From Candidatus Marinacidobacterales bacterium (GTDB lineage: Bacteria > Acidobacteriota > Vicinamibacteria > Marinacidobacterales > SMYC01), in assembly GCA_965237955.1 (NCBI GenBank), contig OZ250169.1:7328001-7392000 (forward strand): a stretch of 64,000 nucleotides of DNA, in the 5' to 3' direction. This document shows positions 1 to 64,000 of this stretch, in pieces; the first letter of the stretch is position 1; every line of letters begins with the position of its first letter. The notes under the pieces were generated by a model, which ran no database searches, was not told where the DNA came from, and worked only from the letters and a program-made list of their open reading frames with translations. The position numbers were made by a program, and so were the translations under genes.

Positions 1-837
1 GAAACCTACGGAACGACGACGAACGACGGCCCGTTCGGCGCTGCCGTACCGGTGTGCGGTGATCTAGGCGACCAGCAGGCTGCGCTCTATGGCCAGACGT
101 GCTTCGACCCGGGTGACGCGAAGAACACATACGGCACCGGGTGCTTCCTGCTGCTCAACACCGGCACCGACATCGTTCCCTCCCGCTCCGGTCTTCTCAC
201 CACACTCGGGTATCGGATCGGCGCGGCGCCCGCCGTCTACGCGCTCGAAGGCTCGGTAGCCATCGCCGGAGCGCTCGTACAGTGGCTGCGCGACAACTTG
301 GGTCTGATCGCGAACGCTTCCGAAGTGGAGTCCCTTGCCGAAGCGGCGGACGACAACGGCGGCATGTATCTCGTTCCCGCGTTTTCCGGGCTGTTCGCAC
401 CGCATTGGCGCAGCGACGCTCGCGGGGTCATGGTCGGGTTGACGCGGTTCATCCGCAAGGAGCACATCGCTCGAGCGAGCCTCGAAGCGACCGCCTACCA
501 AACGAAGGAAGTGTTGGACGCGATGCACCAAGACTCCGGTGTCGGGCTCACCTCGCTCAAAGTCGACGGCGGCATGGTGCTCAACGAGCTCCTCATGCAA
601 TTCCAATCCGATATGCTCGGAGTGCCCGTCGTCCGCCCGCGCGTCAACGAGACGACCTCGCTCGGGGCGGCCTATGCGGCAGGACTTGCCGTGGGTTTTT
701 GGTCGAGCGAGGACGAGCTGCGCAAGAACTGGACAGCCGACAAGGACTGGACTCCTCGGATGGAACCCGATGAGCGCGCGCGACTCTATGCCGGCTGGAA
801 GAAGGCAGTGGAGCGCACGCTGAACTGGGTATCATGA
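1..837 (+). CDS. glpK: Glycerol kinase, 5'-truncated by window edge
   Basis: Frame open from base 1. Motifs [59 protein letters not shown]. Confidence 0.96.
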
Positions 838-1007
838 AGCGGCTGATGCAGGGATTCAGGAGTGCGGTGAGCTAAGCAAAATACGGCCACTTCGAGACCG
901 AGCTTGCGTACGTGGTTCTGGAGCTTGGCAGAGCGCTCTTGGACGGATTCGACCGCACCCCCGAACAAATTTTCACCCACACTGGAAACGAAGTCTAAGA
1001 AACCCAT
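786..1007 (-). pseudogene. 5' remnant of a Kbp/YgaU-like BON-LysM protein
   Basis: AGGAGG RBS (1015-1020) and ATG at 1007. MGFLDFVSSVGENLFG...KLQNHVRKLGLEV resembles the Kbp N-terminus; similarity stops after about 40 aa and the frame runs into the glpK 3' end. Confidence 0.55.
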
Positions 1008-1084
1008 TTTCTTGCCTCCTTCTCGAATATGCGCACACTTCGCGCACGCCAGGATAACTAGGAGGGTCGTCGGCAGCGGAGTTG

Positions 1085-1642
1085 TCAAGGGTTCCGGGAG
1101 GGAAGGCTCGCGCGATCCAGCTGATTCAGTGTCGGGTGCGCTTGGTCGCGGGTTGACAGGATGGGGTTTTTGACCTCCGCAGGCCATTCGATCCCGATCG
1201 CGGGGTCGTTCCAGAGAAGACCACCTTCTTCCTCAGGTCGGTAAATGTCGGTGGTCTTGTACCAAACGTCGGCTTCGTCCGACAGCACGCAAAACCCGTG
1301 CGCAAAGCCAGGTGGAAGATACACTTGGCGCCGGTTGTGAGCGCTGAGCGTGGTCCCCAACCATCGACCGAAGTCGTCGGAATCGGGACGAATGTCAACG
1401 GCGACGTCGAAGATTTCGCCGCGGACGACGGTCACGAGCTTTCCCTGGCGACGCTGGTAGTGAAGCCCGCGCAGAACGTGTTTTTGCGAATGTGAAAGGT
1501 TGTCCTGCACGAACGGCCCGCTCACGCCGGCTTCGCGGTACGCGTCGTCGCGAAAGGTTTCCATGAAAAATCCGCGCGCGTCTTCGTGGCGTCTCGGCTC
1601 GAGAAGGATGACGTCTTTGATTGGCGTCTCGAGCACTTTCAC
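1085..1642 (-). CDS. rfbC: dTDP-4-dehydrorhamnose 3,5-epimerase
   Basis: DARGFFMETF, QDNLSHS, VLRGLHYQ, GEIFDVAVDIR, PGFAHGF. GTG start overlaps the rfbA stop. Confidence 0.95.
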   Translation of the reverse strand: MKVLETPIKDVILLEPRRHEDARGFFMETFRDDAYREAGVSGPFVQDNLSHSQKHVLRGLHYQRRQGKLVTVVRGEIFDVAVDIRPDSDDFGRWLGTTLSAHNRRQVYLPPGFAHGFCVLSDEADVWYKTTDIYRPEEEGGLLWNDPAIGIEWPAEVKNPILSTRDQAHPTLNQLDRASLPSRNP

Positions 1643-2523
1643 TACGACCCGTCCTGCTCGAGAATCGACAGGAGGTAGCGTCCGTACTCGCTCGCGGCAT
1701 GCGTTTGTCCGAGCTTGCGGAGATCCGCTTTGTCGATGAAGCCCATGCGGAACGCAACCTCTTCCGGACAACAAATCTTGAGCCCCTGCCGCTGTTCGAC
1801 GGCTTCGATAAACGTCGCTGCCTGCAACATCGACTCTTTGGTGCCGGTGTCGAGCCAGGCGTAGCCGCGTCCGAGCGTTTCCACGTAGAGCGCACCGAGC
1901 TCGAGGTAGCGCCGATTCAAGTCCGTGATCTCGAGCTCTCCTCGCGCGGACGGCCTCAAGCCGCGTGTGAGCTCGACGACACGACCGTCGTAGAAGTAGA
2001 GCCCGGTGACGGCGTAGTTGGATGCAGGTTTTCGTGGCTTCTCCTCGAGCGCAACCGCTCGACCGTCGTCATCGAAGGTGACCACGCCGTAGCGTTCCGG
2101 ATCGCGCACCCGGTACGCGAAGATCGTTGCGCCGGAATCGCGCCCGACGGCGGTGCTCAAGTGCCGCGTGAGCTCGTGCCCGTAGAACAGATTGTCGCCG
2201 AGAACGAGAGCGCACCCGTCACCGTCGATGAACTCCTCACCGATCAAGAATGCCTGCGCCAGGCCTTCGGGACGCGGCTGGACGGCGTAGCGAATGCGGA
2301 TGCCGAATTGGCTTCCATCCGCGAGCAGATTTTCGAAGAGCGGACGGTCTTGAGGTGTGGTGATGACGAGCACGTCCTGGATTCCCGCGAGCATCAACGT
2401 GCTCAACGGGAAATACACCATCGGCTTGTCGTACACGGGAAGGAGCTGCTTGCTTACGGCTGTCGTTATTGGATACAGACGAGTGCCTTCACCTCCCGCA
2501 AGGATGATGCCTTTTTTGATCAT
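1642..2523 (-). CDS. rfbA: Glucose-1-phosphate thymidylyltransferase
   Basis: [41 protein letters not shown]. Confidence 0.97.
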
Positions 2524-2604
2524 CTCGTCAATTGTAACTAACGAAAAAGGGTGCATCGCAAAGGCGACGCACCCGGAGACTGGATGGCGATGTCGGTGAT
2601 GGGC

Positions 2605-3018
2605 CTACAGCTCGCTCGGCTCGCCGTAGGGCCCCTCGATGTGGATCTTCTTGAGTCCCTTGCGAACCATTTCGGTCTCGCCCGCTGGAAGCCCGTTCTG
2701 CTGGAACAGGAACGCCACGATATCGATGTACTCTTTTCGCTTGAGACGCCCGGGGTTGTCCTCCGGCATCGTCGAGCGGATGAACTCGACCAAATCATTC
2801 ACACTCATTCCGCTCCAGCCGTCCATATACCCGCCGTCGGCGAACTCCTCGGGCTGGTGGCACACCATGCACGCTTCGCTAAAGAGTTGTTGGCCGCGCT
2901 CTGCTTGCACCTGGGAGTAGACGCCGGACTGCACCGACGTCGCCCCGTCTTGGGCCGACAGGGACCATGCGATGGCGAGAAATCCGCTCAGAAACATGCA
3001 AATCATCGCTTTTTGCAT
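2605..3018 (-). CDS. Exported monoheme c-type cytochrome
   Basis: Signal peptide, CMVCH heme motif, distal Met in STMPEDNPG; GGAG RBS before ATG 3018. Confidence 0.85.
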   Translation of the reverse strand: MQKAMICMFLSGFLAIAWSLSAQDGATSVQSGVYSQVQAERGQQLFSEACMVCHQPEEFADGGYMDGWSGMSVNDLVEFIRSTMPEDNPGRLKRKEYIDIVAFLFQQNGLPAGETEMVRKGLKKIHIEGPYGEPSEL

Positions 3019-3065
3019 TTCTGTACTCCGCTCCGCCGGGAAGGATACCACAAGGACGCGGGTCG

Positions 3066-3485
3066 TCACTCGTCGCCGAGGTCGAGCTCGGTGAGCTCGG
3101 TGATTTCGGTCGCATCTTCCTCGATGTGGGACACCACCCAGCGCCTATCCACCCGCCTCATCAAGACGTATTGGCGTGTGACCGCCACGCGCCGGTTACC
3201 AAAAGGTTTCATCTCGCTCACTTTTTGAAATTGAATCGCCTCGCGCACGGTGAGGCGCACCTCGTCATCGCCTATTGGCTCGGCTGTCTCGAGATGGTAG
3301 CTCACGTCGACGATGTGTCCCTCGATATCGCGAAAGGACCGCGTCTTGCCTCGATCGAGCGCGAGGGCTGTGGCTTCGTCCCGATAGCTCCGGTAGGCCT
3401 CGGCCATGGGCCCGAAGTAGCCGACGACGTCGCGGAGCGCGGTCACGACGACAACGAACGCGAGAAACAGCAACAGCTTCTTCAA
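3066..3485 (-). CDS. Hypothetical membrane-anchored protein
   Basis: TTG start gives MKKLLLFLAFVVVV; host-like codon usage; start uncertain. Confidence 0.6.
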   Translation of the reverse strand: MKKLLLFLAFVVVVTALRDVVGYFGPMAEAYRSYRDEATALALDRGKTRSFRDIEGHIVDVSYHLETAEPIGDDEVRLTVREAIQFQKVSEMKPFGNRRVAVTRQYVLMRRVDRRWVVSHIEEDATEITELTELDLGDE

Positions 3486-3563
3486 CAGAAGTCCCCGAAC
3501 CCATTGTACGGTAAGGGTTATACTTCGAAAAGCCGCTGTGTGTGCTAGGCTCGACACTTCGTC

Positions 3564-4271
3564 ATGACACGCGTGACTCTGTTGCTGTGCGGTGCCCTGA
3601 GCGTGGTTGGGTGCAACCGGCCGGAGGACACGCAGGAATTGCCGCCCGAGCTTGGCGTGGGCAAACCCGCCGAGAGCAACCCGCTTCGTCAAGGGTTCAC
3701 GCAGAATCCCGACCCCGACACCCCGGGGCTTCCACCGCCCATCCCGCCGTTTCTGAGCGATGCGGAACGCGAGGCGGCGCTCACGATGGCTGTTGCGCTC
3801 AGCGAAGCCGATGCCAGCGAGGCACAGCGCGAGCTCAAAGCACTCGTCGAAGCGTTCGAGCGGGCAACGAGCTCCGAGCTCGTCTACCAACTCCGCGAAA
3901 CTGCGCTCGGGCTAGCCAAGCGCGGTCGCATCTTGCACGTGGGTACCGACACCCTCTATGCCGACTACCTGTTTCCGAACCCCGAGGCCGACGCAGATGC
4001 GAAGTACAAAGGCAAGCTCGTCGTGTTCACGGGTAGGATTGCGCCTTCGAACATGAAGGACTTCGCCGATGGGTTCAAGCTGATCGAACAAAACCCCTAC
4101 GTGCATGATCCGCTGTTGCTCGCGACGGACTACGAGCTGTCGTTCGTCGAGTGTCGCCTAGCGCAGCCGAGGTTTCAATTGCTGCGCGATTGGCAACCGA
4201 TCCACTTCCTTGCCGAAGTCGAAGGGAAGAACGTGAGCGACGTGATGCTCGGCCGCTGTATCGTTCTCTGA
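3564..4271 (+). CDS. Lipoprotein with a probable tRNA_anti-like OB-fold
   Basis: Lipobox LSVVG-C; LYADY...ADAKYKGKLVVFTG resembles the OB-fold lipoprotein family. Confidence 0.6.
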   Translation: MTRVTLLLCGALSVVGCNRPEDTQELPPELGVGKPAESNPLRQGFTQNPDPDTPGLPPPIPPFLSDAEREAALTMAVALSEADASEAQRELKALVEAFERATSSELVYQLRETALGLAKRGRILHVGTDTLYADYLFPNPEADADAKYKGKLVVFTGRIAPSNMKDFADGFKLIEQNPYVHDPLLLATDYELSFVECRLAQPRFQLLRDWQPIHFLAEVEGKNVSDVMLGRCIVL

Positions 4272-4280
4272 GCCACCTGA

Positions 4281-5501
4281 GTGATGCCCGGCGAGATCGC
4301 TCTTTGTCTGTCCGGCGGCGGTTTCCGCTCGGCGCTTTTTCACCTTGGCGCGCTGCGCCGACTCCACGAGTTACGTTTGCTCCACGAGGTGTCCCTCGTC
4401 AGTAGCGTGTCGGGCGGAAGTATCTTGTCCGGTTTCTTCGCCGACGTTCTCGTGCGCTCGGGCGCGCCGGATTCGCGCGAGGCGTTTAACCAGTGGCTCG
4501 ACGATGTCGATTGGGAGGCAACCGTTGCAGCCCCTTTTCGCGCGATCACGGCGCGCGATTTCAGGACGCTGCCGGTTCTCAAGCACGCGCTCTGGAACTG
4601 GCTGGTTCCGGGGCCGCGCGTAGCGGATTTGGAACGTCGATACCGGCGGCGGATTTCGGACCAGAAGCTCGGTGCGCTCCCCGAACATCCTCGGTTCGTG
4701 TTCTGCGCGACTGACCTCACCTTCGGTGTGAACTGGGAGTTCGACCGCGACCGTGCGGGTGACTATCAGGCCGGTTATCTCGACGAAGCTCGCGAGTGGC
4801 CTCTTGCGCGCGCGATGGCGGCGTCGTCATGCTTTCCGCCGATCTTCGGTCCCGTGTCCGTCGGCACCGTCTCCGGCTACAAGAAGGGTAACTATCGCGG
4901 GGCCGACCGCGAAAGGCTGAAAAAGAAGATCCTGCTCACCGATGGTGGCGTCTATGACAACCTCGGGCTCGAGCCGGCGTGGAAGGACTATTCCTCGGTG
5001 CTCGTTTCCGACTGCGGCGCACCGTTCGAGTTTTCGGCCCGGAAGATGCCGCTGAGAATTCTCTTACGCTACACGTCCGTCGTCATGAATCAAGCGGCGT
5101 CGTTGCGCAAGCGCATGTTCTTCGAGAGACGTCGTAGCGGGGACTACACGGGGACGTATTGGAGCCTCGCGAGCGCCGCCCCCGATACGGATGACACGGA
5201 CGGCGGAGCCGCAGGCTATTCCCCGGAGCTCGTCCGCGAGTGCATCGCCGAGATCCGAACCGATCTCGACGCGTTCACCGAAGCAGAACAAAAGGTGCTC
5301 GAGAACCACGGCTACTTCGCCGCGAACCGTTCGGTAACGCACTACCTCGAAGGGAGAGACGTTCCTGCTGTTGCTCTCGATCCTCCGCACTCGGAATGGA
5401 CCGATGAGGCGAAAGTGCGATCCGCGCTCGCAACGAGCCACCGGAGAATCTCGCTATCCCGCTGGTTGCAAGTGATGAAAGAGCGTTGCGCCCGACGCTA
5501 G
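4281..5501 (+). CDS. Patatin-like phospholipase
   Basis: LSGGGFRS oxyanion loop, SVSGG nucleophile elbow, DGGVYDN. Confidence 0.9.
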   Translation: MMPGEIALCLSGGGFRSALFHLGALRRLHELRLLHEVSLVSSVSGGSILSGFFADVLVRSGAPDSREAFNQWLDDVDWEATVAAPFRAITARDFRTLPVLKHALWNWLVPGPRVADLERRYRRRISDQKLGALPEHPRFVFCATDLTFGVNWEFDRDRAGDYQAGYLDEAREWPLARAMAASSCFPPIFGPVSVGTVSGYKKGNYRGADRERLKKKILLTDGGVYDNLGLEPAWKDYSSVLVSDCGAPFEFSARKMPLRILLRYTSVVMNQAASLRKRMFFERRRSGDYTGTYWSLASAAPDTDDTDGGAAGYSPELVRECIAEIRTDLDAFTEAEQKVLENHGYFAANRSVTHYLEGRDVPAVALDPPHSEWTDEAKVRSALATSHRRISLSRWLQVMKERCARR

Positions 5502-5778
5502 CGTTCGCTTTTCTGTACGACTAAAGCGGTGGGACGGCGGATGGACCGCTTCTTGCAAAGCGTCGTTCCTCGACCTAATCCGTTCAGTGAGAGGGGCGTC
5601 GTCGTGAGCGACCGCCGGTCCTCGTTTGCACGGGCATGGTTCTTGCAGGTTCGAAGGCAACCCCGAACGGCCTGGAGGAGTCGCGATGATCAAGGCACAA
5701 GGCACGACTCGCCTTTCCGCTACTAGCTCTCACTCCCGTGAACGCCGCTAGAGACAACTCGACAGAAGGAGGCTCGCA

Positions 5779-6216
5779 GTGCTGACACGAAAAGCAAGAA
5801 AAGCAAACGTCCTCTTGGTCTGCGCCGGGCTCGTGCTGTGTGCGCGGTGGGGAAGTGCTGCGGAAGTTCGAGGGAAGGCGGGTGCAGGAACGGGACTGGC
5901 GTACGGATCGCCGTTTCCAGGCGTGGGCGTGGAGCTCGAGCTCGGCGAGCACGTGTCGGTGATGGGTGGAGCGGGCGTGCTCACCGCTGAGATGACCTGG
6001 TCTTACGGCATTCGCGTGTACTTCCAAGAGCGAGCCCGAAGATTTAGGCCCCACGTAAGTATGCTCCGATGGACGGAAGGCAACGGCGTCTACGTTGGCG
6101 TCGACCACGACGTCGGCAAGCCCAGTGGTTTCAACCTGACGTACGGCGTTGGTTATGGTGACGTGAACTTGGAAGGACGAGTCGGTCTCATGTTCGGCCT
6201 AGGCTACCGGTTCTAG
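5779..6216 (+). CDS. Hypothetical small outer-membrane beta-barrel protein
   Basis: Signal peptide, alternating hydrophobic strands, C-terminal GLGYRF. Confidence 0.6.
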   Translation: MLTRKARKANVLLVCAGLVLCARWGSAAEVRGKAGAGTGLAYGSPFPGVGVELELGEHVSVMGGAGVLTAEMTWSYGIRVYFQERARRFRPHVSMLRWTEGNGVYVGVDHDVGKPSGFNLTYGVGYGDVNLEGRVGLMFGLGYRF

Positions 6217-6258
6217 CTAGCACGAGATTCCGTAAATGGAGCCATGGAAGCAAAAAAA

Positions 6259-6342
6259 GCAAAGACGTGAAGACGCAAAGAACTCGAGTCGAGTGAAGTG
6301 AACCCGAACCATTCGCGTCTCTGCGCCCTTCTCGTCTTTGCG
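6259..6342. repeat. Degenerate inverted array of 8-bp NCGCAAAG units
   Basis: GCAAAGACGTGAAGACGCAAAGA pairs imperfectly with TCTCTGCGCCCTTCTCGTCTTTGCG; lies between convergent genes. Confidence 0.65.
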
Positions 6343-6357
6343 TTTGTTTTTCGGGAG

Positions 6358-9300
6358 CTAGTAGCCCAGGTACGGTCGCAGCCAGCGTTCGATTTCAGCA
6401 ACGGGAGCTCCCTTACGGGCGGCGTAGTCTTCAACCTGGTCGCGGCCGATTTTGCCGACGCTGAAGTACTTCGCCTCGGGATGATTGAAATACAGCCCGC
6501 TCACCGAGGCGGCAGGGAGCATCGCGAAGTTTTCGGTCAAGCTCACACCGATGCGCTTCTCGGCGTCGAGTAGCGCGAAAAGGGTTTCCTTCTCGCTGTG
6601 ATCGGGTGACGCCGGGTAGCCCGGTGCCGGTCGAATGCCTCGGTAGCGCTCGCGGATCAAATCCTGTTTGGTGAGCTGTTCCTGGTTGCCGAAGCCTGCG
6701 TCTCGGCGCGCCTGCTCGTGGATTTTTTCCGCGAGTGCTTCGGCGAGCCGGTCGGCCAGCGCTTTGACCATGATCGCGTTGTAGTCGTCGTGGTCGTTCT
6801 CGTATTGCTTCGCGAGCTCGTCGGCGCCAAGCCCTGCGGTGACGACGAACGCTCCGATGTAGTCGGCGTTTCCTGCGGGCGCGAGAAAGTCGGCCAGAGC
6901 GAGGTAAGAGTGCCCAACCCGTTTTTCTTGCTGTTGGCGCAGCGTGTGGAGACGGGCTTTTACGGCGGCGCGACTCTCGTCTCTATAAATAATGATGTCG
7001 TCCCCGTCACGGTTCGCGGGGAAGAAGCCGTAGACGGCGCGGGCGGTGAGCTTCTTGCCGTCCACGAGCTCAAGCAGGAGGCACTGGGCATTGTCGAACA
7101 GCTCACGGGCCGCGGGACCGACGTCGGGTTTATCGAGCAAGTCGGGATAGAGGCCCCGAAACTCCCACACGTGAAAAAACGGGGTCCAGTCGATGTAGTC
7201 GGCGATGTCGGCGAGCGGTACCGGATCGAGCACGCGGACTCCGCTGAATTCCGGCTTCGCGATATCGTCCGAGCTCCATTCGATCGAAAGCGCCTTCTCC
7301 TTGGCAGCATCGTAGGGGGTGAGCTTTTTCCCCCCCTGTTCGAAGTCTCGTCGAAGAGCTTCCTGCTCGTCACGGTTCTCGGCGACGAAATCGACTCGAG
7401 CGTCCACGTTCAAGAGGTTGCTGACAGTGGTGACCGCGCGCGAGGCGTCGAGCACATGAACGGTGTCGTGTCCGTAGCAGGGAGCGATCTTCACCGCCGT
7501 GTGCTTGCGCGACGTCGTCGCTCCACCGATGAGCAGCGGCACGTTCATTTCCTGACGCTCCATCTCGGAGGCGACATGCACCATTTCGTCGAGCGACGGC
7601 GTGATGAGGCCGGATAGCCCGATGAAGTCCGCGTTCTCGTTCTTGGCAGCGTCCAGGATCTTGTCCGCCGGAACCATGACGCCCAGATCGTGAATCTCGT
7701 ATCCGTTGCACGCGAGGACGACACCGACGATGTTCTTACCTATGTCGTGGACGTCTCCTTTGACCGTCGCCAGGACGAGCTTCGCCTTCGCTTTGACGTC
7801 CCCCGACGCTTTCTTCTCCTCTTCCATGAACGGCTCGAGGTAGGCGACTGCTTTTTTCATCACCCGAGCGCTCTTCACCACTTGTGGAAGAAACATCTTG
7901 CCCGCACCGAACAGATCGCCCACCACGTTCATACCGTCCATCAACGGGCCTTCGATGACGGCAAGGGACCGGCCGTAGTTCTGTCGGGCTTCCTCGGCGT
8001 CGTCCACGATATAGTCGACGATGCCGCGGACGAGCGCATGGGACAAGCGCTCTTCGACCGAGCCCTCGCGCCACGACTCGTCTTTCTCGCGCTTTTTCCC
8101 GGGACCTTTTTGATCTTCGGCCAACGCGATGAGGGCTTCGGTCGCTTGTGCGTTTTTGTTGAACAAAACGTCTTCGATCCGCTCGCGGAGAGTCCGCTCG
8201 ATGTCGTCGTAGACCGCGAGCTGCCCGGCATTGATGATCCCCATGTCGAGACCCGCGTGGATGGCGTGGTAGAGAAACGAAGAGTTCATCGCTTCGCGGA
8301 CAAAGTCGTTTCCCCGGAACGAGAACGACAGGTTGCTGATACCGCCGGAGACTTTGGCGCCGGGGAACGCTTCCTTGATGCGACGTGTCGCTTCGAGGAA
8401 CGAAAGCGCGTAATCGTTGTGCTCGTCCATCCCAGTTGCAACGGTGAGAACGTTCGGGTCGAAGACGATGTCCTGTGGCGCGAAGCCGATTTCTTCCGTC
8501 AGAATCCGATACGCGCGCCCGCAAATCGCGACCTTACGATCGGTTGACGTTGCCTGGCCTTTCTCATCGAACGCCATGGCGATGACGGCGGCGCCGTAGC
8601 GCAGGATGAGACGGGCCTGGCTCTTGAACACCTCCTCACCTTCCTTGAGGCTGATGGAGTTCACGATGCTCTTTCCCTGAAGGCACTTCAAGCCCGCCTC
8701 GATGACGGAGAACTTGGAGCTGTCCACCATGATCGGAAGCCGCGCGATGTCGGGCTCCGCGGTGATGAGGTGGAGAAAAGTCGTCATCTCTTTCGCGGAA
8801 TCGAGAAGACCTTCATCCATGTTCACGTCGAGAATGTTGGCGCCCCCATCCACTTGATGCCGGGCGACGTCGAGTGCTTCTTCGAGAGCGCCCGTCTTTA
8901 CCAGGCGCGCGAACTTGCGGGAGCCGGTGACGTTGGTCCGCTCACCGATGACGATGAAGTTCGACTCAGGTCGAATCGTCAACGCCTCGAGCCCGGAAAG
9001 CTGCGTGAACGTCGACGTCGGCGATGGAACGTGCGGAGCGTATCGGGCGACACTTTCGGCAATGGCGCGGATGTGATCGGGCGTCGTGCCGCAGCAGCCA
9101 CCGGCGAAGTTCAGCCAGCCCTCGCCGGCGAAATCAGTGAGGGTCTCGGCCATTTGCTCCGGCGTTTCATCGTAGCCCCCGAAGGCGTTCGGCAGTCCTG
9201 CGTTCGGCACGCAGCTCACGAGCACGTCGGAAACGGACGCGAGCTCTTCGACATAGGGGCGCATCATCGACGGACCGAGCGCACAGTTGATCCCGACCGC

Positions 9301-10035
9301 GAGAAGCGGAGCCTGCGACACCGAGATCCAATATGCTTCGGGGGTTTGTCCGGAGAGATTGCGGCCGCTCTCGTCCACGATGGTGACCGAGGATATGACC
9401 GGCAGAATGATGCCGCGTTCTTCGAAGAGAACTTGAATGGCGAACAGCGCCGCCTTCATGTTGAGGGTGTCGAAAGCGGTTTCAGGTAACAACAGATCTA
9501 CGCCGCCGTCTATTAGACCACGCGCTTGCTGGTAGTACGCGTCACGGAGCTCGTCGAAGCTGACGCCGCGGAACGCCGGGTTGGTCACATCGGGTGAGAT
9601 CGAGCCGGTCTTGTTGGTCGGTCCCATGGAGCCGGCAACGAAGCGGGGCCGCTCGGAGGTTTTCGCGGTGAACGCGTCGGCAGCGCGCCTCGCGATCACG
9701 GCTGCCTGGCGGTTGATCTCGTAGACGTGCGGCTCTAGTCCGTAGTCGGCCATCGCGATCGACGTGCCGTTGAACGTGTTGGTCTCGATGATGTCGGCGC
9801 CGGCTTCGAGATAGTGACGGTGGATCTCTTCGATGATGTCAGGCCGAGTGAGCGAAAGAAGATCGTTCGCCCCTTTGAGCGGCATCGAGTGATCGCGGAA
9901 CACCTCGCCGTCGCCGCGAAAGCCGTCTTCGTCCAAGCCGTAGCTTTGGATCATCGTGCCCATCGCCCCGTCGATGACGAGGATGCGCTCAGACGCGAGT
10001 CCGCGCAGGCGTTCGATGAGTGGCGAGTCTTTCAT
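6358..10035 (-). CDS. metH: Cobalamin-dependent methionine synthase
   Basis: [28 protein letters not shown]12 motif [17 protein letters not shown]; full four-module length. Confidence 0.98.
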
Positions 10036-10144
10036 AGCTATCGTGATAGCAACTTCCCCATACTCGCGCAAGCTCTATACACGCAACGGTTTCGTAGAGA
10101 GGCCCGGCGGCGCGCATCTGCGTGCGAACGGGCACACGTTTTTT

Positions 10145-10205
10145 CACCACAGAGACAGGAGCGCAGCGAAGCCGCAACATTCTTAGTTGCGGCCGCTGGG
10201 CGCGC
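10145..10205. repeat. REP-like palindrome
   Basis: CACCACAGAGACAG followed by AGCGCAGCGAAGCCGCAAC...GTTGCGGCCGCTGGGCGCGCT imperfect hairpin between divergent genes. Confidence 0.45.
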
Positions 10206-10226
10206 TAGGCTAATGTCTCGACCGCT

Positions 10227-11456
10227 GTGAAGATTCATAACCGCGTTGCGATCGGCCTGCTTGCCGGTGTCGCCGTCGGGGCTTACTTCGGCGAAGACGC
10301 TTCGGTTCTCGAGCCTTTGGGGACGCTCTTCATCAAGCTCATCCGCATGGTCATCGTCCCGCTGATCGCGTCGTCGCTCATCATGGCGATCGCTGGTCTT
10401 CCCGGACGTGCGGCGCTCGGGCGGATGGGGCTTCGTGCGTTCGGGTTCATCGTTGTGAGCCTCTTCGTCGCGCTCTTGATCGGTATCGCCATCGGCGCTG
10501 TCTCGCGCCCGGGTGCGGTGCTCTCTGCGGTCGCGAGGGCTAGCCTCCTCGATGGTGGGGAGATTCCGGAGGTGGATCCGAGTGCGCCGCGACCGTCCAT
10601 CGTGGAAACCCTTCTGGACATCGTTCCCGACAATCCCATGCGCGCTGCGGTCGAAGGCAATGTCTTGCAGGTGCTGCTGGTTTCGATCCTCCTCGGACTT
10701 GCCGCAAGCGCCCTGCCGGAAAAGCGCCGCAAGCCGCTGGTCGATCTCGCTCGCAGCGTGGCCGAGACGCTCTTCAAGCTAACCAGCTGGATCCTCGAGC
10801 TCGCGCCGTTCGGCATCTTCGGCTTGATGGCAGCGGTAATAGGCCGCGCTGGGTTTTCCGTTCTGTGGAGCCTTGCGGCCTACGTCGGCGTCGTCGTTCT
10901 CGCGCTCGTGATTCACGTCGTTCTCGTCTACGGGGTGATGCTCAAGGTCGCTGCCCGACAAAGTTTGAAACGGTTCAGCGAAGCGGCGAAGCCGCCGCTT
11001 CTCATCGCGTTCGCGACGTGCTCGACCGCGGCCGCTCTTCCGGTGTCGATGTCGACGATGCAAAAGGACATGGGTCTTTCGTCCCGCGTGGCGAGCTTCG
11101 TTCTTCCTTTGGGTGCGGCGATTGGCCGCGATGGTAGTGCGATCTATCAAGCGATCTCGGTACTGTTCATCGCCCAGGTCTACGGTGTGACGTTGGGCGG
11201 TCAGGATTACGTCACGCTCATCATGACTGCGATGCTGTCGGCCCTCGCAGTCGCATCGGTGCCGGCGGCAAGCTTCGTCAACTTGACGATCATTCTTGCA
11301 GCGCTCGGACTTCCGCTCGAAGGTGCCGCCCTCGTGCTCGGCGTCGAAAGACCGCTCGATATGGCGCGCACGTCGACCAACCTCATCGGACACCTCGTCA
11401 ACGCGAGCTGGGTCGGCGCCGCGGAAGACGAAATAGCACCTACTCTAGAGGCTTAA
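10227..11456 (+). CDS. Dicarboxylate/amino acid:cation symporter (DAACS, GltP-like)
   Basis: FIKLIRMVIVPLI, IVPDNP, AFATCSTAAALP, FVLPLGA, DMARTSTN; multiple TM helices. Confidence 0.92.
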   Translation: MKIHNRVAIGLLAGVAVGAYFGEDASVLEPLGTLFIKLIRMVIVPLIASSLIMAIAGLPGRAALGRMGLRAFGFIVVSLFVALLIGIAIGAVSRPGAVLSAVARASLLDGGEIPEVDPSAPRPSIVETLLDIVPDNPMRAAVEGNVLQVLLVSILLGLAASALPEKRRKPLVDLARSVAETLFKLTSWILELAPFGIFGLMAAVIGRAGFSVLWSLAAYVGVVVLALVIHVVLVYGVMLKVAARQSLKRFSEAAKPPLLIAFATCSTAAALPVSMSTMQKDMGLSSRVASFVLPLGAAIGRDGSAIYQAISVLFIAQVYGVTLGGQDYVTLIMTAMLSALAVASVPAASFVNLTIILAALGLPLEGAALVLGVERPLDMARTSTNLIGHLVNASWVGAAEDEIAPTLEA

Positions 11457-11477
11457 ACTTTTGCCTCTCCTGCCATT

Positions 11478-12698
11478 TCAGTGGATCCTCTCGAGGGTGA
11501 GACCGCCACAGTTTAGGTAGACGAGACTGATGAGAGCTTCGGCAGAGTGGAGTCCAAAGCTGCGGTGGCTCAGCAGCCGGATTTTGTTGTTCATTCCTTC
11601 GAGTCGGCCGTTGCTGAGTCTCCACGTGACCCACGCGATGACGCCATCGAAGTGGCTGCGGATCATCTTCGCCGCGCGTTTGACGGGCTCTATCCTCGAG
11701 CTCATAGCGCGCCGCAGCCATCCTCGGAGAAACTTCTTGGCCCATGTCTCGGTTTTGTAGGTGTAGAGGTCCATGAAGTCGTCGCGCAGAAGCATGGCGC
11801 GGTAGAGGCGACGATTAGCTCGCACCTGCTCGCGGAGCACCCGTTTGTCTTTCGCGCTGCGGTTGTGTTTGGCCTTGAGAAGGGGAAACTTGGTGTTCTT
11901 GAGGTTGCGCCGGGCAGTCCCTTTGAGCTCGCGCACCAGCTCGCGCCGGGTCTTATCCACGGCCTCGTTCAGATGCTTGACGATGTGGAAGCGGTCAAAG
12001 ATCACCCGTGCCTGAGGAGCCTTTTTGCCGACGACAGTTATGTACGGCTCCCACATGTCCATGCTGACCGCTTCGAGCTCCGCGGCTCTTTGTGGTCCGA
12101 GCTTGCGGAAAAACCGCAGCAGCGTCTTGGCCTTGCGCTCCTTTCCCGCCCAGACGACCCGGCCGCTGAGATGGTCTATTACCACTGTTAAGTACTTGTG
12201 GCGTTTGCGGTAGCTGATCTCGTCCATCCCAATCACCCGCAATCCATCGAGCTCGCGCCGCTCATCCCGCTGCTCGGCAACCACTCGCTGGATGATCCGT
12301 CGCACCGAACGCCACGTCACTCGGAAATAGTTCGCTACGGCGCTGACGTCCGTCCTCTGTGCCAGCCACGCTACCTCTTGTTCGAAGCTTTTGGTAAAGC
12401 GGCTTCCCTTGTCGGCCCAAGGCACCTTTTCTCTGACCACTCCACACCGCCGACATACCACTCGTCGGATCGAGTAGCGAAGATAGGTCCGGACTCCGAA
12501 CAGGTCCAAGTGCCGCCAGTAGCGATTGTAGCGATCTTTGTTCTTGCGGACCTTTCGTCCGCAAATCCCGCACAGAGGCTTCCTCCTCCGTGGTACTACA
12601 TCCACCACCACTCTGGCTTTGTCCGCCTGGAAGTGGAAACCTCGGACCCACAGGCCTTGCAATCCGATGAGCTTGTTGACTAACGTAGTAACGCGCAT
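11478..12698 (-). CDS. ISL3 transposase
   Basis: Zn finger CGIC...CRRC, GMDEISYRK, SMDMWEPY, DRFHIVK, SNGRLEGMNNKI. Confidence 0.95.
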   Translation of the reverse strand: MRVTTLVNKLIGLQGLWVRGFHFQADKARVVVDVVPRRRKPLCGICGRKVRKNKDRYNRYWRHLDLFGVRTYLRYSIRRVVCRRCGVVREKVPWADKGSRFTKSFEQEVAWLAQRTDVSAVANYFRVTWRSVRRIIQRVVAEQRDERRELDGLRVIGMDEISYRKRHKYLTVVIDHLSGRVVWAGKERKAKTLLRFFRKLGPQRAAELEAVSMDMWEPYITVVGKKAPQARVIFDRFHIVKHLNEAVDKTRRELVRELKGTARRNLKNTKFPLLKAKHNRSAKDKRVLREQVRANRRLYRAMLLRDDFMDLYTYKTETWAKKFLRGWLRRAMSSRIEPVKRAAKMIRSHFDGVIAWVTWRLSNGRLEGMNNKIRLLSHRSFGLHSAEALISLVYLNCGGLTLERIH

Positions 12699-12823
12699 CG
12701 CGGGAACGCTCTTTTCTCTTTCGGAAAAAAAGATTCTAGCGTTCTCGCCGATGCGCATCTACACATGGCTTACCCTCTCAACCCACGGGCCTCACCAAAT
12801 GCCACTGCCCCTCAGCGGGAGAC

Positions 12824-13136
12824 GAGGCTGTGGGAAACGCCCCCACGGTTCTGGTCGTTCAGACCTTGCTCACGACTGAGTTCTCTTCGAAGCCTGGAAG
12901 GGCGTTTTCCATAGCCTCCACTAATCGAGCCCCCCCTTCCTTATTCCATATGAATTAATCTTTCTTGTATATATATCAGGAGGGGCCTGTGGGCGCTCGT
13001 GGGAAACGCGAAGCGTTTTCCAAGCGATTGTGGAAAACGCCGCTCCACGTTTGTACGTGCTCACAACCTTTCCCTAAACGCCTCTCTCGCCCGGAGTTTC
13101 CGGCGTTTTCCACAATCGCGGCAGCGTCCATAGGCC
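12824..13136 (+). ncRNA. Putative structured RNA or ssDNA element in the ISL3 non-coding end
   Basis: 19-bp stem 12824-12842/12900-12918 and a three-way junction 12984-13136; all five stem mismatches are G-U pairs on the + strand. Confidence 0.5.
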
Positions 13137-13268
13137 ATGCCCTCCAACACAAATCAGATCCCCCGAAACGACAGGAGAACCAATCTTTTAAACCCCGCCT
13201 AGGGGGGCTTTCCCCCATTCGGCCCCCATCCGGCAATTCAAGTCGTTCATTCCATACGACTTTTTTCC

Positions 13269-13284
13269 TGGCAGTTTTCTTGCA
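13269..13284 (+). promoter_or_regulatory. Putative sigma54 (-24/-12) promoter of fliA
   Basis: TGGCAGTTTTCTTGCA, with GG-N10-GC spacing, 33 nt before the ATG. Confidence 0.7.
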
Positions 13285-13317
13285 TTTGCGAGAGCAACCA
13301 TCTTTTCGGAAAACGGA

Positions 13318-14043
13318 ATGAACTCGCAAGAGGAAGCTCTGGTCAGGGATTGCCTGCCGCTCGTACGCCGGGTAGCGCTCCACGTCGCGAGCCGACTGCC
13401 TTCCCAGGTAGAGCTGTCCGATTTGATCCAGGCGGGTTTCCTCGGCCTTCTCGATGCGGCTCAAAAATTCGACGCCGACAAGGGTGTTCGTTTTTGGACT
13501 TATGCGGAGCTTCGCATCAAAGGCTCGATCCTCGATAGTCTCCGCGCTCTCGACTGGCTGCCACGTTCCGTGCGTCGTCGCCGCCGCGAGCTCGACGCGG
13601 CATCCGCGCGGCTCGAATCGTGTCTCGGCCGCACGCCGAGCGAAGACGAGCTGGCGACAGAGCTCGCGCTGACGACGGACCGGTTTCGAAAGGTGGTCGA
13701 CGAAGTCCGCGGTGCGGAAGCGAGTGCGGAGTTGGTCGAAGGGCTCGACGGCATCGACGTATTCGTGCGCGATCCGAAGGCAAAGGACCCGCACGATCTT
13801 CTCGAGCGACGAGAGCTCGTCACGCTCCTCGCGCGGGGTATCGAAGGTCTTTCGGAGCGAGAACGCCTCGTGATTGCTCTTTATTACCACGAAGAGCTCA
13901 CCATGAAAGAAGTGGGTCACGTTCTCGGCGTGAACGAGTCACGCGTGTCTCAGATTCACAGCAAAGCAGTCCAGACGCTCCGAACACGACTCGCCCGACA
14001 CCTGCGCCCGCGGCTCACCCCCACCCTCGCCCGCACCGCCTAG
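13318..14043 (+). CDS. fliA: FliA/WhiG-family sigma factor (sigma28)
   Basis: SRLPSQVELSDLIQAG, TYAELRIKGSILDSLRALDWLPRSVR, LYYHEELTMKEVG, ESRVSQIHSKA. Confidence 0.92.
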   Translation: MNSQEEALVRDCLPLVRRVALHVASRLPSQVELSDLIQAGFLGLLDAAQKFDADKGVRFWTYAELRIKGSILDSLRALDWLPRSVRRRRRELDAASARLESCLGRTPSEDELATELALTTDRFRKVVDEVRGAEASAELVEGLDGIDVFVRDPKAKDPHDLLERRELVTLLARGIEGLSERERLVIALYYHEELTMKEVGHVLGVNESRVSQIHSKAVQTLRTRLARHLRPRLTPTLARTA

Positions 14044-14081
14044 GTGCGCACAAACTCGTTCTCCGTCGAGGATAGAATCTC

Positions 14082-14209
14082 AACGCAAAGGCGCAGAGTC
14101 GCCAAGACGCAAAGTGGGCGTCGGCGCTGACTCGCGTCTTTCTATGCAGCGTCATCCTTGGCACCTCTTTCCCTAGTGACCCGTCTTTGCGACTTAGCGC
14201 CTTTGCGTT
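14082..14209. repeat. Inverted array of 8-bp NCGCAAAG units
   Basis: AACGCAAAGGCGCAGAGTCGCCAAGACGCAAAG ... CTTTGCGACTTAGCGCCTTTGCGTT. Confidence 0.75.
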
Positions 14210-14258
14210 AGTCTTTTTGCGTCGCCGCGCCGTGTTGCGATGATGTATTCTCTAAGGC

Positions 14259-14555
14259 ATGATTTGTCACGTCGTTCTCATTCGCCTCAAGGTCGAGGTT
14301 TCGCCCGCGGATACCGAGGCATTCATGGCCGAAGCAAGCAATATTCTCGCTCCGATACCCGGGGTGCGGAACTTCAAAGTCGGGAAAGGCCTCGGCGTCA
14401 AAGCCGAAGTGTCATACCCCATCGCGATGGTGATGGAGTTCGACGACGACGCTGCTCTGGAAGCGTACCAGGTTCACTCCGAGCACCAGCGTTTCGTGAA
14501 CGAGGTCGTCGGGCCGATTCACGACGACAAACGTGTGTACGACTATCGCTTTTGA
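14259..14555 (+). CDS. Dabb-family (stress-responsive alpha/beta barrel) protein
   Basis: MICHVVLIRLK, IPGV, MEFDDDAALEAYQVHSEH; 98 aa. Confidence 0.85.
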   Translation: MICHVVLIRLKVEVSPADTEAFMAEASNILAPIPGVRNFKVGKGLGVKAEVSYPIAMVMEFDDDAALEAYQVHSEHQRFVNEVVGPIHDDKRVYDYRF

Positions 14556-14728
14556 TGCGATAGCTCGCGGCACTCCTCGAAACCGAAGCGTCGCAGAATG
14601 CTCTTGGCGACGGTCTCGGCCGGCACCCAGTAAAGACCCGCGCGGACCGCTTCCCTGAGTTGGCCCAATCTCATCCGTCGCTCACGCGACGGATCTTCGA
14701 GGGTCGGGATCTCGTAGGGTCGTCTCAT
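14543..14728 (-). CDS. flgM: Minimal FlgM-like anti-sigma28 factor
   Basis: RRMRLGQLREAVRAGLYWVPAETVAKSIL fits the FlgM C-terminal pattern; sigma28-like promoter upstream; fliA 500 bp away. Confidence 0.72.
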   Translation of the reverse strand: MRRPYEIPTLEDPSRERRMRLGQLREAVRAGLYWVPAETVAKSILRRFGFEECRELSHQKR

Positions 14729-14743
14729 GTGAGGCTCGCCGTT

Positions 14744-14770
14744 CTATCGGCAGGATCGCGGGCGACATTA
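14744..14770 (-). promoter_or_regulatory. Putative sigma28 promoter of the flgM-like gene
   Basis: Minus strand TAAT-N15-GCCGATAG versus consensus TAAA-N15-GCCGATAA. Confidence 0.72.
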
Positions 14771-14801
14771 ATAGGCGCGTCTCGGGCACGGGAGCGGGGC
14801 G

Positions 14802-16403
14802 TTACGGGTACAGCAGGAGATGCGCTTTGAGGGCCGGGTCAGCACCCTCTTCCACCATGGTGGTGAAGTGCCAACCGTATTTGTTGAGATAGCCGAGCGG
14901 CGACAGCTTCCGCTCCTGCATATCGAAACCGGGGAATAGCGCGGTGCGCGTGGCGAGGAACTGTTGGCGGACGGTGTCGTTTTTTCGTTTCACCGCACGG
15001 AACGCCTTCGTTTCTAGCTCTTTGAGGTGGTGCAGGAGCTTCCCGCGCGTCGACTTGATGGTGGGAACCAGCGATGCGTCGACAGCGCTCAAGTCGCGCT
15101 CGAGGGCCTTGGTGATGTCCTGAATGCAATTGCGGGCTCGCTTCAAGTCTTCGTCAAGTTGTGGCGGTGTCTGCCCGCGCACGATGTCGTTGAGCAAGGA
15201 TTCATCGTCGGAGCTCAGCTTCGCGAGCGGGACGTCGTAGCGATCGAGAAAACGCGCTTGCGGTCGCTCGATCACGGTGAAGCTCGCGCGCGATGCGATG
15301 AGAGGCATCGTCAAATCGAAGTGCTCGTACACGCCTTTGAGCTGAGCGAAATACGCAAGCTCGTTGGGTCCGGCGACGTAAGCGAGAGTCGGGAACAACG
15401 TGTCCTGGTAAATGGGACGAAGCAACACATTGGGGCTGAAATGCGACGGCTCGTCGCGAAGCCTACGCGCTAGCTCATCCTTGTTGCCGTTTTCGTTTTC
15501 GGAAATGGTAACGGGGCTCCGCAGGGGATCGGCATGAAACAAGTTCAAGTGGGACTCCGAAGGTGTCGCCTGGGCGTGGTAGCCGCGCTCGACGAGCTCG
15601 GCCGTGGTCTGTTGCACCAGCTTGCGGCTAACGGAGCCTTCTTCGAGCTCGCGTGCGAAGACGTCCACACCGAGAGCTTTGAGCTCGGGAAGCGAAGGAT
15701 CGACGATGACGAGACCGCTCCCTCGGGTCATTCGCAAAAGCCAGGCCCCGAACGCTTCCGCCATCGTGCGTCCCGCCGCGTAGCTCTCTCCGAGAGTCGA
15801 CAGCATGTCCTCTTTGAACTCAGTGTCGGGGAGCGACCGAGCCGCCTCGTCCAAAACCGTTCCGATCGCGGGCGTTAGCTTGCGTCCCCCGACGGGGAGC
15901 TTCTCACTCGCATCTTCCGTGTCGTAGCGTAGCTCGACGAGCTCGTTCGCCGCATCCAGAATCCACGTGCTCTGAACCTCGGCAAAATCGTGATCGTCGG
16001 TGTCCATCCAGAAAAGGGGAACGACTTTCGTTTGGAGCTCGGCCTCAGCCGCGCGTGCGAGCCGCACCGCTGTCAGCGCCTTGTAAAGCGTGTAGAGCGG
16101 ACCGCCGAAGAGTCCCACCTGCTGGCCGGTGATGACCGCGAGCGCGCCATCGCCCAAGACGTCGATGGAGAGAAGCGCGAGCTCGTCGGCGCCGAGCGCG
16201 GTGTTGAGTGCACGCAACGGCGTCGCAGCGCTCGTCGACGGCACTCGACCCGCGAGCGCGGTCGCCATCTTCCTCCACGCCGCCGGATCGAAAGGATCCC
16301 CGGTGAAGAAAGGTGACAAGGCGCCGAACCGATGGAGATAGTCCAGGAACAGGGGCTTGTAGGAAGGAAGCTTGCGGTAATCCAGTGATTCAGCTCGTGA
16401 CAT
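14802..16403 (-). CDS. bshC: Bacillithiol biosynthesis cysteine-adding enzyme
   Basis: VITGQQVGLFGGPLYTLYKA, FWMDTDDHDFAEV, SPNVLLRP, YVAGPNELAYFAQ, QER. Confidence 0.93.
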   Translation of the reverse strand: MSRAESLDYRKLPSYKPLFLDYLHRFGALSPFFTGDPFDPAAWRKMATALAGRVPSTSAATPLRALNTALGADELALLSIDVLGDGALAVITGQQVGLFGGPLYTLYKALTAVRLARAAEAELQTKVVPLFWMDTDDHDFAEVQSTWILDAANELVELRYDTEDASEKLPVGGRKLTPAIGTVLDEAARSLPDTEFKEDMLSTLGESYAAGRTMAEAFGAWLLRMTRGSGLVIVDPSLPELKALGVDVFARELEEGSVSRKLVQQTTAELVERGYHAQATPSESHLNLFHADPLRSPVTISENENGNKDELARRLRDEPSHFSPNVLLRPIYQDTLFPTLAYVAGPNELAYFAQLKGVYEHFDLTMPLIASRASFTVIERPQARFLDRYDVPLAKLSSDDESLLNDIVRGQTPPQLDEDLKRARNCIQDITKALERDLSAVDASLVPTIKSTRGKLLHHLKELETKAFRAVKRKNDTVRQQFLATRTALFPGFDMQERKLSPLGYLNKYGWHFTTMVEEGADPALKAHLLLYP

Positions 16404-16657
16404 GGGAGACTCGGACTCCGGACGGTACTCGAACTCGCCTATCATAGCGTTCCGGTTGCCGCCGGGCCAGCAGCGGTCGCGTTGACACCCCTTAAAGGGT
16501 TGTGTTAAAGTGACTTAACTGCATTGTGGGGAGATAGGCCCTGAATCGCAACGAGAAGTCTACCTCGCAACATTGATGGATAGCCAGATAGCCAGATAGC
16601 CAGATTGACCGTCGGCCCCGGGCGATAGTAAGTAGTCAGGATGGTCGGAGAACCCCG

Positions 16658-18109
16658 TTGAGCGAATCGAGAGGCGAGATCCCGAAGAAGATCGATCGCT
16701 ACGAGATCATTGAGGCCGTGGGCTACGGCGCGATGGGCGCCGTGTACAGGGCCTTCGATCCGCTCATCAAACGGCCGGTCGCGGTAAAAACGTTGCGGCT
16801 CGATGTGCCGCCTCAAAGCCCTGACTACAAGGCGTTTCTCGACAGATTCGCAACCGAAGCACGCACCGCGGGTCGGCTCTCGCATCCGAACATCATCACA
16901 CTGTACGACGTCGGGCACACCGAAGATCAAGTCCCATGGCTTGCGATGGAGTTCGTCGAAGGGCAGACGGTCGCGGAGCTACTCGAAGGCGAACGACTCC
17001 GTTCCGAGGTCGTCGTTAGTCTGGTGTCGCAGATCGCAGCCGCGATCGACTACGCGCACACCGAGGGTGTCATTCATCGCGACATCAAGCCGTCGAACGT
17101 GATCGTCTTCGGCGGCGAGAAAGTCAAAGTCACGGATTTCGGCATCGCCAAGCTCATGGGTGCGGACGCCACCCATTCCGGACTCATGATGGGAACACCG
17201 AGCTACATGTCGCCCGAGCAAGCCATGGGTGAGGAGCTAGACGGACGAACCGACATCTTTTCGCTCGGGGTCGTGGCCTTCGAGATGCTCAGCGGCCAAC
17301 AACCTTTTCCGGGAAACAACGTCACCTCGATTCTCTACAAACTGGTGCACTCCGATCCGGCGCATCCGGACGATCTCGAGGTCCTCGGTCTTCTCCCGGA
17401 CAAATGGCACCAGGTCTTTTCGAGAGTTCTCGCCAAAGATCCGATGGAGAGGTTTGCTACCGCAGCGGAGTTCGTCGAACAGCTCGAGCACTGCCTTGGA
17501 TCTTGGTTCGGGGCGCTTGAGGGGGAGACCGTCATCATCAAAGATCCCGCCGCGCTCATCGGCAACGAAACCGTGGCCTCCGACAAAACCGTGCTCGCAC
17601 CACCTGGCGACAAACTCAGCCCTGTTGAGAGTGGCGAGAGCGATGAGACGGTGGTGGTCCACCTCCGGCTGCGAGCGTTGATGCGGGTCGTGACGATCCG
17701 ATGCAAAGGAGCGACGACGACACTTGAGAGAGACGCGGTGCTCGACGACATTGCGGTAGAGAACCCCCCACTCGCCGCGGGAGAAGAGACGGTTTACGTT
17801 TCGCCCCCGGGGAGCGAAGCCGAGGAGACTCTGTACGCGGGAGAGGACGAAACCGTAAGCTCGCTCGATGCCGTCGACGAGACGTTACTCGACAAAAAAG
17901 CCGCTGCCGTCGCCACCGCTCGCCGACCACGCGTCGGTCAAAAGGAAAAACTGCTCCTCGGAGGCGGCGCCTTCGCCGTCCTTGTCGCGGTTATGGCGTT
18001 GTTTATCTTTGACGGCGGGGGGGCGGCGAAGACCGCGAGCCCCCTCCCCCCGTTCTTGTTGCCACACCGGAGCCGCCGCCGCGGTTGGTCGTCGATTCGG
18101 GGAGTTTGA
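16658..18109 (+). CDS. Hanks-type Ser/Thr kinase, N-terminal part of a frameshifted kinase-TM-PEGA-TonB fusion
   Basis: GYGAMGAVY, VAVK, HRDIKPSN, DFG, GTPSYMSPE. TM helix near the end; frame breaks at G7 tract 18017-18023. Confidence 0.9.
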   Translation: MSESRGEIPKKIDRYEIIEAVGYGAMGAVYRAFDPLIKRPVAVKTLRLDVPPQSPDYKAFLDRFATEARTAGRLSHPNIITLYDVGHTEDQVPWLAMEFVEGQTVAELLEGERLRSEVVVSLVSQIAAAIDYAHTEGVIHRDIKPSNVIVFGGEKVKVTDFGIAKLMGADATHSGLMMGTPSYMSPEQAMGEELDGRTDIFSLGVVAFEMLSGQQPFPGNNVTSILYKLVHSDPAHPDDLEVLGLLPDKWHQVFSRVLAKDPMERFATAAEFVEQLEHCLGSWFGALEGETVIIKDPAALIGNETVASDKTVLAPPGDKLSPVESGESDETVVVHLRLRALMRVVTIRCKGATTTLERDAVLDDIAVENPPLAAGEETVYVSPPGSEAEETLYAGEDETVSSLDAVDETLLDKKAAAVATARRPRVGQKEKLLLGGGAFAVLVAVMALFIFDGGGAAKTASPLPPFLLPHRSRRRGWSSIRGV

Positions 18110-18888
18110 TCGTTACCAGCGAGCCCGAAGGTGCGACCGTGATTGTGGACGGGCAAAAAGCCGGGGCGACTCCGATCGAGCTGCAGCTGCCGCTTTCGGT
18201 CCATGAGCTTGTCATCGAGCGCGAGGGCTTTTACCCGGAAGAGGCCACCGCCTCGTTGACCGCCGGCGCACCGAACCAAACGCTTTCGTTGGCTCTACGC
18301 CCAGAGCCTCCCAAGCCCGCGTTCGTGCGGATTCGTAGTGAACCGCCAGGAGCGCAAGTCGAGATCGATGGCAACGTTTTCGGAGCGACGCCGACCGATC
18401 CACTCCGTGTGAGTGCCGGCAACCGCACGGTACGGATCGTCCACGATGGTTTTCTTCCGTGGGAAGACACCATCCGCGCCCGATCGGGCCGAACCGTGGA
18501 TGTAGACGCCGTGCTGACCGAGAGGCATGCGTCGTCGGCGTCACCCGATGAGACTCGTCCCGTGCCAACCGTTCCCCAGGTCGAAATCGGCACGCTCGTC
18601 CGGCGAGGTGAGCCCGGCGTCGAGAACCCTGAATGCCTCGAATGCCCCACGGTCCGATACCCCGAATCGGCGCGCCGTGCACGTCTCGAGGGCGTCGTCG
18701 AGTTGAGCTTCATCATCGATGAGAACGGAGCCGTCTCCGATATCCAGGTTCGAGCGTCTGGCGGCGAAGTCTTCGACGAGGCGGTGACCGCTACCGTCAG
18801 TGCGTGGCGTTGGGCACCGGCCACCAAGTACGACGTTCCCGTCAAGATCCGATGGGTGCAACGATTCCGGTTCCGACAGGGCAGGTGA
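18024..18888 (+). CDS. Two PEGA domains plus TonB C-terminal domain (continuation of the kinase after the frameshift)
   Basis: VTSEPEGATVIVDG and IRSEPPGAQVEIDG (PEGA); YPESARRARLEGVVELSFIIDENG...WRWAPA (TonB_C). No clear independent start or signal peptide. Confidence 0.8.
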
Positions 18889-20057
18889 TCGTTTTGGCGA
18901 AACTCGTCATCAACCCGACATCGGCCTCCAAGAAGGAGATCCCGATTGCCTCGCGGGTTATTTCAATCGGTCGGGACCCGTCGAACGATCTAGTGCTCTC
19001 GGACTCGATGGTGTCGCGCCGCCACGCGATCCTCGAACAACGGGACGATATCTTCGTGCTCCGCGACAACAACAGCGCGAACGGGACCCTGGTCAATGGA
19101 GATAGAGTTGACGCGGAGAAAACGCTGCGCGATGGCGATCTGGTCGCCATTGGATCGTCGCGCCTTCTTTTTCAGCTCGACGATGGCGCGGCGGCGTCCG
19201 TGCCCGACTCCGCGCCGGGTGCGGCCGAACCCGCCCTCGACGGCCGTGTCGAGCTGAAAGATGCGGGCGCTTCGGCTTCGGCCCATGCAAAACCTGGGGC
19301 GGGCTCTAGCATCAACTGTTCGTCGTGCGGCAAGAAAGCCCTGACCACCGATCGCTTCTGCCGCGCGTGTGGAAACGAGCTCGAAAAGAAGACGAGCGTC
19401 TCGTGCACCGCGTGTGGCAAGACGGTACCGTTGCCCGCCGAGTTCTGTGGTCACTGCGGTTACGAGTTGCCGACGAAGTACCGTGGCGCCGCGTTTGCGA
19501 CGAAGCCTCAAAAGCGCTCCGAGCTTCTCGGCGAGAAGTCGGACGGTGACGCCAGAGCCGAAGAGTCACCGGTGGCTCCTCGTCGACCGCGACCGGGAAA
19601 GCCCGCGACCGCCGCTCGCAAAGAAGAGGAAGCCGCCGGGTTCGGTGTCCGTCTCGTCGCCGCACTCGTGGACAGCATGATTCTCGGCATTCCGCTTCTT
19701 GTGGCCACCCTGTTGTGGGGAACGTTCGCGCTCGACGGCGGCGACGGCGGGCCACGGTCCGTTCCCGAAGGAAGCCTGGCGGCGGTATCGATTGGTTTTC
19801 CGCTACTCTGCCTTGTGTACTACGTTTTCTTTTGGGGCGCGCGGGGGGCGACGCCCGGTAAGAGTCTGTTGGGTCTGTCGGTCCAAACGGACGAAGGCGA
19901 GACTCCCATTGGCTTTCAGCGTGCCGTTCTCAGGGTGGTAGGCTACTTGGTGAGCACTTTGATACTCGGGTTAGGGTTCGTCATGATAGCTTTTTCCGAC
20001 GACAAACGCGCACTCCACGATCGCATCGCGGGCACCCGCGTCATGAGGAACCTTTGA
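18885..20057 (+). CDS. FHA + double zinc ribbon + RDD membrane protein
   Basis: IGRD, VSRRHA, SANGTLVNG (FHA); four CxxC pairs; RLVAALVD...GATPGK...LHDRIAGT (RDD). GTGA overlap with the previous stop. Confidence 0.88.
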   Translation: MIVLAKLVINPTSASKKEIPIASRVISIGRDPSNDLVLSDSMVSRRHAILEQRDDIFVLRDNNSANGTLVNGDRVDAEKTLRDGDLVAIGSSRLLFQLDDGAAASVPDSAPGAAEPALDGRVELKDAGASASAHAKPGAGSSINCSSCGKKALTTDRFCRACGNELEKKTSVSCTACGKTVPLPAEFCGHCGYELPTKYRGAAFATKPQKRSELLGEKSDGDARAEESPVAPRRPRPGKPATAARKEEEAAGFGVRLVAALVDSMILGIPLLVATLLWGTFALDGGDGGPRSVPEGSLAAVSIGFPLLCLVYYVFFWGARGATPGKSLLGLSVQTDEGETPIGFQRAVLRVVGYLVSTLILGLGFVMIAFSDDKRALHDRIAGTRVMRNL

Positions 20058-20845
20058 CGGCACCTTCACGCACGCACACTGAGCCCGACCCGTCCGACAT
20101 CGAAATCGAAGCCCAAGCGAGCGGCCCGAACGGCCCGAACGGCGATGACGTGCTCGAGCGTTCGAGTGAGCCTCGCGAGGATGTCCGGGTTTCTGAGCAT
20201 TCCGGTTCGGTTGTTGCGGAAAGCCCTACGAGCGAGGACGCGGCTCGGCCAGCTCCTCCCGGCGAGGCTCCAGATGACTCGTCGCCAGGTAAGCCAGTTA
20301 AGCCAGGTAAGGAACAGGGGGACAAAGCGCACCCGTTTCAGTCTCTCATCGACCTCCTTCACGACTTGGCGATCGCCGTCGTCGTATGCGTGCTCTTGAT
20401 CACCTATGTCGTCCAGGCGTTCAAGGTGCAGGGTACGAGCATGTCACCGGAGCTTCTCGACGGCGAGCGAATCCTCGTGAACAAGTTCCTCTATCGTTTC
20501 GGAGATATCGAGCGGGGTGACGTCGTCGTGTTCTGGTATCCCGAAGATCCGGAGCTGTCGTTCATCAAGCGCGTCGTAGGGCTTCCGGGCGAGACCGTCG
20601 AAGTCCGAAACGGCAAGGTCTACGTCGACGGCATTCTGATCGACGAACCGTACGTTAATGTCGACAACGCCGACCGCCGCAGCTTCGCGTCGCAGGAGAT
20701 CCGCCCCGGTCACTATTTCGTACTCGGGGACAATCGTCGCGGAAGCAACGACAGCCGCAGCTGGGGCCTGGTGCCGGAACGCTACATCTACGGAAAAGCC
20801 TTTGTGCGAATATGGCCGCTCAAGGACGTAGGCGCCGTGGACTAA
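20054..20845 (+). CDS. lepB: Signal peptidase I
   Basis: GTSMSP (Ser), FIKRVVGLPG (Lys), GDNRRGSNDSR. Confidence 0.93.
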   Translation: MTAPSRTHTEPDPSDIEIEAQASGPNGPNGDDVLERSSEPREDVRVSEHSGSVVAESPTSEDAARPAPPGEAPDDSSPGKPVKPGKEQGDKAHPFQSLIDLLHDLAIAVVVCVLLITYVVQAFKVQGTSMSPELLDGERILVNKFLYRFGDIERGDVVVFWYPEDPELSFIKRVVGLPGETVEVRNGKVYVDGILIDEPYVNVDNADRRSFASQEIRPGHYFVLGDNRRGSNDSRSWGLVPERYIYGKAFVRIWPLKDVGAVD

Positions 20846-20951
20846 TCTCCCAGCAAAACTGTTTTACCGCTTCCGCTGCACTCATTAAGCCTTCGGCTAT
20901 AATACGCGCGTGAGGGGGCTGATTTTCCCTCCGCCCCATGATGCTATTCCA

Positions 20952-21344
20952 ATGAGCACACCGGATATGGATGGCCTGATAGGGGCCATGACGTCTTCTC
21001 TCGATTCGATCCGTCACTACTACGATCGCGACACCGGCGAGGTGGTGACGCTCTCCGATGAGTTCGGTACCGGGCAGCTCGAAGGGCCGGTGGAGCGCTA
21101 CGAGCTCATAACGCCGCTCTCGGTGAGCGAGCGCTTTCAAATCATGGAAGACTTCGTCGAAACGCTTCACAACGACGCTCTCGAGGATGAGCTCAACCAG
21201 GTCCTGACCGAGAAAGGCGCCTTCATCAAGTTCGACGAAGCGTTGAAGCACTATCCGACCCGCAACAAACAGTGGGAGCACTTCCGTTCGGACCGCGTCG
21301 CCTCACGTGTCCGAGCGTGGCTGCAAGAGCATGGGATTGGTTGA
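20952..21344 (+). CDS. UPF0158-family protein
   Basis: YYDRDTGEV, FQIMEDF, GAFIKF, WLQEHGI. Alternative start GTG 20910. Confidence 0.8.
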   Translation: MSTPDMDGLIGAMTSSLDSIRHYYDRDTGEVVTLSDEFGTGQLEGPVERYELITPLSVSERFQIMEDFVETLHNDALEDELNQVLTEKGAFIKFDEALKHYPTRNKQWEHFRSDRVASRVRAWLQEHGIG

Positions 21345-21360
21345 CATCGACTGAAGCTGA

Positions 21361-23307
21361 TCACATTCTTTCTGGAATGGGAATCCCCATGAGCTCTAGT
21401 GCGCTTGTGTGCTCGCGGTAGAACATTTGAACGGCCAGAAGTCGCAGCGCGCGTTTCGTCTCGTCGGTTTCCGAGGCGATGTGGTAGCGATGGTAGAAGT
21501 TATTGAAACGTTGCGCGAGGACGAGCGCGAAACGGGCGATGTGGGCGGGCTCTTCGGTACGCACCACCGTGTCTATTATCGACGCGAGCTCGGTCGCCGC
21601 AAAGATGAGCGCCCACACATCTTCGGATTCTTCGGGGCCGATCTTCTCGAAGCCATCACCGAGAGAGTTAGGAATGGTCACTTCGTTAGGTGAGGCACCG
21701 ACTTTCTGCAAAATCTTGGCGGCTCGCACGGCGGAGTACTGCAAGTACGGACCGCTGTCACCGTCGAACGCAAGCGCTTCGTCGAAGTCGAACGCGATGA
21801 CCTTGTTCTTGGTGAACTTGATCATGAAGTAACGGATTGCGCCGCGCGCAATCGTCGTCGCGATGGCGCGCCTCTCGCTTTCGGTCAGCTCGGGATGTCT
21901 TTTCACGACCTCCGTGTGCGCTTTGTCAGTGAGTGCTTCCAGCAGGTCGTCTGCTTTCACACCGAGCCCCTTTCGTCCCGACACTTCTAGATACGGTTTG
22001 TGCTCTTCTTCGGGGCTCACGGGAAAGCCCAGCTCGTGGCACGTCGCGGGTGTGAGTGCCACCATTTCATACGAAAAGTGGTGCGAGCGATCACGTGCTT
22101 CCTCGGATGCGAGAAGCGCGACACCGCGCTGCACGATATCCTGCAAGTACGCCTGCCGAACGTCGATGACGTTGTATACGCGCTCACCGTCGCCGAACGA
22201 CGGTGTTCCTTCGGTTGTTTCCGACGTCGTCGACCAAACCGCTTGGTCGTCGGGGTAGGTGTGAAAACGTTTGAAACCGAACTGGCGATCGAGGAGGCCG
22301 AGCTTCCACATTTGATAAGCAATGTCCTTGCCGACGTACGTCACTGTGCCGTTCGAACGCACGATGACTTTTTCGTCTTCTTCCGTCGGTGGGTCCTCAC
22401 TATCGGTCACGTCCATGACCCAACAGCCTGCGTTTTTTCCTTTCGAGGCGAGCCGAATCGCCTGTTTTTCTTTCAATAGCTCGAACGCGCGCTCCCAAAA
22501 ATGCAATCGAAGAATGTCGCTCTCCCATGGCAAGAGGTCGTAGCGGACGTCGATGCGCTCCATGGTCGCGAGGTGGCAGCGGACGATCGTCTCCGCGATG
22601 AAAGCACCGAGGGGACCTTCCGGCGCAGTGTTCTCCTCGATGGCTTTCAATGTATCCTCGCGCAGGCGGACGCGGTCACGATCTTCCGCGTAGAAGTCGG
22701 ACATGCGTGCGTAGAGATCCCAGCATACGTAGTCGAACCGCTCGGCGTTGGCGATGGCCTTCACGTCCTCGAGCGACTTGTTCTCGAGGTGCAGAAAACC
22801 GACGACGACATCCGCCACCTGGACTCCGGTGTCGTCGATATAGTTCTGGACCTCGACGAGCTCTCCTCGATAACGGAGCGCGCGCACGAACGTGTCGCCG
22901 AGCGCGGCGTTTCTCAAGTGGCCGATATGGGCCGCCTTGTTGGGATTGATGTTGGTGTGCTCGACGACCACTTTGCCGCCGGACGCGCTTTCAGTCTCAA
23001 CCCCCGCGAGAAAGCTTTCGAGAAAGCTTTGGCGATCGAAAAAGACGTTGAGGTAGCCCGCACCGGCGACTTCGACGTGATCGACTCCGTCGACGGCGGA
23101 TAGCGCGGGCGTCAGGGCTTCGGCGATCTTCCGAGGCGCTATCTTTGCCTTGCGAGCGAGATCGAACGCGACCGGGAACGCGGCGTCTCCGAGGCTCCGT
23201 TTGGGGGGACGCTTATGCACGATGACGTCGAGCTCGACATCGTATTGATCTCGAACCGCGTCGGTGAGCGCTTCCTCCAATCGGCGGTGAAGTCCTCCTT
23301 CTTGCAT
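21361..23307 (-). CDS. argS: Arginine--tRNA ligase
   Basis: EHTNINPNKAAHIGHLRN, SGRKG, GPYLQY, DALR-type C-terminus ending PERM. Confidence 0.96.
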   Translation of the reverse strand: MQEGGLHRRLEEALTDAVRDQYDVELDVIVHKRPPKRSLGDAAFPVAFDLARKAKIAPRKIAEALTPALSAVDGVDHVEVAGAGYLNVFFDRQSFLESFLAGVETESASGGKVVVEHTNINPNKAAHIGHLRNAALGDTFVRALRYRGELVEVQNYIDDTGVQVADVVVGFLHLENKSLEDVKAIANAERFDYVCWDLYARMSDFYAEDRDRVRLREDTLKAIEENTAPEGPLGAFIAETIVRCHLATMERIDVRYDLLPWESDILRLHFWERAFELLKEKQAIRLASKGKNAGCWVMDVTDSEDPPTEEDEKVIVRSNGTVTYVGKDIAYQMWKLGLLDRQFGFKRFHTYPDDQAVWSTTSETTEGTPSFGDGERVYNVIDVRQAYLQDIVQRGVALLASEEARDRSHHFSYEMVALTPATCHELGFPVSPEEEHKPYLEVSGRKGLGVKADDLLEALTDKAHTEVVKRHPELTESERRAIATTIARGAIRYFMIKFTKNKVIAFDFDEALAFDGDSGPYLQYSAVRAAKILQKVGASPNEVTIPNSLGDGFEKIGPEESEDVWALIFAATELASIIDTVVRTEEPAHIARFALVLAQRFNNFYHRYHIASETDETKRALRLLAVQMFYREHTSALELMGIPIPERM

Positions 23308-23336
23308 GAACGGGATTATAGCGGCATGCGATCAAT

Positions 23337-23380
23337 TTCAGCATTCAGCATTCAGCATTCAGCAAATGCTGAATGCTGGA
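23337..23380. repeat. Inverted 7-bp tandem array (TTCAGCA)
   Basis: (TTCAGCA)x4, AA, then TGCTGAATGCTGGA, in a divergent promoter region. Confidence 0.85.
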
Positions 23381-23397
23381 GTATGATGAACAGCTAA

Positions 23398-24792
23398 ATG
23401 AGTTCCAATGGTCCCGCGACCGGCGCGGTCTTCAGTCCTCGCCGGAGGACCGCAGCCATTCTCATCGGGGAAGGAACCGGCTCGGCGTACCTCGCGGGTG
23501 TCATGAAGGCGCTTCACGACGCCGGCGTTCGTGTCGACGTCGTTCTCGGAAAAGGTGCGGGCGCGCTCGTGGCCGCGCTCTTTGCGATCGACGCGGACAG
23601 CCGGCTCGGTGGCGATGACGGGCTCCTCGCGCAGGTGGGGAAGCGCCGAGTGTGGCGGTTGCAACCTCTTTATAAGGTGACGCTCGCGTGCCTCGCGCTT
23701 TCGTTCGCCGCGTTCCTATCACCGGTTCTCGTTGGACTCATCGCGCTCGCGATGCTGCCGTTCGCGGCGCTCGGGCGTCTCGTGACCGAATCGAGCGCCG
23801 CGGAGCCGGCGCCTACGTGGTTCGGGTACTTGCTCGAAGCGGGCGAGCCGTTCTACCTCCGAGCCATGGTGGTGCCGCTCATCGTTTTGTGCGCTTTCTG
23901 GCTCGTATGGTGGGCTTACGCCTTTGTGCGCGAGCGTCGTGTACCGTCGCTCCCCGAGCTCTATAAGCTCGGTTCCTTGAGTGCATTGCTCGAATCGAGC
24001 TTGTGGCGGGCGGTGCGAGGCGCTTCGAGCGACAGCCGGCCTCACGACCGGAAAGAGCTCGGCGAAGCCTATCGGAAGCTTTTGTCCGGTAGTTGGGGAC
24101 AGCGAGGTTTTCGAGAGCTCGTGTTCTACGCGCTCGACACCGACAGCGGTCAGGAAGTTCCGTTCGCGATGTTGAAGGAGCGGTTCTTCAAGAAGCTCAA
24201 GGCCAGCCGTGCCGGAGGCCGCGAGTGGGCGCGTGCCGAGCCGATCGATCTCGGCAAAGACGGCGACGCGCTGTTCTTCGACGCGTTGATGGCGGCGTTG
24301 AGCCCGCCCGGGCTGGTACCGAGCGTTCCCATTAAGTTGCCTCTCGGCACGCGAAACGGTGGTGAGGTCCATCGGTTTTCGAGCAGCTTGCTCGCGAGCG
24401 GAGGCGCTGTCGCCGATGCGGTCTCCGCGGGGGCCGAGCAGCTCCTCTTCGTCGCAGGTTGCACGCCGGGCGAGCGACCCTCGGGGAATCCGCTCGAGAG
24501 GGTTACCGAGGCCGCGACCCGAAACGCTCTCGCCGTTGACCTGGCCGAAGCGGCCAACGTCACCGACTTACCCGTTTTTCTGATTCGCCCCGACAAGCAG
24601 CGATTGAGTCCATACGAGATTACCGGGCGGGCTCAGTTCGGGAACGAGCGCCTCGATCTTGCCGCGCTCATGGCCCACGGTGAGCGCGATGCCGAGCGTC
24701 TGTTCATCGAACCGGTTCTCGGGGACGCTCACCCAGGCGGGGGCGAGGCGACGATCCCGATCAAAGAGGCCAGCGGTCCGCACGAGTTGTAG
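23398..24792 (+). CDS. Patatin-fold membrane protein with degenerate catalytic motifs
   Basis: ILIGEGTGSAYLAGVMKAL...VDVVLGKGAGAL mirrors the patatin N-terminus but lacks the GxSxG serine; TM insert. Confidence 0.65.
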   Translation: MSSNGPATGAVFSPRRRTAAILIGEGTGSAYLAGVMKALHDAGVRVDVVLGKGAGALVAALFAIDADSRLGGDDGLLAQVGKRRVWRLQPLYKVTLACLALSFAAFLSPVLVGLIALAMLPFAALGRLVTESSAAEPAPTWFGYLLEAGEPFYLRAMVVPLIVLCAFWLVWWAYAFVRERRVPSLPELYKLGSLSALLESSLWRAVRGASSDSRPHDRKELGEAYRKLLSGSWGQRGFRELVFYALDTDSGQEVPFAMLKERFFKKLKASRAGGREWARAEPIDLGKDGDALFFDALMAALSPPGLVPSVPIKLPLGTRNGGEVHRFSSSLLASGGAVADAVSAGAEQLLFVAGCTPGERPSGNPLERVTEAATRNALAVDLAEAANVTDLPVFLIRPDKQRLSPYEITGRAQFGNERLDLAALMAHGERDAERLFIEPVLGDAHPGGGEATIPIKEASGPHEL

Positions 24793-24877
24793 CGGGCGCA
24801 CGGCGGTCCGGGCACGGGCACGAGTTCTGGCTTACGGAGACGGCGGTTACGAGGAGGCGCTACAATAGATACGCACT

Positions 24878-25450
24878 ATGTTCAACATACTGGATGTGGC
24901 ATTCGTCGGTCTCGCGATTCTCTTCAGCATTTGGAATACCGTGACTCTCATCCACTACGCGTCTTATCGGCGTTTGGCCTCGACCGCCGAGCTCACGTGG
25001 CGTCCAGCGCGACCGTGGTTCTACAACACCTGCCTCGGTATCGGCTTCTTCATGGTGAGCCTGACCGCGTTGAGCCTGTTCGTGCTCCACCGGCCGGTTC
25101 TGGCGACACTCGCGCAGGCGCTGATGGCGTTCTATTACACCGTGGTTTTTCCTTTGTCGTTTCGAATCCAAAGAGGGTTCTACAAAAAGGGTATTTGGTT
25201 AGAACGCGCCTTCGTCCCGTACGAGAACGGGCGCCGTCTCAGCTGGCGCGAGAAGCCCGACATCGTGCTGGTGGTGATGAAGGAGAACGACCTCACCGGC
25301 CAGAGCTATGCGCGGCTCAAAGTGCCGGGCGATCGCTACGGCGAAGCGCGGCGAATCCTGGCGAGCCACATCGAGGATCGAACTCTGACCGTCGAAAAGA
25401 GCATTCTCGGCCTCTCCGATGCCGATACACCCGCACAAGAGCAGGTGTAG
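24878..25450 (+). CDS. Hypothetical membrane protein
   Basis: Three hydrophobic segments plus a soluble C-terminus; co-oriented with neighbours. Confidence 0.75.
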   Translation: MFNILDVAFVGLAILFSIWNTVTLIHYASYRRLASTAELTWRPARPWFYNTCLGIGFFMVSLTALSLFVLHRPVLATLAQALMAFYYTVVFPLSFRIQRGFYKKGIWLERAFVPYENGRRLSWREKPDIVLVVMKENDLTGQSYARLKVPGDRYGEARRILASHIEDRTLTVEKSILGLSDADTPAQEQV

Positions 25451-25497
25451 CGACTCCACTGCTTATCTAACAGTAATGGGGCGAGTCATGGCGAACC

Positions 25498-27342
25498 ATG
25501 CAGCGTGACGCATTCCGTGCCCGTCTACAACAAGCACCCCTCGTGTGCGACGGCGCCATGGGAACGACCCTCTACGCCAAAGGGGTCATGGTCAATCGTT
25601 GCTTCGACGAGCTGAACCTCTCGAATCCGGAGCTCGTGCGGTCCGTCCACAGCGACTACCTTGCTGTTGGCGTGGACATCCTCGAGACGAATACATACGG
25701 GGCGAACCGGTTCAAGCTGAAACCCCATGGCTTCGCCGACCGCGTTCACAACTTGAACCTTCAGGGCGCCGCCATCGCGCGCGACGCACTCTCCGATGCC
25801 GGTGGCTCCGTCCTCGTCGCTGGTGCTATCGGACCTCTGGGAAAACCCATCGCGCCCATCGGCACGATTTCGGAAGACGAGGCCTACGAGGCATTCCGTG
25901 AGCAAGCGGAGGGTCTTGCTGCCGGCGGCTGTGACTTGTTTCTGCTCGAGACGTTTTCGGATCTGAGAGAGCTTTCCATTGCGGTGCGTGCCGCGCGATC
26001 GTTGTCGGCGACAACGCCCATCGTCGCGCAGATGACGTTCGGAGACGATGGCGCGACGCCGCTCGGCGCGAAGCCCGAGCACGTAGCCCGGAAGCTCACC
26101 GAGCTCGATGTAGATGGCATCGGAGCCAACTGTAGTGTCGGCCCGGAGCTCATGTTGCGAGTCATCGAACGGCTTCGAACCGCGACGACCCTGCCGCTTT
26201 CGGTGCAGCCCAACGCCGGGCTTCCCGAGGTCGTCGAGGGGCGGGTGATCTATCTCAGCTCTCCGGAATACATGGCGCACTACGCCAAGCGGTTTCTCAG
26301 AGCCGGGGGCGCCATCATCGGAGGGTGCTGCGGAACGACGCCCGTACACATCGGCGCGATGGTCGGCGTCGTGCGCGCCCTCGGGCCCCCGCGCGCCCGC
26401 GTCGAGGTGGCTGTCCGCGAAGAAGAACGCCCGCGCCAAGAACCTGTTCCGCGCGAGAGCAAGTCACGTCTCGCGAAGAGCCTCGGCAGAAAGTTCGTGG
26501 TGTCGGTGGAGATGGATCCTCCCAAAGGCGCCGACCCTGGACTCTTTCTGGAGAAGGCCCAATGGCTCAAAGAGAACGAGGTCGACTTCCTGAACATCGG
26601 CGACGGTCCGCGGGCGAGCGCTCGCATGAGCGCGCTCAGCTTTGCGGTGTTGCTCGAACAGAACGTGGACATCGAAACGATCTTGCACTATCAGTGTCGC
26701 GACCGGAACCTAATCGGGATCCAGTCGGATTTGCTGGGTGCGCAAGCGCTCGGGTTGAGGAATGTGCTCGCCGTGACCGGTGATCCGCCCAAGCTCGGCG
26801 ATTATCCTTACGCGACCGCCGTGTTCGACGTGGACTCCGTTGGTCTGGTGAAGGTCCTTTCGCGTCTGAACCGAGGACTGGATCTCGCCGCGAACTCGCT
26901 CGGACCCGCGCTGCCGTTCCATATTGGAGTCGGAGTGAATCCGGGCGCCACCGACTTCGAAGAAGAGCTTCGCAAGTTCGAGCGCAAGGTCGAGGCCGGT
27001 GCGGAGTACTGCCTGACGCAGCCCGTTTATGAGCCCCGCTATCTCGAGCGCTTTCTCGACGCCGCGAAAGGCCACAAGATTCCGGTGTTGGTCGGAATCC
27101 TTCCTTTGGTGAGCTCACGCAACGCCGAATTTCTGCACAACGAAGTCCCGGGCATGGCCGTGCCCCAGGATGTTCGCGACCGGCTCGCGAAAGCTTCGAC
27201 CAAAGACAAAGCGCAGCAAGTCGGGGTCGACATCGCCCGAGACGCGTTGCGCGCCGCGCGGGATCTAGTAGACGGCGCATACGTGATGCCGCCGTTCAAT
27301 CGCTTCGAATTGGCGGTGCGGGTTATTCGCGGGATTGTGTGA
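25498..27342 (+). CDS. yitJ: Bifunctional homocysteine S-methyltransferase / methylenetetrahydrofolate reductase
   Basis: [23 protein letters not shown], then VEMDPPKG, CRDRNLIG, TGDPPKLGDYP, TQPVY, FLHNEVPG. Confidence 0.93.
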   Translation: MQRDAFRARLQQAPLVCDGAMGTTLYAKGVMVNRCFDELNLSNPELVRSVHSDYLAVGVDILETNTYGANRFKLKPHGFADRVHNLNLQGAAIARDALSDAGGSVLVAGAIGPLGKPIAPIGTISEDEAYEAFREQAEGLAAGGCDLFLLETFSDLRELSIAVRAARSLSATTPIVAQMTFGDDGATPLGAKPEHVARKLTELDVDGIGANCSVGPELMLRVIERLRTATTLPLSVQPNAGLPEVVEGRVIYLSSPEYMAHYAKRFLRAGGAIIGGCCGTTPVHIGAMVGVVRALGPPRARVEVAVREEERPRQEPVPRESKSRLAKSLGRKFVVSVEMDPPKGADPGLFLEKAQWLKENEVDFLNIGDGPRASARMSALSFAVLLEQNVDIETILHYQCRDRNLIGIQSDLLGAQALGLRNVLAVTGDPPKLGDYPYATAVFDVDSVGLVKVLSRLNRGLDLAANSLGPALPFHIGVGVNPGATDFEEELRKFERKVEAGAEYCLTQPVYEPRYLERFLDAAKGHKIPVLVGILPLVSSRNAEFLHNEVPGMAVPQDVRDRLAKASTKDKAQQVGVDIARDALRAARDLVDGAYVMPPFNRFELAVRVIRGIV

Positions 27343-27401
27343 GCGGTGCGGTCGGTCCGGCATACGGGATACCGAAATGTGCTAGCCTCAAGCGGACTTC
27401 A

Positions 27402-28361
27402 ATGCGGATGCAACACTTCGCTCTCGCTGTTTGGCTTGCGTCGACCCCTCTGCTTGCGCACGCGCAAGAGCCCAAGATCCCTACGTTCACCGCCGAGGTC
27501 GATATGGTCTCCGTCGCGGTCGCAGTTATCGACGACGATGGGAACTTCGTCACCGACTTGACCGCCGACCAATTCACGCTCTACGAGGATGGAAAGAATC
27601 AGGAAATCCATCTCTTTGCTGCCGGGTTGAAGGAATCCTGGGTGGGGCTTCCACCGGATGTCAAAGACGACCTCTCGGGTCGACAGGTGATAGGGCTCAT
27701 TATGGACACGAGCGGGAGCATGGAAGACGATATGCCGCTCGTGCGCGAGGCTGCGATCAAGTTCCTCACCAACATCCCGAAGACGGAAGAGCTCTTCATC
27801 ATGGACTTCGATGAGAACATCCGTCTTTCGCACTACTCGTCGGACGACCAGCGGGTGATAGCCGATCGCATCTACGACATGGAGTCCGAGGGGTGGACGG
27901 CGCTTTACGACGCGGTGGCGACGTTTCTCGAGCGCGTGTACGACCTCGACGGGCGGAAAACACTCGTCATGTTCAGCGACGGCGTCGATACAAGGAGCAC
28001 GTTGGGCATCAGAGAAGTGTTCGAGATGGTCAAGCTCTCGAACGTCACGGTGCACTCGATTCATTTCACCGCTGGGAGCCGCAACGCCAACCGATTGTTC
28101 GAGCAAGGACGGTTCCTGCGCAGACTCGCTAAAGAGACCGGCGGCTCGTACGCGGTCGGTAGATCGCTCGAGCAGATCGATGAGTTCTACGACAAGATTC
28201 TCGAAGAGCTCTTCAGCCAGTACAGCCTGGGCTACGTATCGTCGAACCCGAAGCGCGACGGCAAATACCGCAAGATCAAAGTCGAAGTCTCCGTCGACGA
28301 CGTCAAAGTGCGCCACCGGCGCGGTTACTACGGTCCCAAGCCTCCCGCTACCAACCATTAG
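27402..28361 (+). CDS. Secreted VWA-domain protein (Acidobacterial VWFA-related type)
   Basis: Signal peptide, F-x-LYEDGKNQEI, MIDAS DTSGS, TALYDAV, SDGVD, ETGG, QYSLGY, HRRGYY. Confidence 0.9.
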   Translation: MRMQHFALAVWLASTPLLAHAQEPKIPTFTAEVDMVSVAVAVIDDDGNFVTDLTADQFTLYEDGKNQEIHLFAAGLKESWVGLPPDVKDDLSGRQVIGLIMDTSGSMEDDMPLVREAAIKFLTNIPKTEELFIMDFDENIRLSHYSSDDQRVIADRIYDMESEGWTALYDAVATFLERVYDLDGRKTLVMFSDGVDTRSTLGIREVFEMVKLSNVTVHSIHFTAGSRNANRLFEQGRFLRRLAKETGGSYAVGRSLEQIDEFYDKILEELFSQYSLGYVSSNPKRDGKYRKIKVEVSVDDVKVRHRRGYYGPKPPATNH

Positions 28362-28379
28362 TTTGCTACCATACGCGCC

Positions 28380-28685
28380 ATGAAATCGAAGTTCACCGTC
28401 AAGAACCACGAGTACGAAGTCGCGCTCGAAAAAAGTGAGCGCGGCGAAGACGACAAGTTCAATCCCTACCGCGCTACAGTATCGGGTCAGTCGGACGGCC
28501 CCGTCCAAGGTACCTGTCAGATTACCGACGCGGCGCTCGAAACGGCTGACAAGAACGCGGTGTCCGGCGGCGCGACCGCCGGGGATCTCCTCGCCGAGGC
28601 CTGCGGAAAGTCGATCGCGTCGGAGCTCGTTATCCGCAAGCTGAAGCCCGACTTCTCCTTCGTCGTGGATTATCGCTGGCTTTAG
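28380..28685 (+). CDS. Hypothetical protein
   Basis: 101-aa ORF with host-like codon usage; extended -10 box 7 nt upstream. Confidence 0.7.
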   Translation: MKSKFTVKNHEYEVALEKSERGEDDKFNPYRATVSGQSDGPVQGTCQITDAALETADKNAVSGGATAGDLLAEACGKSIASELVIRKLKPDFSFVVDYRWL

Positions 28686-28693
28686 CCCAGCTC

Positions 28694-28835
28694 TCGGCCA
28701 TCGGCCATCAGCAGAGTCGCGTTGCTCGTGCTCGGGACCGAACAACGAGCTATCAACTCCGCCGCTCAGCCCGAAGGTGAACTCAGCGCAAGCCTGCTGA
28801 TGGCTGATGGCTGATGGCTGATGGCCGATCGCCGG
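28694..28835. repeat. Inverted 7-bp tandem array (TCAGCCA / TGGCTGA) with about 80-bp spacer
   Basis: TCGGCCATCGGCCATCAGCAG ... CTGCTGATGGCTGATGGCTGATGGCTGATGGCCGA. Confidence 0.85.
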
Positions 28836-28931
28836 ATCCTCCCAAATGTTCATGCTTCGGCGTTCGCTGGCGTATAATAAAATGTAGGTAAATTACGAAA
28901 GCTCAGGAAGCTACGACCTCGGACGGCGCTC

Positions 28932-29864
28932 TTGCATGCGCCGTTTCTGGGGCGAGCCCTGCGGCGAGGATCGAGGAAAGCCTTGGCGCTTCACAAGCTA
29001 TGGAAGCAGAGCCCCGCGGGCGCTCTTGCGCTTGCCTTCGCGCTCGGGCTCGCCTGTTTCGCCGCGGCCGCGGTCCATTTTGTCCCACCGATGCTTTCCT
29101 CGAGCGCGGTCCCTCTCGGTGCCGGCTCTCAGCAAAGTATTTTCACGCTGCCCGAATACCTGAATGACCACTCGCGCCTCCCTTCACTCGGTGCGCCTGG
29201 CGTACCTCGCGAGTTCTACTTCACCCGGGCCGCGTACACCGGCTATTACCGGTTCCGCAACTTTCGCAGCTGGCAAGTCGATTTCCCCAAGGCGGACCGC
29301 CAATTCCTGATCGGCCTGACGCGCCTCACGAACCTCGACGCCTACGAAGCGGAGAACCCGGTTCGTCTGACGGATCCGGAGCTAAGCAAATACCCTTTCC
29401 TCTATACCGTCGAAGTCGGCTACATGGCGCTCACCGAGCCGGAAGTCGAAGGGCTGAGGCGCTACCTTCATGCGGGCGGGTTTCTCGTCGTCGACGACTT
29501 CTGGGGCTCGTTCGAGTGGGACAATTTCCAAAACCAGTTGCAGCGTATTCTCCCCGGCTACGCGATCGTCGATCTCCCGCTCGATCACCCGATCTTCAAC
29601 TGCTTCTATAACGTTCAGGAAATCGTCCAAGTGCCGAACGTGGGGCAAGGGATGCAAGGCGGCCCGACGTGGGAATCGGATGGCTACTATCCAGCGGTGA
29701 AGGGAGTCTTCGATGAGCAGGGCCGGCTGATGGTCGTCATCAACTGGAATACGGATCTGGGAGATGCCTGGGAGTGGGCCGAGAACCCTTACTACCCCCT
29801 AAAGTTCTCCACGTACGCCTACCAAATGGGAGTGAATTTCATTATCTACGCAATGAGTCATTGA
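28932..29864 (+). CDS. DUF4159-domain protein, paralog 1
   Basis: WQVDFPKAD, YPFLY, LRRYLHAGGFLVVDDFWG, HPIF, NTDLGDAWE, MGVNFIIYAMSH. Start uncertain. Confidence 0.88.
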   Translation: MHAPFLGRALRRGSRKALALHKLWKQSPAGALALAFALGLACFAAAAVHFVPPMLSSSAVPLGAGSQQSIFTLPEYLNDHSRLPSLGAPGVPREFYFTRAAYTGYYRFRNFRSWQVDFPKADRQFLIGLTRLTNLDAYEAENPVRLTDPELSKYPFLYTVEVGYMALTEPEVEGLRRYLHAGGFLVVDDFWGSFEWDNFQNQLQRILPGYAIVDLPLDHPIFNCFYNVQEIVQVPNVGQGMQGGPTWESDGYYPAVKGVFDEQGRLMVVINWNTDLGDAWEWAENPYYPLKFSTYAYQMGVNFIIYAMSH

Positions 29865-32188
29865 TGGCATCTTGGTTCGAAAACCTCTTCGAGTTTCTTT
29901 TCAAGTATCGCCCGCTGCTGTTCGAACGAGGCGAGTTGAGCTTGGGTGTTTCCTGGCCGGTGATCGTTTTCGGTATCGCCGCCGTGGTGATCGCGGTGCC
30001 GACCGCGCTCCGCTATCGAGGCGTTCGAGGAAAAAGCTCCGCCCGGGACCGCACCATCCTGACGGTGCTCCGTACCGCGGCCCTCCTTCTCGTACTTTTC
30101 TGTCTGTTCCGGCCTTCTTTGGTCTTGTCGACGGTGGTGCCGCAGCGGAGCTTCGTCGGCATACTGCTCGACGATTCGAGCAGCATGCAGATTAGCGACG
30201 TCGACGACGAGCCACGCGGCGTATTCATTCAAGAGACGTTCGGCCCCGAAGGGAGCGCGCTCGCAAAAGCACTCGCCGACAAGTTCATGTTGCGGTTTTT
30301 CCGTTTCTCCGACTCCGCGGAGCGGTTGAACGATCCTGCGGCGTTGACGTTCGCGGGTCCACGCACGCACCTCGCGAGAGCCCTCGAGCGTGCCACCGAC
30401 GAGCTGTCGAACGTCCCCCTGGCCGGTCTCATCGTCATCAGCGACGGCGCGGACAACTCGAACGCGGCCGTGAGCGACACGCTGCTCGATCTCCAAGCGC
30501 GGAAAGTGCCGGTTTACACCGTCGGGCTCGGACGCGAACGATTCACTCGGGATATCGAAGTGACCCGAGTGGAAGCACCACGGACCGTGTTGGAAGGCTC
30601 GTCCCTGGTGGTGGACGTCACCATCTCGCAGCGCGGCTTCGACGGCGAGACCGTGAGGCTCGACGTCGAGGACGACGGCCGGATCGTCAGATCGCGCGAG
30701 GTCATGCTTTCGGGCGAGGCCGAGGCCACGACGGTTCGGATTCACTTCACCGCGGCCGATGCCGGCGCGCGGGTGTTTCGGTTCAAGGTCACCCCCGAGC
30801 AAGGCGAGATGGTGACCCAGAACAACGGGCGCGACCAGCTGATCCACGTGGAGGACGAGCGGCCGAAGATCTTGTACTTCGAAGGCGAGCCGCGGTTCGA
30901 GCTCAAGTTCGTCCGTCGCGCGGTCGCCGATGACGAGAACCTTCAAGTCGTGTGCTTGCAGCGCACCGCGGAGAACAAGTTTTACAGGTTGGATATCGAC
31001 GATCCGGACGAGCTTTCGAGCGGGTTTCCCAAGACCCGCGAGGAGCTCTTCCGCTACCGCGGCATCATCTTGGGAAGCGTTGAAGCGAGCTATTTCACCC
31101 ACGACCAGCTCCGGATGATTGCGGATTTCGTGAGTCAGCGGGGCGGCGGCTTGCTCACCCTCGGTGGACGGTTGTCGTTCTCCGAAGGCGGATACGCGGG
31201 CACGCCCGTGGCCGAAGTGTTGCCGGTGGTTCTGACGCCGATGGAGGCCATGGAGAAACGCTCGGAAGCCGGAGAGCAAGCTGGTCCCACTTTTTTCAGC
31301 GCGCTCACGATCAAACCGACGCCGTTCGGCGCGAGCCATCCGGTCACGCAGTTCGGACCGGATCTACAGGCGAGCTCGGAACGATGGGAGACGATGCCGT
31401 CGCTATCGACCTTGAACGTCGTCGAGCGGGTCAAGCCGGGTGCAACGACACTTCTCACCGGCACGGGCCCGGAAGTGGACACCCAACCCGTGCTGGTGTT
31501 CCAGCGCTACGGTCGCGGCCGGTCGGCTGCGCTCACCGTCAACGATTCCTGGCAGTGGCAGATGCACCACGAGATTCCGCTCGAAGACATGACCCACGAG
31601 CTTTTCTGGCGCAAGCTCTTACGCTGGCTCGTGAGCTACGTGCCCGACCAAGTCACGGTGACCACGGAAAAACAACGCTACGCGCCCGGTGAGAGCGTGT
31701 CGGTTATCGCCGAAGTCGACGACGATCGTTTCTTGAAAGTGAACAACGCTCGAGTGTCCGCGACGGTGCGCACTCCTTCCGGGGAGCGGTTCGATATACC
31801 GATGGAGTGGACGGTCGACAAAGACGGCGAGTATCAAGGTAGCTTCTTGCCGTCGGAAAAAGGCATCTACGAGATTGGTGTTTCGGCGACGCGCGACGGC
31901 GTCGAGCTCGGCAACGCGACCGGATTCACCCAGTCGCAGGAGCTGGACGACGAGTACTTTCAAGCCGAGATGCGTGCTCCGTTGATGGAGCGTATCGCCA
32001 GGGAAACCGGGGGGGGCTTCTATACTCCGGAGACGGTCGAGCGGCTTCCCGAGGACATGTCCTACATCGAAGGTGGTACCACCATCCGCGAGCGGCGGGA
32101 TTTGTGGGATATGCCGATCGTGTTCGTGTTGCTCGTCGGGATCGTCGTTTCGGAGTGGGGCTATCGTAAGATCAGAGGTTTGGCGTGA
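29864..32188 (+). CDS. Membrane protein with VWA-like, Ig-like and class-I GATase-like domains
   Basis: N-terminal TMs, LDDSSSM MIDAS-like motif, ISDGADN, FEGEPRFELKF, FVSQRGGGLLTLGG, C-terminal EWGYRK. Confidence 0.85.
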   Translation: MASWFENLFEFLFKYRPLLFERGELSLGVSWPVIVFGIAAVVIAVPTALRYRGVRGKSSARDRTILTVLRTAALLLVLFCLFRPSLVLSTVVPQRSFVGILLDDSSSMQISDVDDEPRGVFIQETFGPEGSALAKALADKFMLRFFRFSDSAERLNDPAALTFAGPRTHLARALERATDELSNVPLAGLIVISDGADNSNAAVSDTLLDLQARKVPVYTVGLGRERFTRDIEVTRVEAPRTVLEGSSLVVDVTISQRGFDGETVRLDVEDDGRIVRSREVMLSGEAEATTVRIHFTAADAGARVFRFKVTPEQGEMVTQNNGRDQLIHVEDERPKILYFEGEPRFELKFVRRAVADDENLQVVCLQRTAENKFYRLDIDDPDELSSGFPKTREELFRYRGIILGSVEASYFTHDQLRMIADFVSQRGGGLLTLGGRLSFSEGGYAGTPVAEVLPVVLTPMEAMEKRSEAGEQAGPTFFSALTIKPTPFGASHPVTQFGPDLQASSERWETMPSLSTLNVVERVKPGATTLLTGTGPEVDTQPVLVFQRYGRGRSAALTVNDSWQWQMHHEIPLEDMTHELFWRKLLRWLVSYVPDQVTVTTEKQRYAPGESVSVIAEVDDDRFLKVNNARVSATVRTPSGERFDIPMEWTVDKDGEYQGSFLPSEKGIYEIGVSATRDGVELGNATGFTQSQELDDEYFQAEMRAPLMERIARETGGGFYTPETVERLPEDMSYIEGGTTIRERRDLWDMPIVFVLLVGIVVSEWGYRKIRGLA

Positions 32189-33183
32189 TCGTGAGAACCG
32201 CTTCTCTGCTAGTTGCGCTCGTGTTCGCGTCGACTGCGTCTGCGAAAGAAACCTATCTCGTCATCATCGCCGGACTCGGCGGCGAGGACAGCTATCGCGA
32301 GAAGTTCCACCAGTGGTCGAGCGATATGCGCGATGGCGCGGTGAACCGTCACGGTGTCTCCGAGGACAAGGTCTACTACCTTGCCGAAAAGCCTGAGCTC
32401 TACCCCGACCAGGTGCACGCGAAATCGACGAAGGAGAACGTGATGGCTCTTTTCGGAGAGCTCGAGACCAAAGTCTCTCCGGGCGATCAGCTCTTTGTTC
32501 TTCTGATTGGTCACGGCAGCTTTCGCTCCGAGCAATCCCGTTTCAATCTCCCTGGGCCCGACTTGACCGCCGCGGATTTCGATTTACTGCTCCAGCCGTT
32601 CTCCGAGCAGCAGATCGTCTTCGTGAACGCGTCGAGCGCGAGCGGCAACTTTCTTCCGGTGCTGTCGGCTGCCAATCGAATCGTCGTCACCGCGACCAAA
32701 TCCGGGTACGAGCGGAATGAATCTCAGTTTGGCAAGTACTTTGTAGAGGCCTATGCTGGGGCCGATGGCCGGGATGTAGCCGACACGGACAAGAACGGGC
32801 GCATCTCGGTCTTGGAAGCGTTCACGCACGCACGGGTTCGCGTGGACGGCTACTACAACGAAGAGAACATCCTCCAGACCGAGCACGCGGTTTTAGACGA
32901 TAACGGCGACGGTGAAGGCGCGGGCGAGAACGAGGGGGACGTCGCGAGCACGGTGTACCTCCTCGGCGATGCCGCCTTGGCCGAGGGCTTCAGCGAAGCG
33001 GATGTCGCCGGCGATCCCGAGCTCGCGCGCCTCCTCGAAAAGAAGCTCGAGCTCGAAGGAAGGGTGGAGGCGTTGCGGCTCCAGAAGGATTCGATGCCCG
33101 AGAATTTATACATGACTGAGTTGGAGAGTCTCTTGATTGAGCTTGCTCAGGTGACTTTGGGCATTGAAGAGCGGAGACAGTAG
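32185..33183 (+). CDS. Secreted caspase/legumain (clan CD)-fold protein
   Basis: Signal peptide, LFVLLIGHGS, VFVNASSASG, IVVTAT; Ca-loop-like DTDKNGRIS and DDNGDG; C-terminal coiled coil. Confidence 0.7.
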   Translation: MIVRTASLLVALVFASTASAKETYLVIIAGLGGEDSYREKFHQWSSDMRDGAVNRHGVSEDKVYYLAEKPELYPDQVHAKSTKENVMALFGELETKVSPGDQLFVLLIGHGSFRSEQSRFNLPGPDLTAADFDLLLQPFSEQQIVFVNASSASGNFLPVLSAANRIVVTATKSGYERNESQFGKYFVEAYAGADGRDVADTDKNGRISVLEAFTHARVRVDGYYNEENILQTEHAVLDDNGDGEGAGENEGDVASTVYLLGDAALAEGFSEADVAGDPELARLLEKKLELEGRVEALRLQKDSMPENLYMTELESLLIELAQVTLGIEERRQ

Positions 33184-33186
33184 CTC

Positions 33187-35841
33187 GTGCGCCATCAGCC
33201 ATCAGCCGTCAGCCGTCAGCGGGTCAGCGTCTTGCTGGGTGTTGTGCTGCTATTGGGGGTCGGTGTTGCGAGTTCGGTTGCTAGTCTCGAGGAGGCGGAA
33301 GCGGCGCTTCGGAGGGGGCGGTACGAGGATGCTCTCTCGGCTTTCGAGGACGCTTCGGTGGCCACGCCTACGCCGCGTCTATATAAAGGTTGGATCGAGG
33401 CTCTTCGTCTGACGGGGCAATATGACGACGGGCTCGCGCGCGTCGACGCTTTCCTTCAGAAAGAACCGGCTTCGGTCGAGCTCGAGAACACCCGAGGGGA
33501 GCTTCTCTACGAGCGCGGCCGCGTCGACGAAGCTCGTGCGGCGTTCGAAAAAGCCATCGCCGGCAGGGGGCGCGACTCTCTGGACGCGGAGCTGAACCTG
33601 GCGATTCTGCTCTACGACGAAGGCGACGTTGCCGACGCGCTCCGTCGCTTCGATCGTTTCATCGACGTCTACAACCAGAGCTTGAAGCTCGGGGCGGAAG
33701 AGCTGACGGCCGTGGGTGTCGCGTGTCGGTATCTCGGTGCGACGAACCCTGAGCTGTACCGGGACGCGTTGAAGGCGCTCGACGAGGCAAAAGCGAAAGA
33801 TCCAAGCTCGCTCGGGCCTACGATCCTCGCCGGCGCTCTCTTCCTCGAGAAGTACAACAGTCCCGACGCGAGCAAGAGTTTCGGCGAGGCTCTTGCGGTG
33901 AACCCGAACCATCCCGAAGCTCTCCTTGGGCTCGCGAAAGTCAAAGCATTCGACGGCTCCCCGGAAGCGCTTACGCTGACCGAGAAAGCGCTCGAGGTCA
34001 ACCCGAGCTACGTTGCGGCCCGAGCTTTTCTCGCCGAGCAGCATCTGGGTCTCGAAGAGTACGACGAGGCCCGGGTCGAGGCGAAAAAAGCGCTCGACGT
34101 CAACCCCGTCTCTCGGCAAGCGCTTCCTATCCTCGCGGCGTCCGAGCTTCTCATGGGTAACGAAACGGCGTTCGAGGAAATCGAGCTCCGCGCGCTCGCA
34201 CGAAACCCGCGGGATGCCGATTTCTACAACAAGCTCGCCGACATCGCGGTGCAAAACCGTCTCTACCACCGCGCGGTCGAGTTCGCCTCGAAAGCGGTGG
34301 AGCTCGACGACCGCTCGTGGGCGGGCTACGGTCTTCTCGGTGTCAATCAACTGCGACTCGGCGACATCGAAGAGGGACGTGCCAGTCTCGAGCGCTCGTT
34401 CGAAGGCGATCCGTACAACGTCTGGAACAAGAACACGCTCGATCTGCTCGATACGTTTCCCGACTACGTCACCACCGAAACCGAGCGATTCGAGCTCTTC
34501 ATCGAGGGGTCGGAATCGGAGCTTCTCGCGGTCTATTTCGCGAAGATCGCCGAGCAAGCGTACGACGCCCTCGCCGCGCGCTACGACTACCGGCCGGAAA
34601 CGCCCATCCGCATCGAAGTCTTCCCGTCGCACGGGGATTTTTCGGTCAGAACCCTCGGGCTTCCCGGCCTCGGTGCGCTCGGCGTCTGTTTCGGTCCCGT
34701 GATTGCGGTGGACTCGCCATCGGCGCGTCCGAAAGGCCAGTTCAACTGGGCGTCGACGCTCTGGCACGAGCTCGCGCACACGTTCACGCTTGGCGTGACC
34801 GACCACCAGGTACCACGGTGGTTCTCCGAAGGCCTGTCGGTGCTCGAAGAACGCCGCGCACGACCCGGGTGGGGCGACGACGTCAATCTGGGTTTTCTCG
34901 CCGCCTACCAGCGCGACAAGCTTCTGCCGATCGCCGAGCTCAACAACGGCTTCATGAGACCGACCTACCCGCAGCAGATCGGGATCTCCTACTACCAAGC
35001 GTCGCTCGTCTCCGAGCTTATCGAGCGGGATAACGGCTTCCAGGCGATTCGCGACATGCTCGCAGGCTACCGCAATGGGCTTTCGACGCCGGAAGTCTTC
35101 AAACAAGTCTTGGAGCTCGAGCTCGACGAGTTCGACGAGCGATTCGAGATCTATCTTGCCGAGCGGTTCGATGCGGTTGCGGCGACCCTTCGCCTTCCGC
35201 CCGAAGGCGAGGCCCCTCCGGTCGTCGTCGAGGATTTATCGTCTCGCGCAGAGCAGGACGAGTTCGACTTCATCGCGCACCTCGAGATGGGTAAAAGAGC
35301 GCTCGCCGACGGAGATACCGAGAAAGCCGAGACGTACCTCGAGCGTGCGAAAAAGTTGTTTCCGGAATACGCCGAGGAGGGGAGCCCGTACATCGTGCTC
35401 GCCGAGATGCACGAGGACGCTGGGCGCACCGCGCGTGCCGCGTCGGAGCTCCAGACCTTCGTCGACATCAACGAGAACCACTACGATGCCCACGTGAAGC
35501 TTTCCCAGCTCTACCAGGAGCTGGGTGAAACCGAGCAAGCGGCGGAGATACTGGAGAGGGCGCTCTACATCTACCCGTTCGAGCTCACCGTACACCAGGA
35601 TCTCGCTCGGCTCTTTCGCGAGAGCGAGCGCTACCACGATGTCGTCTCCGAGCGGCGGGCGCTCGTCGCTCTCACCACCGATCGAGCCCAGGCGTTATAT
35701 GACCTCGCTCTCGCTTACCACGAGGCCGGGGACAATGTGAGCGCCCGCCGGGAGCTGCTGCGAGCGCTCGAGCTCGCTCCGGCGTTCAAGGACGGTCTGT
35801 TCCTGCTTCTCAAATTGAAGGCGGCCGAGGGCGACGCGTGA
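33187..35841 (+). CDS. Secreted TPR-repeat protein with a central peptidase MA-like domain
   Basis: Many TPR-like repeats; LWHELAHTF...PRWFSEGL gluzincin motif. Confidence 0.85.
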   Translation: MRHQPSAVSRQRVSVLLGVVLLLGVGVASSVASLEEAEAALRRGRYEDALSAFEDASVATPTPRLYKGWIEALRLTGQYDDGLARVDAFLQKEPASVELENTRGELLYERGRVDEARAAFEKAIAGRGRDSLDAELNLAILLYDEGDVADALRRFDRFIDVYNQSLKLGAEELTAVGVACRYLGATNPELYRDALKALDEAKAKDPSSLGPTILAGALFLEKYNSPDASKSFGEALAVNPNHPEALLGLAKVKAFDGSPEALTLTEKALEVNPSYVAARAFLAEQHLGLEEYDEARVEAKKALDVNPVSRQALPILAASELLMGNETAFEEIELRALARNPRDADFYNKLADIAVQNRLYHRAVEFASKAVELDDRSWAGYGLLGVNQLRLGDIEEGRASLERSFEGDPYNVWNKNTLDLLDTFPDYVTTETERFELFIEGSESELLAVYFAKIAEQAYDALAARYDYRPETPIRIEVFPSHGDFSVRTLGLPGLGALGVCFGPVIAVDSPSARPKGQFNWASTLWHELAHTFTLGVTDHQVPRWFSEGLSVLEERRARPGWGDDVNLGFLAAYQRDKLLPIAELNNGFMRPTYPQQIGISYYQASLVSELIERDNGFQAIRDMLAGYRNGLSTPEVFKQVLELELDEFDERFEIYLAERFDAVAATLRLPPEGEAPPVVVEDLSSRAEQDEFDFIAHLEMGKRALADGDTEKAETYLERAKKLFPEYAEEGSPYIVLAEMHEDAGRTARAASELQTFVDINENHYDAHVKLSQLYQELGETEQAAEILERALYIYPFELTVHQDLARLFRESERYHDVVSERRALVALTTDRAQALYDLALAYHEAGDNVSARRELLRALELAPAFKDGLFLLLKLKAAEGDA
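33190..33228 (+). repeat. 7-bp tandem array (TCAGCCR), single arm
   Basis: GCCATCAGCCATCAGCCGTCAGCCGTCAGCGGGTCAGC at the 5' end of the TPR gene. Confidence 0.8.
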
Positions 35842-36650
35842 CGCGCACGGGGCGGATTCTTGTAGGTACCGTTGTCGTCGCGCTCGTCTTGTCGATAGCC
35901 GCGATAGCGACGCGAGCGGCGATGGAGCTACCGATCGTGTGGAACCGGATGCAAGGCTTCGGTTTGGATCTGCCGTACGACAACCACCCCTACAACGGTC
36001 GGTTCACGTTCGTGCGCGTGAAGTTCGAGCCGACGCGGTGGGGACGAGGACGGTACGAATGGGGTCTGGATCTCAAGTGGAATCACGACTACCCGCTGGG
36101 CGAGCGCAACTTGATGACGATCTTGAAACACCACACTTTGATCGAGCCCAACATGGAAAAGGGCAACATCTACGCGCTCGATGATCCGGAGCTCTTCAAC
36201 TACCCCTGGGCGTACCTTTGCGAAGTGGGGTTTTGGAACCCGACGGAGTCCGAGGCCGAGAGCCTGAGAACATACCTTCAAAAGGGTGGCTTTCTCGTCG
36301 TCGACGACTTCATCATGGAGCGGCAGTGGTACAACTTCGAAACGCAGATGCGGAAAGTGTTTCCAGAGCATCAGCTCATCCAGCTCGACGTGACCCATCC
36401 GATCTTCGACACCTTCTTCTATATCGAGACGCTCGACTTCGAGCACCCGACATTTCCAGGCTTGAAGCCGGTTTACTACGGCATCTTCGAGGACAACGAC
36501 CCCCAAAAGCGGCTCATGCTCATCGCCAACTACAACCACGATATCGGGGACTACTGGGAGTGGTCGGGAACCGGCTGGGTGCCCATCGATATCTCCAACG
36601 AGGCTTTCAAGCTTGGCGTCAACTACGTGATCTACGGGATGACGCACTGA
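35838..36650 (+). CDS. DUF4159-domain protein, paralog 2
   Basis: WNHDYP, YPWAY, LRTYLQKGGFLVVDDF, HPIF, NHDIGDYWE, LGVNYVIYGMTH. Confidence 0.88.
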   Translation: MTRTGRILVGTVVVALVLSIAAIATRAAMELPIVWNRMQGFGLDLPYDNHPYNGRFTFVRVKFEPTRWGRGRYEWGLDLKWNHDYPLGERNLMTILKHHTLIEPNMEKGNIYALDDPELFNYPWAYLCEVGFWNPTESEAESLRTYLQKGGFLVVDDFIMERQWYNFETQMRKVFPEHQLIQLDVTHPIFDTFFYIETLDFEHPTFPGLKPVYYGIFEDNDPQKRLMLIANYNHDIGDYWEWSGTGWVPIDISNEAFKLGVNYVIYGMTH

Positions 36651-36682
36651 ATTTTGTCCATTTCCTCGAGAAAGGACCTGCT

Positions 36683-37714
36683 TTGGCTGAAGAAGAAACA
36701 GTAGCACTCGAATCTCAGGACGATATTGCCCTCGCCGATCGATTGCGGGCGGCGCAAGCGAACATCACCCAGGAAATGCGCAAGCTGATAATAGGCCAAG
36801 AGGATGCCATCGAACAGGTGCTGTTGTCTCTGTTCGTCGGGGGCAACAGCATCATCACCGGTGTGCCCGGTCTCGCGAAAACGATGATCATACACACGGT
36901 GGCGCAGGTGTTGGATCTCAAGTTCGCGCGCATCCAGTTTACGCCGGACCTCATGCCGTCGGACATCACCGGCACCGACCTCGTGCAAGAAGATCCGCAA
37001 ACGGGAAAGCGCGAGCTCGTGTTCATGCCGGGCCCGATCTTCAACAACATCGTGCTCGCCGACGAGATCAACCGTACGCCGCCCAAGACGCAATCGGCGC
37101 TCCTCGAGGCAATGCAGGAGCACCAGGTCACCATTCAAGGACGAACCTACACGCTCGACGAGCCGTTTTTCGTGTTCGCGACCCAGAACCCGATCGAGCT
37201 CGAGGGAACCTATCCGCTCCCGGAGGCCCAGCTCGACCGCTTCATGTTCAATATCATCATCGACTACATGCCCGAGGACGACGAGATCGACGTTGTTCGC
37301 AGGACAACCGCGGTGCAGGAGTACGAGTTCGAACACGTTGTGACCGGGGAGGACATCCTCGCGTTCCAGAATCTCGTCCGGAAAGTGCCGGTGTCCGATG
37401 CGATCATGCGCTACGCGGTCAGACTCTCACGCACGACGCGTCCTGGCGAAGAGGGTGCTCCCGAATTCGTCGAGAAATGGGTCGAGTACGGCGCCAGCGT
37501 GCGTGCCGCTCAGTACATCATCCTCGGGTCCAAGGCGCGCGCTCTCATGCAGGGCCGCTACCACGTGAGCTACGAAGACATCCGCGCTCTGGCGAAGCCG
37601 GTATTCCGCCACCGCATCCTGACCAACTTCCACGCGCAGAGCGAGAAGATCTCGTCCGAAACGCTCATCGACCAGTTGCTAGAAACCGTCGACGCGCCGA
37701 AATCGCGCATGTAG
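36683..37714 (+). CDS. MoxR-family AAA+ ATPase
   Basis: GVPGLAKT, RIQFTPDLMPSDITG, LADEINRTPPKTQSALLEAMQE, ATQNPIELEGTYPLPEAQLDRF; AAAGGA RBS before TTG. Confidence 0.96.
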   Translation: MAEEETVALESQDDIALADRLRAAQANITQEMRKLIIGQEDAIEQVLLSLFVGGNSIITGVPGLAKTMIIHTVAQVLDLKFARIQFTPDLMPSDITGTDLVQEDPQTGKRELVFMPGPIFNNIVLADEINRTPPKTQSALLEAMQEHQVTIQGRTYTLDEPFFVFATQNPIELEGTYPLPEAQLDRFMFNIIIDYMPEDDEIDVVRRTTAVQEYEFEHVVTGEDILAFQNLVRKVPVSDAIMRYAVRLSRTTRPGEEGAPEFVEKWVEYGASVRAAQYIILGSKARALMQGRYHVSYEDIRALAKPVFRHRILTNFHAQSEKISSETLIDQLLETVDAPKSRM

Positions 37715-37719
37715 ATGGC

Positions 37720-37750
37720 AAGCATTCAGCATTCAGCATCCAGCATTCAC
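37720..37750 (+). repeat. 7-bp tandem array (TYCAGCA), single arm
   Basis: AGCATTCAGCATTCAGCATCCAGCATTCAC between moxR and the DUF58 gene. Confidence 0.8.
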
Positions 37751-37775
37751 TCCGCGATCGGGATCGAGAAACAGC

Positions 37776-38690
37776 ATGGCTGAGACCGCACGGCGCGAGC
37801 GGGTGGGGCAGTTTGTCGATCCGCACCTGCTGGGGCGGATTGCCAACCTCAAGCTGCTGGCGCGTTCGGTGGTTCAGGGCTTCATCAGCGGGCTTCATCG
37901 ATCGACCTATCTGGGACGCTCGGTGGATTTCGCCGAGCATCGTGCGTACATGCCTGGGGACGACATTCGCCAGATCGATTGGCGCCTGTTTGCGCGTACG
38001 GACCGCTTCTACGTCAAGCAGTTCGAGGCGGACACCAACACGAACTTCACCGTCGTTCTCGACATCTCGCGCTCGATGAACTTCGGAAGCGTTGGGATCA
38101 CCAAGCTCGATTACGCTCGCTACCTTGCGGCGTCTCTCGCCGTCTTCTCGCAGAAGCAGCGCGACCGTATCGGGCTCATCACCTTCGACAACGACATCGT
38201 CGACTTCGTGCCGCCGTCGGCCAAGCATCTGGAGATCGTGCTCCACCGGATCGATCGTATCGAGTCGACACGACCGAGCGAGTATCGCGTCCCGCTTGCG
38301 AAAGTCACCCAGGCAGTTCACCGGCGCGGGATTGTCGTTTTGATCTCCGATCTCTACGACGAACCGTCCGCGATCCTCGACGCTGTCAAAGGACTTCGCT
38401 ACAAGGGTAACGATCTCATCGTCTTTCATGTTCTCGATCCGGCCGAGCTGAGCTTTCCTTACGATGAGGCGGCGAGCTACCGGGATCTGGAAACGGGCGA
38501 GGCGGTGCCCATCATTCCCGAGTATCTGCGGGAAGAATATCGGAAACTCGTCAAGGCGCACGTGAGCGCCTTGTCCAAGTCTCTCGGCGACAACCGTATC
38601 GACTATGCGCTCCTCGATACGTCCACGCCGCTCGACTACGCGCTTTTCCACTACCTGTCACGGCGCGAGCGCATGACGAGGACGCGGTGA
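37776..38690 (+). CDS. DUF58-domain protein
   Basis: GLHRS, DFAEHRAYMPGDDIRQIDW, LDISRSM, LISDL. Confidence 0.94.
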   Translation: MAETARRERVGQFVDPHLLGRIANLKLLARSVVQGFISGLHRSTYLGRSVDFAEHRAYMPGDDIRQIDWRLFARTDRFYVKQFEADTNTNFTVVLDISRSMNFGSVGITKLDYARYLAASLAVFSQKQRDRIGLITFDNDIVDFVPPSAKHLEIVLHRIDRIESTRPSEYRVPLAKVTQAVHRRGIVVLISDLYDEPSAILDAVKGLRYKGNDLIVFHVLDPAELSFPYDEAASYRDLETGEAVPIIPEYLREEYRKLVKAHVSALSKSLGDNRIDYALLDTSTPLDYALFHYLSRRERMTRTR

Positions 38691-40801
38691 CGTTTCTGAC
38701 TCCAGCTTTTTTCCTCGGGGCTCTCGCCCTCGCGGTGCCGGTCATCATTCACCTGACGAACCGGGAGAAGAAAGAGGTGGTGGAGTTCCCCTCACTCATG
38801 TTTCTTCGGCGGATTCCCTTTCGATCGGTGCGCCGGCAGAAGCTGCGGCATCTTTTTCTGTTTGCTCTGAGGTGCCTTGCTCTACTGCTGCTTACGATTG
38901 CTTTCGCACGGCCGTTTTTCGAATCTCCGTCGAGCGCCACCGCGGCGACTCTCGGCCCGCGCGAGGTCGTTCTCGTCATCGATCACTCTTACAGCATGGG
39001 GTACGAGAACCGTCTCGAGGCGGCGAAACAGGTTGCGCGCTCCCACATCGACGCGCTCGGTCCCGACGACCGTGGCTCGCTCGTGCTGTTCTCGAACCGC
39101 GCCGAGATCCTCAACCAGCCGAGCTCGGATGGTGACGAGCTCAAAGCCATACTCGATGGTATCGAGCTCTCGGCTTCCACTACACGCTACGGGCCCGCGC
39201 TGAAGCTCGCAAAGAGGATTGTCGACGAGTCGAATCTCCCGCGGAAGGAGGTCGTTCTCCTGTCCGATTTTCAGCGGCTCGGCTGGGAGGGTGACGAAGA
39301 CGTGTGGCTCCCCGCGGGGACGGACTTCCACTACGAGAACGTCGGCTCGGACGCGACCGACAACGCTGCGGTAACGGGCGTGATCCTGGAACGTGAGCCC
39401 ACATCCGGTCGCGAGCGACTCACGGCGTCGGCGCGGGTCACCTACAAAGCACCCCAAAAGAGCCCGCCGCTCGAGACGAGTATCAGCATCGAGCTCAACT
39501 CCCGCAGGCTCCAGACGGAGCCACTCGAGCTCGAGCCGAACAGCTCGACGACGGTGAGCTTCGCCCCGTTCACCCTTCCGGCCGGGATCGCACGGGGTAC
39601 GGTTCGCCTCGAAGACGACAAGCTGAACAAAGACAACGCATACCATTTCGTGCTGTGGCCCGGGCAATCTCTGTCGGTGCTGTCGCTTCAGGGACGTAGC
39701 CGGCGCAGCTTGTACGTGTCGCGCGCGCTCGCTATCGGCGATCGACCGTCGTTCCGCATGGACGCCAAGCGCAGCAACCAATTCGGCGCGGCCGACCTCA
39801 ACGGACGTCAGGTGGTGATCTTGAACGACGTCCCCGCGGTCAGTCCGAAGGCGGCGCGCCTTCTCGAAGAGTTCGTGTCGCGCGGTGGTGGGCTCGTCGT
39901 CGTTCTCGGCGAGGCGAGCGGTCGCAACAGTTTCACCGGCGCCGCGGCGCGGCTTCTTCCTTCGCCTCCCGGAGCCAGCCGGGATCGTTCCCGCGACTTT
40001 GGTGGCACGTTGTCGTACCTCGACTATGGAAGCCCCGTATTCGAGATTTTCAGCGCGCCCCATAGCGGTGACTTCACCGCTGCCAAGTTCTTCCGGTATC
40101 GGTTGTTCGAAAGCCCAGTGACGAGTGGTGTCTTGGCCCGTTTCGACGACGGGGCGGTAGCACTTGCTGAAAAGCACATCGGCGAGGGTCGCGTGCTCGT
40201 TCTGACGTCGACGCTCGACACGTTTTGGAACGACCTCGCCCGTCAACCCGTTTTTTTGCCGTTCATGCACCAGATGATGAAGTACGCCGCGGGATACACC
40301 GAGGCCGCGGCGTGGCATACCGTGGGCGATGTGGCTGACCTCGACGCTTATATCGAGATGATGAGTGACGAGAGAGAGCGCGCGGGCGAGCGCGACTATG
40401 ATCTGGTCGTATCGGCACCTTCTGGAGAGCGGACGATCGTGCCCATATTCGAAGAGCGAGCGCTGCTACCGCTGGCGGAGCAGGGTTTCTACGAGCTTCG
40501 GCGGGCGGGTCGCGGCTCGGGCGCGTTGTCCGTGATGAGCCTCGCCGCGAACGTGGACTCGGCGGAGTCGGACTTATCATCATTAGATCCGGAGGAGCTC
40601 GTGGCGGCGGTGGCACTTCGCGAGATGGCATCGGGTGAGTCAAGCGACTCTGGCCAAACCCCGGCCGAACAAGAGGCTCGGCAGGGGTTCTGGTGGTATC
40701 TGCTCATCGGCGCCTTCCTTTTGCTCGTCGCGGAGACCATCTTGTCGAACCGACTATCCCGTGCGCGGACGGTAATTCCGGGAGCCGTTGGAGCTGCTTA
40801 G
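38687..40801 (+). CDS. BatA N-terminal + VWA-domain membrane protein
   Basis: PVIIHL...FPSLMFL, IAFARP, IDHSYSM, LLSDFQ, VILND, C-terminal TM. Confidence 0.9.
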   Translation: MTFLTPAFFLGALALAVPVIIHLTNREKKEVVEFPSLMFLRRIPFRSVRRQKLRHLFLFALRCLALLLLTIAFARPFFESPSSATAATLGPREVVLVIDHSYSMGYENRLEAAKQVARSHIDALGPDDRGSLVLFSNRAEILNQPSSDGDELKAILDGIELSASTTRYGPALKLAKRIVDESNLPRKEVVLLSDFQRLGWEGDEDVWLPAGTDFHYENVGSDATDNAAVTGVILEREPTSGRERLTASARVTYKAPQKSPPLETSISIELNSRRLQTEPLELEPNSSTTVSFAPFTLPAGIARGTVRLEDDKLNKDNAYHFVLWPGQSLSVLSLQGRSRRSLYVSRALAIGDRPSFRMDAKRSNQFGAADLNGRQVVILNDVPAVSPKAARLLEEFVSRGGGLVVVLGEASGRNSFTGAAARLLPSPPGASRDRSRDFGGTLSYLDYGSPVFEIFSAPHSGDFTAAKFFRYRLFESPVTSGVLARFDDGAVALAEKHIGEGRVLVLTSTLDTFWNDLARQPVFLPFMHQMMKYAAGYTEAAAWHTVGDVADLDAYIEMMSDERERAGERDYDLVVSAPSGERTIVPIFEERALLPLAEQGFYELRRAGRGSGALSVMSLAANVDSAESDLSSLDPEELVAAVALREMASGESSDSGQTPAEQEARQGFWWYLLIGAFLLLVAETILSNRLSRARTVIPGAVGAA

Positions 40802-40863
40802 GAAAGGGCGAAAAAAACCCACTATACTGGTTAGGGGGAGCAATCTTAGCGGAGTCAACGGTC

Positions 40864-43800
40864 ATGGAAATGCTCGAAACATCAGGTTACCCGCAACTGC
40901 TCCGTGTCATTCGCTACGTCCGCAGCCGGTGGCGGACACGAAACACCCTCAAAGGCGTCGCCTTCCTCGTGCTCTTCGGGCTTTCCGCCTTCGCCATCTC
41001 AGCCTGGGGGATGGAGTACTTTCGCTACACCCCGTGGTCGGTGCGGTTGTTCCGCATCTTTACTTACTTCGCTCTTTTGGCGCTGGCACTCCGCTTCCTG
41101 GTGAGGCCCCTGGCGAAGCGAGTGACCAATGAGCAGGTCGCCCTTTACATGGAAGAGCACGACCCGTCGTTGAAAGAGGCGATATCCAGCGCGATCGAGT
41201 TGGGAGCTCCTTCCGACGAAGCCAGTGCTTCTTCGAAGCTAGCACTCTCAACCGCGCTCATCGAAAAGCTCGTCGAGCAGACCGTCGAGCGGTGCGAGAA
41301 CATCAACTACGGCCATACGATCGAGCAGGACGCACTCAAGAGGAGCTCAGCCATTTTTCTAGGTGTCGCCGTCTTTGGCATGCTTGCCGTTTTGCTCAGT
41401 CCGGGCTTCCTGCGCTATGGAGCTGGATTGCTGTTGAACCCGATGCGGAGCGCCCAGGCAGCGAGCCCGTACCTCATTGTCGTCGAGCCGGGAGATATCG
41501 GGGTCGCCCGCGGCGCCGACCAGCTGGTGACGGCCGAGCTTCGCGGCTTCGACGCCGAAGCGACCGACATCGCGGTCAAGAGCGAAAGCGACACGAGTTG
41601 GCAGCGTTTGCCGATGAGCTTCGATGACGAGACGGGCCGATATACGTTCATGCTGTTCGATCTCGAGGATGCGACCGAGTACTACGTCGAGGCCAACGGA
41701 GTGAGCTCGGAGCGGTTTCGCGTCGACGTTTCCGATCTTCCCTACGTTCGTCAGATCGATCTCGAGTATCACTTCCCGGCTTATACCAGGTTGTCGCCGC
41801 AGCGGGTCGAAGACGGCGGTGACATCGCTGCGCTTCGAGGCACCGAAGTGCATCTCACCATCATCCCCACGGTCAAAGTGGCCGGCGGCGTCCTCCAGAT
41901 CGAAGACAAAGACCCCGTTCCGCTCGAGCTCGGACCCGTTCAGAACTTGGTCCAGAATTTGTCGGTGACCCTCACGGTCAAAGAAGACGGGTTCTATCGA
42001 ATCGACCTCGAAGCATTCGACAACACGTTGCAACCCGCATCGCCCGACTACGTGATCGAGGTTTTGTCGGATCAACCGCCGTCGGTGACGATCGTCAAGC
42101 CAGGCCGCGACTCGAAAGTCAACCCAATCGAGGAAGTGTTCACCGAAATCAAGGGCGAGGACGACTACGGCCTCAGCGTTCTCGAGATCGTCTACTCCGT
42201 GAACGGTGGTGAAGAGCAAATCGTTTCGCTATACAAAGGCGGCAGCAAGAAGGAAATGGTGGCCGGGCACACGTTCTTCCTCGAGGACTACGAGCTCGAG
42301 CCCGGCGACTTCATCTCCTATTACGCCCGCGCGAAAGATGCTGGTAGCAGGCAAACGGCGACGACCGATATCTACTTCATCGAAGCCCGTCCGTTCGATC
42401 GCCGCTACTCGCAAGCGCAAGGCGGCATGCCGGGTGGCGGCGGTGGTGGCGGCGGGATGGAAGGCACGCTGTCCGTCCGGCAGCGCGAAATCGTCGCCGC
42501 GACGTTCAAGCTCATTCGAGACAAGTTGGACTACGCGAAACGGGATTGGGAAGAAAACCTCACCACCATCGCGCTGATGCAGGGCCGGCTGCGCGAGCAA
42601 GTGCAGAACTTGCTGCGGCGTATGGTCAATCGCGGCATCTCTGGCATTGAGGGCGAGTTCGCGACCATCAGCGAGTCGCTCAAAAAGGCCATCGACGAGA
42701 TGGGGCCTGCGGAAGAGAAGCTGACCGCAAAGGACCCCGACCAGGCGATGCCGTACGAGCAGCGCGCCCTCAGGCACCTCCAGCGAGCCGACGCGGTGTT
42801 TCGCGAAGTGCAGGTGTCGTTTCAAGGCGGCGGTGGTGGCGGCGGCGGGCAAGCGGCGAGCGCCGAAGACCTCGCCGATTTGTTCGAGCTCGAGCTCGAC
42901 AAGCTCAGAAACCAGTACGAGACCGTTCAGCGCGGGCAGCAGCAGAGCGTTGACAACGAAGTCGACGAAGCGCTTCAGCGTTTGCAAGAGCTTGCGAGAC
43001 GCCAGCAGCAGGAGAACGAGCGGCTGAGACGCCAGGCCAACCGTTTGCGGAACCAAGGCGGCGGCGGTTCCGGAGCCAATCAGCGCGAGCTCGCCGAGGA
43101 GACCGAAGAGCTCGCCCGTAAGCTCGAGCGTCTCGCCCGTGAGCACTCGTTGCCCGACCTGAAGGATACCGCCCGACGGATCGAGCAAGCTGCGAACTCG
43201 ATGCGGCGCTCGGGCCCGCGCGGTGATGACGGCGCGCTCGCCGAAGGGTTGTCGGCGCTCGACAAGTTGAAAGACGCGCGGCGGCTGCTCGACAAGAACC
43301 GCTCGGTGCGGCTCGAGCGCGACCTCGAGGACGCGATGCAACAAGTAGACCGCATCGCCTCTCAACAGGAACGGGTCCAGTCCGAAGTCGAAAAACTGGC
43401 CGCGGAAAGCCAAGGTGCGGGAGGGGGCGAGCGCTTGCAGCGCATCTTCGAGCGCAAGGACGAGCTCGCCGACCAGGTCGCGAGCCTCGAGTCGCAACTC
43501 GATCGCATGGCGCGCGATTCCCGGCGCGAGCAAAAAGACGCGTCGCGCAAGATTCAAGACGCCGCCAATTCCATTCGCGACACCAAGCTCAAAGAAAAAA
43601 TCCGGTACAGCAAGGGCGTGGTCCAGAGCCGCTCGGGCGAGTACGCCGATAATTTTGAGAACGTTATCAGCGACGATATCGAATCTCTGCGCGAACGCCT
43701 CGGCGAGGCCTCCGGGGCGATCGGCGAGTCCGAAGAAGATCAGGTCGCGGAGGCGATCGAGCAGACTCGTGACCTCGTGAGAAACCTCGAGTCGCTTTCG

Positions 43801-44415
43801 GAGCGCATCCGCGAGCGAAGAGAAGCTGCGACCCGCGGCTTACGTCCTGGTGCGCAAGAAAGGCAGGAAGGGCAGGAAGGGCAGGAAGGGCAGGAAGGGC
43901 AGGAAGGGCAGCAGGGCCAGCAAGGTCAACAGGGACAGCAGGGACAGCAAGGTCAGCAGGGGCAGCAGGGACAAGGACAGGGTGGTCAACAACGTCGCCT
44001 TGGGGGGCAGACGTCCATCGGTGCTGGAGGTGACGGTAGTCCCGGGGCCTATCAGCCTGGCACGTTCTCGACCGAAGAGCTTCGGCAGATGCGCCGCGAG
44101 TTTCGCGAGCGCGTTTCGGACGCCGAGGGGCTCCGCCAGGAGCTCGCGCGTCAGAACTTGGACGTGCCCAACCTCAGTGAGATCATCCAGCGTATGGAAG
44201 AGTTCGAGAGAAAGCAGATCTACCTGAACCCACTCGGTCTCGAGCAGCTCGAGGAAGATGTCCTCACCGAGCTCAAACAGTTCGAGTACTGGCTCAGGCG
44301 TGAGCTCGAAGGTCTCGGAGAGGGCGAGCTCTACCTGGCCGGCTCGGATCAGGTCCCGTCCGAGTACCATACGCTCGTCGAGGAATACTTCCGCTCCCTG
44401 AGCCGCAACCCATAG
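40864..44415 (+). CDS. DUF4175-like membrane protein with a long coiled coil
   Basis: N-terminal TMs, YHFPAYT, DQPPSV, DDYGL, long Q/E-rich helical region, VPSEYHTLVEEYFRSL terminus. Confidence 0.85.
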   Translation: MEMLETSGYPQLLRVIRYVRSRWRTRNTLKGVAFLVLFGLSAFAISAWGMEYFRYTPWSVRLFRIFTYFALLALALRFLVRPLAKRVTNEQVALYMEEHDPSLKEAISSAIELGAPSDEASASSKLALSTALIEKLVEQTVERCENINYGHTIEQDALKRSSAIFLGVAVFGMLAVLLSPGFLRYGAGLLLNPMRSAQAASPYLIVVEPGDIGVARGADQLVTAELRGFDAEATDIAVKSESDTSWQRLPMSFDDETGRYTFMLFDLEDATEYYVEANGVSSERFRVDVSDLPYVRQIDLEYHFPAYTRLSPQRVEDGGDIAALRGTEVHLTIIPTVKVAGGVLQIEDKDPVPLELGPVQNLVQNLSVTLTVKEDGFYRIDLEAFDNTLQPASPDYVIEVLSDQPPSVTIVKPGRDSKVNPIEEVFTEIKGEDDYGLSVLEIVYSVNGGEEQIVSLYKGGSKKEMVAGHTFFLEDYELEPGDFISYYARAKDAGSRQTATTDIYFIEARPFDRRYSQAQGGMPGGGGGGGGMEGTLSVRQREIVAATFKLIRDKLDYAKRDWEENLTTIALMQGRLREQVQNLLRRMVNRGISGIEGEFATISESLKKAIDEMGPAEEKLTAKDPDQAMPYEQRALRHLQRADAVFREVQVSFQGGGGGGGGQAASAEDLADLFELELDKLRNQYETVQRGQQQSVDNEVDEALQRLQELARRQQQENERLRRQANRLRNQGGGGSGANQRELAEETEELARKLERLAREHSLPDLKDTARRIEQAANSMRRSGPRGDDGALAEGLSALDKLKDARRLLDKNRSVRLERDLEDAMQQVDRIASQQERVQSEVEKLAAESQGAGGGERLQRIFERKDELADQVASLESQLDRMARDSRREQKDASRKIQDAANSIRDTKLKEKIRYSKGVVQSRSGEYADNFENVISDDIESLRERLGEASGAIGESEEDQVAEAIEQTRDLVRNLESLSERIRERREAATRGLRPGAQERQEGQEGQEGQEGQEGQQGQQGQQGQQGQQGQQGQQGQGQGGQQRRLGGQTSIGAGGDGSPGAYQPGTFSTEELRQMRREFRERVSDAEGLRQELARQNLDVPNLSEIIQRMEEFERKQIYLNPLGLEQLEEDVLTELKQFEYWLRRELEGLGEGELYLAGSDQVPSEYHTLVEEYFRSLSRNP
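43856..43990 (+). repeat. Coding 9-bp tandem repeat (GQE/GQQ)
   Basis: (GGGCAGGAA)n then diverged GQQ codons. Confidence 0.9.
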
Positions 44416-44437
44416 TTTTTTTGCCTCTCCTGCCATT

Positions 44438-45658
44438 TCAGTGGATCCTCTCGAGGGTGAGACCGCCACAGTTTAGGTAGACGAGACTGATGAGAGCTTC
44501 GGCAGAGTGGAGTCCAAAGCTGCGGTGGCTCAGCAGCCGGATTTTGTTGTTCATTCCTTCGAGTCGGCCGTTGCTGAGTCTCCACGTGACCCACGCGATG
44601 ACGCCATCGAAGTGGCTGCGGATCATCTTCGCCGCGCGTTTGACGGGCTCTATCCTCGAGCTCATAGCGCGCCGCAGCCATCCTCGGAGAAACTTCTTGG
44701 CCCATGTCTCGGTTTTGTAGGTGTAGAGGTCCATGAAGTCGTCGCGCAGAAGCATGGCGCGGTAGAGGCGACGATTAGCTCGCACCTGCTCGCGGAGCAC
44801 CCGTTTGTCTTTCGCGCTGCGGTTGTGTTTGGCCTTGAGAAGGGGAAACTTGGTGTTCTTGAGGTTGCGCCGGGCAGTCCCTTTGAGCTCGCGCACCAGC
44901 TCGCGCCGGGTCTTATCCACGGCCTCGTTCAGATGCTTGACGATGTGGAAGCGGTCAAAGATCACCCGTGCCTGAGGAGCCTTTTTGCCGACGACAGTTA
45001 TGTACGGCTCCCACATGTCCATGCTGACCGCTTCGAGCTCCGCGGCTCTTTGTGGTCCGAGCTTGCGGAAAAACCGCAGCAGCGTCTTGGCCTTGCGCTC
45101 CTTTCCCGCCCAGACGACCCGGCCGCTGAGATGGTCTATTACCACTGTTAAGTACTTGTGGCGTTTGCGGTAGCTGATCTCGTCCATCCCAATCACCCGC
45201 AATCCATCGAGCTCGCGCCGCTCATCCCGCTGCTCGGCAACCACTCGCTGGATGATCCGTCGCACCGAACGCCACGTCACTCGGAAATAGTTCGCTACGG
45301 CGCTGACGTCCGTCCTCTGTGCCAGCCACGCTACCTCTTGTTCGAAGCTTTTGGTAAAGCGGCTTCCCTTGTCTGCCCAAGGCACCTTTTCTCTGACCAC
45401 TCCACACCGCCGACATACCACTCGTCGGATCGAGTAGCGAAGATAGGTCCGGACTCCGAACAGGTCCAAGTGCCGCCAGTAGCGATTGTAGCGATCTTTG
45501 TTCTTGCGGACCTTTCGTCCGCAAATCCCGCACAGAGGCTTCCTCCTCCGTGGTACTACATCCACCACCACTCTGGCTTTGTCCGCCTGGAAGTGGAAAC
45601 CTCGGACCCACAGGCCTTGCAATCCGATGAGCTTGTTGACTAACGTAGTAACGCGCAT
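44438..45658 (-). CDS. ISL3 transposase
   Basis: Protein identical to copy 1. Confidence 0.95.
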   Translation of the reverse strand: MRVTTLVNKLIGLQGLWVRGFHFQADKARVVVDVVPRRRKPLCGICGRKVRKNKDRYNRYWRHLDLFGVRTYLRYSIRRVVCRRCGVVREKVPWADKGSRFTKSFEQEVAWLAQRTDVSAVANYFRVTWRSVRRIIQRVVAEQRDERRELDGLRVIGMDEISYRKRHKYLTVVIDHLSGRVVWAGKERKAKTLLRFFRKLGPQRAAELEAVSMDMWEPYITVVGKKAPQARVIFDRFHIVKHLNEAVDKTRRELVRELKGTARRNLKNTKFPLLKAKHNRSAKDKRVLREQVRANRRLYRAMLLRDDFMDLYTYKTETWAKKFLRGWLRRAMSSRIEPVKRAAKMIRSHFDGVIAWVTWRLSNGRLEGMNNKIRLLSHRSFGLHSAEALISLVYLNCGGLTLERIH

Positions 45659-45783
45659 CGCGGGAACGCTCTTTTCTCTTTCGGAAAAAAAGATTCTAGC
45701 GTTCTCGCCGATGCGCATCTACACATGGCTTACCCTCTCAACCCACGGGCCTCACCAAATGCCACTGCCCCTCAGCGGGAGAC

Positions 45784-46096
45784 GAGGCTGTGGGAAACGC
45801 CCCCACGGTTCTGGTCGTTCAGACCTTGCTCACGACTGAGTTCTCTTCGAAGCCTGGAAGGGCGTTTTCCATAGCCTCCACTAATCGAGCCCCCCCTTCC
45901 TTATTCCATATGAATTAATCTTTCTTGTATATATATCAGGAGGGGCCTGTGGGCGCTCGTGGGAAACGCGAAGCGTTTTCCAAGCGATTGTGGAAAACGC
46001 CGCTCCACGTTTGTACGTGCTCACAACCTTTCCCTAAACGCCTCTCTCGCCCGGAGTTTCCGGCGTTTTCCACAATCGCGGCAGCGTCCATAGGCC
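45784..46096 (+). ncRNA. Putative structured element in the ISL3 non-coding end, copy 2
   Basis: Same sequence as 12824-13136. Confidence 0.5.
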
Positions 46097-46235
46097 ATGC
46101 CCTCCAACACAAATCAGATCCCCCGAAACGACAGGAGAACCGTTTTTTTCTCGTGGTGGCCGCTTTTCAACCCCGGATTCGGGTGTTACGCTGGTCGTAA
46201 CCAAGAAAACTGCAGTTCTGGGGGGGTCCTAATCC

Positions 46236-46847
46236 ATGACGTCCAAGATCGCTTATCTTTTGGCGCTCGGCCTTCTCGTGTCGGTTTGTGCGGCGTCGCA
46301 TTCTCAGTCGTTGGGCGAGCTTGCCAAGAAAGAGCGGGAGCGGCGCGAGAAAAACAAAGACAACGGCGTCACCGCGCGCGAGTTCTCGGAAACTGAGATC
46401 TTCGAAGATGATGACGAAGAAGAAGCAGACGTCGACGATGCGGGCGTCGAGGGCGAAAGCAAAAGCGATGTACCGGGTGACGCAGCATCCACTTCACCTC
46501 TTCCTAACCGCATCGACGTCGCCGTCGAGCCCGCCGACGACTCCGAGAGGATCGAGGAGGAAAGCCGCGATCGGAAGCTGCAGGAAGCCGAGTGGCGCAA
46601 CCGATTCCACGAGGCGCGGGAGCGCGTTGGCCTCGCGCGGGAGCAAAAGGCGGTTTGGGACGGAGTCCACTACGTCGAAGGAATCAAGCTCGTCGACGAG
46701 AACGGGAACGTCGTCGTTGAATCGCTCGACGACCTTCGCCGTTTCGTGGCGGAAGCGAGCCAAGAGCTCACCGACGCCGAGCGCGCGTTGAGAAACCTCG
46801 GGGAAGAAGCCCGCCGCGCCGGCGTGCCGCCCGGCTGGCTACGCTGA
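46236..46847 (+). CDS. Secreted hypothetical protein
   Basis: Signal peptide then QSLGELAKKERERR, acidic linker, coiled coil, ARRAGVPPGWLR terminus. Confidence 0.8.
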   Translation: MTSKIAYLLALGLLVSVCAASHSQSLGELAKKERERREKNKDNGVTAREFSETEIFEDDDEEEADVDDAGVEGESKSDVPGDAASTSPLPNRIDVAVEPADDSERIEEESRDRKLQEAEWRNRFHEARERVGLAREQKAVWDGVHYVEGIKLVDENGNVVVESLDDLRRFVAEASQELTDAERALRNLGEEARRAGVPPGWLR

Positions 46848-47972
46848 GCCGCCAGCGGCAGGGACGAGCGTTCCCGCTGCGACGCTGACGAAAGCCGCAA
46901 CAGCCGCGCCGTCACCGAGCACCGACCCCAGGCGCGCGAGCTCGGGCACGACTGTCTTGCCTTTGACGTCGATCGAAAGCTCGCTGCCACTGCGGCTTTC
47001 GAGGGTCGCACCCTCGCCGATGTGCACACCTCGGCCGAGGACGGAATCCAGAACTCTCGCCCCCTTGCCGATGTGTGCGCCTTCGAAAACCGAAACGCCC
47101 TCGAGAACCGCGTCATTCTCGATCGTGGTTCCGGCCCCGATCGTCGTGGGCCCAAGAAGGCGGACCCCGTCGCCGATGCGTACGTCGTCACCGATCCAGA
47201 TCGGTCCTTCGGTGTCGACGTTCCCAAGCGAGCCTTCGACACGTTCCCCGACTTGCTCGAAGACACCGAGATCCCGCGCACGGCCAGGTGCGGACCAAAT
47301 GTGATGGATCGCCGTGAGCACGTCCCACGCGTAGGTCAGCGGTAACCACCATTGGCCTATCCGTTGTGGGCGGATCGAGGAGGCGTTGACGAGACGCAAG
47401 ATGAAATCGGGAAGCTCGAGCTCCCCGCGTGGGCTCAGCGGAAGATCCTCGAGCAGTTCGAGGTCACTCGCTTCAACCGAGTAGCCTCCGACGCTGCACC
47501 AAGAGCCCCGAGGCGCATCCGCCGGTTTCTCGACAATATCCGTGATGATGTCGTTTTCGATACGGACCACGGCGCGATTCTGTGGGTCGGTTGCTTGGGT
47601 GACGAGAAGACCGCGTCCACCGTCGGCGAGATTTTTCAGATCGTCGTGATGGTAGAAATCATCCCCGTTCAAGATGAGGACCCGCTCGTCGACGAGGGGC
47701 CGCGCCGCCGCCACCGCGTCCGCGGTTCCGCGCTGTTTTTTTTGCTCTACGTACCGGAGCCGAATCCCTGTGTGCTCGTCTCCGAAGTGAGCTTCGATTT
47801 GCTCCTTGCGGTAGCCAACGACGAGGAGCGCTTCGTCGACGATTCCCGAGAGCTGCGCGAGTTGATGCTCGAGGAGTGGCCTATCCCAAATCGGAACCAG
47901 CGGTTTCGGTCGCGTGCTCGTGAGGGGATAGGTGCGGGTGGAGCGCCCCGCGGCGAGGATCACAGCTTGCAT
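46839..47972 (-). CDS. Sugar-phosphate nucleotidyltransferase with hexapeptide repeats (archaeal GlmU-like)
   Basis: MQAVILAAGRSTRTYPLT..RPKPL, GTADAV, NGDD, EKP, SPRGELEL, left-handed beta-helix repeats. Confidence 0.88.
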   Translation of the reverse strand: MQAVILAAGRSTRTYPLTSTRPKPLVPIWDRPLLEHQLAQLSGIVDEALLVVGYRKEQIEAHFGDEHTGIRLRYVEQKKQRGTADAVAAARPLVDERVLILNGDDFYHHDDLKNLADGGRGLLVTQATDPQNRAVVRIENDIITDIVEKPADAPRGSWCSVGGYSVEASDLELLEDLPLSPRGELELPDFILRLVNASSIRPQRIGQWWLPLTYAWDVLTAIHHIWSAPGRARDLGVFEQVGERVEGSLGNVDTEGPIWIGDDVRIGDGVRLLGPTTIGAGTTIENDAVLEGVSVFEGAHIGKGARVLDSVLGRGVHIGEGATLESRSGSELSIDVKGKTVVPELARLGSVLGDGAAVAAFVSVAAGTLVPAAGGSA

Positions 47973-48050
47973 GCGCTCGCGAGAGCGTACCACGAGGTCG
48001 CGGACAACGCGCGATCGGGGTAAACTAACCGACAATTTAGAGAGCTCACT

Positions 48051-49016
48051 ATGGCCAGTTTTGTCGCAGAGCGCGCTCTGCCGCACCTCCAGGTGGTCGA
48101 CTTGTCTCGAGTGCGGCCCCAGGAGCTCAAGAACCTTTGGGAGCGTGAGGTTCGCTTGTGGCGCGACAAGCTCGACTGGGATGTCTCCGGAGCGATGACC
48201 GCACTGGAGCGCGCCGTCGATCGGGGGGGGCTAACCGGTAAGGCGATCCGGTGTGGCGGGGCGGTTGCCGCTTACGCTTACTACGTCGTCGAAGGCGAGC
48301 GCGGTGTGATCTTGGGGCTGGTCGTTTCGCCGTCGTTCCGTGGTCGTCACATCGGGACCGCGATCGTGGACGCCATCGTCGACGAGATCGACCACCGCAA
48401 CGTGCGACGGATCGAGACGCAGTTCATCTGCTTCGATGCCCCGTGGCTTATGTCGTGCTTTGAGGAGCAGGGTTTTTCGACCCACTGGCGCGAGTTCCTG
48501 CGGGTGTCGATCTCGCGTCCAAGGCCGCAACACGCGTCTTCGAATCAAGTCATGATTCTTCCGTGGACCGCGTGGAATCTTTCGGGAATGGCCGCGCTCA
48601 TGGAACAGGCGCACCGCGGCGGCGTCGATTCGGTGATGAACGAGCTCTACCGAACGAGCGACGGTTGTCGCATGCTGTTGAACAACATCATCCGTCAGCG
48701 AGGCTGCGGCCGATCGCTCACCGAAGCCTCTTCCGTTGCTCGCGAGCGGTCCACCGACCTCCCTGCCGGCTTCGCCATCGTCACCGAGATCGGACACCGG
48801 CACGGGCACCTTGCCCAGGTTGCCGTGGCGCCGACGTTTCAAGGGCAAGGCGTGGGGCATCGCTTGGTGGGTCATACGTTCTCGCGTCTCGGTGAGCTCG
48901 GGCTCGACACCTTGTCGCTCATGGTGAGCCGGGGAAACGAGCGGGCGGTCAGCTTGTACCGCTCGATGGGATTCGAGTCGACCTATCAGTTCCCGGTGTT
49001 CTCTCGCGAGCTCTGA
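48051..49016 (+). CDS. Tandem GNAT acetyltransferase
   Basis: VSPSFRGRHIG and VAPTFQGQGVG acetyl-CoA motifs; NERAVSLYRSMGF. Confidence 0.87.
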   Translation: MASFVAERALPHLQVVDLSRVRPQELKNLWEREVRLWRDKLDWDVSGAMTALERAVDRGGLTGKAIRCGGAVAAYAYYVVEGERGVILGLVVSPSFRGRHIGTAIVDAIVDEIDHRNVRRIETQFICFDAPWLMSCFEEQGFSTHWREFLRVSISRPRPQHASSNQVMILPWTAWNLSGMAALMEQAHRGGVDSVMNELYRTSDGCRMLLNNIIRQRGCGRSLTEASSVARERSTDLPAGFAIVTEIGHRHGHLAQVAVAPTFQGQGVGHRLVGHTFSRLGELGLDTLSLMVSRGNERAVSLYRSMGFESTYQFPVFSREL

Positions 49017-51187
49017 GCGGGCTCGAGGACGGAGCCGAGCACTTCGATCTCGGTAAGATCGGGACGCGCCCCATCGATGCCGCGGAGCCTCAGACGGAGC
49101 CGTCGAGTGTCGACCGGATCCACCTTGGCGACCTGAGTGCCGTCCAAAGGCGTTTCCAGAAGGCCGGAAACAAGCTCGGTCACAGCGGGCCAGTCGGCTG
49201 GAGTCTTGGTGTGCATCGAGAAGTGATCGCTCGCGTCTTCGATCAGGACCTCGACACTCGCCACCGGCGCCCGCGGAACCGGTCCGTAGTGGAAGCGGAA
49301 GCCTTCGACACGTGCAAAGGCCGCGAGCTCCACATCGATCTCGAGCTCGGGTGACGTCCCGGAGGGACGCTCGTCGACATTGCCGTCGAACAAGAGTGCC
49401 TCGCTCCCCGAGCTCGGGAGTCGTGTTAGCGTCTCCCAGTGCGAGCTCGTTTCGCCGGGAGCCGGCACGACCTCGTACACCGTCTGGCTTCCGAAATCCC
49501 TGATAGGAAGGAGCGCCGCCCGATGCTCCTCGAGCCCGGAGAGCAGACGCGGCAGGGCGCGCGCGCGAAACGCACCCAAGTGCAGCACGACATAGCGCAC
49601 CGACAATCGCCGCACGAGCGCGATCGCGTCGGGCGAGGGAAAACGCGCCAGAGCGATTTTCATCCATTGATGGGACATCGGAATGAAGCCGCTGTCTCCG
49701 TTCAGCGTGGGTCGAAAGTCGTGGTGGCGTGCCCAGAACATGTAGCGCGTGTCGACGACCTTGAACGGCAACTCCACGATCGGGCCCGGCTTCGCGTGAT
49801 CGCGCAGCCACGCATAGACTTCGGGCGGCTCGTCGCGGTGAGGCGCGAGGCGGTAAGGAAGTGCGTTCGACTCGAAAGCGAAGAAGAGCCCGATCGCGGC
49901 GCATGCCGCTTTGCGCCGGTGAAGGCGTCCGCTGCCTTCGAAGAGCCGCGCGAGGGCGAACGCGGAGAAGACCGACAAACTCAGGAGTGGCAAGAGTCCG
50001 AATCGCGTCAACGCCCTCAAACCGCGGAAGAACACCACATGCTCGTACAAGAACGGATACACGGGCGTGGACGGGCCGAACGACAAGACGATCCCGGCGA
50101 CGAGGATGCCCGCGTAGCAGATGCCGATGCGGCGCCGAGCGGGGTCCTTCAAAAGCATTACCAGGCCGGCGACGCCGAGCACCAGAAGCGTGAGCCCGGG
50201 GAACAAGTAATCGGTGCGTTCGGCTTCGGTCGTCACCGCTTCGCTCAACGTCCGGTAGAGGTGGCTCGAAGAGGCCAGATACGCTTTGGGAGTTGCTGAC
50301 AAACCACCGAGTCCGCTCAAATCCCACTCGACACCGAGCTCATGATGAACCCACATATATGGTAGGGCGAACGGCACGAGAACCAGCGCCATCGCAACCA
50401 AGGCTATCGCGACGTGAGAGAGCTCGCGCCACGAGAACCCGGCGTAGGGGAGCAGTGAGACGAGGACAATGCCGAGCGCCACCGATGCCATCGCGCCCAA
50501 GTACGTTCCCGAGAGAGCTTGGAGCACGAACGCGGCGGTCGCCACGACCAACCAGCGCGCCCGGCGGGTGGCGATGTAGCGATGCAATCCCGCGAGAAAC
50601 AACGGGATGAACGCATAGAGTTGCATCTGGATGTGCGGCAGGCGGTTGAAGCGAAACGGCGCGAACGAAAAAAACAGACCGGCGAGAATAGCCGCCAGGT
50701 GGCTTCGGGTGAGAGAAAACGCGAGCAAATACATGCCGAGCGCGGACGCGAACATCGCAAAAAGGAGAATGAGGTTGTTCGTCAGCACGAGATCGTTCGT
50801 CACCGCGAGCAAGGGTAGAGCCATGATGCCCTGCACGGTGAGGTGCTCGGAATAGGCGAGTGATAGCGGCAGCGGGTAGAACGTATTCGCATCGAAGAGC
50901 TCGAGCGGCTCGTGCACCAGCTGATGCGCAACCCACGACATGGCCCACGCATTCAACCGCGCGTCGCCGTTGTCGAGACGCGAGAGAGACGCCGGGCTGA
51001 ACGCGAGGGGGTAGCTGAGTACGACCGTCGCCAGGGCGAAAATCAAAACCGCGGCGGCGAGCTCCGATGAGGTAAGGGAGGCGTTTTCGTCTCGTCGAGC
51101 GGGAGGACGGCACGAACGCAGGCGGGCCCCCATCCCGCGCGAGGACCGCGGGGCGGGGCGTGGCACCGCCGCTTTTTTCCGGGGCAC
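48986..51187 (-). CDS. Polytopic membrane protein, GT-C glycosyltransferase-like
   Basis: D..LNAWAMSW, DANTFYP..LAYSEH, many TMs, VELP, NGDSGF. True start probably further downstream. Confidence 0.75.
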   Translation of the reverse strand: MPRKKAAVPRPAPRSSRGMGARLRSCRPPARRDENASLTSSELAAAVLIFALATVVLSYPLAFSPASLSRLDNGDARLNAWAMSWVAHQLVHEPLELFDANTFYPLPLSLAYSEHLTVQGIMALPLLAVTNDLVLTNNLILLFAMFASALGMYLLAFSLTRSHLAAILAGLFFSFAPFRFNRLPHIQMQLYAFIPLFLAGLHRYIATRRARWLVVATAAFVLQALSGTYLGAMASVALGIVLVSLLPYAGFSWRELSHVAIALVAMALVLVPFALPYMWVHHELGVEWDLSGLGGLSATPKAYLASSSHLYRTLSEAVTTEAERTDYLFPGLTLLVLGVAGLVMLLKDPARRRIGICYAGILVAGIVLSFGPSTPVYPFLYEHVVFFRGLRALTRFGLLPLLSLSVFSAFALARLFEGSGRLHRRKAACAAIGLFFAFESNALPYRLAPHRDEPPEVYAWLRDHAKPGPIVELPFKVVDTRYMFWARHHDFRPTLNGDSGFIPMSHQWMKIALARFPSPDAIALVRRLSVRYVVLHLGAFRARALPRLLSGLEEHRAALLPIRDFGSQTVYEVVPAPGETSSHWETLTRLPSSGSEALLFDGNVDERPSGTSPELEIDVELAAFARVEGFRFHYGPVPRAPVASVEVLIEDASDHFSMHTKTPADWPAVTELVSGLLETPLDGTQVAKVDPVDTRRLRLRLRGIDGARPDLTEIEVLGSVLEPAQSSRENTGN

Positions 51188-51226
51188 CTACGGATTGAAT
51201 CGCATCCGCGGGGGTGGATCAAGTGT

Positions 51227-51389
51227 TCAGCATCCAGCATTCAGCATCCAGCATCCAGTTGGAGCTCGACTCTGCCTTCGGCAAAGTTGATCTCCCCGAC
51301 GGCGAGATGTGCCATGTTCCGGCGACGTTAATTTGGGGGCAAGGTCTGCGAAGTGAACTGGATGCTGGATGCTGAATGCTGGATGCTGA
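51227..51389. repeat. Perfect 34-bp inverted repeat built from 7-bp units, 95-bp spacer
   Basis: TCAGCATCCAGCATTCAGCATCCAGCATCCAGTT (51227-51260) and its exact reverse complement (51356-51389). Confidence 0.92.
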
Positions 51390-51472
51390 TTCGAGTTGCG
51401 GCGGAGACCGTGCCAGGTCTAAAATACCCGATTTGTCGCACAGGATTTCCATCTCGACAGGAGGATATTTGG

Positions 51473-52621
<1,149 letters not shown>

Positions 52622-52629
52622 ACCTTTTT

Positions 52630-52761
52630 TCAACGCAAAGTCGCAAAGGCGCAAAGTGAGCGCCTTCGGCGCGCATTCCCGTGCATGGAGATCCCGTCCG
52701 CAAGGAGAACCCTTGCCCGAGGAACTACCCTAGACTTTGCGTCTTTGCGCCTTTGCGTTGA
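52630..52761. repeat. Inverted array of 8-bp NCGCAAAG units
   Basis: 27-bp arms TCAACGCAAAGTCGCAAAGGCGCAAAG / CTTTGCGTCTTTGCGCCTTTGCGTTGA with 2 mismatches, followed by a T tract; may also act as the metK terminator. Confidence 0.88.
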
Positions 52762-52776
52762 TTTTTTTGGGATCTA

Positions 52777-54704
52777 AGGGCCGGCGACAAAATAAGTTCC
52801 CGTTTTCAAGACGGTCGGATGGTGTAGTTCCATTTGGGTAGAGTCTGGTCCTTTGTAACGGAAAGCGCCTGCATCCGCTCGTCAGTGATTTTGACGCCCT
52901 TCGGATAACGACGCCGGATAAGGTGTGCGCGTACTCGCAAACCGGAAGAGGTGGTGGTCGTGCGGATGTATTTGAGGATGGTTTCGTAGCTGTCGAGAGG
53001 CCTGCCCGCCCAGTTCTTGCTGATCTCGCTGAACAGACGGTGCTCCACTGGATTCCACTTGGATGTACCGGACGGATAGTGGGCTATGGTGATAGCGATG
53101 TCGTGGCGATTGCAAATCCGCGTTTGAAGCCCGTGCTTCCAACCCCGACACCGATAGCCATTGCTGCCCCCGGCGTCTGCCAATATCGCGAGGTCACGGG
53201 CTGCAGGATAGCGTCGCCGTCCTTCCGTTCGCCACCACTTCTCGATGGCATTCACGGCGAAGTCCGGGGTGTTGTACGAGGTACCAATGAACACTGTCCC
53301 GCGGTTCGCGAGCAGATCGTAGACGCCGTAGGGGATTGCGATGCCGTTCGATTCGGAACGGAAGTCATGGTCTTTGACGAGAGTCGGCTCACGGTTCCAG
53401 GCCTGCCCGCCGTTTTTGAATAATCCCACCAGCTCCCGTTTCTTCGTGTCTACGCTGATGATGGGATGACCAGCTGCGGCAAAACGCTCGCGCAGTTCGG
53501 CGATACACGCGAATTGGGTATCGCGATCTTCGGACGTGGCACCGCACAGCTTCTTGTGGTTCACCCGCAACGAGAAGCCGAGCTGTTTGAGCAGTCGACC
53601 GACGGTTTTGCTGCTGACGTTCACACCGAGGCTTCTTAGCTCGCAAGCAATCTTGTCGGTGGTCCGCCGCGTCCATTTCACTCCCGTCATCGGATCGCCC
53701 GCGGTGTCGTGCTTCATGAGTTCTTCGATCTTGGCGATGACTTCTGGCGTTTTTTTTGCACGGCGCGCCGTCCGCCACCCTTTCGCCGAACTCCGTCGAG
53801 CTCAACATCTCTCATTAGCAATTCCCTACGACCTCTGGCTACCGTGCTCGGATCCATCCCGAGCAGTTCGGCAATCTGTTGGTCGCCACCGTGACCGAGC
53901 TTCATGGCCTCGACCCCCGCGTAGAGACGGCGCTGCTTTTCATCGAGCAGGCTGTAGAAAAGAACGATCGCAGCCTTCAACTCCACGGGGAGCACGCGGA
54001 CTCCCCCGACCCAGCCCAACGTGGAAGGTGACGCCTCATGTACCTGGCGGGCCGAGAGCTGTTGCTTGCGCGTGCTCACATCGGTGGCCAGATACAGATA
54101 TCGGCCGAACACCTGCTCGCGCGCCAATCTTTTCTCTCGGACCAGTTTCAACAGAGGAGCCTTGACGTCAACCTGCACCTCGTCCTCGAGCTCGTCGACG
54201 TAGTAGCCTGCCTCACAGGCCGCGACCAACGCTTTTACCGTCGCAAGCAACGTCCCGTACTTCGAGAACCACACTGAGCGCAACGACCAAAGACCTTTTC
54301 GATCGAACTGGGCGATCTCGTCCAACGTGTAGTAGCTACCACGGTGGGAGTAGCTTGTCCGATACGCCAACTCATTGAGCTTTCGGAAGACGGTCGAGTC
54401 CACATCGGTACCCAACACTGCCTTCAAATCATCGAGGGTAGCTATTTTGTGCTTCCTCAACAGGCGGTCGAGATCTTCAGACTGATAGCTCGTAGGTCTC
54501 ATAATAGGAGAAGTGCTCCTTGATAGGCGTAATCCTCCCTAAAATGAGGACCGTTTGTCAAACACGCGCTGGTTGCTGAAGATCTACAAATGTTCCGTTT
54601 CTAGGGAGCTTGCCAGGCTCTCGTGATGCCAGACGACATCGCGATCACGACCTGAAACAGGAAGAGTGTGCTCAAAACTAGACAGTTATTTTGTCGGCGG
54701 CCCT
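52777..54704 (-). mobile_element. ISAzo13-family insertion sequence
   Basis: IRs AGGGCCGGCGACAAAATAA / TTATTTTGTCGGCGGCCCT, flanked by TA on both sides. Exact ends are ambiguous by 1-2 bp. Confidence 0.9.
52806..54502 (-). CDS. ISAzo13 transposase in two ORFs joined by a probable -1 frameshift
   Basis: ORF1 has LDEKQRRLYAG; ORF2 has TAGDPM, ISVDTKKRE, DAGGSNG, SKWNPVEHRLFS; A8 tract at 53750-53757. Confidence 0.9.
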
Positions 54705-54772
54705 TAGATGACATTTTAGCTACCCCCTCTAATACTCCCTTCCCATCAGGCGGAATGCGGGCGCGGATGGGC

Positions 54773-54877
54773 TCATCGAAAATCACGTTCGCGAGAAGCG
54801 ACGCTTCTCTCAGAGGGAGGATGCTCGAGCGCAGCCCTGGCCAGCCTTTCCACCTGCTCGCGACGTTCGGCACCCAT
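54773..54877 (-). pseudogene. 5' scrap of an Acidobacterial-type Ser/Thr kinase gene
   Basis: GGAGG RBS then MGAERREQVERLARAALEHPPSER, resembling the MxPERWQQVExLFxAALE leader; stops after 34 aa. Confidence 0.45.
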
Positions 54878-55057
54878 TGGAGGAGCCTCCGACTGGTTTG
54901 GGCTGGCCCAATTGGTGCAAAGATAGCTCCGCACAGGCCGAAAAGTCAAAGGGCGAGTGGTGCATCGTCAAAACGGCACCGCCCATGAAATCAAGGACTT
55001 GCTCTCCGCTTGAGTTCCGGGCCGAAGGGCGAAACTCCGCCACTATGCTCCGTGTTC

Positions 55058-56050
55058 TCATCTTCCTCGTCTCGCTCGTGCGATCCGCAAAGGCACGAGC
55101 GTCGCGAGCTGGTCCTTTGTCACAGACACGGTCGGGGAGTTAGGATCGGCTGGCCGGGAGGGTCGACCATTTCGAGGAGCCTTTGGTTCGCTCGTGATAT
55201 ATGGCGATACTTCCCGGCGCTCTTGCGTTAGCGTCTTTTTGTTGCGCAGGCGCTTTCGCACTTCCTGAGTCACCTTCCACTGCGCCGCTAGCTCGCGGGC
55301 CTCGATCTTGGTAATCGGATGGTCATCGAGGTCGCGGACCTCATAGGGATGCTGCTCTCGGAGCACGGCGAGGATGCGTGGGATCAGCATGCGGTTGGCG
55401 ATGGTGCATAGGGCAGAGTTGTGGTGCTTGCCGCGGTGAACCATCAGATCGTGGTACAGGCGGGCGCCGTGAGGGTCGAGCCGACGAAAGTGATCGGCAA
55501 CGAGGTAGAGGTCACGCCGTATAAGAGCAGGTCCTTGTTTGGTGATATGAGTTGCTTTGCGATCGGAAAGACCAGTGGCCTCGGTTTCCGGAAACAGTCC
55601 CACGAAGCCCTGGGCTTTGCGGGTTGTCGCGAAGCGCTCGGGCTCACCGAAGTAGCTGAAGATGGTAGGAGCGGTCATCTCGGCGATGCCCGGAATACTC
55701 ATGAGCAATCGCTCGGGATCGCAACGCAGATAGGCGTTGTCGAGTCGCTTCTCTTTGTCGCGAAGTCGGAGCTCGACTTGCTCGACCATTTCGATCAACT
55801 CGATGGTGTGAGCCCGGTTGGAGTCGATTTGCTCAGCAGGCAAAAGCTGATGGAGGCCCAAAGATGACGTAGGCATCGACGTCGTCCGTCTTGACCTTCG
55901 GTGAAAGGCATTTCCGAAATTCCTTCACCTGGTTCGGTTTCGCGAAGCTCACTTCGTGACCTCGAGCTCGGAAGAAGGCGCTGGCATACTCGCTCGTGGG
56001 ATACGATGGCTCCATCACGATTCGCCACGCAAGCATTGCCTTCACTTCTG
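55058..56050 (-). pseudogene. IS110-family transposase, degraded
   Basis: IVMEPS...KTDDVDA (DEDD part) in one frame; LMSIPGIAE...FVGLFP...ITKQG (Transposase_20) in another; N-terminus and middle missing. Confidence 0.85.
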
Positions 56051-56204
56051 ATTCCAGAGGTTGTCCGGACGGACACCCAGGCATCAACCCTGGTTGACAC
56101 CAAGCGCGACAAGGGCAAACGACTCGACGTCTTACGACTTGCCGAGCTTTGCGCCACAAAGGCTCGAGCCCGGTGTCAACTTGAGTCGTCGACGAAGAAG
56201 ATCT

Positions 56205-56303
56205 CGGGTGGGTAGACGTATGCCTGAGGAAACATGCCTCCCCGAAGCAGATTTGCGATCTTGAGAGCATCGATGCGGTCGTTCTTGGCCTTGCCTCCGT
56301 GAC
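56205..56303 (-). pseudogene. Short fragment of a second IS110 transposase
   Basis: HGGKAKNDRIDALKIANLLRGGMFPQAYVYP, containing the K-x-D-x-x-D-A motif. Confidence 0.75.
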
Positions 56304-56578
56304 ATAGGGCACGCCGCGACCGCGACGTTTGCCGAACGTCCAAGGAGCCCGAAGGTCCGGCCGTACAGAAGCGTGCTGTTGTTGATGGCGGCGTTGACGT
56401 CGTCGAAGGGCAGCGCGGGATCGAAGAGCAGCTCGCCCGTCGAGCGGCCATAGCTGAGCACCATGATGTTGTCGCCCGTGGGAGCCGGGGCGTAGAACCG
56501 CGGTGTGAGCTCCTGCGCGGTCGCGGTCGCCGCTGCGGCCACCACGGGCAGGAGAAGGACGGCCAGTCGGACCGTCAC
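56304..56578 (-). pseudogene. 5' fragment of an outer-membrane transporter (phenol MetA-pathway type)
   Basis: Signal peptide then QELTPRFYAPAPTG...LLFDPALP...YGRTFGL; cut off by the IS110 fragment. Confidence 0.65.
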
Positions 56579-56654
56579 GAAGGATGCGCCACCCGGCGAT
56601 CGGCAACCCGCCCTCGTTCGATCCCTCGCCTCTTCTTCCCACCGTGTCGCGGCG

Positions 56655-58175
56655 TCATGGCGAAGAATCTCCACCCTGGCTCAGCTCGACCTGTCGGTAG
56701 CCGCCCGTGCTCCGGAAGTAGAGCAGGAGGATCAGATAGCCCACGGCGAGGAACGCAGGCACCACGGCCGTCCACTTGAGCGCCATCCGGCCACCGAAGA
56801 TTCGCGCTTCGGAGACGGGGCCTTCGTCGACGCTGGCGTTGGGTTGGCCCGTCGACCGCCACCACTCGTCGAGACTCGTGATGGCCGGCACCGAGCGACC
56901 CTGCTCCGCGAGCAGACGCACCGAGCGCTCGAGCTCGGCGGCACCGTCGGGCTCCAGGAGGACGCCCACCTTCGCGCCGTCCAGGCCCCTGATCTTCGGG
57001 AAGGGACCGAATCGGCTCTCCTTCTGCGCCGCATAGCGCTCGTAAGTGGGCATCGACGCCTCCTGCAGGGACCGGGAGGCGTAGAGATCCTGCTTGTAGC
57101 CGATCCCGGGTCCGCCGAGAAGCCCCGCGCTCAGCATGCCGATGCCGCCGACGGCGCCCATCGTGACGGCGCCCCCGCGGGGGAACCGCTCGCCCACGAC
57201 TCCGAGCATGGTGGGCCAGAAGAACGTCTTGCCGATCCCGTACACCGTGACCGCGGCCCAGACGAGGAGGGCCGACTCCAGAGAGCCGAGCATCAGGAGA
57301 CCGATGCAGGCGACGACGGCGCTACAGAAGAGAAGCCCCAGGGGATTGATCCGCTCGACGATGGGCCCGGCGAAGAAGCGGAGAACGAACATGATGCTCG
57401 AGGCGTAGACGAAGAGGAGGAACCCCTGTCCGGTCAGGATCGAGTTCGTGATGTTCGTGATCCAGCTGTCGGTCCCGAGCTCGACGTAGCCAATTCCGGC
57501 GTGGAGGAGCAGCAGGAACAAGAGGATCGGCGAGGCGAGCTCCCGGAGCATCTGGCCGTAGGCCACCCCGGCGGCCCGGGCCTCGGAGATCGGGAACCGC
57601 ACGCCCAGGATCATCACTCCGTAGATGACGACCGGAACGAGGAAGAGCGCCATCGGCACCTCCCACCGAACCCTTCCGACGATGAGCGCCCCAAGGAGGC
57701 CTCCCAGGATGAGACCCCCGGGCCACCCCGCGTGGAGGATGTTGAGATAGTGGGTCTTCTGCTTGGGATAAAGCGTCGCGGCCAAGGGGTTGATGACCGC
57801 CTCGCACAGCCCGTTCGCCGCCGCAAACATGAACATCCCCACGTAGAGGCACCAGTACGTGGCCTCCTGTCCGAGGGCATTGAAGGTCGGTGTCGCCGCA
57901 AGTGTGACGACCGCCGAGAGCAGGTGCAGCACGAACGCCAGTATCAAGAGGGCCTTGTAGCCCACACGGTCGGTGATCAAGCTCGCGGCGAGGATCACCA
58001 GGCCAAAGCCGACGAACCCGCCTCCGGTGATCGTGCCGAGCTCGAGCTGGGTGAACCCGAACTGGTTGCCCCATTCCCTGAGGATGCCCCCGCGGACGGC
58101 AAACCCCACGCCGGCCGCAATGAGCGTCATGAAGCTCGCCAGGAAGATCCGCCGTCCAGGAATCTGCTCGGTCAT
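56655..58175 (-). CDS. MFS transporter, probably for sugars
   Basis: About 12 TMs, ANGLCEAVINPL, LHAGWPGG, ELGTDSWI, KTFFWPTMLG. Confidence 0.9.
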   Translation of the reverse strand: MTEQIPGRRIFLASFMTLIAAGVGFAVRGGILREWGNQFGFTQLELGTITGGGFVGFGLVILAASLITDRVGYKALLILAFVLHLLSAVVTLAATPTFNALGQEATYWCLYVGMFMFAAANGLCEAVINPLAATLYPKQKTHYLNILHAGWPGGLILGGLLGALIVGRVRWEVPMALFLVPVVIYGVMILGVRFPISEARAAGVAYGQMLRELASPILLFLLLLHAGIGYVELGTDSWITNITNSILTGQGFLLFVYASSIMFVLRFFAGPIVERINPLGLLFCSAVVACIGLLMLGSLESALLVWAAVTVYGIGKTFFWPTMLGVVGERFPRGGAVTMGAVGGIGMLSAGLLGGPGIGYKQDLYASRSLQEASMPTYERYAAQKESRFGPFPKIRGLDGAKVGVLLEPDGAAELERSVRLLAEQGRSVPAITSLDEWWRSTGQPNASVDEGPVSEARIFGGRMALKWTAVVPAFLAVGYLILLLYFRSTGGYRQVELSQGGDSSP

Positions 58176-58185
58176 CGGTGCCCCC

Positions 58186-58341
58186 TCATTGTTCCGGCCA
58201 GAACTGCTGCATCTTCGTCCGCAGGAAGTCGGCGCTGCGTTTCATCTGCCCCATCATCTCGATCCAGCCCTCGAGGGACAGCGAGCCGTCGGCGCAGAGC
58301 CCCTGCATCCAGGCCTTGGGAAACGCCGCGAGCTACGGCAC
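58186..58341 (-). pseudogene. Sugar phosphate isomerase/epimerase remnant with a large internal deletion
   Basis: MP*LAAFPKAWMQGLCADGSLSLEGWIE joined directly to MGQMKRSADFLRTKMQQFWPEQ; family assignment from memory. Confidence 0.55.
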
Positions 58342-58349
58342 TCAGTCCA

Positions 58350-58982
58350 TCCTCGAGAGGTTGCGCCAAAATTCTTCGCTTCCTCGAAAGCGAGGGGCTG
58401 TTGAGCGACGAACGTATCGAGCTTCTCACGTCCTTTCGCCATAGCGGATTCTCCGTCGACATGTCTCCCGCGGTATGGCTCGAAGACACGCAAGGGCTCG
58501 AAAGGCTTTGCCGTTATCTGCTTCGCTGTCCGGTGAGCCTTTCGCGGATTCACTGGACCCCGGGAGCCAAGACACTGTTCTACGAAGCGAAGGCCTCCCA
58601 CGACGACCCCCTCTATTCTCATCCGCAAGGAGAGACACTCGACATCTTCAAGTTTATCGCCCGCGTGCTGACGCAGATTTTGCCGAGAGAACAACCTCGA
58701 AGGAGCCCGATGCGGACGATTCTACAGCCTCGCAAACACGGCATTCACTACTTCGGCGCCTATTCCTCGAAGGCACGGGCTTACCGCGCAAAGCGAAAAC
58801 TCACGCTGCAATCATTCGCTCTGAAGGATACCCAGGCCGCTCAGGATGACCCTCCACTCTCACCGCAAAAGCGCGCCACTCTGAGACGAAGCTGGGCGCG
58901 CCTCATTCGACGAGTCTATCTTACCGACCCCTTGAAGTGTGAGTGCGGCGGCGAACTCCGCGTGATCGCCTTCATCACCTCT
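58350..58982 (+). pseudogene. IS91-family (Y2) transposase C-terminal fragment
   Basis: HSGFSV, LERLCRYLLRCPVS, IHYFGAYS, WARLIRRVY..DPLKC.CGG.LRVIAFIT. Confidence 0.85.
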
Positions 58983-60071
58983 CTGCCTTGGTGCACAACT
59001 CGCGATCTCGGTCCACAATTGTCCTTTACTCACGGATTCGAGGTTCCCCATGAGCATTTTCAAACGCACTCAGCGGAAGTATGTGAAGAAGGCCTATCGC
59101 GTGAGGAATTGGCGTGAATATGAGGCGGGTCTACGCAACCGTGGGAGCCTGACCGTCTGGATCTCGCTCACCGCCGGCAAGCTTGTGAACTGGGACGCGC
59201 CCCGGCCGAGGAGGAGGAAACCGGGCCGTCAACGCAAGTACTCGAACCACGCCATCGAGACGGCTGTCACCCTGGGCATGGTGTTTCATCTGTCATCTAG
59301 GCAGAGCGAGGGATTGCTGCGATCGTTGTTCGCTCTGATGAAGCTAGACAATGATGTGCCCGATCACACCACGATCTCGAGGCGCAAGGCGAAGCTGGGT
59401 AAGGTCCCCTTCTACCAAGACAAGCAGAAGACGCCGTTGCACATCTTGATCGACAGCAGCGGTCTCGCTGTCCACGCCGGCCAGCTGCGCAGAGCACCAA
59501 AGAGCAGGGACTATCGCAAGCTCCATCTGTGTGTCGACGAGCAGAGTGGCGAAGTCGTCGCCGGCGAGCTGACGAGCAAAAGAGCCCGCGATTCATCGCG
59601 GGTTGCATCGCTTGTCGGACAGATCGACAGTCCCATCTCATCGGCCAGAGCTGACACCGCATACGACGCCGGCGGCGTCTATGAGGCGATCGAGAATCAC
59701 AGCGCTCATCGCTCGCCGAGGGTGCTGATACCGCCGCGCAAGGGCGCCCAGCTCGCATCGGGGCCGGCGAGCAGCCGACAGCGCAATCGCAACATTGCAG
59801 CACAAGATCGGCTCGGCAAACGAAAGTGGCACACAGAATCGGGCTACAGCAAACGGAGCAAAGTCGAGACAACGTTCCATCGCTACAAGGCTATCGTGGG
59901 CTCAGCGATGCGAGCGAGAGGGTTGGCGGCACAGAGAGTCGAGGCAAGGATCGGGTGCAAGATTCCCAACACCATGACGGCGCTCGGGATGCCTGATAGC
60001 GAGATGATCGGATGATGGGAGTCGGGGCCAAGCGAGCTATCGGCCTCTATCGGAGTTGTGCACCAAGGCAG
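58983..60071 (+). mobile_element. IS5-family (IS903 group) insertion sequence
   Basis: Perfect 19-bp IR CTGCCTTGGTGCACAACTC; no TSD seen. Confidence 0.92.
59050..60015 (+). CDS. IS903-group transposase
   Basis: YRVRNWREYEAGLRNRGSLTVW, PDHTTISRR, IDSSG, RKLHL, ADTAYD, GYSKRSKVET. Confidence 0.93.
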   Translation: MSIFKRTQRKYVKKAYRVRNWREYEAGLRNRGSLTVWISLTAGKLVNWDAPRPRRRKPGRQRKYSNHAIETAVTLGMVFHLSSRQSEGLLRSLFALMKLDNDVPDHTTISRRKAKLGKVPFYQDKQKTPLHILIDSSGLAVHAGQLRRAPKSRDYRKLHLCVDEQSGEVVAGELTSKRARDSSRVASLVGQIDSPISSARADTAYDAGGVYEAIENHSAHRSPRVLIPPRKGAQLASGPASSRQRNRNIAAQDRLGKRKWHTESGYSKRSKVETTFHRYKAIVGSAMRARGLAAQRVEARIGCKIPNTMTALGMPDSEMIG

Positions 60072-60716
60072 CGAAGCGTTGCTTGGTGCGCAGTCTCAGA
60101 CGGTCCGCCTCGGCCTTCACCTGCCGGAGCGTTCCGTGCTTCCGGTACAGCGCATAGAGCGTCCGGACCGTTTCGGCCTCAGCCTCGTTGATGCGCAGCG
60201 TACGTTCGTCCTTCTCATAGCCTAGCGGTACGCGACCGCCCATCCATAGTCCCTTGCGCTTGGAGGCAGCGACCTTATCGCGGATCCGCTCGGCCGTGAC
60301 CTCGCGTTCGAATTGTGCGAAGGACAGCAGCATATGCAGCGTCAGTCGTCCCATGCTGGTCGCGGTGTTGAAGGACTGAGTCACCGAGACGAAAACCGCG
60401 CCGGCCGCCTCGAGCCGCTCGACGAGCTTTGCAAAGTCGGAGAGGGAACGGGTCAGCCGGTCGACCTTGTAGACCACAATCTGGTCGACGAGACCTGCGT
60501 CGATGTCGGCGAGCAAGCGCTGCAGGCCCGGGCGCTCCAGGGTTCCTCCCGAGATCCCCGCGTCCTCGTAGACGGTTGGCAGCAGCACCCAGCCCTCCGC
60601 TTTCTGGCTCGCGACGCGGCGCAGGCTTCTCGCTGCGCATCGAGGGAGTTGAACTCCTGTTCGAGACCCTCTTCCGCACTCTTTCGCGTATAGATGGCAC
60701 AGCGGATCTTCTTCAT
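60072..60716 (-). pseudogene. Large serine recombinase, frameshifted and truncated
   Basis: RCAIYTRKS.EEGLEQEFNSLDAQRE, frameshift near 60615, then SGGTLERPGL, VYKVDRLTRS, FAQFERE; cut by the IS5 element. Confidence 0.9.
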
Positions 60717-60717
60717 G

Positions 60718-61149
60718 TTAGGCCTTGCGCTTGGGCGTGAGACCGAAAAAGCGTGGTCCTGACCAGTGGGTGCCGGTGATTCGCTTTGCGATGGTAGTGA
60801 GGGACGGATAGGTTTTGCCATCGAACCGATAGCCGTTGTCGACTACCTCGACCTGGTAGGTCCGGCCATTCCACTCGCGGACGAGATGGGTGCCGGCAGA
60901 AACGGACCCTGCGGGAGCGCCGGAGCTTGGTGTCTCGTTCGCCATGGCAGCCAGAGCGCGCCGGGTTGCGGCCGAAAGCCCGCCATGGGTCCGGCACTGG
61001 CGTTCGTGCAAGAGAACGCGGCGCAGGAAAACACGAGAGAGCGAGCTTGGAGGAGCAGCCCCAAAGGTCTGCTCCCAGACCCGCCGTAAGCTGGCGAAGT
61101 CCAAACCGTCCAAAACGACGTTCCGGCCAACCCCTGTATCCTGCGGCAT
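60718..61149 (-). CDS. DUF2924-domain protein
   Basis: GTHLVREWNG, YPSLTTIAKRITGTHWSGPRFFGL; directly upstream of the recombinase. Confidence 0.88.
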   Translation of the reverse strand: MPQDTGVGRNVVLDGLDFASLRRVWEQTFGAAPPSSLSRVFLRRVLLHERQCRTHGGLSAATRRALAAMANETPSSGAPAGSVSAGTHLVREWNGRTYQVEVVDNGYRFDGKTYPSLTTIAKRITGTHWSGPRFFGLTPKRKA

Positions 61150-61424
61150 CACCGAACGTTCGCTCTTGTGCTCGATAAAGTCCAGTCTAATGAGGGACTT
61201 CCGGGTTCGAAGTTCACTGCCCGTAGCTCGCCCCGCAGCCGATTTGAGCCAGCCGTACGCACGCCCGGTGGGCCTGTCGCTCGCCACCCGCAGCCCAGGG
61301 GTCGGAAGCCAGCCCTGCGGCGCGAAATACCCTCGATTCTGCGCGGATTCCAAGGGCGTCTAAACTGCTGATTTGTGGCCTATTTCAAAAGGGCCGAGTT
61401 TTGGCACAGGACGGGGTCGTTCGC

Positions 61425-61616
61425 CTACGGCGTCAAAGAGTCCGTGAGTGTGGCTCCATACTCGCCGAGTTGGGCCCACAGCGCAGCCAGGTCGATCCCA
61501 GACGTGGTCGCCAGAAGGAGAGCGATTCCGACCGCTGCCAGCACAGCCAGTCCGCGCCACCCCAGCGCTGCGCCGAGTACAACACCTGCCGCCACTCCCG
61601 CGAGAAACATCACCAT
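61425..61616 (-). CDS. Small hydrophobic hypothetical protein
   Basis: 63 aa with two TM-like segments. Confidence 0.4.
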   Translation of the reverse strand: MVMFLAGVAAGVVLGAALGWRGLAVLAAVGIALLLATTSGIDLAALWAQLGEYGATLTDSLTP

Positions 61617-61706
61617 GGACTTGCCCACTTGAGCCGATCGCTGGCAGTCTATACCCATGGTCAGAGCCGCGCCAAACTACCCGTCTGGTCAAAATATTCG
61701 AACGCG

Positions 61707-61820
61707 GTAGGGTTGAGGGCTGGCGCGGTGCTCCGTAGGCGCGGCCTATCTGTTTCTCCCCGTTTCCTGTGGGAGTGCCTCACTAGCCGCACCGTAAGTC
61801 CGTTTCCAGCCCCCGCCACA
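61707..61820 (-). ncRNA. Group II intron 3' remnant (domain VI only)
   Basis: Minus strand TGTGGCGGGGGCTGGAAACG...ACCGCGCCAGCCCTCAACCCTAC: domain VI stem, bulged A region and CCTAC end. Domain V and RT ORF absent. Confidence 0.75.
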
Positions 61821-61859
61821 ACTAAAGCCGACCTTCGCCGATATCGAATCGCTGTACGG

Positions 61860-64000
61860 TTAATCTCGTTCCCAAGTCCTGTATTCGTTCAGAGCACTCC
61901 ACTCGTCGCCCCGCCGTGAACGTCCCTTGAGATTGGGAGAGAAAGGAATTGTCGAAATGGCTTCGCTGAAACTGTGTGCTGTGGGGTTTCGTGGGTCGCT
62001 TCCATCAAGGGTGTAGTAGACCCTTTCCGCTCCCGCCGGGCGTCGGATAGTGACGCTGTCAGAAGCTCGTTCGAACACCGGCGGGTCGAGGGTGGGATAG
62101 TAATCATGGTCCCGAAGCGCTCGAATGAACCTTTCCACGTTTCCGTCCATCAAGTCTAGAACATAGTCCCGCGCCCGCTTCCAATGCACATCCCGCGTGC
62201 GGGGACGATTCTCCCTTCCGGGGCCCGCATCGCCCCAGCGGGCCGACTCACAAAACATCGCCGCTTCCACGTAGTCCGCTAGCTTTCGAAAATTGGTTTG
62301 GTTTATATGGTCCGCGAGGGGACCGCCATTGTAGCAGGCACGATAGACGCGATCCGCGAACTCCAGCCGGAACTCTGGGCTGTCCGCCAAAGCCATCCAT
62401 AGTTGGTGTAGCACGGACGTTCCGCCCGATACGAACTTGGGTGGAACCCAAGCCCCCGCATGCCCAACTTTGTCAGCAAGCCCGTAGGTATTCTCCGAAT
62501 CCCAGCAGAAATACAATCCGGCACCGGGAGGGTGAATCCGAATCCCTCCATACCAATTTCGTTTTCCCCAATCTCCCGTACCGGAAAACCAATTCAGCAG
62601 GATGTAGTCGCTAAACTGGGCCGTATTCAATAGGGTTTTCATCTCCCGGTATTTTGCGGGCTCCGAGAGGTCATGCTCACGCGCATAACGGTACATGGTG
62701 ATATACCAGCGCGGGTGGTTCGGCTTGCCGACTACGCCCGAATGGTTGATAGCAAACCAGTCAGCCGGATCGCCGCCATAGTACGAAGCGAGAAAACGCC
62801 GCTCTGGACGCTCCACCGCGTTATATACGCCCCAGTAAATCCCGTTCAGATAGAGATGCACGAAAATGCCGTGCGCAGCCGTACCGCTCAAAGAAAGCTG
62901 CGAGTCTCGAGCGTGTTGGTCGCGGACATAGACCGCCAATTCGCTCACTCCCGGCCAGACGAGGATCCTGCCTCTCGACCAGTTTTCTTCCCCCCCTGCC
63001 CGAAGAACGATGGTATTGAACTCTTTCACTGCAGATTCGGCATGATGCACGGCGCTCTCGAAAAAAGGGTATCTCAACATTCCTGGACCGAAATCTTTGC
63101 TGAAGACCAGGCGGAACGAGTTCTTTTCCTTGGGATGCGACCAACTATGCCTTCTAACTCCGCAATCGACCTGAAAGCCCTCGAAGTGGGAAAACTTACT
63201 GGGATAGAGGAGCTCAACCGAGGCGGGACGGGTCAGTGGACCCTTTCCAAAGTAGAGCCCTTGGCTCTCATTAAAGAGATGGTCCATGTCCATGACAATG
63301 GAGAGGGTGGGAATCGACGTCAGTCCTTCCACGAACTCCCGCTGGTTGCTCGTATTCACGACATCGGGATCGATCCCGATGTCGAGATCTGCGTACGGAG
63401 CCATATTGAAGGAGCGAAACGAAGCCGGATAATCGAATGGCAAGGTCGCCTGGTCCTTCACCGTGGTCGGAAAGATATAGGTATGGGTGTCAACGTTCGT
63501 GCTCCTCGCACCAGGTTTGTACGCCATGGCCCGAAGCACAGTCGTTTTATCCACAAGAACCTTGTTGCCGACGATTCCATGACTTACGCTCGGCTTACTG
63601 CCGTCGGTGGTATAGACGATCGTTGCGCCGGGAGTGGCGGTGGTGAGGATCACTTCGAAAGGGGTCTCATAGAAGCCGCGGTCGTGGCTGAACTTCGTAT
63701 CGCCTACTGAGTCCATCCGGCCGGGTCGGCGATGCCAATCATTGAAGAGCTCGACCGATTGCCCCAACCGGGCGTTCGCAGGCGCGCTCGCAAGAACCGG
63801 ATCGCCCCAAACCGGAACCAGTGACTGCCGATGCACCGCGCCCGAGGCGTCCAGCACAGGCCGCGCCGTGAATACCAGCGAGACCGCTCTCCCCTCCCAC
63901 GGAGTGAGATCAACCATGCGGTCGTTCCAACGATTCCCCTCCTGTGCAGCAAGGGTCTCGCGGAACACGCGGCTCCGCTTGCTATCGGCTTCGATCTCGA
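61860..64000 (-). CDS. CotH-kinase-like protein with Fn3-associated domains, 5' end outside the window
   Basis: FSHDRGFY...IVYTTDGSKP, VHLYLNGIYWGVYNAVER, DW..RNW, WDSE, ESARWGD, VYYTLDGSDPR; frame open to the window edge. Confidence 0.85.
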   Translation of the reverse strand, partial: EIEADSKRSRVFRETLAAQEGNRWNDRMVDLTPWEGRAVSLVFTARPVLDASGAVHRQSLVPVWGDPVLASAPANARLGQSVELFNDWHRRPGRMDSVGDTKFSHDRGFYETPFEVILTTATPGATIVYTTDGSKPSVSHGIVGNKVLVDKTTVLRAMAYKPGARSTNVDTHTYIFPTTVKDQATLPFDYPASFRSFNMAPYADLDIGIDPDVVNTSNQREFVEGLTSIPTLSIVMDMDHLFNESQGLYFGKGPLTRPASVELLYPSKFSHFEGFQVDCGVRRHSWSHPKEKNSFRLVFSKDFGPGMLRYPFFESAVHHAESAVKEFNTIVLRAGGEENWSRGRILVWPGVSELAVYVRDQHARDSQLSLSGTAAHGIFVHLYLNGIYWGVYNAVERPERRFLASYYGGDPADWFAINHSGVVGKPNHPRWYITMYRYAREHDLSEPAKYREMKTLLNTAQFSDYILLNWFSGTGDWGKRNWYGGIRIHPPGAGLYFCWDSENTYGLADKVGHAGAWVPPKFVSGGTSVLHQLWMALADSPEFRLEFADRVYRACYNGGPLADHINQTNFRKLADYVEAAMFCESARWGDAGPGRENRPRTRDVHWKRARDYVLDLMDGNVERFIRALRDHDYYPTLDPPVFERASDSVTIRRPAGAERVYYTLDGSDPRNPTAHSFSEAISTIPFSPNLKGRSRRGDEWSALNEYRTWERD

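Follow-up and report, generated by a model that had tools for sequence, protein, structure and literature searches.

A sigma28 factor, FliA, and a half-length form of its inhibitor FlgM are kept in the genome of a Candidatus Marinacidobacterales bacterium without genes for flagellar export or the filament, and we consider it rather probable that sigma54 triggers the pair, which would act as a self-limiting switch for genes of c-di-GMP and two-component signalling. The window analysed here is a stretch of 64,000 nucleotides (G000:C1:7328001-7392000) of the source genome, G000, an IS-rich genome of 8.13 Mb assembled as one contig (completeness 97.96%, contamination 6.2%). Among the genomes compared with it (given as G-numbers) are 18 relatives of the same family, of which G007 is the sole flagellated member, and the flagellated class-level relatives G057 and G059; g2, g5 and g6 denote genera. 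Within the family, flagellated, orphan with inhibitor, orphan without inhibitor and pseudogene states stand side by side, which makes it a natural series for studying rewiring. The motifs and genes of the sigma54, sigma28 and FlgM-like wiring, which an earlier note on this DNA had proposed from the sequence alone, are conserved across the family.

The locus and its sigma54 input

Table 1. Features of the locus in window coordinates.
Feature	Position	Strand	Remarks
ISL3 element	11459..13182 (ends approximate)	-	~60 near-identical copies in G000; not part of the module, may affect it
Upstream element: AT-rich box and imperfect palindrome of GGGG-N-TTTCCCC type	13187..13217	+	Centre ~85 nt before the expected start site
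IHF-like box, weak	13239..13251	+	Between upstream element and promoter; 1 mismatch to what we take to be the IHF consensus; conserved only loosely
sigma54 (-24/-12) promoter consensus TGGCAGTTTTCTTGCA, GG-N10-GC	13269..13284	+	33 nt before the fliA ATG
fliA, sigma28, 241 aa, intact	13318..14043	+	TIGR02479 and PRK06986 above cut-off
REP-like palindromic repeat	14044-14258		Between fliA and dabb; ~25 genome matches
dabb, stress-responsive A/B barrel, 98 aa	14259..14555	+	PF07876, E 1e-17
Short FlgM-like ORF, 61 aa	14543..14728	-	Overlaps the dabb 3' end by 13 nt
sigma28 promoter consensus TAAT-N15-GCCGATAG	14770-14744	-	15 nt before the short flgM ATG
bshC	14802..16445	-	TIGR03998 above cut-off; syntenic; directly upstream of the sigma28 promoter, same strand

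The sigma54 site, fliA, dabb, the 61-aa ORF and its TAAT-N15-GCCGATAG promoter, all announced in the earlier note, were recovered at the positions in Table 1. The sigma54 pattern alone occurs at about chance level, with 45 sites in G000 versus 34 in a reversed control. The site before fliA is kept in all 14 relatives with this fliA, and a genome search for rpoN, which the earlier note had suggested, found one copy. Promoter conservation in orthologous loci, on which that note had made its reading depend, extends to the sigma28 box, which precedes the short ORF in each of the 9 relatives where that ORF occurs. Secreted proteins or type IV pilin-like ORFs follow many of the 45 sigma54-like sites in G000 (for example C1:4802610, 5184172).

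Upstream of the sigma54 site, the AT-rich box and the GGGG-N-TTTCCCC dyad align in G000 and in 13 relatives, hence in every one of the 14 upstream regions compared. The dyad has a single match in the G000 genome, and in G009 and G015 the element is found only at fliA; it was not found in flagellated G007, G057 and G059, and is absent at the SDF-dabb locus of G007 and G003, both of which lack fliA there. The dyad is likely the binding site of a sigma54 activator. The elements of a sigma54-dependent promoter are thus present, namely a conserved -24/-12 element, rpoN and a putative activator site, the last recognised by conservation alone. No sigma54 activator gene was found at the locus and the predicted targets are scattered, so that the module is not self-contained, as it had been called.

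Other roles for the upstream element fared less well. An SDF terminator is less likely, since the element is absent where dabb follows SDF without fliA; its presence where metH, not SDF, lies within 1.5 kb upstream also disfavours this reading. A master regulator common with the flagellar cluster was rejected because the element was not found in the three flagellated genomes, and the activator of the G007 flagellar cluster was rejected as a shared regulator because its best match in G000 reaches just 39%. In G000 the ISL3 element has landed between the stop codon of SDF and the element upstream of fliA; it splits the AT-rich box and leaves the dyad intact.

The earlier note had placed dabb inside the module. 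In G007 and G003, however, an SDF-dabb-bshC context occurs without fliA and without flgM, and because the same flanking genes enclose dabb in these two relatives we judge it to lie outside the module, where it appears to be an older resident of the locus and a bystander to the switch. In two relatives of genus g2 the gap between fliA and dabb measures only 17 nt, and in that genus the bshC stop codon is the -35 box of the flgM promoter. The bshC gene, a bacillithiol biosynthesis gene above the NCBIfam cut-off in an Acidobacteriota genome, lies near metH and dabb.

FliA and a short FlgM without a flagellum

Profile searches of the whole G000 genome found neither FlhA (PF00771) nor flagellin (PF00669); in the same searches positive controls were detected in 4 of 14 reference genomes. 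Further, tblastn with FliM, FliN, FlgG, FlgH, FlgI, FlgK, FlgE, FlhA, FlhB and FliP/Q/R gave no match in G000. The queries were ORFs from the flagellar clusters of G007, G057 and G059, named, except for FlhA, by reading the ORFs, and the matches in G000 were to generic families only (GTPase, MinD-like, sigma, response regulator/activator and transglycosylase-like proteins). Among the 18 family relatives, FlhA and flagellin are missing in 17 and only G007 has both. The absence of flagellar genes reported for the window therefore extends, in a search of all of G000, to FlhA, flagellin and the rod, ring and switch proteins, but motAB-like genes and a chemosensory cluster are present.

The motA/motB-like genes (C1:6215-7901) look intact, lie behind an IS630 and are only ~30% identical to MotA of G007; motA was found in 0 of 17 non-flagellated relatives. 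The surrounding region (C1:3300-7900) holds sigma28-like boxes at 3335+, 4084- and 4824+, a 75-aa truncated CBS ORF (45% to the CBS-GGDEF protein of G007), a broken receiver ORF and the IS630. It would be either a relic or an acquired island, and the motAB-like genes and truncated CBS gene behind sigma28-like boxes among IS elements look like decay. The single chemosensory cluster (C1:8105790-8114144, minus strand) encodes MCP, CheW, CheR-, CheA-, CheB- and CheY/CheX-like proteins, assigned by reading ORFs; the MCP and CheA genes seem to be frameshifted. A two-hit CheW pattern occurs in 13 of the 18 relatives and is common among the non-flagellated ones.

FliA of G000 scores 242.9 bits with TIGR02479 (cut-off 189.6) and 236.1 with PRK06986 (cut-off 201), and its domains PF04542, PF04539 and PF04545 (regions 2, 3 and 4) place it in the FliA/WhiG sigma28 family. 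It is the only one above cut-off among 10 genome matches, and its closest titled relatives are from Acidobacteriota, two of them from Ca. Marinacidobacterales. At E 1e-40 or better, fliA is found in 15 of 18 family relatives and in none of 36 relatives from two further families of this order; this fliA occurs without FlhA in 14 of the 18. A quick tree, with G002 left out, groups this fliA in a clade of 14 rows (SH-aLRT 98) and does not separate a relocated flagellar copy from a duplicate as its origin. FliA identity between genera is just 55-77%. The fliA of G007 sits in a flhG-fliA-fliM-fliN context without a sigma54 site. Disrupted copies of the gene occur in G005 and G008, and in G002 a frameshift splits it. 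As G008, with its broken fliA, retains perfect sigma28 boxes, a conserved box is no proof of use. Its locus (G008:C3:2312900-2313600) is rearranged, with an IS-broken fliA, then a sigma28 box and short flgM on the same strand, and dabb convergent.

The description of the 61-aa ORF as the C-terminal part of FlgM only is borne out with the help of its homologues. Alone, the ORF covers positions 23-54 of the 55 in PF04316 with E 0.002 and 18.7 bits, below the cut-off of 25, and reaches 14.3 bits with TIGR03824 (cut-off 40.75). Short orthologues lie above the Pfam cut-off in G002, G009, G013 and G014 and below it in five others, and 13 of 13 aligned homologues match PF04316 and no other family (best E 1.5e-7). 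The two best PDB matches of their profile are FlgM (1rp3_B residues 57-85, E 0.029; 9wsf_B, E 0.087), and hhalign gives 90.7% to residues 63-96 of the FlgM of flagellated G007, a 102-aa protein that passes TIGR03824. The helices predicted in the 61-aa model (13-29 and 37-47) equal the FlgM C-terminal part; profile, PDB, hhalign and helices thus agree on the helical sigma-binding segment. The model has a mean pLDDT of 74 and a pTM of 0.41, and a Foldseek search of the PDB with it gave no match, which is uninformative for a model of two helices. The N-terminal half is missing: short forms cover the profile from 20-26 to 54, full-length FlgM 1-55, and the short proteins measure 55-66 aa in 10 genomes versus 102 aa in G007. 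This half of FlgM (~95-100 aa in total) carries the export signal.

A short flgM with a sigma28 box occurs in 9 of the 18 relatives and in G000, hence in 10 genomes of 6 genera. Its core dN/dS stays below 1 (~0.14-0.43) in all 8 pairs compared; because of common ancestry these pairs are not independent. The box precedes all 10 short ORFs, and in 7 of them the start codon lies 7-8 nt downstream of the -10 box, a spacing that suggests a leaderless mRNA if the start site lies where we assume it to lie relative to the box. The stop codon falls in the antisense of the dabb 3' end. Of the 14 relatives with intact fliA, 8 have a short flgM and 6 (genera g5 and g6) do not, so the feedback is dispensable and the anti-sigma is not the essential part that the earlier note had made of it. 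Residue E198 in FliA region 4, which we take to be the position of the FlgM-insensitive Salmonella allele E209K, remains E in the 8 of 8 aligned FliAs that come with a short FlgM, and G, A or Q stands in its place in the 6 of 6 that come without one; the association involves two lineages only and is a hint only. Non-flagellated G018, which has no short flgM, has a full-length flgM that is frameshifted and stands behind a perfect sigma28 box (C1:6365332-6365600), which suggests that short and long copies once coexisted.

Beyond the family, 74 of 149 further top representatives of FlgM-like proteins are at most 72 aa long, and 21 of 21 short homologues scanned match PF04316. Because annotation cut-offs often exclude short FlgM ORFs, there are probably more of them than have been counted; the 61-aa protein offers a minimal candidate anti-sigma28 of natural origin. 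A metagenome scan with it gave 598 pattern matches, none of them confirmed. Two metatranscriptomes contained 5-6% of the sequence words; their contigs covered the IS, repeats and two short dabb pieces but no part of fliA or flgM at high identity, which says nothing either way.

Predicted sigma28 targets

The scan for sigma28 sites outlined in the earlier note returned three exact sites in the 8.13 Mb of G000 and none in the reversed control. These precede the short flgM, a REC-REC-GGDEF-EAL gene (C1:4440629) and a hybrid kinase (C1:2600378). In most of 33 genomes the exact-pattern counts are not above reversed controls. The predicted TAAA-N15-GCCGATAA promoters draw on consensus matches and conservation, and are absent at two loci tested in order-level kin without fliA.

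Conservation was scored with a promoter matrix for which 11 flgM promoters of other genomes were the sole training set and which admits more than one spacing, including N16. Twelve of 14 family orthologues of the GGDEF-EAL gene score at least 18.9 (the exceptions are G016 with 6.8 and G005 with 1.4; the G007 orthologue has no upstream DNA). For a 201-aa receiver protein, the score is at least 15.2 in 11 of 12 orthologues (the exception, G006, has 12.9). The background is 3 of 2000 random windows at 14 or above, and 0 of 6 outgroup or paralogous loci exceed 5.3. Across the G000 genome, the matrix finds as many sites of at least 19 bits as in the reversed control (7 versus 7), and 3 versus 1 at 21 or more. 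Therefore only conserved targets count, and the single-genome candidates in G000 (an MshEN-PilB ATPase, a second hybrid kinase, motAB and the truncated CBS gene) are leads only.

The GGDEF, EAL and DDFGTG motifs are intact in the sequence of the G000 enzyme. The hybrid-kinase promoter is common to G000 and G006, and the frameshift in the kinase gene of G000 is absent from the contigs of 3 of 4 runs. Since sigma28 boxes also precede the CBS-GGDEF and receiver targets in flagellated G007, part of the regulon looks inherited from the flagellar state. The conserved target boxes make c-di-GMP and two-component signalling the likely output. This agrees with the non-motility regulon foreseen in the earlier note, as the best-supported predicted targets (GGDEF-EAL, receiver) are non-motility genes. 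The MshEN and T2SSE (PilB/GspE-like) ATPase gene (C1:6777623-6779607, minus strand) stands behind a strong sigma28-like box and would link the switch to a c-di-GMP receptor; it was rejected as a conserved target because a query with its N-terminal half found no match at 1e-40 in 28 relatives.

Mechanism, rival explanations and known systems

Every regulatory step, binding event and release route in the switch is a prediction built on genes, motifs, their conservation and the absence of FlhA and flagellin. An enhancer-binding protein at the conserved palindrome would activate sigma54 transcription of fliA. The resulting sigma28 would transcribe a small dispersed regulon, namely the REC-REC-GGDEF-EAL enzyme, the 201-aa receiver protein and the hybrid kinase, as well as the short flgM, whose 61-aa product would limit the response by binding to region 4 of sigma28. 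Because export is impossible with neither an export apparatus nor the N-terminal half, the inhibition would be overcome not by secretion but by titration, through an excess of sigma28 after sigma54 induction, and by anti-sigma turnover.

The persistence of fliA, its sigma54 promoter and the target boxes in genera g5 and g6 without a short flgM would also fit a plain relay from sigma54 to sigma28, in which the short FlgM acts at most as a weak and optional brake, or is an eroding fragment that has ceased to inhibit. The short ORF has no stop of its own, terminating in the dabb antisense, and its N- and C-terminal flanks vary freely. We hold this to be unlikely, since ORF, frame and promoter are kept in the 10 genomes of 6 genera with core dN/dS below 1, and FliA E198 is altered only where the short ORF is missing. 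It is improbable that the whole system has no function left and is decaying after a recent loss of the flagellum. One family member is flagellated, G018 has its full-length flgM pseudogene, G000 has motAB-like genes and broken neighbours, and fliA is a pseudogene in G005 and G008 and frameshifted in G002. However, fliA lies outside any flagellar cluster under its own conserved promoter, which the flagellar copy of G007 lacks, and is intact in genera with FliAs as far apart as 55-77% identity, FlhA and flagellin being gone in all.

The boxes before the MshEN-PilB/GspE ATPase (C1:6779607) and before the motAB-like genes behind IS630, together with CheW in 13 of 18 relatives, could instead point to a switch for a motility or surface programme that does not involve flagella (type IV pili, chemosensory system, stator pair) to which the c-di-GMP genes are accessory. 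This is quite improbable, given that the N-terminal half of the ATPase has no match in the 28 relatives, that no non-flagellated relative has motA and that no sigma28 box of 15.5 bits or more stands directly before the che cluster. An ordinary dispersed fliA/flgM pair of a flagellated organism, its flagellar cluster lost from the assembly, is barely credible. The genomes are indeed metagenome assemblies and motAB-like genes are present, but G000 is one nearly complete contig and none of the 14 relatives with this fliA, several of which are assembled in 1-20 contigs, has FlhA or flagellin, so that this explanation is largely refuted.

The sigma54-triggered, self-limiting switch that we favour has partial precedents. 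FliA-FlgM feedback without a flagellum was already described for non-flagellated Legionella oakridgensis, where, in the review text compared here, FliA and FlgM are functional, flgM is sigma28-dependent, and FlgM is not exported and apparently degraded (Tlapak et al. 2017, via PMC5655016); the same text names a GGDEF/EAL gene among the L. pneumophila FliA targets. Like that pair, G000 has intact fliA and flgM, a sigma28 box on flgM, no flagellar regulon and no release by export, with motAB-like genes remaining. Unlike it, as far as the compared text goes, the locus belongs to another phylum, fliA is served by a conserved sigma54 promoter of its own and a palindrome upstream of it, FlgM is cut to its C-terminal part (that text gives no length for Legionella FlgM) and the conserved predicted targets are c-di-GMP and two-component genes.

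In the hierarchy outlined for Vibrio cholerae in the text compared, FlrA and RpoN drive fliA, and sigma28 drives flgM (PMC3930126), an order predicted here too; unlike in V. cholerae, there is no basal body, export apparatus or flagellin, and FlgM is without its N-terminal half. Unlike in the sigma54-sigma28 flagellar hierarchy, fliA here lies outside the flhF-flhG-fliA operon that flagellated G007 keeps. The FlgM of Helicobacter pylori is short. It is described as cytoplasmic and non-secreted, with a release thought to involve FlhA (PMC3930126, in the part compared); here too the anti-sigma28 would not be released by secretion, but H. pylori is flagellated and FlhA, part of its release, is absent here. 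In Actinomycetota, the sigma28-family factor WhiG is reused with RsiG, and DGC/PDE genes are frequent predicted targets in the compared part of a preprint (PMC12871210). A sigma28-family factor outside motility with DGC/PDE-type predicted targets is common to both, whereas the anti-sigma there is c-di-GMP-armed RsiG and the neighbouring ORF here is FlgM-like; the compared text describes no sigma54 input, while fliA here has a sigma54 site.

The locus thus resembles the L. oakridgensis orphan pair and is not a member of the flagellar export checkpoint (described in PMC8306008, as far as compared), whose export apparatus and flagellin are not in G000. FliA-FlgM without flagella being already published, what is new here is the lineage, the truncated inhibitor, the dedicated sigma54 promoter and the conserved predicted c-di-GMP regulon. 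A search of mostly open-access literature returned nothing on the order by name, nor on FliA/FlgM with flagellar loss in Acidobacteria, and brought up no closer case. A late flagellar checkpoint can, it appears, outlast the flagellum, with fliA under its own sigma54 promoter, the sigma-binding half of the inhibitor and part of the c-di-GMP regulon kept.

A more far-reaching reading is tentative. Half-length FlgMs may form a distinct, widespread, export-independent class of anti-sigma28 proteins; here a pulse generator of sigma54, sigma28 and mini-FlgM would drive a so far undescribed lifestyle or developmental programme based on c-di-GMP. The mini-FlgM might have arisen as a second copy beside the flagellar one (the G018 relic, nested in the clade); its mRNA would often be leaderless, possibly with antisense feedback through the convergent dabb/fliA unit.

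Sigma28 factors outside flagellar clusters also occur in other genomes. G059 and G057 have a second, long-branch FliA outside the flagellar cluster (G059:C4, G057:C140); in G059 this gene has a sigma54 site, a small HTH-like ORF driven by sigma28 lies upstream, and there is no FlgM close by. Six loci in other Acidobacteriota and Binatia-like genomes (L078, L091, L097, L141, L106 and L139) combine fliA and a nearby FlgM-like ORF with no tested flagellar gene within 5 kb, and the ORF of L141 is ~55 aa long.
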